Source of the DNA: Podarcis melisellensis
Lineage: Eukaryota
Length of the DNA stretch: 64,000 nucleotides
NCBI GenBank assembly: GCA_964234715.1
Contig: OZ174275.1
Strand: one strand, 5' to 3'
In this document: one piece after another, positions 1-64,000 of the stretch
How the letters are laid out: each line of letters starts with the position of its first letter
Position numbering within the stretch: the stretch's first letter is position 1
The notes under the pieces: model-generated
Told to the model about the DNA's origin: nothing
Seen by the model: the letters and a program-made list of their open reading frames with translations, nothing else
Database searches by the model: none
Made by a program: the position numbers and the translations under genes

Positions 1-3000
1 TTAAAAAGTAACACTTTATTTTAAGCACGATAAGGTTTGCAATTTGTATGGGTGTCAAATTTCCATTTTTTAAAAAAAATAAATCTTTAGATTTTCAAAC
101 GTAACATAATCAAAAAGTAAAATATTGACATACCAAACTATCATATATTAACGGCCTCAGTAACACGTATCACACATCTAAATTAACTTCAAGGGGGGAA
201 CTTTAAAACAGTTTTTAAATATAGCTGTGTTAGAAACTTTTCCATATGCTACCACAAAGGCCTAATCTGAAATGGGTCACCATTTAACAAGACTTATGAA
301 AGCTTCTTTCAGTTCAGTTGAGCTGTAAGGTCCAAGTGGCTCTGCAAGATACCATGGGTGTTCAGGGGGCGGTGGATGTTGGTCTTTGTCTTTTCTGCTG
401 GTTTCACTTAAGTGCCCACACGTAATAGAGATTTCACTGAGTGTAGGAACAAGGGACAGAAAGGTCACCTTCTGGAGGAGTTCTTCTGAACAGTTGGTAA
501 TAAGGGTTGAGCAGTTTGGGGATAGGAGCATGACAGGCTGCTGTGCTTGAGACTAAATAGAACTCTCAAAAGTACCTTGTAGTTTGGGATGTCATGCTTG
601 TGACAGTTATTAATAGGGATGGAAGTTGTAAGATAGCTATTTAAAAATCTACGTTCTAACCCAGGGTGACTGCTTTTAGGAGCTCTGAGGCTGGATCATG
701 AGTGACATAATTTGTACTCTATTGGAGGAGATGTCAGTAATGAGCTTGGTTTTCTAACACACCATGTTAAATAATCTTTCTTGTATGGGCATATCAGTGC
801 TGTTTTTGTTTACCTCCATTTAGTTTTTGGTTTTTTAGAGCGTCCCTTGCTGGGATTCTTGCTTCCTATGTTTATTGCTGTTTTATTATGATGGTGGTTT
901 GATGCATTTTGTGGTTTTGTATTGGGTTGTTTGGTATTTTATGGTGCCTTGAATTCTCAAAAAAAAAAGCAAAAAAAAAAGCAGGATATGAGGTTTTTTT
1001 AAAAAAACGTTGGCCCTAATATAGGTGTCAATCACAGAAAAATCAAAGGGTGATTCAAGCTACTTCATAGGTACCAACCAGCACCCATAGTGATCTCCCT
1101 ATTTGCTATAGATGGGTGTTGGTTGGCACCCATGGATCATTTACAACGTATCTGCTTGGAAAGAGAGGACCAGGTGAACTAATTATTTGTCCTGATCCCT
1201 AACAATTTATATATTCAGGAGGCATTGACCCAAACAAGATGGTGGAAGCATGCTCAGAACTACCCAAGATGGTTTCATGCTTTTGATTATGTGGTTGAGG
1301 TTTCTGGTAAATAGGAATAACTGGGGGGGGGGGAGGGCAGAATTCCATCCCTCTCATCTGCTGCACAAATTAAAGCCACATGCTATGGCCACACAGCAAG
1401 GTTTGTTACACTCGTCCCTCCTTGCCCCTTACGTATGAATCTGACATGCACCATGTTCACCCTGTAGCCTTCCCAAACCATAGGAATTATTGCAAATCCT
1501 ATTTAAATTCCCTCACCTGCCCAGACAAAATGCTATTTGGGCCAAATTAAAGAACATCCCTCTGGTCACAAAGATGACACCAAACAGTGTGGAGCACAGG
1601 TGAAAAAGAGGAGACCCAGGGCCAATGAGGAGCTCTCCTCCAAATTCCTACTCAGCCCCCCTCCAAAAGGGTGAATAGCAATGCCCACCCTGCAAAGGGT
1701 GGGATGGCGGGTGCCAACCAAAGGAAAGTGGGGGCAGGGCAGAGCTGGCTTAAGTAGCCTGCTCTCTGCCTCTTCCCTATTGGACAATGCAGGCCATGCG
1801 TTTGTCTCCCCCAGCCAAACCATCTCTCCTGTTCTTCCAGCACCATTATACCAACTCCTGCCACACTATCAGTTGTCAGTGGGAGAGTGGTATAAAGAAA
1901 GGGATCTACAGGTAACTCTTTGGCAATCTCTTCAAGGGTTACTCACTTGGTATCAATTGTGTGAAACAAATATTTTCTTTTTTAAAAAATCGTGATTATT
2001 GTACACAAATAGCTGTTCCAGAGGGCTGTTCCAGCAGTGTTCTGCTTATGGCTTTAACAAGTAATGCATTGGACCCCCAAAACAGCATGTTTACTGAATC
2101 TCTGTTCAGAAAAAGATCACCTCTTAGGAAGCATTATATCTTCAGCTGAATTATTACAAATGTAATTTGATGCAATTATACTTTCAAATTATACTATATA
2201 CCCCCATTGTGTTTGCTTTGTATATTTACATGAACTAGGCTAAGGATGAGTTTATTATTGGGTTTCAGAACAGTAATTATAACGTAGTTATTTCATCCAA
2301 CTTCTAATGAAGCTTACAGTCAGGCACAGCCGATGGAACATTAACACCAGAGTGCAAACACTCCTTAAAGCAATCCACAGGAAAGGATCAATCAGTGTAA
2401 AAAGTCACAGCCTTCGCGCAGTATCGCTGTGCTCTGATAGTCTCTAAAAATGAATTCTTAAGGATCATTTAACAAGGACTGTTTATCACTTAATATACAG
2501 TAACCATTCTGAATACACAATCATGGCAGTTAAAAAGACGGTGGAAGAAAGTTGCATTTTAATTATTATTTTTACCTTTTTACCACTATAGAGTGGTAGT
2601 GAACAGAGAACCAGGGTGAAATTACCCTGGGGCCCTCCAGATGGGTGTTTTATTACAGGTGTCTGCTCCTTGACACCCTAATGGTGCATTAGTGATGGAT
2701 TTCTTCTGCTTTAGTTTGTTCTATGATGCTTTCCCAATGCTACCAAATTGGTGGCACTCAGGCATGGGGTTTGTTGCATTAGTTTTTCTGGTTATATTGC
2801 TAGTACTTCTGTCTGGACTTGGAACATTCCAAGTGTTTCTGAACTACAATTTCCATTAGCCCCAGCATAGCAAATAGTGAAAAATAATAGGAAGCAGATT
2901 CCAGCAATATCTGGAGGGTATCCGGGTGGCTACCCCTGCATTATAGCCTGCCTATCCAACACCTAGAGCTACAGACAGACACAAAAAACTAAATTAGTTT

Positions 3001-3620
3001 CTCTGCAATCTCCTTTTCCTCCTTTAGCACACCTTTCCTTTCAGTCCCTTGTCATCTAAAGGTTCAACCTACTTCCTAGTCAGTTTTCTGCTTCTGGTTT
3101 ATTTAAATACTTTTTGTTATTATTGTAATTGGTCTTAATGCTTTTAGCAATATGTTCCTTGTCTTGAATTACCCCCCTCACTGATCCCTCATTGTCCACT
3201 TGCATTTCTTTCGTCCACTTGCATTTCTTTCGTGTTCCTTTTTGTCCTCCACATTTGGACAAGATTTCCATTTTCCGAAAAAAGCCTTCTTGCCTCCAGA
3301 TGCTTCCTTGATTCTGCTCCTTAATGACATCCTGTTAGACCTTTCTGCTCTGTTGTATCTGTTCTCTTTTTCTGTTGTGGTTTTAATAAGCCCTAAGCAT
3401 TCTGGTGAGATTTGACCCTCCTGACTTTTCCGGGAGTATGTCCTACTGAATTCAGTGGGACACCACACCTCTGAGTAGACATACTAGAATGGTGCTCTTA
3501 AATCTGTGTTAGAATATGGAAGAAACACTGAAGCAGCTTCAAAACAAATGGAAGCAGTAACAATTGGTGGCAAGTATCTATTATTTGCCATTTCTGACCA
3601 GAAAGCATTGCTGTGTCTGT

Positions 3621-3749
3621 CATGGGTGTAGCCAGGATTTTTGTGGGGGGCATGCCTTTTATTGTGGGGCCAGAACCTCAGTCAGCTTTGTATTTATTTA
3701 TTTATTGGGGGGCAGCTGTCCCTCCCTGCCTCCCTTGGCTACACCCATG
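3621..3749. mobile_element. 129-bp hAT-type MITE
   Basis: Perfect 14-bp TIR catgggtgtagcca / tggctacacccatg; 8-bp TSD gtgtctgt / gtgtcagt (7 of 8 match). Confidence 0.85.
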
Positions 3750-3753
3750 GTGT

Positions 3754-3890
3754 CAGTGGTGGGAAACCTGTGGCCTTCCAGATGTTATTGGACCTCAACT
3801 CCCATAATGTCTGACCATTGGCCATGCTAGCTAGGGCTGGGTTTTTTTTTGATTCCAACAACATTGGGGGGCAGCACAGGTTTTCCACTG
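3754..3890. mobile_element. About 140-bp hAT-like palindromic MITE; relatives at about 2820-2938, 5555-5671, 24300-24428 and 38210-38337
   Basis: Shared core ccagatgtt...ggact.caactcccat.at..ctgaccattggccatgct and inverted ends cagtggtgggaaacctgtg / cacaggttttccactg. Confidence 0.7.
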
Positions 3891-5178
3891 CTACACTATT
3901 TGCTTCAGATAGCATGTATATATTACCTGTATATACTTTGAAAGGAATGCCTCATTGCTTTGCCTATCACAACCTAAGCAGAAACTCTTTTAGCACGCTC
4001 TTATTGAAGACATTAAGCTGTGGGGCATCTCCATACTTGATTAAATGGGGAGACAGAAATGGCCATTTCACTTTGCTGGTAAATTGTTTTGTCCAGCTTT
4101 GACACAATAATTTGCTTAATTTCTTAATGCGCTTCTACAGTTCAGACTGCGCTCCCAGCTTTTAAGTGCCATCATTAAATTCTCATTTCAAATCAATGTA
4201 CTAGTTGCACATTGCTGGGCAAACAAAGTATTTAAAGAGTTTTCCCCATAATGCAAAGTAATTGGTGGATCCTCAGCAAGGCCCATGAAGTTGCAGTTGT
4301 CTTTGCCAGTAGAAGGCCAGCAAAAGGAGGGGGAGTCTAGAAAAGACTCATTTGCTGCCAGTATCACAGTGTTTGGCCTGGACGTCAGCTGCCCTTTACA
4401 GAAAGAGCCTGAATAAAGCAGCAGCACAAAACACAGCTGACAAGGCCCAGCAGCTGAACAAATGGACAAGTATGTACGGTAATTTAGCTCAGCCTTCCTT
4501 TTGGGGTGGGTGTGCTTAATTAATGAGGGTGGTACAAAAGGGTGGTAATGAGTAATGAGTGCTGAGTGTCTGTGAGGTCAGTTAAAGATCATTTTTGTGC
4601 ACACAATGGCTTCATTTTCGACTAAATCTTTCAGCCTATGATAAAAGAGCTTACCTTGAGAGAGTTCAAGGAATTGAAAGCAGAACAGGGTTTTTTTGGG
4701 GAGGGGAGGGGTATTCAAAAACATAAGAAAAGAAAAGAGGGGGGATTGATACCAAATGGGACAATGAAAAGATACAAAGCAAAGAGAGATAATCTGTTGG
4801 GTGCTTGTGAAGAGCAAATGGGAAAGTATGGTGACGTGAGATACAAAATTATACAATAAACACCTGGTCTTCAATAGATGAGCCATATTCCACAACTGAA
4901 TCACATTGTAATGTAAAGTCATACCATTCATACCAACCTTTTTTGTCTCTCTGTTTACAGATTTTTAAGAGAAGGGAAGTTAAAAGTAGTTCTCAGGATT
5001 AAATTTTTTTAAGACTACCACAATAAAAACATCAAGTTAAAGGAGTGAGCATAATAAAAATGTTTTGAAATTTTTGCTCCCTATTTTTCTTGATTTGTTA
5101 TTTTCTTTCTTATAATTATTGTCTATGTCCCCCCCCCTTTGTCAGAGATGTCGTTGTTTTGAAGGGACCAAGGCAAAC

Positions 5179-5310
5179 TCATAGAATTGTAGAAATGTAG
5201 AGTTGGGAGTGACCTGAAGGGTCATCTGGCCCAACCCCCTGCAATGCGGGAATCTAAACTAAAGCATCCATGTCAGATGGCCATCCAGCCTCAGAGATGG
5301 CCATCCAAAT
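5179..5310 (-). mobile_element. CR1 LINE extreme 3' tail; similar tails at about 10885-11080(+) and 48672-48757(+)
   Basis: Reverse complement ends gcattgcagggggttgggccagatgacc...ccaactctaca...attctatga. Confidence 0.7.
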
Positions 5311-5893
5311 GGTCTCAGAGCTGCAAAAAGGAAACCAGGTTCCAGACTGACCTCATCACTTCATATTATTATTGTGCACAAAATACCCAACAAAGGGAGG
5401 CTATTTTAGTTCCCTGCTGTGGTGAATGTTTCCATCTGGTTAGGTATTCATGTGCACTCATTTTCAGTCAGAGCACGTGATAAGGATAGACTCCACTCAA
5501 GATCTGAAACAAGGTTTGCCACATGAAGACAGCAATATAGTCGCTGTTATGGTTATTCTGGCCATTTTTGGACTACACTTCCCATCATTCCTGATCATTG
5601 GCAGTGATGACTGGGACTGATAGGTGCTGTAAATCAATAGCACCTGGAGGGGCACAGATTCCCTACCCCTGTGTTATGAAATCACACTGTTTATGTAATG
5701 GAATATTAAAGATCGCAGCTGCATAAGCATTTTTCTATGCTGGGAAGAAAGGTGAGAGCAGCATAATAATTCAAAGCAATTCCAATTCATTTCAAATGCA
5801 ACATGCAAGTAACCGTGATTTGTTCACGCTGGACCATTGTGCTCAACAAGGTGTCATAGACCTCTGCTGAATATTCACGGGAATTAAGTTTTT

Positions 5894-5912
5894 TGACCAC
5901 TAGAGGGCTTCC
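5894..5912 (+). promoter_or_regulatory. CTCF-like motif
   Basis: tgaCCACTAGAGGGCttcc fits the first 12 positions of the CTCF core. Confidence 0.3.
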
Positions 5913-6128
5913 ATATTTTTATTTAAAGCAATAGAAACACAACATGGGGCATAAGTGTAAATCTATAAGATGACTGTATGCAGACATACAGGATCTACAT
6001 TATCGAAGAAATATATATTTCAGTGACTAACATAGCAGAACTTTTAAATTCTTGCAGCAAAACATTTTTGCTTCTGCCTTCATCAGTTGCTCTGATTAAA
6101 ATGTTGCTGTTTCCAAGGTGGCAGTTAC

Positions 6129-6129
<1 letters not shown>

Positions 6130-6168
<39 letters not shown>
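6130..6168. repeat. (TG)n microsatellite
   Basis: Direct reading. Confidence 0.98.
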
Positions 6169-6169
<1 letters not shown>

Positions 6170-6717
6170 AACATTCTCTCTATCATTATGTTGCCAGTTT
6201 CTTGCAAATGAAACAGCAGCTATAAACATCTAATATGTGAATCCTAATGGGAAAGCTAGCAAAAAATCAGAACAAAGTTGTCAGAGCAAATAGTTTACAA
6301 AATTTAACATTGTACATGAAATTTAAATAGCAATACATAGGATAGTATGTATCATCAAGTCTCAGTAGCATATCATCAAGTCTCAGGAGTTCCACAGGTC
6401 TGGGTATAAATTACTCAGGTTTGAATAGAAATTCATCTCTTGCTTTGGATGCATGGCATTTTAGCTTTGTTCCACCCTTCATCATTGCAGACATTTATTT
6501 CATTTTTTAAGACCTGGATCTGACAGAAGATCATGATTGCAATAAAAATCTAGGCTGAGTTTCAAATTGGTAAGAGGCAGCACACTTCATACTACACAGT
6601 GTAGAAGTCCTGAAATATAGATAGCTTCTTATCTTCCACATGCCCCAAGCTCAGTCCACAACAGCCATAGTGTGCTTACAGCCTAAATGTGTTTAATTTG
6701 CTCAAATTGAAGGTTGG

Positions 6718-6718
6718 G

Positions 6719-6744
<26 letters not shown>
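6718..6744. repeat. (GA)n microsatellite
   Basis: Direct reading. Confidence 0.97.
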
Positions 6745-6749
<5 letters not shown>

Positions 6750-8071
6750 AGATTATAGTGCCATTCTAACGGATATGATGCTAACTGAAGGTCTGGGATG
6801 TGGGAGTATAAGAAGTTAATTGGTAGCTCTTAACATAAGCTCTTGCTTATTAGACCCCCACCTGATCTATACATAAGGGAAAGGGCATCTGAGGTTTAAT
6901 TGGGTGAAAGGAGAAGGAATGTGCAAGGACATCTTATGTTTGGTTCTGAATGCTTGATTACAGCCTGTCTTAAAAGATTTAAGAAGAACTGCATCCCAGT
7001 GGATTTTGTTGGCTTCCTAGCTTTGTGTATCTCCATTTTCTTTTTAATGGACCTAAAGGGGTTTAATAACTTGATCTCATAAAATTCTGGGGGTGGCTGA
7101 AGATTGTTTAGCTGGGCAGGTACAGAAGCTGACCTGGCTGCTACATATTACATCAGAACTGGTGATGGGACATGACCTCTTCAGAACTTGTGGGCAGGAG
7201 GCTAGCTCATGCGATCTCACAGCAGACACTACTCTATCTTTACTACTGCTTCTGACATCACAGAATTTGCGGCCTGAGGCAGCTGCCTCATTCTGCCTAA
7301 ACGGTGGGGCTGGACTTGACAAAACTGATGTCCTGAGGAAGCTGTCCTGCTTCACGTATGTTACTATTATTGTTTGATGTGAGAGGAAAACCATATTGCA
7401 GATGCCTTTGGTCCATGCTAGAATTACAGAATACTTTGCTATGATATTTCAGGGACAGAATGGATCTTGCAAATGCTCTGTTGAGCAAAGTGCTGAAATG
7501 CTGTAAGCATAGAAAAGGTACAATAGGCAGTTTTTCAGGCAGTGTGAGAATGGCCTTCCATGCAGCCTAGTATTGCTTATTATGAGGCTATAGGGTGGGA
7601 GGGATGCACAATGGATGTTTACAGACCAGTTTCACAACTGTACCTTTAAAAGGGAAGGAATCTTAGAAACTATTTTTAGCTGCTGCCAGCTTCATTATAT
7701 TTTAAACTGAAAGACAGATGAATTGCCTTGAGAATACAGCAAGAGGTTTCTTGGAAGCAAAGCTCAAATGGCCACATTATTCATGGCCCAAAAACTATAG
7801 CTGGTGAATCCAGAATTGCCATGAACCTGCCCCAGGGGCTTGTGGTGTATACTGTGTCAAAGACCAAATGAGGCAGCTAACAGCTTTTTGCTCAGAGAAG
7901 AGGCAGAGCTAGCAGGCTGGATCCAGACTTAGGTTGCAATTGTATTCTCAGTTACCTGGGAGTAAACCCCTCTGAAATCAGTGGAACTTACTTCTGAGTT
8001 TATGTTGTTAGGAATCCAGCTTTAGTCATGCTTAGGGTAGACACATTGAAATGAACTGGGCAAGTAATGAT

Positions 8072-8505
8072 TAGGAATGGGCAAATATGTTAGTTCTTTG
8101 AACTTCTCGTCCCCCCGCCCCAATCTTCAGTTCATTCCTCCACATTTCCTCATCAGTTTGAAATGCTTTCTCATAAAAATTCTTGTGTTTTACTGTGAAT
8201 TCCTCCTAATATTCACATTTTTGTATGCAGTTTTGCCCAACAAACATAAATTTTCAAAGAAATTCCCCCCTATACAATACATCTTTTAAATGTTATTTTC
8301 TCCAATATATGCATTCTTATTCAAACTTTGTCCTAATGTATACATTTTTGCACACAGGAAATCTCTGGAGAACTGGACTGCATAATTTGAAGAAGTGCAA
8401 ATTTTTCAAAGGGTGGCTGTGTTTTGGTTCCCGTATTATTTCAGGTTGTGCAAATAAGGTAGGCTCTCTTTCAATGTGAACTGAATTGTATTTTCCCTAT
8501 CCCTA
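8072..8505. mobile_element. hAT-like MITE with TAGG...CCCTA ends, nested in a palindromic MITE
   Basis: Ends taggaatggg / cctatcccta; duplicated flank taatgat at 8065-8071 and 8506-8512. Host halves catgcttagggtagacacattgaaat and atttcagtgggtctaccttaagcatg are near reverse complements. Confidence 0.7.
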
Positions 8506-8578
8506 TAATGATTAGGTCCCATTGATTTCAGTGGGTCTACCTTAAGCATGGTGATGTCTGGTTCCAATAGAATAGGTA

Positions 8579-9137
8579 CCGTATTTTTCTCCCTATAGGA
8601 CGCACTTTCCCCCCTCCAAAAATGAAAGGGAAATGTGTGTGTGTCCTATGGGGGGAATGCAGGCTTTCGCTGAGGCCTGGAGAGTGAGAGGGGTCGGTGC
8701 GCACTGACCCCTCTTGCTCTCCAGGCTTCAGGAAGCTCCGCGCAGCCCTCCGGAGCCCAGCGCGAAGTCGCACTGGGCTCCTGACGGCTGCGCAGAGGTG
8801 CCTGCAGCCCCAGGCTTTGCCCAGCTCCGCGCAGCCCTCCGGAGCCCAGCGCGAAGTCGCACCAGGCTCCCGATGGCTGCGCGGAGATGCCTGCATTCCG
8901 AAGCCTGGGACACGCTGAAGAGTGCGCCTGGGCTTCGCGCACCTCTCCGCAAGCCTGGGGAGACTGGTGCGACTTCGCGCCGGGCTCCCTAGGCTTGTGG
9001 ATAGCAGACTGTTCTGGAGGCTGGGGTCGGGGGAAGCTCGGGCCTGGGGGGAAAATAATTTTTTTTCTTTATTTCCCCCCCAAAAAAACCTAGGTGCATC
9101 CTATGGGGTGGTGCGCCCTATGGGGCGAAAAATACGG
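8579..9137. mobile_element. Non-autonomous Tc1/mariner-superfamily (pogo/Tc2-like) element with an internal GC-rich 89-bp repeat
   Basis: TIRs ccgtatttttctccctataggacgcac / gtgcgccctatggggcgaaaaatacgg; TA at 8577-8578 and 9138-9139. Confidence 0.88.
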
Positions 9138-12100
9138 TAATATCCGAGTAAGTAATACATTGACTATCACCCAATGTTTTTAATAAGGCTGGAAATCGTG
9201 GCACTTTTTATTTTAATCAAGCAGTCTACCTAGTACCAAACATTGAGTTAAGTTATTAAATAACTCATACAACATGAAGTGAATAGGTAAACTGTGTCAG
9301 TTAATGCTGCACATCACACCAATCTCAGAATGACGCGATGTTTCAGGGACATACCCAGGGTTTACGTTTCCTTTGAGAATGAGGCAGAGCAGAGACTGTG
9401 GTGTCTTAATGATATATGGCTTACACATATATACAACCTGAGTCTGCAATGGCGGGATTCACAGCATTAACACCCCAAGAGGGTCTTGCTTCTCCCATGG
9501 CTACAGCTTTGGATTCAAATGGAAATCAAACATTGCTCTCAAATGTTGCTTTGACTCTCTCTCCAGATTGCTGCTTTACCTCTAGGTCACATCACTGTAA
9601 ACACTCAACTCTCACCTTTCTCTTTTTCTAACTACCAGCCAGTTGAAGGTGATGGTGGTACCAGCTGTCTCACCCAGATCCACTTCCTTTGTTCCCTTAA
9701 TGGCCCACCACCCAGGCCATCACCTCAACAGGAAGCTAGCCTGGCTATTCCAAGAATTAGAAGAGGGGGCATTAGAAGGGTCTTGGCCTACAGCCTACAG
9801 CCTACTCCCACTACCCAAACTCATAACAATAATCAATCAAATAAGCTACTGATAGAGCCAGCAAAGTAAACCAGTCCCAACATGTTTTGGCTTGTAACTA
9901 TTACTCATAGCATGTTAAGACTCTTCTGTTGTCTCCTTCATCTGTGTTTTGTTACACCAAATTCTTTCCCAGGTGCCTTCAGGTTCACTGACCCAGTTTT
10001 CTCAATAATAACTAATAGACCCTGTTCAATGTGGCTTCTTCTTTGATGCAAGCAGCACCTTGAATTAAGGCTGTGAGAGAAGAGATGAAAGGTCAACAAA
10101 GGTTGCTCCTGATTTGTTCCATGCCAGTTTGTCCCTGTGGTCCAGTAGAAGCTAATGTCTTTGTTTCCCCTTTGCTCACTCACTAAGACAACGGAGCAAC
10201 AGAGCACTTGTGAAGAAGAGATGTGCCCACTGTTCTCTGGCCAGCTAGATAGCACTTTGATATTTGGATCAAAAGTCTTGCTTTCAAGGGGACAGAAGTT
10301 ATTTCCCGGGGAGGGGGAGAGAGGAGAGAGAAGCTTAAATGGAGAGAGATTTCACCTATGTCCAATCCTGTGCTGTGCACATTGTCTCCTGTATCTGCTT
10401 TAGCACTATTCTAGCTCATTAATGACAACATTGTAAATAAGATAACAACACAGTGCCATGTAGCTGGCTAGCCAGATTTGGTTGTGTGATGAGACTGGTG
10501 GCAAATAAAGTCCACCATGAATGATTGCAGTGCTTCCTGGATTAGTCCTATGCAGCCAACAGGAAATCATACACGTAGTAGGATGGTGCCACAACTGTTT
10601 GCAATGTCACTGAAGGCAAACAAAGTGCATTCAGACTGAGGGCAATGCTTCCTGAATATGAAACTAGTTTTGATCATTATGGCAGCTGTGGAGAGACAGC
10701 GGACTGGACAAACTGGAAGCAATGCCTGTTTATATAGTATGACTTACTGGTTCGTGTACAGATGATTGCTGCCCACTCCCCTACATGCTTATTCATTTTG
10801 AAGATGCACATGTGGTGGCGGAGCATATTTGCTTTCTGTTTGTGCAGAGTAGGACCCATTCCAACAAGTTCAAATGATAAGAAAGGAGATTTCAGCTAAA
10901 TATTAGGATGGTATGAGCTTTTTAACAGTGAAGCAATTTGTGTCAAAAGGAGATGGAGCTTTTTAAGCAGACCACTGATGACCGCCTCTCGGTGATTTAG
11001 TAGCGGTGGCTTTTCTGCCTAGGTGGGTGCTGGACTAGATGACTTTTGAAGCTCCTTCCAACACTATGCATCTATGATTGCACTGGGAAAGACTCCTTAA
11101 CTACAGCATGCAATTTGTAGCTTATTTCCAAACTGTAAATTGGATGATTTTTATTATTTTTAGTGTCAATCTTATGTTGTATTTATTGTATCCCTTGCAT
11201 ACCTCCAATATATCTCTTTTATCGCTTTAGTTGAAGGGCATTTTAAAAATATAACAAATGAAAAGTAGTCTGTCATAGTTGCTCAGGACTCTTTTTCTTT
11301 TTCTGTTTAGGTTAGGGTCCTTTGGTCACCATCTCCCTTTGCCATAATGCCCTTGTGTGACTTAAATTATCTGCACTTGGACAGCGGAATCCTATCTGTC
11401 TTTTACTAAAAAAACAAACAACCTCCACTGAGTTATGTGACACTTCTAAGAAAAGATGCTTCTGACTATAGCCAGAGAGTATTCATGGTCCATAGCATCT
11501 GTAAAGACAGATAGATAAACATCCTGCACATAAGAGTCATGATATCTTTATAAAACCCTTTGCAAAAATTGACTCTGTTCACAGCTAGGAGTCAGGGACA
11601 TGTCACAACAGCATAGGAATTTGCTGTTATTTCTGTGGCATGTTGTTTTCCTCTGTTCTCTGTTCCCTTCACTCCTGGCTTTTGTACAACACCCAGGTCC
11701 ATGTCTCTGAACATCTGATCAACTGTAGTACTTCTTAGTCACGCACAGTTTCTTATAGAATGGGAAGCTTGCATGACAGTCTGGATAGGTTTGGCTATTC
11801 CTCATGGATGAGCATCCCTCTCTTTTTCCCCTCTGATGCATTGTGAACATAATGTGTCCTGTCCTGCTGCCAATACATCCACAATAGATGGCACCACTTC
11901 TCTGCATACAGATGCACAGGAGTAATTCTCCCCCTGTTGCAATTATTTATTCATTTCTTCTGGATTCTTTTGCCTTCTTGCTCTCTGCCCCCAAGAGAAG
12001 AGATGCATTGGGAATTGGACCTATTGTGATTTCTGAAATGAAATGGCCCGATTTGCACTTCCCAGAGTCATGTGTGGATCAGGTCACAGCTCTCCATGAG

Positions 12101-12177
12101 ATTCTGCACTTTTTCTGAATGTTGCAACATGATTCTTAGAAATAAAAGATAGATATTTAAATAATCCAATGCAGATA

Positions 12178-12399
12178 CAATGGTACCTCAGGTTAAGTAT
12201 TTAATTTAATTTTTTCCGTTCTTAACCTGAAACTGTTCTTAACCTGAAGCACCACTTTAGCTAATGGGGTCTCCCACTGCTGCCGCGCCGCCGGAGCCCG
12301 ATTTCTGTTCTTATCCTAAGCAAAGTTCTTAACCTGAAGCACTATTTCTGAGTTAGCGGAGTCTGTAACCTGAAGTGTATGTAACCTGAGGTACCACTG
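12178..12399. mobile_element. Tigger-like mariner MITE
   Basis: TIRs caatggtacctcaggtta / taacctgaggtaccactg, TA flanks; reverse-oriented homolog of 26764-27005. Confidence 0.85.
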
Positions 12400-13139
12400 T
12401 ATATTTAATTTAAAATCCCAATGCAGATCCAAGTGGAGATGGGAATGGGTTCATGGTGCAAATGTGTGAAAATGACCAGTACTGCAAATAGTATCTGTCT
12501 ATCCCTATTTAATATACAACAGAACTTAATTTAAATCACCTAGACAACTTGAGTTATGATCATCACAGGGACTGCATCCCCATGCCTGGTCCTTCTGGAT
12601 TTTTAAGATCTATGCATTTTGCCTTGCTGTACTGAGTCTACTCCGCAGCTATTGGGTGTGGAGCAGGTGGGCATTGATTGGGGAAACTTGTGGGCTCTCT
12701 TAGGTTTGCATGGTTAGAGGTTGCCCTCTGCTCCTCTACTGAACTTTAACCTGCAAGGGCATGTGGCCAGGCTCTGAGTGGTGCCTAGATAATGAAATCC
12801 CTTTCTTAGTGTTCTGCCCCTTCATTTGCTTTGATTTGGTATCAAGTTAAATGTAAAAATGTATCCTGAGGACCTAGCACTGGGGAGAAGAGTGGCTAAT
12901 GAAAGCACTGTGCTCTAATTTTTTAAAAAATGAAATGAAATGGTACAATTCAAACATTGTACAATTTAAATATTGTTTCAGAAATGAAACTGTTTTCATT
13001 ATGCATGCACGTGAAGGGATGGTGTGTGCCCTGATGTGCATAATAAGCTTCAACATAATCAGTTTTATCATGTACTTGACAAAGTAGGCTTTAGTGTGCA
13101 CAACAGTTTGTGCCATAGAACATTCGAAATGTACTGTGT

Positions 13140-13690
13140 GCATCTTCCCTTTGAGGAAAGGTTGCAGCATTTGGGACTTTTTAGTTTAGAGAAAAGGTGA
13201 GTAAAAGGTGACATGACAGAAGTTTATAAAGTTATGCATGCCATGGAGAAAGTGGCTAGAGAAAGATTCTTCTCCTCCCTCTCATAATGCTAGGACTCGG
13301 GGACATCCAATGAAGCTGAACGTTGGAAGTTTTAGGACATATAAATAAAAGTACGTCTTTACACAGTGCATAGTTTAACTACAGAGTTGGCTCTCACAGG
13401 ACACAGTCATGGCCAGCAATCTAGATGGCTTTAATGACAAATTCAAGGAGAGTTCCATCAGTGGCTACAGGCCATGATGGCTCCACAGTCAGAGCCATGA
13501 TGGCTCCACAGTCAGAGGCAGTAGTGTTTCTGAATGCCAGTTGCAGAGAACCATGGCAGGACAGCGTGCTCTTGTCCTTGGGTCCTGCTTGCATCCTTCC
13601 CACAAGCATCTTTCTGGCCTCTACCAGAACAGGATGCTGGACTAGGTGGACCATTGGCCTGATCCAGCAGGTTTTTCTTAGGTTCTTATG
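13140..13690 (+). mobile_element. CR1 LINE 3' fragment
   Basis: Translates to HLPFEERLQHLGLFSLEKR*VKGDMTEVYKVMHAMEKV...RTRGHPMKLNVG, typical of the CR1 ORF2 C-terminus. Contains a 23-bp tandem duplication at 13471-13516. Confidence 0.85.
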
Positions 13691-15154
13691 ATAGGCAACA
13701 AAAATAACCCCTCTTAAGGCGCCTTCAGAACTCCTCCAATCATTTCAGTGAATGTATGGGAATGGTAGTGAGATTTTACTCACTACTCATGCTCCATGTT
13801 CACAGTTGGGTGAAGGTGGCCAATATGCATATAGATGCTATGGTTTCCATTTCATTGGAGGTGGCCTTCATGCATCTGTTTATATGGCAGCCCCCTACAG
13901 GCTACCACTGAATATGTGGCCATTAGGCTGCATCATCCATGGATGAGATCCTTCTATCCCTTTACATGTTCATTGAATCCATAGGCTGGGAAATGACTTT
14001 CATTGAACTTAGTGGGTCTGAACGTTTAGGACTTCTCTCTTTGTCTGTTAGATGCTGTTACTATTTTTGCTGCATGAGAACGTGGCTACTGTTTTGGAAC
14101 TCATGATATCACTGAAGGCTCTTCTGTGTGTGATTCCAAGCCATACTCACAAAGGTAATGTGAGAGTGCTTCTAATACTCTCTTCAAAATAGAGAATATA
14201 TGCCTTTATACGCCTGGAAATGGAGGTGTTATGTCTTCATTTTTGCTCCCATGATGCTTTCTATATGGGTGTAAATTGACTCATGATCTGCTCCCAGGGG
14301 CGGCTTTTGAGAAACTTGTGGGATTTTATCCATACTCTAATTGGTAATCCTGCTTCTCCTTTTTGTGTTTATTGTGCTTAGATTATCTGATACAGTTCAA
14401 TGAAAATCAGTTCAATGAAAGCATGACATGCCCAATTTGTCAGCTACATTACCTTGGTGATTCCTCTCTCTGCTTCCTTTCTTGTCAATGCAGCACCCAA
14501 GATCAGAGTGAGTTTGCACTAGGGCTTTCTTTATGTCTGATCCTATTAGTACTCATTTTGATATAGTAGAGTTATTCTCCAAAATGGAAATAAGGAGAGG
14601 GAAAGTGTTCACATAATATAGAAATGATTTGAAATCCGTTAGAGTGGAACAAAAATGTAGCTCAAGAGGAAAATGGCATGGAGATGAAAATTAAAAATAA
14701 TAATGAAACTGGAGTGTTGAGTGCCCACTAAATCATTCCCAAAAATTTGTGTAAAAAGTGAAGGTTATTGCATAATCTTCTGGGCTGGATGATGGGAATG
14801 GAATTGGCATGTAACTCCCCAGTCACTGTAAATTACAACGATCACTATACTACATTTTATTTTAGCAGAAATGCCGCAGAGTTCCTTATTGGGCCTTGAT
14901 TGCTTTGCACCTGTGACTCCCTTAGTAGGCAATGCAGAAGAACTAGCTCCATGCACATTTCTGGAATGCTTCTGTGAAATACCTCCATTCATCAAGGGGA
15001 TTGTGAGAGATACTGCAACACTTCTTTGTGTCTAGGCCTGTACTATGAAAGGTACAAGAAAGACTTGTCTCCTAATAAACTGCTGTATGCTACCCACTTC
15101 CTTGAGTGATGAGTGGTTCCAACATAAGTACTACCTGGGTTTGGCTTCCTTTGA

Positions 15155-15156
<2 letters not shown>

Positions 15157-15189
<33 letters not shown>
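15157..15189. repeat. (GA)n microsatellite
   Basis: Direct reading. Confidence 0.98.
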
Positions 15190-15190
<1 letters not shown>

Positions 15191-17606
15191 ATGCACACTA
15201 GTCTGGTTCATTACATTTTTTGTAGCATTTCAGTAGTTACCTACAAATATGCAAAGCCTAGGCAAGCAACATACACCCCTCCAAGACAACCATAACAGCC
15301 AGAAGTCCTCTCTCTCTGACTCTCTGTCTGTCTGTTCCAAATTGCAAGTTCTTGTTTCATCTCTCTCTCTCCCCTGACTCCTCATAGCTAGGAAAGTTCC
15401 TCAATATCGGTTCGGTAGGTTCCCATTATGATGCAAACTGAGCAAACCCATCCCTCTGCACTCTAGAATGCTTCCCAGTGACTGCCAGTGAATTACTTTC
15501 CTCATCTGCCCTGCCCTACTTAATTATAAAATGTAACCCAACCCAAGAGAAAAGCTTCTATTATTGTAGGAACAGTGTTGGGGAAGTGAAAAAACCTGCT
15601 TCTCTTGATCAATTTTGTTAACTGGCCAAACAAACAAACAAACAAACAAACAAAACTATCACCACCCATATTTGGCCCAGAAGCAACCAACTGTTCCTAC
15701 ACTGCCTTTTCTATGTGAGGTGTGTGTGAGAGAGTACCGCTGAGCAAAATTCAAAGAGGGCTGGCAAAGGGGTGGACACCCTGTGACTGGTTTGTTACAA
15801 TCAACTCTAAGAATGTGCTACAGAAGTCTAGTGCTGGCAGGAATTTCAAGGTAATACAGCGTGATTAGCTGTCCCAAAGCCAGAATAGCTGCACAATATC
15901 CCCTTTTGGTTAACCTGCGTAAATGAGCCTTAGTCGCAAAAAGTTCTCTTACTTAACAATAACATTCTGAATCTTTGTTTAAATTTGTTTTCTTTTTTAA
16001 CACTCTGCATTAAAAAGCAGGGTACAGAAGAAGCAGCCAAGCCCTCGTACTCTTTGATTGAGCTAGAGAAGTCAGGGCTTCAAATTAGAATAATTTTAGT
16101 GGCCAGAAACTCAGACAATAGCAAGAGCAATTTTCTTCAAATTTTGCAGGCAAATCTCGTTTGACTTCACAGCAAACCTGGCAATTTTCAGGCCAAACCA
16201 ATTTGTGTCATTTTTTCCCCCTGGCCAAAATTACAGGGGTCTAAAAATAGGGTTTAGATTATAATGACAGTTTCTGCCTTTAACCTGTGAACATGAAATA
16301 CAAGTCTCCATTATACTGCAGTTCTTGCTAATTAAGTTGGGGGGGTAGCGACGGGGGAAGAAAGTCAAGTAAACCATTAAAGCCGTAGTGTTGCCCTAAG
16401 TCAACTATTCTGAGCTTTTTCCTGCGAGCTTTTTTTGGTCTCTCGATACGAACTCAGAGATAGGACTTTAAGTAGCATCTATGAAATGTTTTTGATCATT
16501 GTCATTCTTTGACAAATGATTGTGATTTGGGGGGCACTTTTGTTCTCTTTGGGAGGGAGTCCTGCAGTGTGGAACAATTGAATAGTAGTGGCAGGTTGAT
16601 TTTAGACCCTAGACTGCAACATGCTGCTATACAAAGCTATGGACTGAACCTTAAGCGTAACAACAATTTTTTTGTTCCTATTCTGCTTTAAAGAAGCACC
16701 CACAGCCCAAAATAATTTTGTTCTTAAACAAAGCTTTCAGATAAACTACAAACTTTTTGTAAAAGCTTCACAGATATGTTGGGGGCAGAACCCAATATTG
16801 ATTCCAACCCATCTGAATTAGTTTTTTTCAGTTTCTTATATCACTTCATACAGAAAGAATCCCAAATATATTTACAGGGGCAACAACAATGAATAACCAC
16901 TTAAACAGAAAGGATTTAGATATAGTGTTGAAATCTAATCTGTTATTTAAATATCCCAGTGTGCTTTCCGAAATATGTGTCACTATAATAAAACCAATAC
17001 TTCATTGTAAAACCACGGCTGTTCAACATGTGTTTTCTTAGCTGAGCTCATGGTAAGTGACTCTTATCTGATTTGGGGTGGGTGCTGGTTTCACCCCCCA
17101 CCCCAGGAGCAGAAAATCTTTCCCCTCACAACTAGCCATTGGACGTCTCCACAACAGGACACAATGGATTCTGGGGTCACCCAGGTCCACTTCATTCCAG
17201 CTCGCTGTTGGAGAATAAAAGCCTGCTGTGGTGAGGACTGTCAACACAGTTGGTGGGAAAGCAACCTGCCTGCCTCACATGTTGCTTTTAGTTGATTAGT
17301 ATAATGACCTTGCTATGGTTTAAAAATGGTTGCCATATTTGGAGCCAGGAAGGAATTTGCCTGCAAACACATTGGACTTGTTTGGGGTTTCTGCCTTCCT
17401 CACAGATATTGTCACATCTTTTGGCAAATAAAGCATTGGGTAATCCTTAGTCTGGTTTCTGGGTCCAGGGTGATTTGGGGCATTGGCCTGACCTCAGGCA
17501 GGTGTGTTCTCAGGGTACCCTAGTAAAGCGGTCTGAATGAAAGCTTCTGTCCTGAAGCCAAGCATGGGGCAGAAGGGCCATAGAAGCTCTTTTTTTTACC
17601 CATATG

Positions 17607-17609
<3 letters not shown>

Positions 17610-17659
<50 letters not shown>

Positions 17660-17671
17660 CACACACACACA
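17610..17671. repeat. Compound (CT)n(CA)n microsatellite
   Basis: Direct reading. Confidence 0.98.
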
Positions 17672-17759
17672 AACACAACATACTCATCCCCCAGAATAGT
17701 ATTCCAGTACCTTGCTGTAGGCAGCATAACAACATATTCACAGGGCTTCAATGACTCCA

Positions 17760-18114
17760 TGACATAAAAAGAGCCTGTTGGATCTGGCCAATGGCCCATT
17801 TAGTTCAGCATCCCCACCGTGGCTGAACAAATGTCTGTGGAAAACCTGCAATTGGTATGCAAGCAAGCAGTCTCCCCTCCTGTGGTTTACAGAATCTGCT
17901 ATTCAGAAGCATGCTGCCTTCCTATGGAGGCAGAGCACAGCCACCATGGCTGGTAGCCATCGATAGCCTTATCTTCCATGAATCTGCCTAATCCTCTTTT
18001 AAAGCTATCCAATTTGGCTTTCTATCACCTGTCTGGATTCTTCCAACACGCAGCTTCATTGGATGTCCTCAATTTCTAGTTTTATGAGAAACTAGAGCTT
18101 TCTCCATGCCATGC
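17760..18114 (-). mobile_element. CR1 LINE 3' end (portion left of the PLE insertion)
   Basis: Reverse complement resembles the CR1 copy at 13140-13690 (ggacatccaatgaagctg...; gccattggcc...gatccagcagg). Boundaries approximate. Confidence 0.75.
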
Positions 18115-18218
18115 ATATATATATATATATATATATATATGCTTTCGTAGATTTTCACGGGTACAGGAATGCAGGTTTTGGTGTCCTCGGGTGTCTTCCC
18201 GTGTAAAAGTTGGGGTGT

Positions 18219-18263
18219 CTAGGCGACGTTTCGACGAGGTCTCACTCGTCATCTTCAGGCTGG
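18219..18263 (-). ncRNA. Minimal hammerhead ribozyme motif, left-arm copy
   Basis: Exact reverse complement of 19692-19736; C17 equivalent at 18225. Confidence 0.75.
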
Positions 18264-18946
18264 TGCTTTCGGCTTCTTGTTACTGGAACAGAGCAGGATC
18301 TCAGTGTTTGAGTTCCTATAAATACTGTTGAGGGGGTGTGGTGTATAGCCTCCAATGTTCTGGGCAGAGAGGAAGTTCCCAGGCTAGTGTGCCTTTTCTT
18401 CTTTTGTTCCTTAATTACTTGAGGGATATCTTGAGTGATTTCTTGAGTGATATCCTGAGTACCACTTAGGTGGGTCATTAGGTGTGGATTAGTTGCTAAA
18501 GTCTTTGTGTCTTGACCTCTTGAACTTTGTGAAGAGTTTTTCTGAGAAGATGGCTGTACTGCACTTAGTTGTGCTCTGGCTTGGCTTCGTGTATAGGGGC
18601 GAGCTGTGGTTTTGTGGCCTGTGTCAGCCAGATCTGTGTAGGGATTGCAGGGGGGTGCAGCATCCGGAGGTGCCACCATGGTTTGGCTACTGGATGGTGT
18701 CTGTAATTTATCTGTGGAGAGGGTCTGGGTTTGGGTCTGGTGTGGTTGATTGGTGATGGCGTTCTGTGTGCCTCTGGATCTGGTGTCAGTTTTTGTGGGG
18801 AGGGCTAATTTCCAGATGTCTGGCAAGCGGGATGTGTCGTCACGCTTGTTCATGTTGTGAGGGTGTTTCTCTATCTCGATGGCTTCCATGATTATTCTCT
18901 TGTGGTGATGTTCCATGTTAAAGAGCAATTTGGAATCTGCAAAATT
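18242..18946 (-). pseudogene. Inverted copy of the PLE ORF C-terminus (open frame, 228-aa ORF in track)
   Basis: ORF 18242..18928(-) matches the plus-arm translation except R in place of the stop (G at 18589 vs T at 19366). Confidence 0.85.
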
Positions 18947-19713
18947 TCAAAAAAGAAGAAAAAACTTCCTCTCTTTTCCAACACATGAAAGAAACAGGAC
19001 ACGAAATTAATTTTGCAGATTCCAAATTGCTCTTTAACATGGAACATCACCACAAGAGAATAATCATGGAAGCCATCGAGATAGAGAAACACCCTCACAA
19101 CATGAACAAGCGTGACGACACATCCCGCTTGCCAGACATCTGGAAATTAGCCCTCCCCACAAAAACTGACACCAGATCCAGAGGCACACAGAACGCCATC
19201 ACCAATCAACCACACCAGACCCAAACCCAGACCCTCTCCACAGATAAATTACAGACACCATCCAGTAGCCAAACCATGGTGGCACCTCCGGATGCTGCAC
19301 CCCCCTGCAATCCCTACACAGATCTGGCTGACACAGGCCACAAAACCACAGCTCGCCCCTATACATGAAGCCAAGCCAGAGCACAACTAAGTGCAGTACA
19401 GCCATCTTCTCAGAAAAACTCTTCACAAAGTTCAAGAGGTCAAGACACAAAGACTTTAGCAACTAATCCACACCTAATGACCCACCTAAGTGGTACTCAG
19501 GATATCACTCAAGAAATCACTCAAGATATCCCTCAAGTAATTAAGGAACAAAAGAAGAAAAGGCACACTAGCCTGGGAACTTCCTCTCTGCCCAGAACAT
19601 TGGAGGCTATACACCACACCCCCTCAACAGTATTTATAGGAACTCAAACACTGAGATCCTGCTCTGTTCCAGTAACAAGAAGCCGAAAGCACCAGCCTGA
19701 AGATGACGAGTGA
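18946..19713 (+). pseudogene. PLE ORF C-terminal fragment (GIY-YIG endonuclease second half plus S/T/Q/P-rich tail), with premature TGA at 19366-19368
   Basis: Frame reads FKKEEKTSSLFQHMKETGHEINFADSKLLFNMEHHHKRIIMEAIEIEKHPHNMNKRDD...; a CGA>TGA change relative to the other arm stops it at 19368; the same frame continues to ...HQPEDDE* at 19713. No RT domain present. Confidence 0.85.
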
Positions 19714-19736
19714 GACCTCGTCGAAACGTCGCCTAG
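19692..19736 (+). ncRNA. Minimal type-I hammerhead ribozyme motif (PLE-associated); predicted cleavage after C19730
   Basis: CUGAAGA (19697-19703), extra U, stem II GACGAG/CUCGUC closed by loop UGAGAC, GAAA (19723-19726), CG-UC giving a loop-less palindromic ACGU stem III. Stem I is only about 2 bp (GC/GC) with a weak extension. Confidence 0.75.
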
Positions 19737-19848
19737 ACACCCCAACTTTTACACGGGAAGACACCCGAGGACACCAAAACCTGCATATATATATATATAT
19801 GCAGGTTTTGGTGTCCTCGGGTGTCTTCCCGTGTAAAAGTTGGGGTGT

Positions 19849-19893
19849 CTAGGCGACGTTTCGACGAGGTCTCACTCGTCATCTTCAGGCTGG
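19849..19893 (-). ncRNA. Minimal hammerhead ribozyme motif, third copy
   Basis: Direct repeat of the 18219-18263 copy, offset 1630 bp; C17 equivalent at 19855. Confidence 0.75.
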
Positions 19894-19912
19894 TGCTTTC
19901 GGCTTCTTGTTA

Positions 19913-20490
19913 TATATTGCAGTTCTATCATGTCACCTTTTACTCGATTTTTCTCTAAACTAAAAAAAAAATCCTACAAACCTTTCTCATAGAGGAGTTG
20001 CTCTGTCCCCATATCATTTTGGTTGCCCTTTTCCAAACCTCTTCCAACTCCAACATCCATTTTGAAGTGAGAAGACCAGACAGGTACACAGGATTCCAAA
20101 TGCGGCTACACGGCATTTACATTGACAAGTTTGTTTTCCTTTCCTAATGATCCCTTGCATGGAATTTGCCCTTTTCACAAGTGAAATGATGATTACTGCA
20201 TTACTGTACACTTGTTTACACTGAATTGCCTTTGCCATTTTACCGCCTATGCACTTAGTCTCTTTAGAGCATTTCAGAATCTCTTTTTAACTATCCTGAA
20301 CAGTTTAGTATCATCAGAAAATTGGGCCACCTCGCTGCTCACCCACAACTCTAGATCATTTATGAACTAGTTAAAAAGCAACATATCCCTCTGTCCATCC
20401 ATTCAGGGAACCATCCCTTTATTCTTACTGTTTCCTAGTCTACAAGAGGAGCTTCTCCTCTTATTTCATGACTGCTCAGCTTACTCAAGA
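19913..20490 (-). mobile_element. CR1 LINE ORF2 remnant (portion right of the PLE insertion)
   Basis: Reverse complement reads tttagtttagagaaaaatcgagtaaaaggtgacatgatagaa (FSLEK.RVKGDMIE) and aaaagggcaaccaaaatgat (KRATKM), collinear with the left portion. Confidence 0.75.
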
Positions 20491-23400
20491 GTCGTTGGTT
20501 TGGGGATGTCATCTGGGAATCACTCCTTTGAATTGTTTCAGACTAGATATGTTGATCAAAATGTTATTTATTGTAACTTCCTTTCATGGCTGTCATTGTG
20601 CATTTATCCATTTTCACCGTAATGACATCTTCCTTTCTCTCTCCTCCTCTGGGTCTCATTATCTAATTCAAAACTGGCAGGATTCCTGCTTTAATTGGAT
20701 GGTCTTGGCTGTGTTTCCTGGGCACTGATACGCTGATTCCAAGGTGAAGGAGTGGTGCCCTTGTAGTTGACAGCTGGGATAGATTTCCAGCAGTCGCTGT
20801 TTAGAATTGTCACCTTGCAGCTGGGCCTTTGCCCAGACCTTGGACTGGATATTGAATGCCAAGGACCCAGAAGCCAAGTTGCAGCCTTGCACTGTGATCT
20901 GGAGTACAAGCTGGTAGCTGTCACTCTGAACAGACACTAACGGCTTCCTGCTGACATCTTCTGTAGACCATGGTGGCCAATTGGGAGTGAAGTGTGTGTG
21001 ACCAGTCAGCTAATTAGAGAAACATTGCCTGCACACAAATGAAGCCATTGATGGGAAGCCTCCACTGTATATTCACAGAACTTTTCTACATGTCCAGGTT
21101 TTATTAAGTGAGCATTTGTTATAAACTACATTAATATCTAAAATGAAAAGTCCTTAAAGCCTGCCTGGGCATATCACATTTTCCCGGGAAGCCGAAATCC
21201 ACAATGAGAGACACTTCTTTTAGTGCCAAGCGACAAACACTTTGCACATGCTTAGACACATTCTTCTTTGTCTGATTTTTGTCAGTTCCAGCCTAAGCCC
21301 TAGCTCATATTAAGCCCTGATTATAAATGAATCTTTCCACTGGGCTTTGCCAAGGAAGGAATCTTCTGATTTTGTTGACTGTTTTATCATAAACTGAATC
21401 CACAGAGTCTATAAGCACCAATAAACTTTTGTGCTTCCCCCTTTATCTCTACAATATATTTTCTTTTAATATTTACTACGAACTATTTTATTACAGGTTA
21501 GAAAGAAAACTGGGAATTATCTGACAGATAAAGAACAGAGAAGCGGCTGAACTCTAAATTACGAACCATAGCAAATAACTGTTATAATCCATTTGCGGTT
21601 TCCCACCCCGCTCTTCCCCTCCTTCCTTCTCCTGTCTTAATAGAATATAACTGATGTTTCACACTGTGGTCTGCATTATAACTTCACAGTGGCTGTAGAG
21701 ATGTATTAATGTGCTTATAAATCTTTTATATTTCAGCAGGTTTTTAAAAAATCACACCATCATTCCTAATATAATTTTGAACAGTCATAGTGGATTTTCT
21801 GGCGTTGTTTCTTTCTTTCTTTTTTTAACAAAACAGTGAATGACAAGCTTACCCTGGGCCTTTTAACTTCTCCATCCATTCCTTCTCTGGCATCTAAAAT
21901 ATGCCCCGGAGGCTGCATCAATGTTTATTTAGGAAAAACATTCATGACGACATTTCAAAATGTGCAAAGACAGATTAGTTTAGCAAAGGAAATCGCTAAT
22001 ATAATTCTGTTCATCATTTCCAGCGAGATTTTTCTTTTCCTATCCATTCTCCAGTGTGCTCTTCTAGGAGCCAAACAGAACCCCCTTCTCACAGCTGGAC
22101 CAGCCACTTAAGCAGAGCTTGGGAGGAGACCATAGCTGAGGTTTTTGCATGCAGAACATCACAGGTTCAACCCCCAGTATCTCTGATTAGGAAGTATCTC
22201 AGATAGGTGATGGGAAGGACTAGAGACAAAGTAGAGAATCCTGGCAAAAAAAGCCAAACGTTTGATCTGGTAGGCTGAATTCTGTGGGTCAAACTGAACA
22301 AGGGATAAACACGTAGCAGGCAACTACAGAACAAGTGGGGAAGTCTGATTCTCACTGCGAAGGCAGCATGTGGGAAGGAAGGGCTTATCTATTCACTCCC
22401 ACACTGAGCCTGGAACAAACATGTCCCTTGTCATTGTTCACTTCCCATGGGGAAGCCTTAAAAGAAGGTCCCCAATGGGACTTCTCTCCTAAAACTTCTA
22501 GCCCAACAGTGGATGGTGTGGTTTGCGGACGCTGTCATAGGCCAGGAGTCATCTTCACCTGCTGAACATCAGCCTGAAGAGGGGATAGGGCAGAGTGACT
22601 CCACCTGCAGCTGATCAGCCTTCAAGGACACAGAGGAGAAGGCACTGATGAGAACCAGCTAGCTTTAGCCTTCTTAAGCAGAGCTTCCAGCTGCAGTCAG
22701 GTGCTGATAACAATGCTTATTGTTCCTGGCCCCTGTCTTGTTGCTTCCTGCTCATCTTGACCCTTGACCCCCTGTTCATCGGATTCCCTGAGTCCTGGAC
22801 TGTCTGACAATGTGGATTGCTCTTCACCCGACCCTTGGACCGGACCTAACTTTGGACACTGACTCTGTCTCCAAGCAAGTACACCTCAGACACTCTTTGG
22901 GTTGGCTCCACTAAGCTCTGCACATTGCGGCTTAGCATTGAGACCATGATAGACACTTCCATTCCAATCCTGGTTGAGTACTGAAGAGATAAACCCCCTT
23001 TTCTTGTGTACTGCTTTTACAACATTAATTTAGATCCCCTGCTATATATTCAAGCACACATCTAGAGATTCTTTCATATTTTACATAGCACAATTGACAA
23101 GCCTGTTAATTCCTGGTGTGAATTAAGTGATATCATGAGAACCACAGTTCAAGGTCTCCCTGTATCCATCATAACAGCTTTGAGAAATCACATGAGCTTA
23201 CTAGTGCTAGGAGGAAGCACACTCATACTCACACCAAACACATCTAGTTTCCTACTCCATGCCATGATATGCGAGTGTGATGAAGTAATTTTTTTTTATC
23301 CGTTCACTTTAAATGCCAGGGCTATGTGTCTAAGTAGAATTTTATTAGATTGTTTTTATGGACTAATACAGACAGAGGCAGCAATGGCGCAATAAAACGG

Positions 23401-24429
23401 TTAGGTTCCCTTTGAGAATTTGGAGGAGCAGACTTTGGTTTTCTGTCAGAACTTCCTGCCACCATCCATCTCTATGGATTGCTGCTTGCAGTGCACACAA
23501 GAACTAAATTGTTTTATTGCTATTAACTGCAGATGCTATGGAAACCCAAAATAATTCTTATGATCAGGGTCTGTAGAGCCCACTAGTTGATTCTACCCAT
23601 GTTTTCATGGCTTGTTTCTGGCCTTCAGAATCGCTTTTCCAAAAAAACCTTCAGGCCCCATCCAGCAGAAGCTGGCTTATCACACTTTGAACTAAGTGAA
23701 GTAATATGTACATTATCACTGTAAGTTCAGAATCCAGAATGACCCAATTGAACCACTGCAGCTACAAAGCTATTCATGTAGGAGATGTGCTACCTACAAT
23801 TGCTGGTCAGGAGCACCTCCCCCCCCCCCCGCTAATTCACTGATTTTGTGTAATGAGTAAGTATTGTTATAAACATTGAAATGGCCTTATGACCTTTGAA
23901 GAACCACTCTAAGAAAGGGGCAAGTGCTGTATCTACATCTCCTAAAGAAATCTACCAGCAAGGCTCTCCCCCCCCCCTTTTTGCCACATATACACTTCCA
24001 ACATACTCTACTGGGGAGAAAGGTAGCCTTTTCAAGGGGCCATATTTCTTCCAAGGTCTCCAGTTGCTACCACCTTGTACAGTGTCAAAGGTATTAAAAA
24101 TAACTGTGCTACACAACAAAGGTACTAATCAAAGTGTTTGTGTGGGGGGGAGATTGAGAGACAATTTGACCTGTGGTAATTAATTCTGGTAGTATAGTTT
24201 GTTATTTTCAATGCTAATTGCATGCTTCAAAGCAGCTTACAAAATCAAAGCATTAAACTTTCCCCCCATTTTTTTAATCAAATAAAACCTTACTGCTGGG
24301 CTGGAGAAGCTGTGATTCTCCAGCTGCTCTTCTCTAGCTGTTGATACAGCTCCTCTCATCCCTTACTTTTCATTGGCCATGCTGACTGTTGGCCATTGAA
24401 GTATGGAGGGCCACAGCTTCCCCACCCCA

Positions 24430-25136
24430 CAAAGCCTCCAACATTTCTCTGATGAAAATAGTAACGTCCCATTCCATAGTGATAATTTTACTATTTATAC
24501 CCAACACATCTTACTGGGTTGCCCCAGCCACTCTGAATAGCTTCCAACATATATAAAAAACATAATAAAACATTAGGTAAAGGGACCCCTGACCATTTGG
24601 TCCAGTCGTGGCCGACTCTGGGGTTGCGGCGCTCATCTCGCTTTATTGGCAGAGGGAGCCTGCATACAGCTTCCGGGTCATGTGGCCAGCATGACTAATT
24701 CGCTTCTGGTGAACCAGAGCAGTGCATGGAAACACTGTTTACCTTCCCACCAGAGTGGTACCTATTTATCTACTTGCACTTTGACGTGCTTTTGAACTAC
24801 TAGTTTGGCAGGAGCAGGGACTAAGCAATGGGAGCTCACCCCGTTGTGGGGATTCGAACCACCGACCTTCTGATCGGCAAGTCCTAGGCTCTGTGGTTTA
24901 ACCCACAGCGCCACCCGCATCCCTCAATAAAACATTAGAAAGAAAGAAAAATTCCTTATACATGAGTTGCCTTCAGTTGACTCAGGGGTTGGATAACCTC
25001 ATACCCTCCAACATTTCTCCAATGAAAATAGGGATGTCTTAAGGGAACGTGGGACATTTCAGGATAAAGTCAGAAAGCGGGACAGCTTCTCTAAATCAGG
25101 GACTTCCCTGGAAAATAAGGACTCTTGGAGGGTTTG
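24430..25136. mobile_element. TIR element (hAT-like MITE) interrupted by the Sauria SINE
   Basis: Ends caaagcctccaa / ttggagggtttg; internal repeat cctccaacatttctc..atgaaaatag; flanks cacccc on both sides. Confidence 0.65.
24576..24923 (-). mobile_element. Sauria SINE, full length
   Basis: Minus strand starts GGGATGCGGGTGGCGCTGTGGGTTAAACC, has box B GGTTCGAATCC and ends CCCTTTACC. TSD aataaaacatta at 24564-24575 and 24926-24937. Confidence 0.9.
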
Positions 25137-26763
25137 CACCCCCTCATAATGAAACAGATCACATCATAAAATATCTATATGTTAAAATATCAAAGAATGT
25201 TTGACTAAATTAAATGGTTTTTACCTGATGGAATTCAGTTGCAGAACTGTGCAATGGAAAAGACCACCCACCTTGCTTCAGAAGGCAGAGGACATGGAGG
25301 TCTATGATAATATATCTTATTATGAGGTATAATTTGCCACAGTATGTGCCCATAAAATACACTAGACTAGAGCATGCTTTTCAATCTCATTGAGTATATT
25401 TGCTTTTTTCTTGCTGAAATCTGGAGTGAGCTGTTAAAACCAGTCTTTCTTGAATGCTACCAGGAACTGAATAATGATTGGTAGGTTCTGCCACATTAAG
25501 GTGACGACTCTAGCATGACAAAATGCACACAGCCTCCAGAAGGTAGAAGGTGCAGTGTCCAAATACAGTGGTGCTACAAGGTTTAGCCATGACTACATTT
25601 GGGGGAAATGAGCCAAGTGCAAGCTAGGCATCAAGGAATGCCTGACAATCCAAATTTGGTGCATCTGTATCCAGAATATGAAGATGATAATCTAGATGAT
25701 GATGATGATGATGATATAACCATAACAGTTTTCATTTCACTTGGAAGAAGCAAAGTCAGGGTGATATCATCTAGATGTAGGCAGAATGGGGAGTCCCAAT
25801 CGCTTGCTCTGTCAGACTTTTCAGGAGTTGTTGAGGGAAGGAAAATAAGAATATATGTATGGAAAAATCTGCACAAAATGTGGCAATCTCATCTTATTTC
25901 ATGCAAAGCACTTTGAAGCTCTTTGAAACAGCATGCAATCCTTTATCTTTCTTTAGCCTTCATGTGACATGATACTTCTGTAAGTCACTGAGATAAAGCA
26001 TCACAAGAAGAAAATCTTTTGAATTACCTTGGTGACCTTGCTTTTTCAAAAAATGCAAATGTGTGTGGGAAATGTGATATCCCAGAAAAGCAAAAGTTGA
26101 AGAGAGCATGTCTTCCCTAAACGAATGAGAGAGAAAGCAACTATATGTGTGTGTGTGTGTTCTGTGGAGCCTTAAAGGCCCACTGGTTTATTGTTGCAGT
26201 GACACCCCCCCCCCCGAAACTGTATCCATGGTAGAAATGGCTGTGGAATGGCTAAGTTTGGACAGGGCTAGTGGGCCTATAGTAATTCATCCAGGATCAG
26301 GCTGCATACACAAGATACCCTTAAGCATGTGTTTCCCAATTAGTGGGTTGTTCTAAAGTGAATTTCTTAGGATGTTTTCAAAGGGTTTTGTTCTTTAGAT
26401 ATGTTCCAAATTCTTTTTAATGTATTATTTGGTGGTTTTGCATGTTCCTCTGAAGAAGGAAAACTTTTTCTAAATGCAGTTGGCATTAACAACCACAATA
26501 AACCTTAAGAGGGCATGTTTAAAACCTATTTGGCTGTATCCAATGCTAGTAATCTGAATAGACTCATTGAAATAATGAGCCTACTCTGAGTAGTGGGTCT
26601 ACTCTGAGTAGAGTCATACTCTTTTGTTTCCTGGGCTTTTGTTTTCCTTATTATGACAACATTTTAAAAATTTGTCAGAATATCCCACATTTTCAACAAT
26701 CGTTACCTCTCTCACATGGCACCTGCTGAAGGCCAAGGTTCTTGGAATTTTACCATTCCAGTA

Positions 26764-27005
26764 CAGTGGTACCTCGGGTTACATATGCTTCAGGTTACAG
26801 ACTCTGCAGGTTACAGACTCCGCTAACCCAGAAATAGTACCTCGGGTTAAGAACTTTGCTTCAGGATGAGAACAGAAATCACACGGCGGTGGCGCAGCAG
26901 CAGCGGGAGGCCCCATTAGCTAAAGTGTTGCTTCAGGTTAAGAACAGTTTCGGGTTAAGAACAGACCTCCGGAACGAATTAAGTACGTAACCAGAGCTAC
27001 CACTG
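26764..27005. mobile_element. Tigger-like mariner MITE (same family as 12178-12399)
   Basis: TIRs cagtggtacctcgggttac / gtaaccagagctaccactg, TA flanks; small internal duplication of caggttacagactc. Confidence 0.85.
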
Positions 27006-27119
27006 TATTAGGAAGAGCATTTCTCTGGATCTCATAGAAATGGCTTGCTCATTTGGCTGGTACAAGGAATGATTGTTAATTCTACCAAAAGAGAAAGAAG
27101 GAAAGAAAGAAAATCGTGT

Positions 27120-27551
27120 GTGTGCTTGAGATATACAGTAAAACGGTTCACACCACCTCAGTCTCCAAGCCGTGTGAGATTCCAGGGGTTCCAGGTGCTT
27201 AACCAGGGTTCAGTTTCCTTCAGAATGAGGTACAGTGAAGACTGTGGTGCCCTTAGGATATATGGTTTATTTACACATATATACAGCCTGCGCCTGCAAC
27301 TGAGAGACTCACAGCACTGAGACCTCAAGAGGGTCTTGCTTTTCACAGAGCCCCAGCTTTGTATTCTAGTGGTCATCAGGCATGGCTCTCTCTTTCTTTC
27401 TCTCTCAAGCTTTTGCCTGCTCCTAGCCTCTAGCTTCTAGTTCACACACCTCAACTCTGGCTTTCATCTTTCTAACTAGCAGGCAGCTGAGGGGGAAGGG
27501 TTGCTTCCATTTGTCATCTGGCACACAGCCACTTACTTTGTTACCTTAACA
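27120..27551 (-). mobile_element. Probable solo LTR; diverged homolog at about 9290-9880
   Basis: Both loci share gtttcctt..agaatgagg...gactgtggtg..ctta..gatatatgg...ttacacatatataca.cctg...cacagca...caagagggtcttgctt. AATAAA on the minus strand near 27268. LTR identity is inferred; boundaries approximate. Confidence 0.5.
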
Positions 27552-29003
27552 CATAGGTTCCAACTCATTGTAGCCCTGGGTGCCCGAGCAGCCACAAAAT
27601 TCTGCATGAAGGGGTCGGGCACCCACAAATTTCAGTGTCAGGGCCATGCACACTGCCTGGCACCCATGGCCCCAGGCACCCATGGTTGTGGGGCCAAGTT
27701 GGCATTGCAGCCTTAACAACTCATACTATGGAGGGGCATTATCAAGACACTTGTCTGGCTATTCCAGCTACTGGGTTCTTGTTAAAAGTATTAGAAGGAA
27801 CTCGGGCATACAACATACCCCTCCCACCCCTCACCAAACTCACAGCAGTACTTTTCAAATGTAGCCTTTGAAGGGTAACAGAAGAGCACAGTATTAACAC
27901 ATTAAAAGCTGTAACAGAAAATAGGGCAATCTTCCAGGTTACAACACAAGTCCACATCAGACCCCATAATGGAACTCATGTATTTTATTTGGCTGGTTCT
28001 TGTTTGCTAAATCTTGCTGTTTCGGACAAAGGACAAAGAAACCTGAATCTGCTAAACCGAAGCTTCCTTTTAATGCTAAATTCACTTTTATGGCCTTTTA
28101 AGAACTGACAGAGCAACATAAAAAGGAGAGAGAGATGGAAAAGCAAAACCCTAAAGAACTAGAATATGTTTTGAGGTATAACACAGCAGGGGGATATTGT
28201 AGACTGATCAAGTGGCAGTTAGAGAGAGGAGAGGGAGAAATAAGAACCCAAAGGAAAACAAAATGTAAGGCTGAGCAAAAAAGCTTGGCTTTGGTAAAGG
28301 TAAAAGAGAACAATTTTATGCCTTAATAAAAGATTGCTTATTTTATTGATTTCAAAATAAACTAGCCTGTTCACTCCTGAATAAACCAGCTGAAGCTTGA
28401 AAAACACAGGCATTCATATGGCCTTGGGCAGCACTGAAGCCCCAAGCTAATAACTCTTGCCTCAGCCAAATAAGTCTACCAAAACTGGTGTTCTCTCACT
28501 GCAAGGGCATTCATCTCCTGGGTGAGGGGCATGTGGGATAAAGGAAAAGCATTGCAGCTATCAGATCTCTTTAACTATGTGCCAATCTAAATAAAATGCG
28601 GAGGGTGCCAGTGCTGCTATTTGTTCTGCTTTCATTGCTACTAAATGGAAGCATCTACAAAAGCTAAATTTTTAGCACTCCGGAAGCAAGAATTTTGCCA
28701 ATATTTCTATTTTCCAATGGGATGGTTTTACGTTTTAAAGCCGTTTGCTCTGCTATAAGCAAGAACTTTCCTTCACTGTCTTACAACGATAAGGCAACAG
28801 AATTAAATAAGGACAAATCAATACAAAGTAGGGAGGTAAGGGGGAAAACTATTTCCAACAACTAATGTCCAGGAGGAAAGCTAGGCAAAATAAAGCAAGC
28901 AAGCAAGAGAAGTACCCAGGAATACCTTTTAGCAGTGTCTGGTTAGTAGGGCAGCTACGGCCATTCCTGAACAGAAACAGCATGACCTCAGTTGTCGATG
29001 CAT

Positions 29004-29146
29004 TAGAATAATAGAATTAAAGAGTTGGAAGATACCACGAGAGTAATCTAGTCCAACCCTCTGCAATGGAGGACTCTTTTGCCCAATGTGGTGCTCCAAC
29101 ACATAACCCTGAGATTAAGAATCTCATGGTCCACTGACTGAGCTAT
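29004..29146 (-). mobile_element. tRNA-Lys(CTT)-derived SINE with CR1-type 3' tail
   Basis: Minus strand atagctcagtcagtggaccatgagattcttaatctcagggttatgtgttggagcaccacattgggc resembles tRNA-Lys-CTT, followed by cattgcagagggttggactaga...cttccaactc...attcta. Confidence 0.8.
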
Positions 29147-32100
29147 ATTGGTGCCTTCAAGATTAGTTTATTGCAATGTGCTTTGTTAGAGGCTGCCCTT
29201 AAGGTTGGCCTAGAAGCTGCAGCTGCTGTGTATCATTGTGGCTTGACTGCTGCTGTGGCAGTGGTGCAGTGAGAGTGCCCTCCCAGCAGCAGAGGTGCTA
29301 CATTTGCTGGGGAAGGGCAACAGTGAGGACAGGAGAGCTGCAGGCTGGTGGCAATGGCTGCTTACAAGTAAGTGCATCATAAGCGATGCCAGAGGGGGGC
29401 ACAGTCCCATCCATCACAAAACGTAAGATAGTATAAAGGAGGAGGCAGCTTTCTTGATGCATTAAGCTCAAGCCAATTAGGAGTATTGAAGAGCCTATTT
29501 GTAAATGAATTTGTGATATCATCTTAACCCACGTTCCACCAAACCCATAAGGTTTCTACAATATGGTGAAAAAGGCAGTGCAATTAGGGTTGTTGACTTT
29601 TCATGGGTGGCATTCAACTACATTTTACTCAGAACTGACTCCCTGAAATGAATGAACATGACTAAGGTAGGTCCATTACTTTAATTGGGTTTACTCTGAG
29701 TAAAACTTAGTTGACTACCACCCTATTCCAAGCTTTTTTGGCCTACCATTTCATCACTAGGTTTAGGTACATATAACATTAAAAGAAATCAATGAAGCTC
29801 TGTGGGCCATTTATGGAACATATAAAATATTCTTTTCACTGCATTTAAGCAGAATACTTGTAGGATAACCATCTATGTCCTAGTGAGCGATGAAAATGTA
29901 CTTTGAGATAACAGTGCTTTCGATCTCACCTAAATGTTGGTGTGGGGACTCCAAAATAAATTGAAACATTTGTCTATTTTACTTGTTTAGCCAGTTGCAT
30001 TGCTTTTAAATTTTGAGATGGCTGATGTTTGTTAAAATTATTTTTAACAAAATGATTGCCTGCTGCTGGTTATGGCCTCTCAATAAAAATAGCACATTAG
30101 TCAGTGAGGAGGCTGCCAGCATGATGTATAATTTACGGGTTTACTGTTTTAGGATCTCTGCTGTTTTAAGATATCTTACTATCTGGTATGATCAAAACAA
30201 AGATGGATTTTATGCATCTGTTTTGCAATACCACGGTGCTGTGGTCTGTGATAAATTGGCGCGCTTTCCTTGCTGACTGTTTATGGCTTATTTCAATATT
30301 AATGCTATGGCAACCTCTAGTGCCCCTACAATTTCTGGGTATTGTTACAGATCTCGGGTAATGGAGTTTGGGGATGCAAAGGCACCCATAATTTTTATTC
30401 ACATAACTTTAGCCACATTGCATGTTGATTCTGTAGTTTCTTGACAAATATTGCTTTTTGACGTGTTTTATTTCCTCAAAGCACCTTCAGTCTGATCTGA
30501 CTAGAAAACGTAACTCACATCCACTTTGTACTGCTTTGATGCCGACAACATCTGGGGACCCAGAGTTGAGAAAGGCTGAATTAGAGACTTGGACGCCAAT
30601 CCTAGACCCATTTGCCTGTGAGTAAGTCCCACTGAATTCAATAGGACTGACTTCTGAGTGGATGTGATTATGGTTGTGCTGTTAGTTACAATGGGCAATG
30701 GAGGCTAAGGTCTCATATCTTACGAATCTCAACATACTAACTGTTCATTAGTTCACTTAAAAATGATGTCCTGCTTTATCTGTATTCAAACCTCACAGTA
30801 GTGCCCATAGGTTTCCATTAGCATGAATCAAAGTATATCGTATAGCAAGGTAATCTCCTAATGTAAAATAACTATGTCAACTTTATATTAGAACCTCTAT
30901 CGAGTAGGCAAATTTTCTGTAGGTTTTGATTCTCATCAAATCACCACTGGGATTTGATGGTGGTTTCTTTGCAGATGTCTCCTTCTTCCCTATGATTTCT
31001 GCACAGTGAGCTGGATCATAAATATGATCCCAAGCAAGTATAAATGTACGGCATCTATTGCTGAGGTACCTTCAGGCTGAGCAACAGCCTCAATAGTGTG
31101 GCTCACCACCAACCAGGGGAAGAAATAAGATTTTAATCCAGAAGAAGTAAAAAGTGACTTTGGTTTATTTATAACTTTTGGAAAGAGATGAGAAATCAAG
31201 GAAGGTTTAGATTGTTCAGCAGGCTATCAAATACTTAGAAGCCCACAAACAACTTAATAGTAGCGGGTCTTCTGTTCCTCAAATCCTTGCAGATTAGGCT
31301 TCACCACTGGGAAGCAGTAGAATTAGATGGCAGCTCCACTCCCAATATATGTTTCTGTCCTGGGGGATTCTGGATTTGCAGCTTTGTCTGTCAGGGTTAT
31401 GCTCAATTAGGCTTCCTTAGAAATCTTTACAAGGCCTCTACTGCATAAGCTCTCCTAGCTCTGTAAAGACTCTGATCTCTCTTGTTCACAGAGATGGGCC
31501 ATCATACCTGGTGCCCGTGGGGACTGATGCAGTGGAAGGCAGGGAGCCCAGACAGGAAATGGAGCCAGAGGCAGTGGCAGGCAGAGCCATACCCCTCAGC
31601 TGTCCTGATTTAAGCATGGCATCTTGTTTTGGGGGACCATGCTTTCACGAGTCATCTGGTTCTTGCAAAATCACAGCTCTGAAAGACGTGTGTTTTGTGG
31701 TGCTGTGCTCTTGTGCGAGTCACCAGGCTCCTGCGAGATCACGGTCCCCAGAGACACGCATTCCAGTTTTCCTCTGGGCCTCATTGGCAGGTACACGCCT
31801 CTTGCCTTCTGTTCAATGCCCAGTGTGGTGGAACAAACTACACTGCCCTAAATCCGTCTCTGGTGCTCAGCACCTTGGCTTGAGTTGGGCAGCCATTTTC
31901 TCCTCTGCCTCAGGCAGCAAAATGATTATGAGCCGTTCAGTACATGTAAGATATTGCCAGGGCTTTCTGGAGGCTTCATTAGTGTCAATAGCACATTTAA
32001 AAGGGCTATCCCTCTCCTCAGAGGGTCAATTACCAATTTTTGGAATGTGGAGGGGGGAACCCACCACAGAGCACAGCTCCTTGCAATATTTCTTTGGCAA

Positions 32101-35100
32101 TTCTAAACCTGTGCAGTGTAAGCTAATATCTGAAGGAGGACGAGAGATATCTGTCTACTCATTTCCCCCCACCTCACCATCCGTAACACTTATTTCACCG
32201 TAATTATTCTACTGTTACTGCTCCCAGCACCTCAGTTAAGAGTGTGTCAGCACTTTCATTATGAAAGATCTATTTACAGGGCCTAAGAATTTGGCTCAGG
32301 AGGAGACTGTGAACAACCTTGTATTGTGAAACATTTGTGTGTGTGAGAGAGAGACTGTTTATCTAAATTACATGAATATCACTTAAAAAGAGAGAAGGAA
32401 ACGAGGCAAGCTGAACATATATCTGTTAAGCCATAGCACCCTCGTCAGGTCTGATTCATGCAGCCAATGAGCAGGTATGGCCATCTGATTTCTTTTGTGC
32501 CCTGACATACACAGTTTCTGAACTTGGAGGAAGTTCTGAAAACAGGTGGCTAAGTGACACAGTACAATAACAAAGTATGTGGTAGGTCACATCAACAGCA
32601 AATGTTTGAAGCACATTTAAAGTTCCTGAAGATTCCTGGGCACTAGTTTGTTAATGGTGCTGGGAACTGTAGCTCTGCAATGGGGTAAACTACAGTTCCC
32701 AGGATTCTTTTGGGGAAGCCATGTGCTTTAAACAGCTTGAAATGTATGGTGTGGCTGTGGCTGTAAAGTCATCATCCCATAATCCCATTTACTATGAACA
32801 AACGGCATACTGGCGAGGCATGCTGTTAACTCAAGCTGTGTGAAGTGGCCATTAATCAGCTTAAATCTGAGAGGTCTTGTTTAACTGGCTTGTGGAATAA
32901 GCTTCCCCTACAGGACTGAAATGAAGAGATTGGATGTGAAATACGATTCATGCTACCTGGTGTCATTCATTGCTGCCCTTAATTAGGTAGGCTGCAGTAT
33001 GGGAGCAGGGGGATGACAACTTGAGTCAAGCGTTTTAAAACATTGGCTTGGCTCCAGAGTTGTATGGAACAGAATTCTTCCAACTGCATGCTCCCAAGGG
33101 AGGAAGGGAAGAGACAACCCCTCTCCCTTGCCAGCCCCCAGTGTCCCCTAAAATCTGCTCTCGCTTCTGCGAATGAGCAGGTCTGGAGCTAACTCTTTGA
33201 AAAAGATACTATTAATAAGAGAGTTACCACTGACTTTTGCTCAAGAATGAACTGAGGCCAGATCAATTCCAAGTTCAACCTTAGGTAGACTGTGGATTTG
33301 TGGAAGAAGGAGAGGTTGGGCTCATCAGAATCTGAGGAGCTATGGTGTATCCCAGCCATTGGACTTTTCCAGATGATCTGTTTATTGAGAATTCATCTTC
33401 ATTTGCTTGTGCAAAGTTAGACTGGGGCTGCATTTGCACACCACACATTTAAAGCAATCCTAGGAGCTTCAGTTTAAGAGTTGCAAGGGTACCTCTATTC
33501 CCCCTCCTAGAGCTACACTTCTCAGAGTGGTTTAACAATCAATCCCTCTGGGAACTCTAATGTGAGGGGAGTAGGCATCTCTTAACAACTCTCAACAACT
33601 CCTAGGATTGTTCAGGGGAAGCCATGACTTTATTGACAATTAGATGGTCCTCTTTCCTATTTCTATGTGTCTCTTCCTTTATTGAGTATTCATTCTGATT
33701 TGTTTATATTTCTTCTTGTTAACCATCCATTCACCCCACGTTTTTCAGAGCACTCTCCAAATTGAAAAAAGTGCAACCGGGATTTTTTTTTAAGTGTTTT
33801 TTTTTTGGGGGGGGAGCTTTGTTGCACCAGGGTGACAGGCCCTTTAATCCACTTTAATTGTCCCAAAGGGATACCATCAAATCCCTTACCAAAAATACTG
33901 ACAGTCTGGAAGCAGCGACTATCTCTGATGTACACAGCAATCCCTATCAAAACTCCTATTTGGGACATTGCAAATGCATTGGAAGCGACCGTTTTGTGAG
34001 CCCATCAAGAAGACTCCTTGTCTCCTTTGTACAAGTGCATTAAACCACCCGGGTAGTTTTGATTCATTTCAATTCCACCACCCATCCCATGGCTTTTCCT
34101 GAGGCAGGAAATAAATAAATAAATAAATAAACAAACAGTATTTCTATCCTATCCTCTTCTCAGTAAGGTGGCATGTGAGGCATAACCGTAGGGTTCAGTG
34201 AGTCGCCTTTGATTTAATAACATTTGCTTCACATAACTTATCTACAGGTAGCAAGAGATAAATCACCCACAGGTTAATTCTTGAAAGTTCAAAAGCATTT
34301 TGGATAAGCTGCATATTTGTGCATGTTGAGGCTGCCCTTAAGCTGCTTTAATTTATGCAACCAGGACTTACTCAGCAAGTCACCATAACTCTTATTGACC
34401 TTGGCAGCTGTCGTATTGCTCATCCACTTTTATGTAGCCTGGGTGTCAACATTCAGGGAAAGTAACTGGAGTTTATAGGCACAGTTTTATTTTCAGGTCA
34501 GAACAAAACTTACCTTTCCAAAAGCACTCGGTAGCAACCAGTCATGATCAATCAAGATCTCCCTTGCAGGGCAGATTCTCAGAAGCAGTTTTCTTGCCAT
34601 GTGGTATGATCCAAAAGCCCAGAAATCTCTTGCCATGCTTGGCTCCCCTAGTCATCAACACATAAGGAGCAACTCGTATTTTTAAGGCTTTAGAACAGAG
34701 ATGCATATCTTAGGGCCTAATTTCATGCAACTTTAAATGTGTAGCTTGAAACGATTTTTTTTTAAAAAAAATGAAAGTAAGTGCCTGGACAGAGATCCAG
34801 ATGGGGATCACAATAGAGAGGGAAGGGAGGTTTAACCCTTCCTTCTCCTTGCAATTTCAAGGGGCAAAGAGCATTCTCCAGCACAGCAAATAGTAAGGGT
34901 GCAAAACACCCTTCTATTTGCCATATTTTTTCAGGGACGCAAGTCCTGTTTAACTCAATAGGGGTTACTTCTGAGTTGACATAAATAGAATTGCATAGTA
35001 AAAGACAGCAGTGTACCACATCAAGGGTCAACACATGGATAACATACACAATGGTGTTGTGGTAACAAAAATATGTATCCATAGACACTAAACATATTTA

Positions 35101-35134
35101 TTTGATTAATATAATATCAGAAAGTGATTTCAAA

Positions 35135-35193
35135 AACAATTCCATATATAAAATAACAATTCCATATATAAAATAACAATTCCATATATAAAA
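35135..35193. repeat. 20-bp tandem repeat, about 3 copies (aacaattccatatataaaat)
   Basis: Direct reading. Confidence 0.92.
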
Positions 35194-35350
35194 AATCCAC
35201 ATATAAAAACAATTTCATTTGTGAAAATAGTTTCAGAACCTGCCCATTATGTTGTGGTATGTAAGTTGAAATTTGTCTTTGAAGTTGTTGTATACCCCAA
35301 ATGGCCCCCGGGTTAGTTGCCATTGCTATTGTTGCACTAAAGAAGGCTTA

Positions 35351-35440
35351 GGCTGCAATCCTAGGCATACTTACGCGAGAGGAAGTCCCACTGAACTCAG
35401 TGGAGCTGACTCCAAAGAAAGTGTTCACAGGATTGCAGTC
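35351..35440. repeat. About 90-bp palindromic MITE family; relatives near 3410-3495, 7933-8020, 26534-26612, 29605-29725, 30595-30680, 34935-34995, 36690-36770 and 45580-45650
   Basis: Ends ggctgcaatcct / aggattgcagtc; core aagtcccactgaactcagtgg is recurrent across the window. Confidence 0.65.
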
Positions 35441-37799
35441 TTAGTGGTGTCAAGCTCGGCTGATGGACAGGTCTTGGAACAATTATCCCCCAGAGTAGCC
35501 TGGCACAAACAATCAGGGCATAGTGCCATCTGCTGCAGTAACTCTTGATGACAGATGTCACCACTGTTGGACAGTCAGTGTAATATGTGGCATTTTTGTT
35601 TTGACCTAAAATTGATTACCTCACCTTTTGAAAAAAGACTAGCAAATAACTATGCTAATCAAGATGTATCAAGTCACACAGGTCACCATCAAACTGCCAA
35701 GGTCTGCATCATTTAGGCAACAAAACACTCTTTAGGTATTATCTCAGAAGGGCTAAATCTGTACCAAAAATATGGAGCACAGCATTTTTATTACCCACCT
35801 ATTGGATATTTGCCCAATGTGCTTTTGCTATTTATTCCCTATCTGGCAAATAAAGTGGGGGAGATACATAAAAATAAAAATTAGCAAGTATTAAATATAT
35901 GTTCGATCAGAGACCTACAATTTTTAGAGTTGTTTAACAATAACACTTCCTGGGGAACTCGTAGCTGTATGAAGGACCAGTATGTCAGCCCTTTTATAAA
36001 TAAATAAATACAGGTAACTCACGGCTCACACTTGTTATATTTATGTGATCATAGCTTTACATGGGTTGGTGGGTAATAAATAAATAGAGAGCAGAGGAAC
36101 CCCACCATTTTCTACTCTCTATTTATTTATTTCCCACCCTTTGTGCTAACTGCAGTTGTGGGCTTGCCAGGCTTTGGGGAAAGGTGGAAGGGCTCTGGCA
36201 GCATCCTAGAGCCCTCGTGAAGCCTTCCCAGAGCTCAATAAGCAGCCCTCCACCTTATGTGGCGGGGACTGGTTCCTGGGGTTCCGGGCTTTATTGGGTT
36301 TTGTGTTTACATGTGGGCCCCCAAAGTGAACCCTCACATAAGATGTGACTTACTTATACAGACGCCAATAAGAGGTGAGAATAATCTATTCATCTAGGCT
36401 CAAATTTTAAAGGCCATGAGAAATACTTAAATCTATAGTACTTAAATATATATTTAAGCTTTCTGCCACATCAGCTTGCCCAGTCCATTAAGATAAACTT
36501 GGGAGGCCCTGCTCTGAATTCACATCTGGAACCCATTCTGATGTCTTTCTGGTAACTGGCAAGAACACCTTTTTATTTTTCCAAGCCTTCTTAAATTATT
36601 GCTTTTAGCTTTTATTTCACTTACTTTTTCTTACTGCTTTGGTTTTTCATATTACTCTTTGATTGTTAATAGGTTTATTTGACTGTAATGCTGCAGTCCT
36701 TATACACACTTTGCTCAGGGGAGGGGCAAATGAACAACTTACTTCTGAGTAGGCATCTACAGAATTGAACTCTGAGCTGTCTTGATGGTCAGCGCTCATC
36801 GTCTTTCTTATATGACTTTTCATTGACGTGCAATTGTTTGTTAACCTTTCAAGGCAAACTTGTCCTTAACCTCAAGGCTGTCATAGGTGGCCAGTAAAGA
36901 TACTGTATCCAAATGTGTGCTGAGGTGAGAAAACCCTTGGAGCAATCTCCGGAAAGGAATCCTCCAGACACATGAAGTACCTGCCATTAGAAATTCACCA
37001 GAGAAACTGAGAAGGAAAACAGGAGCCCACCATTTGCAAGTTCAGCTTTTCAAGGGACTACTTGACCTGCTTCTACACATCTTCCTTTGCCAATGAAAAA
37101 CATAATCTCTCACTGGCCAAAAGGTGATAGAACACACATTTCTCTTAAATGCCTGAGGATCTGAACTTTTGAGGCCACATAAACTAATATTTACTTCTAA
37201 GCCAGCATGTATAATATCAGAATGCAGAGAAATGATTCCACCCTTCTACATTGCTAAGGGGATATGAAAAGGATGTCTTCAACCTGACACAGGATTCACA
37301 ATAAAAAAAACCTGACTCTTGACACTAAACCTAATGATCAACAGCCATGATCAAATGGCACGTTAAGATCCCCTGTGCCTCTTTGGCTTCACTTTTATGT
37401 ACACATACACATACCTGCTCATACACACAATGTCCAATGTAAAATGCATATTTATTTATTTGATTCCATTTAAAAATTGCTTCCCATAATATATATATCT
37501 ATAGGATATCAAGAGATTTCACACTAAAAACATCAACAATTCTCCCTGCAAGAACAATTCCCTATATCTAAACAGTTAAAACAATAACATATATAAAAAC
37601 AATTCAAAACCGAAACAGATACGGCAGCCTCATCTTCCCAAGAGTAGTGCAAGGTTTTTTCTTAACAGAGTGCACTGTTCCCACATGGAAGGAGCCTCTC
37701 AAACAAGATCTGAGAATCATATGTTCATTTTTATCAGACATCAGTTGTCACCATCACTGTGAAGGTTTCTTCACAATGCAGTAAATCAGATGTGCTGAG

Positions 37800-38132
37800 T
37801 AAAAGTAAAGGTAAAGGTACCCCTGCCCGTACGGGCCAGTCTTGACAGACAGGGGCCAGCGCTGTCCGAAGACACTTCCGGGTCACGTGGCTAGCGTGAC
37901 ATCGCTGCTCTGGCGAGCCAGAGCCGCACACGGAAACGCCGTTTACCTTCCCGCTAGTAAGCGGTCCCTATTTATCTACTTGCACCCGGAGGTGCTTTCG
38001 AACTGCTAGGTTGGCAGGCGCTGGGACCGAGCAGCGGGAGCGCATCCCGCCGCAGGGATTCGAACCGCCGACCTTTCAATCGGCAAGTCCTAGGCGCTGA
38101 GGCTTTAACCCACAGCACCACCTGCGTCCTTC
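37800..38132 (-). mobile_element. Sauria SINE, CpG-rich copy with a 3' internal deletion
   Basis: Same head and box B as the 24576 copy; (ACCTTT)n tail; perfect 13-bp TSD cagatgtgctgag at 37787-37799 and 38133-38145. Confidence 0.92.
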
Positions 38133-39848
38133 CAGATGTGCTGAGAGCTGTGATTAAATGGCTTCAGCCTTAAATATGTGGATGTTCCTGGCAACATGTT
38201 TACTTCTGGAGTCTGTGACACTCTGGTTGTTGTTGGACTCCAACTCTCATCATCCCTGACCACTGGACATGCTGGCTGGGACTGATGGGAGTTTGAGCCC
38301 AACAACACCAGGTCTGCCACAGGTTAGTCACCCCTGCTTTGAATGGTCCACTTCTACCCATCATCAAAGGATTTCTGGGCATGTGTGAATGAGCTCAGTT
38401 CTTTGTATGCACATATGATTTCACTTGATTATAAGTGCATTAGTAGATAATTATTAATATTCTAGACCACTTATTTTGGGTCTTAGGTGCAGATATTTAG
38501 AAAGATTTCCATCACCAAAGACTGTTGCACCATTCTAAAGAGTTTTCTTTGCTGACTTTTTGCACCCAAAACACATTGATTTTATTGACTGTGCTAAGTT
38601 AGCAGTTCTGAGGGCTGATGATCATAATTCTAGCATACTGCACAGCTTGAAGAAAGAGATACGTTGAGAGGTTAATGCTTTCAGTTATCTAATTGCAAAT
38701 TAACATCATTCTTTGTAAATGACAAGTAAATGGGTTTTTCCCTTCCTTCTCATCGCAAGTCACATTAAATAGCTCAATTATTTGGGGGACCATTGCCAGT
38801 TTGGTGTGGAGAGGGAGACTAGCCAAGAAATTAATTTTTTTCTGCCTCACAAAGAATCTGTATCTGCAGTTTTTGAAAGTTCTCCTGCAGAAGGATGCTC
38901 AGACTCTTGCCTTCTCTTCTACTAAGAGAAATTAGTCCAATAAAAAGTCACATTATCTGCTTTATGTCAAGAATTCTGGTGACAAATTGCAAGATAATTT
39001 TGAATCACATCCACCTAATTACAACCTCTTTACTTACACTAATGAGATAAATATTATGCTTGGATATCCTCTGTTTTGACAGCTGCAGATGAGTGCAGGC
39101 ACTTAGCAGACTACATTAAAATTAAAGAAAGGCTTGTTTTTAAAGTTGAATAATAATGGAACTGGATTACACAAAGCTGACTGCTTCCGATACAACATTT
39201 CTATACAATTCTGTGACTCAGTCCCAGGAAAAGTGCTGAGAAAACCACTCATTTGCAAAGTGGAACACTAAGATAGCCTCCTGTTAAACTAACATTGTCA
39301 TTAAAGACAAGGATAAAAGTAATCTAAAATGTTACACTCAGGTCAATTTTGGCCACCCATTGTGCTACACCCTTTTAGAGTGGGGTGGTGGGGTGGTTCT
39401 TTTGTCTGGTTCGTGGCCAGGGAGGGACGGGGGGAAAACCTCCCTCCCTGTACACTGCAATGCAGTTGAGAATTGGTTTAGGTAGGAAAAATCCGTATGA
39501 GACTACAAATATAGTGTGACCCTCCACAAAAGGTGTTAGCGCTGTAGCAAGATAAGTGAACAAGAAATGATGTTGAAGTGAAACAGGTTTGGACTTGGCT
39601 GGTTTCTGGATGGAAGACTGTTTGGTAACTGTCTGTTTAATGCCTTTAGAGATTCCAGAATAATAGCTGTCATTTGCACTTACTGATGAAATGTTGGTCA
39701 GTTAATTTCTGATCCAACAAAGGATGGTAGCTATGCTTTCACACATAGTATAGTAGTAGTAGTAGTAGTAAAATAACCTTCAGTGTATTCAATAACGGGC
39801 CTTTGAGCCTTTCTATGAATGTTGCCACACTCAGATTAATAATTGACA

Positions 39849-39911
<63 letters not shown>

Positions 39912-39913
39912 TT
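39849..39913. repeat. (CTTT)n microsatellite
   Basis: Direct reading. Confidence 0.98.
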
Positions 39914-40161
39914 TATTTTTAAAACCCACAATAACTTTCAGGTCTGTTGTAAATATTGATTAGATGAAGATCATAAAGTACTTTGTACATTGTTTTAAAG
40001 TCCAAGGCACTTTTTAATATTCTGTTTGGCAGCATGAATGAGGCATGAAAACTATGGAAGACTTCTGCCAACAATTGGACTGGGTGAAAATGATGCATTT
40101 TCCATTGCTCTATACCAAAAAATAGGATAGATGTTTATATGGTATTATGGTGATATTATTT

Positions 40162-40213
40162 ATACATACATACATACATACATACATACATACATACATA
40201 CATACATACATAC
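40162..40213. repeat. (TACA)n microsatellite
   Basis: Direct reading. Confidence 0.98.
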
Positions 40214-43200
40214 TAAAAGACTTGCACTGTGCAGCATTTTACAGAGTAACATAAGCAAAAAAGCAGAACTTTGCTCCAGGTTTCTCTGCAGTCAGTATGT
40301 AGACAGTGGGGCTGACAACTGAAGAAGAGGTGGAAAAGAAACATGGGAAACAGTCAGGGAATGTGAACAAATGGAGCTCTGTGTTTGGAAGGTGCAGCCA
40401 GTTTGAACCTGGGTCGTCCCTAGTGTGGGCTCACAGTGTGCCAGAATGGGGAGAACATGGGATGCCTCCTGATAGGAACAGAAAGGAGATGCCATGGTTA
40501 TCATGGGGAAAAACAGCTTCCCCCCCACCAACTGCTTCAGAAAGATGCCAATTATGGATGGAATATAACACAGCAATTCTCATTTTGCATGAGTGGCACT
40601 CTCTTAAGCAAATAATCCCACTGATGTCAATGTGACTTCAGAGTGCTTCTCAACTTAACCAATTAGAATATTTATTGTGTCACGCCTCTGTGCTACAGGA
40701 GCTAGCTTCACCTCATTTCATATGAATATTGCATTACTTCTTGGCTTGTCGGTACGAAATTATTGCACATCAGCTACAACTATAGCTGTCTGCCATCTCC
40801 AGTCTTGGGGATTTGCAAGCAATCTCAGCCTTGCAAAATGTGGGCTGTGCTAAGTAGCCTTTTTCTAAACTTCCCATCTGCTTTTGAAATCTACCAGATC
40901 CATCCCCTCCCCAAAAGCTGATTTTTAAAAATGAATTGCATGTATAATACATTTTCCATTCCGTTTCCCAATGGAAAATGTATTTTACCCTCTGTCAAAT
41001 AGAAAATGAGTCCTGTGCAGTATAGGTAACAAGATTAATGAGCCTCGGCACTTATTTCTTAAGTGTATTTTAAAGGCAAGCAGTAACTTTTAGTCCAAGG
41101 GAAGTTTCCATTCCCTTTATTACATTTTTGCATTTGATTTTGTTTGGCAGCTTAAGACAGCAACTTTACATAAAATGGAAGATAGGCTAAGATTGCATGA
41201 ATTCCTATTTCCATGTTATTGCATTCCTAATAAATCATTTGTGGCGAAAAAATTGGGTTCTCTCATCAGCATGATTTGAAACAGACAGCAGTTTATTTAT
41301 GGTCAATTTCTGAGGGTATATACATTGTTCATCAAGAGTCTCCTCTGCTCTCCCTCTGTGCTCCTTTCATTTGATTTTAGATTTTGATTATGAATGGAGC
41401 TATAAAAGCAATCTTCTAAAGCTCATCAACACTAAAACTCTTTGTCCTGGCATCCAAGATCTCATCCATCATGTAGAAATCTATGGACAACTGTGGGCAT
41501 GAACTTGCTGAAAGTATTATGTTTGTGTTTACAAAGTCTTATGCAAAAAGCAATTTTTGGCAAAAGGTCCAGGATGCAATGTGTCGCTGAAAGATGATCA
41601 AATGATCCAGAAATCTGCCAGTAGACATCTATCTTCCAGCAGGTTTACACGTCTTTGTTGTGGATTATTTTACTGCTGGTGGATGCAAGAGGCTCCAGAC
41701 TACTGCAACCTCATATGTGAATATACCATTTGATGCTGTGATTATGACCAACCCAGACAACATGGTCCTGTACAAGGAACTGAGACAGACTGAAAAGCCT
41801 TACTGCTGATCTGACCACCAGGCATTCTAAATTAGGTCAGATATCAATAGGTATAAAAAGAAAATGCTATCAGTTTTCACCTGTGGAACAGGCCTGGAAA
41901 TGAGCTCTGAGCCCTACAGAAGAGTTTCTTATGAATCACCCTTGAAGTATTTCTATGAAACATAGAAATTGCCTTATAACAAGTCCAAATGGCTCAGTAT
42001 TGTCTATACTGACCGGCAGAAGTGATGGGGTCTCTCCCAAGGCTACCCAGAGGCCCTCGGGATTGAAACCAAGACTTTTTGCTTGCAAAACAGATGTTCT
42101 CCTGAGCTATGGTCCTTCTCTGAGTGAATTATTAGTGGATGACACATAGATTCCTGTGCTAGAGTTCACACAGTGCTATATTAGCAGTTCATACATCTAC
42201 TTGTGCAAGAGATTGTGTAATATATCACACTACCTATGTTGAACAAGCAGATGCACATCAGAGTTTTGGTCTTCTTGCCCTATCCTGTTGCCAGCGTGTA
42301 AAGTTGCCCTCATGGGAGTGGAAGACACCTTCCACATGTGGTAGGTCATTTCCAGACTGCTGTGCTCATTCCTAGATACAGATTTTGCAAAACACTACTA
42401 TATTCTCTCATTATCTGCTAAAACCATTTGAGTATGTGTAACATGTTTAAAATAACGAAAATACAAATATTATGGCTGATAATTATTCTATATAACAACT
42501 AACCATCATCCTTTCCTTTCTTTTTGAAACACACTTTCTGATGTTTTCTGCTGTCGCCTTCCCTAACATTGTATTGATTTATTTAACACATTTTTATCCT
42601 GTTCTTCAGCCAAAAACAGGGACCTGGAGCAGCTTACAAATGAAAATGAAAAGACAGTCCCTGGCCTAAGGCTTAATGCAGACTTACAAAGATGCTCGTA
42701 AGTTTGTTCAGATGCACAGCTCTGCCCTCACAAAGCATAGGAGCAAACTCCCTAAAAAGTTCTCCACTTCTTATGGATGGAGCTTCTGAAATATGAACCA
42801 TCAGTAACAACTTTGCTCAGGTTGCAACCATTTATGCTTCACATAAACAGCTCTTAAATCAAAACCTTCTCCCAATAGAAATGCAACCAGTCAAGGTCAC
42901 TTCATCAAGCGCTTGGCTTGTGCATTTGTTTCCTCTTAGGATACTAGTCATCTTTTTCAGTTTTGTTTTTCCAGTACATGCTGCATATTTTCTTACGGGT
43001 TTGCAGAGCGGAGCCTCACATTACCTTTAATAATAGGGGACTGTTTGTGTAGCAAAATGTACATCAAGAATGAAATGAAAATGGGGGAGACTTTGAACAA
43101 TTTAGTACTATGTTGCCTAGCTGTTAAAATAATTGTTGCTGATTCTTTTGTAAACTAGCTGCTGTTATACAACATATCACAGAAGTGATTGTTTTTTTAA

Positions 43201-46176
43201 TCACTCCTAAAGCTTACAGAAACGTTATCTATGTAGACACCTGAAATCTGAGTTATATAGCTAGGTTAACCTGGTGTTAACGCACCTTTTTGCTGGCTGC
43301 TCAAATAGTTAATAAAAGACTAGAAATCTGTCCAGTGACTTGGAAATATTATGGACTGGAAAACTGAGGGGCATGAACACCCAATCTTTCCAAATGGAGC
43401 ACAGTGATAAAACTCTTTTAAAAAAATCAAAAAAATGGAATGGTGATACTTTGCATACTTTAAAAAAGTTCCTTTTGTTGTCTCTGTTTCAGCCATCATG
43501 TTTAATGAATCAGGTTGGGTCATACATAGCCTAGAAGACAGTATGTTATTTATTGAATTTACTGTATTTCCTGCTGTTTGTCCAAAAGGAGCCCAGGGTG
43601 GCAAACAATAAGTGATTAGCAATTAGCACATGGATTCCTAAAAAGGGTTGGGAAGCAGGGTTCTAGTCTGACTCCAACAAAATTTCAGAGTGTTCTGCCC
43701 TGACTATAACTTCAGAGAATAAAAACCTTATCACACAAAATGGGGGGGGGGGAATCCCTCCCTTGGAGATGTGTTTTGGAGGTGAAATGGATGGGGAGCA
43801 GGAATGGAACACACAGAATCTTTTTCTGTTTAGTGAGTGGAAATCCTTCCCCACAAATGTCTCCTCAGCACCAACTTTGCTAAGTTAGGACAAAAGCGAA
43901 ACAGCTCCCTTACTCTACGTCAGTTGATTGTGGTGGCTGGTAAGATTTTTACTTGGTAGGGCTGCAAGTTTTAACTTTACAATATTTATTTATTTTTTCA
44001 GCCCATGAAATTTATGCACTGCTCAAAGTGGTTTACAAAAGGAATGAAACAATACAATTATGAGCAAGAACCATTAAACATTCAAAAAATTAAAACCAGG
44101 ACTTGCACACCACTTATTTAGGAAAATGTGCCATTAAACATATGCAGAATTCTATTGTCCTCTCACTAAACAAAATATCAATCATTCTCTGCACATCTAT
44201 GGACAGAGGAGGAGATTTTGCTTAAGAAGATCCAAGTATGATATTCAGACTCCATAGCTCTTATTTAGAAATCAAGCCATATCATATGGCATATGTTTTT
44301 CAATTTCTGTATTGATTACACCTAACATCCATTGCCAAAAAAGCTAAACAAGCACAAAATGCTTTAAAAATAGAAGAAGTAAGTAACACTTGCTTCCAGG
44401 TGCTTGCAGTTTTCCTTGCCCCTAAAGTAAATGTAACTTTTCATTTTCCAAAACATTTTCCACCCTTTAAATTTGAATCAAGTATTCCAACCAACAGAGT
44501 AAACAATGATTGCTTCATTTGAGCCAGGGCACATCAGAGCGCATCAGAATGTATTTACAGTGCATGGCTCAGTCATGAAAATGTGATGTAATAATATATG
44601 TTCGTGTGCAGAGTATATCACACTGAAGTAATCATAATCAACCTCTTTTGTCTGAGATTAGGAAGAATATCTTCAAGGTTTGATGAAGGATGTAGAATCA
44701 ATCAGAGTGACACCCAGACAGGCATAGAGCCCAAACTTTTCATTTTACAAATTCACTGGGGGGCGGCGGAAACAAGCAAGAAATAAGAGCAAGAACATTT
44801 TGCTCAGTTCTGCAGTCCATAGGCTTGCCATACATCTGAAAAATTCTGGACATGTATGGAAATCAGATGTCTAAAATGGTGGCTGGCAGGAAATTTTTGA
44901 ATTTTAAGAGATGTCCGGAATTTCCTGCATGTATGGAAACCCAGGTATTTTTTGGTTTTCTGTTTGTGTGTATGTGTGTGCCACCAAAGCTTTCTGTCTT
45001 GCTTCAGCCACTATCTGCTTCCCTTTTGGCCCTGTCCTCTGCCTCCTGGCACGTCTGCTTGGCCCACTGCTCTGGCTCCACCCACCATATTGCCACTGCC
45101 TTTGGAGGCAAGAGAGAGTGATGGATGAACGCAGGCATGGGTGAGGCAAAGCATTCGGCAGGGAGAGAGCACCTCTCTCTCTCTGGGTTCTGGGGATGGA
45201 AATCTCCCCTCTTTGATGGGGGTCATCTCCCCTCCTTGACGGCCTCTTTGGTCCTTCTCCCCCGAAGGTCTCTGGATCTCTTCCCCAGCTTTGCACCCCT
45301 GCATTCTGGGTTCGCTGCTCCAGCAAAGCCTTTGTGCTCCATCCCTTGTACATGGGGTGGGGGCTGCAGCCTAGGGCTGGGCGCAGGGCTCTGCTGAGGC
45401 CAGGGCTGTTTTTTGCTGCCCTTCTGGGCTGCCTCACAGCAGCAGCAGGAAGAGGGAGTCAACACTTTCTCCACCCACAGCTGAGTTTGAGGCAGGATAA
45501 TATTTGAAGCCCTTCACAATACATCTGTTTGTGAGGCGCGATATATAAATAACCGACAGGATGGTGGGCAGGTCGTCTAACCCTATGCATATGTACTGCT
45601 GTGTTCACTGGGGCCTATTCCTATGCAAGTGTGAACAGGACTGCAACCTAAAGATGGTTTTTAGAAAGCTGATGAGCTCATCCAAGTCTGCTATCTTTTC
45701 ACAATGTTTTATTGTACAAGATCTCACAAAACTAAATGCAGCCCATTAACCTTGTATGGTCACCAGTTGCAGATGGCATGGTGGGGCAGAGGCAGTGGAA
45801 ATGTATCAGCAGAACCAATCTGGCACTCCTGCCAATGTGTTTGCACTGTATCACCCTCACTGCCTAAGCAGCAGTAACTCACCTTCTGCATGGTCAGGTA
45901 ATTGCCTCTGCACCACCACACCATCTGCTACTGGTGGTGACTAGCAGGGTTTGACATACTCCCTTGCTGTCTGCCTGGGTTATCTAGCTCTTGGTAAGTC
46001 TCAGTATATGGTTGATTACCTGCATTTAGCCTTTGTGGGTCAGGCTATGCAGCCCCGCATGAACAACTTTCTGTAATTGTAGACTCTAGAACTATAGAGC
46101 CCCGTGCAATGTGTGCAACTGAATGCACAATCTAGAGAAGCAAAATGCAAAAACTAGATAAATGCAGTAAATGCAC

Positions 46177-46177
<1 letters not shown>

Positions 46178-46207
<30 letters not shown>

Positions 46208-46249
46208 CTTCTTCTTCTTCTTCTTCTTCTTCTTCTTCTTCTTCTTCTT
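46178..46249. repeat. (CTT)24 microsatellite
   Basis: Direct reading; source of the spurious poly-L and poly-R ORFs. Confidence 0.98.
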
Positions 46250-49200
46250 GTTAAAAAGCAGCTATCATGCAATTTCTTTGTTGCAAGCCTAACTCTTTCC
46301 ATTGTTTGGGAACAAAACATTGCACTTCTGGCATAGGATCAAGATTAGCTCTACTTCGGCACTATATAAACCTAGGCGTTCTTGATTCACATGAAACACC
46401 CTGAGGGAGTTTTGTACAATTGGTTTTGCGCAACTAGTGAATTACAGCTTCATAAGTGACATCACAAATGTGGATTTCATTATTTTTGTATATACAATCG
46501 ACAGTGGCTACCTTGAAAAAATAGATAGCTAATCAATTGACTACTTTAGCAGTTCTAAAAATAAGTGGCTAAGCCTTAGGCTACTACATACCGAGAGCCT
46601 GTAAGTTCAAGGACTAGATAAAGAAGCTGCCATTTTTATTCTGAATGTTAATCTTCAAACATAGCCCATCCCCCTGCACAGTTTGTTATTGTCAGAAACA
46701 CTGTTATGTATATTGTGAAGTAAAAATAAGCCAAGATGGGGAATGTTTTAGACCAAGGTAATAGAACTGTACGAGAACAGAATAGAGATGTTTTAATCAT
46801 GCTTGCTGCTGATCTTTATATGTATATGTATATAAAATTATTAATCTGAGTAGTTAGGGGGGAAATGACACAATGACAGTTAATTATAAGTAATCCTGCA
46901 GCACTTCAACACAGACTAATAAGAACAGAGAGCTCTGCCAGCAGTTGGTTATATCCTCAAGGGGGAAAAGTGATTTATTTTATTTTTTGCCTAAAATAAT
47001 TTCACTTGCTTCAGATTCAAAACTGAAGTATAATTTGCTTAGTAAATATATCAGATGATTGGTCTCTAGTACTTAGAAAATCAAGAATGTAAGAAAGGAA
47101 CTGGTTGCTTAGATCTAAATGCCTGTGGAGGTTTTTCAAGAATCGAAGTTGGGAAAGAGACTTATCCATGTCTTGCTTTATTCAAATAACCACAGCAGCT
47201 GAATAAAAACCCTGCCCCTTCTCAGAGGACTGTGCCCATGCCATCATGTGGGATGAGGGACTGGTCACCATTTAATTTCCACAATACAAGCAGAAGGTTC
47301 ATGGATCTTCTTGGACTCCATTTGTAAAGAGACAGATCAGACCCTTGTGCTTCCTCATATTATCTATAACAGAGGTGGGCAGAAAGTAGAACAGATTCTA
47401 CTGGCAGATCTCTGGGTGATTTGCAGTAGGTTTACAAAGATTTCTGACTCCCAATGATTTGACAATAGCAATAAATGAAAAAGGGCTCCGACTCAAATTT
47501 TGCTGTTGAAATTAAGGATGCTTAGGAAGATGAACCCAGTCTGGGTTTGTGGGTGACAGAAATGCAAGCTGTGTTCTGTTACTGAAACCAAACTCCCTGG
47601 GCTAAGCATTGCTCAGAGTTATCCATTTCTTAATTCTAAGTTTATGCCTGCTCCATGAACCACTATGCTTCACTAAAACCTGGCTGATGATCTTGGGATT
47701 CTAGCTAAAACCTGAAGGCAATCATGTAAGATAGCAGTCTGATCACTCCTATTCTCTAATTCTTAGAGAATTCAAAGAAAAGGTGTTCATCCAAGGAGGA
47801 GGTCTCTTGCTATCTAAGAGCTGGTAAAAGGATTTGTGGAGCTTTGTGTATATTCTTTAGTGGATTTTAGTCTTACTAATCACAGGAACAATGCTTTATT
47901 AATTACCACTCCTTTGTGAGAAGTTGAGCACTGTTAATCCCCACAGAGCCAGAAGAGGAGAGGGCTTGCATAGCACCTTGAGGCTTCTATACAACGTTGG
48001 TCAGACTTTCTGAATTTGGCTCCTTTTTTATCTCCTCCTAACCTAATATTAGTAATCTGCTGCATAAATAAGCATGTGGAGATACTCATCTTCAGTTGCA
48101 TCCAGCCTGCTACTGCATGCAAGCATCATATAAATTGGAGGTAAACAGCAAGAGGAGTATTAGAAGAGAGAGATCACAGGACACATCTGATTCTTTATTA
48201 AAATAGCAAATCAGGAAGGAATCATCAGCAGAATAAAAAAAAAGCTCTTCCTGAGATTATTTAACCCAAAATCAGTTTGGGTTCATAAGGGCACTGGAGG
48301 TGCAGTCATCTCCACTAATTCAAAGGAAATCAGGAAGGGTCCTCTGTCAGATGGATATGGGAAGCAAGTCCCCACATGCTGTAGAACCTTATTCCCCCTC
48401 CCCATGTAATTTGTGCCCTCCATTAGGTCTCCTATAGACCCCAGTTTGAGTATCACTGGCTGTAATGATCCAAAGATGTTTGAATTCCACTCTTGCATAT
48501 TTCCCTCATAAAGATCATCCTGACTTCCTAACAATTAATGCTTGTCTTCACAGTACCATGGACAGCTCCCAAACACACGTTCTGTGTTCTTTCTCTTAAT
48601 CCATGTACTTAGGAGGCGATCATTGAATCCCAACCTAAAAGCTTTATTCTACATGTTATTAAATTAGTGGTGAGATTCCCGTATTGCAAGTGGCTGGACT
48701 AGATGACCCTCAGGATCCCCCCTACAATTCTACGATTCTATGGGTGTATGATTCTATTTTTAAGAAATACTAGTTAATTTTTTTAAAAAATAAAAACAAC
48801 CTTTTTGAAGCATTGGGCATCCCTATTTATTAAATTATTGTATTAGTGCTCAGATATTCATGCAAAGGCAAGCCTGCCCAATCTGCAAGACATCAAGCCA
48901 AATAAATATAGTTCAACAGCAGTAGAACTGCCCAGACTAGCAGGAGAAACATGGTGTTTATGAAGCTGTCATGCATGGCTGGTGTGCTGTGCTTGACTTC
49001 ATGGGTTTCAGACTGTGCAGGTCTGATGTAAATATTTTAAATACCATTTTCTTATATGATCCATATAATTCCAAAGTCAGCTGTGCCTACCCTCTTATAT
49101 CAGCCATTCCCTCTTTCCATAACAGATTTGAGTTTTCAATGCAAGGTTATTCTGACTGCTCTATCTAAAATTGTCACACAAAGGCACATGTAGGGAGCCT

Positions 49201-52200
49201 GGTTTACAATTATACAATTGCTGGCAATTTCAGTATTAGACTCCAAAAGGCCTTCAAAACTAGAAAAGATTAAATTGCACTGCTGTCAAGAAGTCTGCAT
49301 AATCAGGGTCATGAAATGCTATGCAGAAAACTCTTTGGAAGAATTATATTAGAATTTTAGGGTTGGTTCACACATACACATGATTGGCATGTGTGGATGA
49401 GCTATCAGATTAAGCTCTATTTTCAATATAAGCTCACATCATGAGAATCCCACCTTTTTCTGTTTAGTTAATTCAGACACACCAGTTGAATCATCAAGGG
49501 CTGAGTACTCAAGTGACCAGAAACCAAGTTTATGTACATGCATATAGGAATCTTGCACTGCCTTTGAAAAAGAAAACAAGTTTCTAGACCTTCTGGTTTA
49601 TGGAGAAGGTTTTAAAGTCTGCTAATGTCTTGGAAGTAAAAAAAAAATTAAAAAATTCTCCTGAACCATAACTTGCTTTTCAGGGACAGTCTTGTCAGAA
49701 CAGGCATAAGGCATCAAGGATGAGACAGGGAATCCCAATGATTCCCTTACAGCACAGGGAGTGGCTGTAAAACACCTGTCCTTTTCCCTTTCAGTTTGAA
49801 GAAGTAGGGTTGACCTCATTTCCCTCTTTGTCTTTGCACTGCAATCAACAGACTCTGTTGCCACTGATTGAAATGTTGATCTAATCCTCAGTTGTGCCAC
49901 TCCACCATGCTTGTGAGGAAGGAGGTTTCCTGCCTTTTCTTTTTGATTAAAAGCACCACTTGCATGTTTATGCAAATGAAAGTTATTTTGAAAAACAAAC
50001 CCTCTCAAACATCTTTTTAAAAACTTTGGAAAAAGTTCTCTGGGCTGGGAGCATAGATTCAAAACATCACAGGCACCCCTCATTCTGAATTTTATACCAC
50101 AAAGTTTCCCATTGAATTGGCAAATGGCAAAACTCATTTTCCCTAGTGGTGTTGCCAGTACCCATAATTAGCTTGGTATGTATAATTTAATTTATTTGGC
50201 TCGTAACGCTCAGCTATTATGTTCCCAGACACATCTTCTCTGATATTAAAACAGATTATGTGCATTTAGACCAAGAGAATTAGAGTGGTGATACTCTTTA
50301 ATGTTAACCACTTATTCTCAATTAAGCCTTCAGTAAGCTTTCAGTAATTGCTGTGAATACATGTCAGGATCACTCAGATAAGCAGCTTTTTGTTGGGTGA
50401 GTATCCTGACTATTTGGGCTGCCATACATCCAGAATTTCTAGGACATAGTTGTAAGCAGTGTCTGGATGGAAAACCTGAAGCAAAACTAAAAAAAGCTCA
50501 ACAACTTTTGTGTCCAGACATCCACTTTTTGAAATATGGCAACTCTATATTTGGTTAAATCAATAAACTCTTTCATTCCTGGGAACATTTTTATGGGGTC
50601 AGAGTTGACTTTCCAAACAGCAAACCACCATGCATGATGCTACTAAAAGTGGATGCAGAGCAGGTGAAAATAAAGCAGTTTCCAGAGATCTTCAGTTACA
50701 TCATTAATGTTCCATCATGCACCATGCACAATGTCAGGTTCAAAAACTAGTTTCTGAGGTTGATAATGATTTTTAATTTTGTCTCCATTCATAATGGAGC
50801 CCTGCTTTGAAATAGGTGAGCTGTGGGTCATGTGAAGCTGGTTCAACTTCTCCAGGGAACTTCTCCGGGGAACTTCCAATTTTTCTTCCAATTGCTCTTC
50901 CTTCCCTTGCCTACCGCCAGCACCACTGTGGTCAAACTTTATAATGCTTCTTCATGCATCCTTAAATATGGTATGAACTATGAATCACTGGATGTAAATA
51001 AATCTGGTGGTACTTGCAGGCATCCATGTTTATGCACAATATTGATAAGAAAGCATGAGGAGAGGAAGTGGAACTGCAAAAGCCAGAAGAAGCTGTAGCA
51101 ATGATTGCTTTGGTGAGAGAGGCCAGGAATGTGGTTGGCCCTTCTGACAATGGATACCAATGTCCTGGAGCAGCTTACATGATGCAATATTATTCCATTT
51201 TATCAGAACAGTAATAAATCAGAGGAAGAATATACTTGAGAAGTAAATCTGAGCTTGACAACAGGTAGCATGCAGCCACCCTCTCTAGCTGTATGTTCAA
51301 GACTCCAATCAGGAAAGGTTAATAGCTTGTGAATTTCTTTGCCAGGCTTCTCTTGTTTTGCATGGCAGGTACAATTCCTGCCCTCTTAAAATGGTTGAAT
51401 AATTGGGGAGGGGAAATACATTGCTTTAGGCTGCACTTTACTAATATTTCATTTCCTCCATTCCCCAGCATCTTTGATACATAGCCCATCAGGGAGACAG
51501 TGTTGACCACTGTACTTTCTAATTGTCCTTTTCAAGTGTTGTAATACTTGCTATATATTAAAAACAAACAAACTCATAGCAATAGGCTTCCCAAATATTT
51601 ATCTCTCTTCTCTTGTCACTGATAACTCAAGTTTTGACTCATAACCTTGTAATACAACCTTTTTTGTTACGTCAACACTCTTTACTGGCAAATCACCCAC
51701 CAGTAAAGGTGTGGTATGGTAGGGTGGAAAGCCAACAACAGGTGGAGCCAGAGTCGATGGTAGACAGAGCCAGAGACAATGAGAGGCAGAGCCAATTAAA
51801 TCCAGCTTTGCTCTTGTCATCCTCCTTGGTGAATTCTGCAAGGGCAACACTGAGACCAAGGAGAAGCAAGCTGACAATGCCATCCTTTTGGAATGGACAT
51901 AGATAGGAAGGCAGGCAGGCAGCTGGCTGAGGCTGGTGGGGCTGTGTCTGATTTGGATCAACCTCCACTGGTAGAAGGACAAGCCAGTGTGATATCATGG
52001 GTAAATAATGTTTAGTTGGCAGAATACTTCTGTGCTTTAAATATATAGCCAAGAAAACATGTATACTTAGCTTTCTATGAGGACTGGCCCTTACATGAAG
52101 CAGAGTAAAGATACCCCCTTGAGTGACAGATGCAGTGAGTGGTGGCAAGGTGTTGGAGCAACGTGTGCCAGGTGGAGGACACTGTCCCATCACCAGTGCT

Positions 52201-55200
52201 GAACTAAGATTTAACTGCCAGTCCAGTCAGCTTCTCTTCATAGAATGGAGTTGGGAAGGATGCCATGCTGCCTCAGGCACCAAAAGTCTTGGGCCAACTT
52301 TGCTTCCAACCACGTCTAACATTATTCTTTGCAAGTCAGCTACTACATCAGCTATAGGAGGAGCAAGGTAGTATTCAAAGCACCGGCATAGTGGAAGATT
52401 ACTTAGAAGTTCCTTTGTGTGCACTGTAGCTAGGTTTTCATCCAAGTGCATGTAAAAGTGTGTGTGTGTGTGTGGAGGGGAGGCCTTTATCTTCCTAAGC
52501 CAGAGAAATCATTATGAAATAATGTATTTTCTCTCCCTACACAAATATGCGGTGAAGTATAGTAATATAACACTTGCAGAAGTTTGGGCTGCAGTTTTCT
52601 CCTCTAACAAACTTCCTAATAGAAATAGCATTGGGATTCACCTCCACAACCACTTGCCTCTCAGTATCTCTGTCTTTCCATCCCCAAATAAAGTAGCTGC
52701 GATTGGCTTGTGAAATAAATGTTCTGTTTACTTGCACAGAAGTGGAAAAAAAGCAGCAGCTTTATGCCCTAATCTTGCTTTGCCTGATATTTTGGGTGCG
52801 ATAGAACCTATTTGGTAACCAGTGTGGTACCTGCAGATAATGAGGAGCCTGATTGGACTGGGAAACATCTCCATAGCATCCGCATTCAGTCATTATCTGA
52901 TCCACCACCACTAGTAATAGTCTAGCTAAATATTCTGTCTATCTGCATTTTTTCATATTCTCTGGGGATCTGCTGACCTATCCTATCTTGAAAAGTTGTT
53001 GTTGCCACAAAATGAGGTGCTTTCTTTTCTTTCTTGCTTCTTCATTATTTCATTCTGTTTTTGCTGGGGTTTCTCTCTGCGTCTCTCCTCCTCCCCCACT
53101 ACACAGGAATATTATTAAATGGAATGTTTTGTTAATCAATCTGTGCTCAAGCTGCCAGGCAAGGAGATAATACCCTGTGTAAACCATGGATGAATGACTT
53201 CCTGCCTATCTCCTCTGCTCTTCTAATTGCACATGACAACACTCAGAGGGGCCCCTGTGAATCTCTGGCACTGACAGAGCAGAGGAGACACCAGCTTCCC
53301 CTTGCTACTCTCTGTTCATTAGCATTGATGCTGCTGAGCAACCATCCCTAGGGATGAGATGGGGAGTTCTTTATTCCTTTCCTTTTCTAGGCCTCCTAAA
53401 CCAGCACAGGAGCTCCGATCTAAAAATATATCTATGATAACTAAGAAAACAGCTGGTTGACCAATACACAACAATACTTTTAAAACAAGGCCTTTCTGTA
53501 GGTATTTTCATGCCCAGCACAACAGCTCTCCTTGAGTAGTTTCATGCCCCCAGCTGATACCTCTCCATTCTTGCTGACCCCTCTGTAGCATGTACCACCA
53601 TCTGGGCCATTATATTGCATAGTCCTTTGGGATTTTAGACCTATTATTGCTTGGCTGTTTGCTTCCACTACTAGAATAGTTAACACAAGAGAAATTAGGT
53701 AATAAAAGAGTACAGAGTTTCTGTGGTTGAGATATGCCGGTATAAATAATGGTGTGTGTTCTCTTAGGCTCAAGGATTGTCTTAACCATTCCTATCCAGA
53801 CAGAGGTCTGATGGGAATAACAAGATTTTGCTTCTAATTAGATGTGTTTCAGATAGGAGAGTCAGTTGTGTTCCTTCCTGTCTTCTTGCCATAAAACACA
53901 GTCCCAAGTGTTTTGCAATTGTCTACAGCCAGAGAACAACAAAGCAGCATTTGCAGATCAAGTTAATCACCTTGAAGTCCAATGGATTGCAGTGGGAAAA
54001 TTAAGCAAACCACTTGTATTGAAATCAATGAGACTTTAAAGTCCATAATGTTTACTGGATCACACCCAACAGTTCTGGAGCAAATTGAAATGGCATAAAA
54101 GAGACGTGTTCCCTCTGGAATATGCAAATATATTTATTTTGCTCACTCTTGTGTCTGACCATATGTTTTTGCGGGATTTTCTGGTAGTCAAAATGTCTGC
54201 AAAGTCTGTAAACAGAGGCAATCATGAAGTGAACATACACTGCAGACAAGGATCCTTCCTTCAACAATTTTTTTGGGGGGAGGGATTTTGTGTCACCAGC
54301 TTCTGTTCATTTCTAGAGTTATCTCCCCATCACCACCTAAGAGACTATAGACAAGTACTAAAATTTTATGGAAAAGATTTAATTTTAAATTTGATTGTAG
54401 ACTTATCCCAGTAATGCTATGTTTATGTGTTATTATTTATTGGACCTCCTCCAGAAACCATTCTGTACGCCTAGGGTGATGAACTCCACAAAATAAACAT
54501 GCAGCAGGAAATAATTAAAGCAAATATTTCAGGAACCAGCCGCATGCTCAAGAGGTGCTTGTTCAAACTTTTCCAGGTATGTCAGCAAATAATTATTTCC
54601 AACCAGAAATGAACCAGGAGTATTTCTTTCAAAATGAGCTGGTATTTGTAATGAGTCAGGCTGACTGCTTCTAAGACAGGAAAAGGAAGAAGACAGTGAC
54701 CCTATGTATTAGTTATAAAATGGGAGCTTTCCATATTGCTTGTTATAATCCAAGGGGGTTTTGTGAGAAGAATCATCACAGTGATACATTTGTTAAATAC
54801 ACGGTGCTAAATTCAGACTTCCTTTGCCTTTTGAGATTCAGCTTGTGTGCTCTCCTAGAGGCTCTTCAAAAGAACCGAAGATACAGCAGCAGGCTTTCTA
54901 TGCCCATGGGACACAAGCAAAAAAAAGGGAGCACCCCTTGTCTGCCTGGTTTAGTATAGGACTTGCTTGAGCAAATGGCTTTGTGCCCAGCTTTCTTGGA
55001 ACTATCAGTTGAGCAGCAGGGTTGCCAAAATGATGCACAATAACAAGCTCCAATCTACATAACACCTGGCCTATACAAACCAGGTCATTATGAATTTGAT
55101 CCAAGCTGTCATTCACGTTGCTTTGTTATTCCCATACAGGTTTGCACTACTCATCCATGAAAGGGAATCGTCTTTTAGCATTTCCATTCTCACTTCCAGG

Positions 55201-55587
55201 TGCCATCCTCCTTTACCTGAGCATCACATAGGAGGACTTGCAAGATCCATTTAAGCAACAGGGACAGCGATGAAAAGAAGAAGCATCTGAATGCTAGATG
55301 AGGCAGGAGGATAGCTGGAGGAATCCTGTGGGTTCAAACTCCTGCTTCTCACTGCTTGCACCAGGTTAGACATTCCTTTTTCTTTCACTGATACTCTGCT
55401 TTGCAATTCTAATCCCCCAAATGCCTTTGATGAACTTTGGAAGGAATGCGCATCTTAAATATTTACTCAAGGAGTATATCTTTAAAATACAGTAGATCAG
55501 TAGATTATATAGCATAGAACAGGAAGATGCAATAACAGTATGTGGTCCATCAAGCTCCTCCCCGTCCCCCAAATCCATACAGATTCT

Positions 55588-55605
55588 CACTGCCATCTTG
55601 TGGCA
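55588..55605 (-). promoter_or_regulatory. CTCF-like motif
   Basis: Minus strand tgCCACAAGATGGCAGtg fits the CTCF core CCASNAGRKGGCRS. Confidence 0.35.
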
Positions 55606-55739
55606 TCCAATCTGCACAACAACCATTCCATATAAACTCTTTTCCTGGGTGAAAAGAGTTTGCTGGGTTTTCCTGATGCACACAACAGGTTTTTATGTTG
55701 CATAGGCATTGTGTACAAAAAATGGAAATTTGTTAAACT

Positions 55740-56400
55740 TGTCTGCCTATTCAGATGGCTCAGTTTAGGTAAACATGGTGGACGTTTTGTGTAGGGAGTC
55801 ACCTACCACCACCACCACATGTGTCTTTCTCCTCTGGGCAGTGGCAGGAATAGATAGTTCTATACAATGTACCTTCCACATCCACCTCAATGTATTCTGA
55901 GATCTGCAACTGCTGTTCTTGCTCTTCTGGCCCAAAATCGGTGTCTGAGGTGAGGCATGGAATCGATTTTGCAGCTGCAGTGACACAACATTACTTCTGA
56001 CAGTCCTGCTTCTGAGTGTCATGTTCCTCCAGGGGTTCGTCTTCTGCAGTGGGCAATCTCCCTTTCCTTAGGGGCACCCCACCTGTGTTGTTGTTCCAGG
56101 GCAGTCCATTCTGCTGTATTTAGAACTTCCTTCTCTTGCCCAGTAGCTCAAAGTGTGTACAGGCGGGCCTCAAGTTACTGTACCTTCTCTTCTACTTGCT
56201 GCAGGTGTAGTTTTGCACATTCTCAGGCAGGAAGGCAAATGTGGCACAAGTGCTGGAGGTCACTTGCCATCCATGTTTCTTGGTTCTATGTACGCTGTGA
56301 GACAGCACTCTTGGCCTCCCCTTCAAAATGCTGTCACAAAGGCTCCTGTTTACAAGTCTGGTCACAAGCTCCCAGAGGCTGCAATCAGCTAAATAGAACT
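55740..56400 (-). mobile_element. Degenerate CR1 LINE ORF1 fragment (zinc-finger/coiled-coil to start of GDSL esterase)
   Basis: Minus-strand segments read VTSSTCATFAFLPENVQNYTCSK, EEKVQ*LEARLYTL, PWRNMTLRSR...LQLQNRF and RRKTHVVVVVGDSL, in the motif order known for CR1 ORF1. Confidence 0.7.
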
Positions 56401-57717
56401 GATAAGCTTCATCAGATAAGCTTTGGTTGGCAAGAAGTCACAAACTTTGGCCTGGCAAATTCTTGCCAGAAGTTATTCCAGTAACATGTGGTAACTTTAC
56501 CTGTTTGCCGTCTGATCCCTAAACCTGTTAGTTCAGTTTAAAGGAATGAAATCTCAAGCAGGCATGCTTTAGGACAGCACACTACCTGGGTTGAATCCAG
56601 GAATCTTGTGAGTGAAGTTGTGCTCATGGAAACTCCTAGCCTTGGAAGGAGAGGGGAGGAAGTCATCAGCAAGTTGCCACTCAGAACTTGCTGAGAGATA
56701 GAGGACTTATGGAGAAATGGTATGGGAATCTGCAGTGGAAAGCAGTCATTGGTAAAAATGTCCTTTCCTCTCTCTGCCAGTAACAGTCTCTGTGCGATTA
56801 CGAGGCTTTTGGCAAATGGAAGGAGCTCTTCCATTCATGAAAGGTATCCTCTGAATCCCAGCCAAGGCACTATTTGGGTTCAATTGCGGCTCCTGGGGGC
56901 TGCAGCTGTTCACATTTTTAGACCTTTTCACTTTGTTCTTGCCTCGTTTTTTGTGCATAGTTGACACTCAGGTCATTCACTCTACTTGGAGAATCTGAAA
57001 GTGCAATGTAGTTTGAAGTCTACAGTGGGCTAGAAGCAGGAGGGGAACACCTATTAGCCTAGATTTGGCTTTAGAGAAGTGACAGCCTTGGAGATTTCTG
57101 TGTTGCTACAGTTTTACAAGAGCTTGTGTGCTAATCCCTTCAGGACTGCAGCATTTATCACCTACCACATAGGTGTTAAGCACTGCTTTCTAGGGGAATT
57201 AGTGCTTCCTCTTTCGGCTGCTTTTCCACTGAAAAATAAGCAAGGAAAAATGATGGCCCACAGAAGGAAAGCTAGGGAATAATCTTTTGTCTTTTTGTTT
57301 GTAGATTCTTCTTCTGGAAGACATAGCTCACCGGGGTTTAATGTCACTTCTAGCTGGTAAGCTCAAAGAAAGAGTCATTCTTCAGAGGTATTGCTGCCAC
57401 TTCAGAATGTGAATGAAAGTAGGTCCCTTTCCTCTTCCTGGGTAAACAGACTGTTTCCAAAAGAGGGCATATCATGATCAACAAAGCTTTGTTTATAAAA
57501 TGGTGGTTGTCCTGCTCTATCTGGGGTTGCCCCCTCCCAAAATCCTAGCTCCAGCTTTGTCACTTGTGGTTTAGGAGGCCTGCTTCATAAGGTGTGCCTC
57601 TCATCAGCTTAGACTGCTGCACCAGCTGTGACTTCTCCAGAGGTGGCCTGGCTACTAACTTCTGAATTCACTGCTGTCTTTGAAGACAGTAATGTAGGAA
57701 ATGGGGCAGGAGCCAGT

Positions 57718-57937
57718 CATTGGCGGAGGAACGGGAGTGCAGAGGGAGCGGTCTGCCCCCGGCACCCTATTCCAGTAGGGTGCCATCGCAGCGGCCCCCC
57801 CTGGACTACGGGTGGTGCGCCATGCCCTCGCGGGCGCCATACCACACCCCCAGGATGTACGCCATGCCCCAAGAGGGCGCCAGCCACCCCCCGCCTGCTC
57901 ACTGCCCCCAGTAGCGGAGCATGCAGCTTCGCCACTG
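57718..57937. mobile_element. GC/CpG-rich hAT-like MITE
   Basis: Ends cattggcggag / cttcgccactg; weak TSD gagccagt / gagcaggc; abrupt GC shift relative to the flanks. Confidence 0.6.
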
Positions 57938-58399
57938 GAGCAGGCACCCATTAACTAGTATTTACAAATACAGCACATCATAACAGATTTATTAAGATTA
58001 TTTGCTGTACTAAGAAAGCAATCCAATGGTACAGTCTGCCAGGATGAGCAGTTTAAGATGCAACAGATCTTCCAAGAGACACCAATGTCACTTGCTCATC
58101 CCAGTTTAGTGAGAGCTCAAGCAGTGTATGTCCCCCAACCAGGGTATACTGGAAGTGGGATGTGGCAGGGAACAAGAGAGGCAGGACTTGGGCTAGATTT
58201 TAATCCTGTTCAGCTCAGTCATATGACCTGGCAACCAAGCGTACAACGCTGTTTTAAATGCTTGCTTTTCTTCTGCTGGGCTTTGGGTTTGGTGGGCTGC
58301 TGCTGCTGTATGGCATTTGTATCTCATGTAACTTTATGCCAGCTTCTTGTACATAGGAGTGTGTTCCCTCAGAAAAGCATAAGATCTGAAGTATTAATT

Positions 58400-58790
58400 T
58401 CAAAAAGTGACAGGTCCAAAGTAAATTTAGGAGAAATCTATAAAATAATTACAGAACTGGAATCATCACAACAAATCTATTGATCAAAATGGGATGCAGA
58501 TATGTCTAGCAACATATCTCAGTGAAATATGGACATAGATCTGGGAAAAAATGTTTTCAAACTTTGTAGGATCTTAAAGTAAAATTTCTGTAAAATCATG
58601 ACTTGTTGGTATCTGACTCCAGCTAGACTGACTAAAATATATCCAACAATAAATGATCAATGCTCAAGATTCAGAAAAGTCCAAACACAAACATTTATTA
58701 CATAATTTCAGAATGGCCAAGTTTTAAAATTATTTTGGGAGTCAGTATCAAGAGAAATAAATAATTTCCTAGGTCAATATCTTCCAATAG
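58400..58790 (+). mobile_element. Degenerate L1-clade LINE ORF2 C-terminal region
   Basis: Frameshifted translation LGEIYKII...SKWDADMS...IWEK...FCKIMTCWYLTPARLTKIYPTINDQC...LFWESVSREINNFLG resembles the WYLTP.RL..C..FW block of non-mammalian L1 ORF2. Confidence 0.7.
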
Positions 58791-59962
58791 TAGTATACTT
58801 TAAAATATCTCTTAAGAGTCTTGTTCCACCCCACCCTCCTTTGTGGAGATCCCATTGGAGAGAAGGGAAAAGCAAAGCAGCAATAACAAAAACCCCCAAA
58901 GAGCTTTACAAACAGATCCTTCTGCAGTGCTAAGAAATGGAGATGCTGCAGTCCAACTGTTCCTGGTGCTCAGCGGATGTGTTGATTCATTGCCCCAAGT
59001 CAATCTCTGCTACCCCAAATACAGATAAAGAAGCTGAACACCAAAACACATTGCAAAGCGATCACCCTAATCAATCCAAGCCCACTCCTATGGTGCCCAC
59101 AATTTACATGGAATAGCTTCATTTAGGTGCACCCTTAGCCACACTTGCTTGGAAATAAATAGTGACTGGATTTCACTTGTGTATAAACTTGCATATCAAA
59201 AGGGTATAAATGTGAAGTGGCTTTTCAAAAGAAAGATGTTGTCGCTGCCTGTAGTAGGACAGGCATAGGAATAAAGGAAGCCTTTAAACCAAGTCAGACA
59301 ATTGGTCCATCTAGATTGTCAGACTGGTAAGAGCTTTCCAAGCCTCTTTCCCAGCCTCCCACCCAGAGGTGATGACAATAGAATATTGCACCTTTTGCAT
59401 GTAAACCATGAGCTCTACCACTGACTTACCACCCCTTCCTTTAATATGTTGCACACTGCAGCTTAGTTTCATCTTGCCTGGCATCTCTAGTTACAAAAAA
59501 ACACATACCCCAAGTTAGGTAGTAGGCAATGTGAAAACCTTCTTCCTGAAATACTGGAATGTTGCTGCTGCTGCTAGTCCTTGTAGTCGCTACTGGTGTG
59601 GATAAACAAACAAACAGACTGGCCTTGAATAAGGCAGCTTCTGATGTTCTTAATAGCAGCTTAATCTGCAGCTGGTGAAGTTTCTAAAACCATAAATATC
59701 TGCTCTACCCAGTCTTCGTTCATAAAAGAGATCACTAGAGGCTTATTTACTGATTTTATATTATTTAACAAAACATTTATACCAACAGCTGGAATTTTAA
59801 AAAAATCAAGCCGTTATTATTCCCCCCCCTCAATATTTGGGTTAGTTACAATTATGAAGCTGGCCCATAATGCAGCTCTCCACAGCAAGCCACCCCTTTG
59901 CCTCAGATGCTTTGAGCTATAGCTATCTCTTTGCCTCTTTGTTCTTTTCTCCAAACTAGTTT

Positions 59963-60163
59963 CTTAAGAACATATAAATCTGCCTTATGTTGAGTCAGAT
60001 CCTTGTTCCATATAGCTCAATATTGTCTACACTGACAGGCAGTAGTTTTCTATGAGATTTTGGGTGGGTTCTCACCCAGCCGTACCTCAAGATGCTGGGG
60101 ATTAAATTAGGGACCTTCTGTTTGCAAATAAGGTGCTTTACTAGTTAGCTACAGCCCTTATCC
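59963..60163 (-). mobile_element. tRNA-headed squamate SINE (degenerate); relatives at about 22110-22220(+), 41955-42120(-) and 59265-59440(-)
   Basis: Minus strand agggctgtagctaactagtaaagcacc..tttgcaaacagaaggtccc...ccccagcatc...gtcagtgtagacaatattgagct...tctgactcaacataaggcag is shared among the listed copies. Confidence 0.7.
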
Positions 60164-60224
60164 ATGCACAGACCATTAAATTCTAGGAACAGCAGCTAGT
60201 GAGGATGGGTGAGAAAGGATGAGT

Positions 60225-60459
60225 CAGGGGTCAGCAAGCTTTTTCAGCAGGGGGCCAGTCTACTGTCCCTCAGACCTTGTGGGGGGCCGGACTATATTTT
60301 GAAAAAAAAAAAAGAATGAATATCTATGCCCCACAAATAACCCAGAGATGCATTTTAAATACTCATGTAAAAACATGCTGATTCCTGGACTGTCCGTGGG
60401 CCAGATTTAGAAGGCGATTGGGCCGGATCCAGCCCCGGGCCTTAGTTTGCCTACCTATG
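60225..60459. mobile_element. hAT (Charlie-like) MITE
   Basis: Ends caggggtcagcaagct / agtttgcctacctatg, with subterminal gggcc motifs. No clear TSD. Confidence 0.7.
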
Positions 60460-60899
60460 TTCAAAAGGGTTTCACATTTCAGCAATTATCTCTGTAAGGT
60501 CCTCCAACCTTTGCTGCTACAGAGGAAACATGAACAGCCATCCTAGTAATTTGCTTAACAAGAGATAATAGACAGCGGCATTCATCATAACTCTATTGTC
60601 ACCTTCTGATGTCTACACATCAACCTGCCATTAAAGCTGCAGGGGCAGTTCAAAAGTTGACAGTCCCTTTTGGATGATTCACACTGAAAGGGACAGTGAT
60701 CACCAAACTACCCTCCTTGCCCTTTCCACCCCGACAACTTCAGAGGCAAATGTGACAGTAGCCTCCATAAACTGTTGTACATCCACTGTCAACAAAGCTC
60801 TTTCTACATTATTTAACAAACCGCAAAATAATCCATGAAAGATAAATTGGTTTCCTTCTTAGGAAAAAAAGAACGAAAAAAGAACAACCACATCTTTAC

Positions 60900-60921
60900 C
60901 TTGTAGACACCAATTAACAAT
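60900..60921 (-). other. Candidate 22-nt microexon of an unidentified minus-strand gene
   Basis: Minus strand: tttttccttctccacttttgaatcttacag|ATTGTTAATTGGTGTCTACAAG|gtaaag, i.e. long pyrimidine tract, CAG acceptor, AAG|GTAAAG donor. Confidence 0.4.
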
Positions 60922-61573
60922 CTGTAAGATTCAAAAGTGGAGAAGGAAAAATTGCTTGCTTCATTGACTTCAAAAACAAAAAGTGTTTTGACTCCATCTG
61001 GAACACAATAATCATAAATTACTACAAAGTGGAACCTGAGGGGAAAACATGACTTCTTCAAAATCAAAGTACAAAACAAGGCAAACAATGGGAAAGCAGA
61101 AAATATTTTTTAAAAGCAGGGTGGGGGGAAGCCAACAGAATTCTTCAAAGGAAGAGAGTAATGTATAAAATTCAAACCATATTCAACTTGATATATCAGT
61201 GACTTACTTATCTTAATAACTGAATACCTGAGACCTGAACATTCTCCAAGTAGGGTTCTCAACCGTTCAGAATAAAACAAAACAGACAAACAAAAATACA
61301 GTCTTGTCTTTCAACAGCAACATAATCTGTGCAAATCGGCAGGCATGCTTAAATTTAGGGGGAGCCACCCGAGTGTGTGTATGTGCTTGGTTTCGGGAGG
61401 GTGTCTGTCATGAATAATCTACTTGAGTGTTCTCTTAACAGCTGGAACAAAAAGTACAAAACAGTTCATTTTCAGGTGTAAAGCTGGTGATACTGGTCAT
61501 CACGTGGCCATCGCTGTATTAATTATTGCTTTTGTTTTTAATTTAATGGGGGGAGGGATGCACAACACCAGTG

Positions 61574-61878
61574 CCCATTCAGTGAGTGACATGCATGTGA
61601 GAGGCTGTGACCAGATCCATGCACTGACATACGACATGGATAAATCATCCAAGAAAATCATGCATCAAAGTTGTGAAAAAGGGAAAAGCCATAAAAAGCA
61701 AGGTATTGAAAAGCTGAAAACTTTTGTGTACTTTGTGTTGTTTTTAATGGCTACTGTTGCCTGTTTCACAACTTTAATGCATTATCTTCTTGGATGCTTT
61801 ATCTGTGTTATATAGGACATTAAATCTGTATGCATGGATCTGGTCACAGTCTTCCGCAAGCATCTACTGGAATATGGG
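61574..61878. repeat. About 300-bp imperfect inverted repeat (fold-back)
   Basis: Perfect 19-bp pair 61605-61623 / 61831-61849, plus further collinear complementary blocks. Confidence 0.85.
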
Positions 61879-62008
61879 AGTTGATTGCTCCTAATGTTCT
61901 TGTGTACACAGGGTGTTTGAGCAGAAAGGGACTTGAAAGAGTTTCAGCCAAATGTGCTTACAAAGTCTCCTTGTGATCAGGACTCCAATAATGCTGGATG
62001 TGCTTATA

Positions 62009-62204
62009 AGCCAGGGTAGCTCAGTTGGTTAGAGCATGGTGCTGATAACACCAAGGTTGCAGGTTTGATCCCCATATGAGACAGCTGCATATTCCTGCAT
62101 TGCAGGTTGCAGGTTTGATCCCCATATGAGACAGCTGCATATTCCTGCATTGCAGGGGTTTAAACTAGATGATCTTCAGGGTTCCTTCCAGCTCTATGAT
62201 TCTA
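62009..62204 (+). mobile_element. tRNA-Ile-derived SINE with CR1-type 3' tail and an internal 50-bp tandem duplication
   Basis: Head gtagctcagttggttagagcatggtgctgataacaccaaggttgcaggtttgatcccc closely follows vertebrate tRNA-Ile; tail ctgcattgcagggg...ctagatgatc...ccttccagctctatgattcta. Confidence 0.85.
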
Positions 62205-64000
62205 AGCCTCCTTTATTGGCCTGGAGAGGCACCCCCACTCCTCTTTCCCGATTTTAACCCTCATGCGTTTGTTTTGCATGAATATGGCTAGGCGTACTTG
62301 GTGGTGGGTAATAACACTCTTTAACCTGTGTAGTGTTGACACACTCAGTTATGACATCATTCACGCAACTAGTTTATCTTCCTGAATATGATACATAAAT
62401 CATCTGCTGTCCCTTAAACAGGATCACTATGGAAAGCGACTGATCTAGTTGATTGTACACCCATGGTATTGTCAGAACACATAGTTTCTTAGTTTTTAGC
62501 ACTCTTAAGCAAGACCTTTTCTTATTCTTAAGACATGACCTTAATTCTCAGTAACAAGAGGTAGGCCTTTTGCAAAGGTTCCTTATCTCAAGGCAGGTTA
62601 TTTGTCTTCCTTTTTGCTTAACCAAACAGCCAAGACAGTGAGAATCTCTTGCTGTGTGTTCTACAGCTTCCCTCCTTTAGAATGCCTCCTAAGGCAGACA
62701 ATCAGTCAACCCTTCCCTTCAGAGCACACCAAGACACTTCTGCCATTAGTACTTCTGGCCAATGGACAGATGCAACTCAAGACTGCATGCAACAGCTGAG
62801 GTTAGAAATCTATAGAAGCAATGGGATAAAGATTGCCATTTCCTGCTTACAAACCGTGTGGCTTGCTATTACTGTACCTGTGTATGGGCCATTTCCTCCC
62901 CTTCCAAGATCTTAATAAACATATGCTTTTACAAAGCTCATCATCACGATGTTTTACACTGTTGTTAACCACCATTAACACTAAATTTGGAAAGAGAAGG
63001 GCTGTTATTGACTGAACTGGAAAGGTTTCATTTGTAAGAAGGCAAATTGGAGAAGTCATGTGGGCAACAAGCTTGCAGCTGTTTGGTCATTTGTGATGCT
63101 TTGGATGTGTATCTGGACATCCTTTCCAAGATTTTTCAGGGCTGCTGAAATATGTTACCTGACTACTGCTCCTACTGTCTCTTTGTTGTACAATGTGGGT
63201 ATAACTGGTTGGGTTGATCTCTGGCAAGCAACTGCAGTGGATAGTTGGGGTGCCAATTTTTCAACTGGCATATGTAGCTGTGTCTTAAACAGTGGCACAG
63301 TCTGTATAAATTAGCAGAGAAAAGGTTTTCACAAGTAGATATGGAGGTCGGCAAAGCAGGCACCTAATTGCCGGAATCAAGCTTTGGCAAAAAGCTAGAA
63401 GCAGTAGTATCAGCTGTAATTTCTTTTTGTATTCACTATAAGTGACAACAAAAGAAACAATGTCTGTTATGCAAGTTCCAGCGTTACACATAACCCCCCC
63501 ACCTAAATATAATAAGTGTGGATATCAGTAAAGAAACAGCTGCCTGTCTATCACCACACATCACCCACATAAGTATCAAGAAATTTGACATGGGGGCTGA
63601 CTGAAAAATTGCCCCCCTTAATTGCAGAAAACTTCTCTGATTCAGCGCCTCTATTAGCTACAGAGGAAAACTAATGGTACTAGGTTTATTCAGAGCTGGG
63701 AGTACACAAACAAATGAGGTGGCACAATGGACTATACCATTTCAGACACAGTTTGTACTCCTTCTAAATAGAAAAAAGCACAGCAGGAAAAGAGTTGGGT
63801 TACAACATTCTTGTATGCTATTGTGTTGTTGCTTTTATTCCAACAGGATTTTTTAAAAAACAAACAAACAAAAAACAATGGGAAGTAAAAAGTGGTACCC
63901 CTCACTTACAGTATTGCTGTGGTACAATCCATACCTCTAAGCTCTACCACTTCATTTACCCTGTTGTGTAGGTCCATCCTGAGTACAGGTGCGCCATATG

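Follow-up and report, generated by a model that had tools for sequence, protein, structure and literature searches.

How does a genome come to carry the same 778 nt twice, in opposite orientation and almost without difference? The question is raised by a locus in the 64,000-nt stretch of DNA analysed here (the window), whose composition is vertebrate-like (GC 41.6%, CpG observed/expected 0.19). The answer that we favour, with a probability of about 0.8, is an ordinary insertion scar of a Penelope-like element (PLE) in a (TA)n microsatellite. Three 5′-truncated 3′ ends of the element make up this scar, and the two large ones would have been reverse-transcribed independently and inwards, one from each DNA end. 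As an instance of a published PLE architecture the locus is large and unusually clean, and it is not a new kind of structure.

A repeat search places the arms at 18169-18946 and 19009-19786, each 778 nt long and 62 nt apart. Compared base by base with a script, they show no indels and one mismatch, 18589 G versus 19366 T on the + strand, and the same comparison leaves no possibility of extending them outwards or inwards. In the sense of the element, the mismatch reads CGA (Arg) on the left and TGA on the right, a C-to-T change at a CpG, and the TGA at 19366-19368 closes the right-arm ORF. The right arm is taken to be the changed one because the Arg is kept at the matching place of a relative, P0002. 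The original prediction of a 778-bp near-perfect inverted repeat with a single CpG-transition stop at 19366 was exact in these respects. It had also read the 62-nt spacer (18947-19008) as PLE coding sequence continuous with the right arm, and this too is what we find: a single open frame, 18940-19368, spans the spacer into the right arm and aligns unbroken to the lizard GIY-YIG proteins P0003 and P0004.

The locus holds three further features that the original prediction did not mention: a third, shorter copy, a 28-nt extension of the left copy only, and (TA)n on both sides of the insert and, over 12-14 nt, between copies 2 and 3. The third copy, of 114 nt (19799-19912), is 100% identical to 18169-18282 and oriented like the left arm, and it faces the right arm tail-to-tail over (TA)6-7. 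Together with the last part of the right arm it forms a perfect 240-bp palindrome at 19673-19912, with 120-nt arms and 0 nt between them. The layout of the locus is as follows.

18115-18140, no strand: left part of the target (TA)n microsatellite, ∼13 units, about 26 nt (read from the sequence)
18141-18168, minus strand: 28-nt putative PLE 'tail', on copy 1 only, with no counterpart after copy 2 or copy 3
18169-18946, minus strand: copy 1 (left arm), the 3′-terminal 778 nt of the PLE, 5′-truncated at 18946 (repeat search, comparison)
18225-18258, minus strand: minimal hammerhead motif of copy 1, including the ORF stop and the next-unit ATG (pattern search)
18947-19786, plus strand: copy 2, the 3′-terminal 840 nt of the PLE (62-nt spacer and right arm), 5′-truncated exactly at 18947
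19366-19368, plus strand: premature TGA stop of copy 2, a CpG transition, with CGA retained in copy 1
19697-19730, plus strand: minimal hammerhead motif of copy 2, with ATG at 19703 and predicted cut after 19730 (pattern search, folding)
19787-19798, no strand: (TA)6 separating copy 2 from copy 3 at their 3′ ends, the centre of the 240-bp palindrome (repeat search)
19799-19912, minus strand: copy 3, the 3′-terminal 114 nt of the PLE, tailless, its 5′ end adjoining the remaining TATATT
19855-19888, minus strand: minimal hammerhead motif of copy 3 (pattern search)

Judged by its homologies, the inserted sequence is the 3′ end of a Poseidon-type PLE. The translation of the spacer and right arm is 58-77% identical to GIY-YIG-domain proteins of a lizard (Phrynocephalus). 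Pfam gave no match on either of the two window ORFs, since truncation has removed the GIY-YIG core; the lizard proteins with this core (PF01541) align at 60-75% identity, and in them the core, which contains ...GVYEIPCKVCPATYIGQT..., sits just upstream of where the window sequence is cut short. Both His of a CCHH-like motif are present in the window, within QHMKETGHEI. A C-terminal GIY-YIG endonuclease with a CCHH-like motif, canonical for endonuclease-positive (EN+) PLEs, is accordingly what the homology predicts for this element.

An exhaustive profile-free search for relatives of the fragment found 213. The long ones, P0013 (841 aa), P0081 (767 aa), P0096 (679 aa) and P0048 (544 aa), all carry RVT_1 (Pfam) and then, near the C-terminus, the stretch homologous to the fragment. 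In P0013, for example, RVT_1 occupies residues 349-535 and the fragment aligns to residues 734-816 at 48% identity. The window copy is 5′-truncated and without RT; the layout of its relatives, RT plus C-terminal GIY-YIG, appears to be the canonical endonuclease-positive PLE architecture. A Neptune/Nematis CX2-5CxxC zinc-finger-like motif upstream of the GVY.. core was looked for by eye in P0013, P0081, P0006 and P0005 and found in none of them, which fits the Penelope/Poseidon type. PLE identity, as originally predicted, is thus upheld by the C-terminal GIY-YIG homology, by RVT_1 upstream in the full-length relatives and by the three minimal hammerheads described below. Copies of the family are very numerous: contig depths over the element add up to ∼3e5, versus ∼55 for neighbouring single-copy sequence. 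Many element copies adjoin (TA)n, as seen from contig loose ends at 19785 and 19800. The C-terminal coding tail of the element also holds a 12-nt periodic repeat (18418-18460 and 19495-19537; peptide QDITQEITQDIPQ).

A reference point is provided by PAc (Poseidon_Ac), a Penelope/Poseidon-clade PLE of Anolis carolinensis whose Repbase consensus is given in File S1 of PMC11167929; our comparison was made by eye from that paper's published text and translation. Like PAc, the present element has a C-terminal GIY-YIG region with an identical order of motifs. It is distinguished from PAc as a different family, its protein being only distantly alike.

The minimal hammerhead pattern has three matches at the locus, one per copy, versus 0 expected by chance. 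The order of motifs is CUGAAGA, an unpaired U, a 6-bp stem II, GAAA and then CGUC. The core positions are complete (CUGAAGA, GAAA, the ACGU palindrome and C17), and helix I has only 2 bp. PAc likewise has a minimal core, CUGAnGA, with an unpaired U, stem II and then GAAA-CGUC; the sequence of stem II is wholly different in the two elements yet pairs in both. From the ATG at 19703 to the predicted cut after 19730 there are 25 nt, as compared with 26 in PAc. In the motif of copy 2, the stem II hairpin occurs in both the MFE and the centroid structure, with a non-significant z-score of -0.9. An Rfam scan of 17500-20500 at E<=1 reported no hammerhead family. It gave only spurious miRNA-precursor matches, which arise because of the perfect palindrome around (TA)n. 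We regard the motif as a putative ribozyme, of the minimal hammerhead type that canonical EN+ PLEs carry in their terminal repeat.

The left-arm ORF, 18242..18928(-), encodes 228 aa ending in ...HQPEDDE, its stop lying 74 nt short of the end of the copy. P0002 has the identical last seven residues, HQPEDDE, and the ∼100 residues that precede them are poorly conserved. This pattern suggests that the RNA motif constrains the end of the protein. The last codons (...PEDDE, stop) and the ATG of the next unit overlap inside the hammerhead core and stem II, at 19697-19716 and, on the minus strand, at 18239-18258 and 19869-19888. Here the element departs from PAc: its ORF stop falls within the hammerhead, overlapping the ATG that follows, and in the PAc consensus the two are separated by 126 non-coding nt.

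The 3′ ends of the copies fall at two distances after the ATG, 84 nt for copies 2 and 3 and 112 nt for copy 1. The left copy alone continues, after an element end reading ...AACCTGCAT, into a 28-nt stretch at 18141-18168. PAc has two neighbouring internal start sites of reverse transcription in an AC-rich stem-loop, one at 111-118 nt of the ORF, and the sequence between the two start sites constitutes an optional 30-40 bp tail in a fraction of genomic copies (PMC11167929). A one-sided tail is general in PLEs (Craig et al., PMC8557442). The end of copy 1 at 112 nt matches the distal start site of PAc, and both elements have insertion ends within the first ∼80-115 nt of the ORF, at an AC-rich stem-loop, and an optional tail of ∼30 nt.

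Four lines of evidence lead us to take the 28 nt as the putative tail of the element: an open frame, a stem, an independent contig and this PAc-like position. Of these, one short contig is the direct support. The N-terminal ORF 18082..18252 stays open across the stretch. In RNA folding, the stretch completes a 6-bp stem that closes the AC-rich loop (z-score -0.9, not significant). Among the public-run contigs that were placed on 17700-20300, record 8 of run X4, from an independent sample, covers 18157-18216 with 2 mismatches and includes the junction of tail and element; it probably derives from another element copy in which the tail is joined to the element. When the 38-aa N-terminal ORF, continued across the tail, was compared with full-length P0013 by BLASTP, no alignment resulted, the N-termini being too divergent. 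With its tail of 28 nt, the locus displays the canonical EN+ PLE insertion signature of 5′ truncation, an adjacent inverted copy, a one-sided tail and an AT-rich/(TA)n target.

The heads of the two large copies meet at 18946|18947. When both continuations are written out, this joint is blunt, with no base shared on either side and no microhomology. AAAATT/AATTTT, a candidate for such microhomology, is an A/T palindrome at 19004-19013 that on the same reading has no pairing role at the joint. There is no TA or other target DNA between the heads of copies 1 and 2, which indicates that both copies were made in one break. Copy 2 also begins with 62 nt that are missing from copy 1, and copy 1 ends with 28 nt that are missing from copy 2, so neither was copied from the other. 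Other copies of the element continue upstream of the truncation: loose ends at 18947 in runs X1, X5 and X23 lead into sequence coding for ...RIAEHKNAV, which matches P0003/P0004.

These features can be accounted for by target-primed reverse transcription from both DNA ends, a scheme that the strand orientations of copies 1 and 2 fit. The antisense strand is the + strand in the left arm and the - strand in copy 2, as it would be for cDNAs extended from the left and the right TA tract, respectively. We infer the following order of priming and chemistry of joining. Copy 1 would have been primed by the + strand 3′-OH of the left DNA end and started at the distal RT start site, which would yield the tail; copy 2 would have been primed by the - strand 3′-OH of the right DNA end and started at the proximal site, and would be tailless for that reason. 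The two cDNAs would then have grown towards each other and stopped after 806 and 840 nt, to be joined bluntly head-to-head by an end-to-end template jump or by end joining. The structure alone is compatible with both a template jump and host end joining. For copy 3, of 114 nt, the + strand of the same TA tract may have served as primer, in the same event via a staggered cut or in a second hit. In the same-event version, a staggered cut would leave a (TA)6-7 duplex that is extended on both strands; the 5′ end of copy 3 adjoins TA, with a possible 2-nt overlap. The 3′ ends at 84 and 112 nt mirror the two RT start sites of PAc and count for independent priming. In vitro, and unlike R2 and L1, the PAc protein both cleaves and extends the two strands of AT-rich DNA, and it is predicted to be a dimer (PMC11167929).

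Empty alleles of the site are present in public data. In a related organism, record 17 of X5 (depth 41) joins 18104 to 19917 with 22 letters between them and runs into single-copy sequence at 20049-20170, which makes it an orthologous empty site. In the same organism as the window, record 3 of X1 (depth 51.8) makes the same join over 21 letters and departs from the window at 19955, at 19957 and in a 2-bp deletion at 19962. X1 also has a SNP bubble at 17808-17928, with a window-identical haplotype at depth 23.5 and a second haplotype at depth 34.9, which fits a heterozygous or polymorphic insertion. As for the filled allele, no listed public-run read or contig on 17700-20300 leads from a unique flank into the element or spans 18946|18947. 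In the filled allele, the TA tracts (18115-18140, 19787-19798 and 19913-19918) sum to ∼44 nt, versus ∼11 in the empty alleles, which have 21-22 letters in all between 18104 and 19917. This excess reflects either a longer microsatellite before insertion or a gain of repeats during integration. The insertion flanks, 17787-18047 and 19875-20048, are moderately repeated, with summed depths from several hundred to ∼9000 versus ∼55 for single-copy sequence, and an older repeat probably contains the target TA microsatellite.

One difference in 778 nt, none in 114 nt and a surviving empty allele in the same organism together indicate that the insertion is very recent, in agreement with the original prediction, and it is probably still polymorphic. 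A single substitution, at a CpG, is too little for an absolute date.

The original prediction had explained the inverted repeat by a fold-back or template switch at AAAATT/AATTTT. In its general form, the idea is that a single cDNA snapped back, or that the RT switched onto its own nascent strand, and so made one arm from the other. The - strand can indeed be read as an 840-nt cDNA followed by a 778-nt self-copy, with a 62-nt loop continuous with one arm, and the arm boundary 19008|19009 is the centre of the 10-nt palindrome AAATTAATTT. However, the 3′-terminal bases of the cDNA would be unpaired at the return point (A·A, G·A, T·T). The 28-nt tail of the left copy is absent from copy 2, so copy 2 was not the template; the first 62 nt of copy 2 are absent from copy 1, and templating in the reverse direction is equally impossible. 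With no bases shared at the joint and sequence private to each copy, the proposed switch point falls away and snap-back of any kind becomes very improbable. A palindrome could also have been formed after insertion at the level of DNA, by break-induced fold-back repair or a replication template switch that duplicated one copy in inverted orientation. Inverted duplications containing a spacer are the typical product of fold-back repair, but the joint here is without microhomology and the outer end of the left arm is an alternative element terminus (the tail) beside (TA)n instead of inverted flank DNA. We consider this origin extremely improbable. That neither arm was templated by the other argues against cDNA snap-back and DNA-level fold-back repair, and equally against an artefact of reading through from one strand to its complement.

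Such an artefact, in which the inverted repeat would stem from a palindromic chimeric read or from a mis-join, deserves attention because no listed contig connects flank and element or spans the central joint. Assemblies are known to have difficulty with PLE structures (PMC8557442), and X1, possibly the source sample, has its empty-site contig near full depth (51.8). Nonetheless, the palindromes stop exactly at the 3′ ends of the element and include no flank sequence, and the insert sits precisely inside the (TA)n whose flanks are contiguous in the empty alleles. The asymmetry of the arms (62 nt and tail) matches PLE biology and not read-through of complementary strands, and the depths of the X1 bubble at 17808-17928, 23.5 (window-like) and 34.9, fit heterozygosity. 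An assembly or sequencing error is therefore very improbable. Also very improbable are separate insertions into the same microsatellite over time, nested in one another and with arms later homogenised by gene conversion. The abundance of the family (∼3e5 versus ∼55) and the many copies that adjoin (TA)n, with loose ends at 19785 and 19800, would favour repeated hits, and copy 3, which TA repeats set apart from copy 2, may well have arrived in a second hit. But copies 1 and 2 stand head-to-head without target DNA, some of which would be left by a second hit into flanking TA; they differ at 1 position in 778 nt, with 0 in 114 nt for copy 3, and the empty allele persists in the same organism.

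In L1 twin priming, as Ostertag & Kazazian are said to have described it in 2001, the second target DNA end also primes reverse transcription, which gives an inverted segment with a joint inside the element. There, the second priming is reportedly internal on the same RNA, and the two segments are different parts of the element that form no palindrome. Dual priming as we propose it for the PLE insertion would resemble twin priming in its use of the second DNA end, in the inverted segment and in a joint within the element. It differs in that both primings would occur at RT start sites of the element, the same 778 nt having been copied twice in opposite orientation. A literature search for Penelope together with 'twin priming' found nothing relevant.

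Closer parallels come from PLEs themselves. Published descriptions of PLEs include an inverted, 5′-truncated adjacent copy, a tail on one side only and (TA)n as the target (PMC8557442), and the inverted adjacent copies were correctly recognised as such in the original prediction. The locus shares 5′ truncation, an adjacent inverted copy, a tail at one end and (TA)n with the complex tandem/inverted PLE insertions on record (Evgen'ev & Arkhipova 2005; Arkhipova 2006; PMC8557442). It differs from them in having no full-length unit or direct pLTR and in consisting of three truncated 3′ ends, arranged head-to-head and then tail-to-tail. AT-rich targets are also shared with PAc.

What the locus offers is a clean natural record of PLE integration in which both ends of a cut (TA)n appear to have primed cDNA. 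Each DNA end would have used a different RT start site, and such sites have so far been mapped only in vitro for the Anolis element. The empty allele indicates very recent activity of the family in a lizard-like genome. The 778-bp inverted repeat and the zero-spacer, AT-centred 240-bp palindrome are likely to cause difficulties in assembly and possibly in replication. The 240-bp palindrome probably extrudes a cruciform more readily than the large inverted repeat, whose arms are 62 nt apart. With its zero spacer, the palindrome at 19673-19912 resembles the palindromic AT-rich repeats known as fragile sites.

Stranded RNA data were available from run X23, made from a related organism with the empty site. 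Reads on the arms are mostly sense to the element and are assigned to other copies because the site is empty in this organism. Almost no reads fall on the unique flanks, and the neighbourhood of the insertion is thus not obviously transcribed in the related organism, as sampled by this one RNA-seq run. The dsRNA serving as ADAR/Dicer substrate and the cruciform that the original prediction had suggested would be hypothetical consequences; this run contradicts them weakly at most, since it comes from an organism lacking the insertion and does not bear on a hairpin transcript of this locus. Among the rows listed for X23, from an organism without the insertion, no molecule starts or ends. At 18259-18261, two X23 read groups (6 and 7 reads, with perfect internal agreement) share only the part from the hammerhead core to the 3′ end and carry two different, unrelated upstream sequences. 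They may represent very short truncated copies in expressed genes or non-autonomous derivatives.

The hammerheads permit one further, more speculative reading. Two motifs on the same strand (-), at 19855-19888 and 18225-18258, bracket a unit of 1630 nt. If the - strand were transcribed, cuts after 19855 and 18225 could release a 1630-nt RNA folded into an almost perfect rod, and a PLE scar could become the birthplace of a viroid- or delta-like circular RNA. Were this true, the 1630-nt RNA would have its two ends next to each other on one unbroken complementary strand, in the form of a nicked dumbbell well suited to ligation. The bracketing of a unit by same-strand motifs recalls retrozymes and other hammerhead-bracketed circRNA units (PMC4918200, PMC5680766, bioRxiv 10.64898/2026.07.22.740005). 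Unlike in those systems, the motifs here are minimal, helix I has 2 bp, the downstream motif would be locked in the 778-bp duplex and the arrangement is known from its geometry only. We rate the rod RNA as most unlikely because the motifs are minimal and the downstream hammerhead would be sequestered in that duplex. Hammerheads on opposite strands 100-700 bp apart are a published feature of PLEs, and the - strand pair is a by-product of the insertion scar. Loci of this type are best annotated as PLE scars and not as hairpin RNA genes or ribozyme cassettes. Another simple repeat lies nearby, a (GA)n/(CT)n microsatellite at 17555-17640 that appears as RERERE and SLSLSL ORFs.
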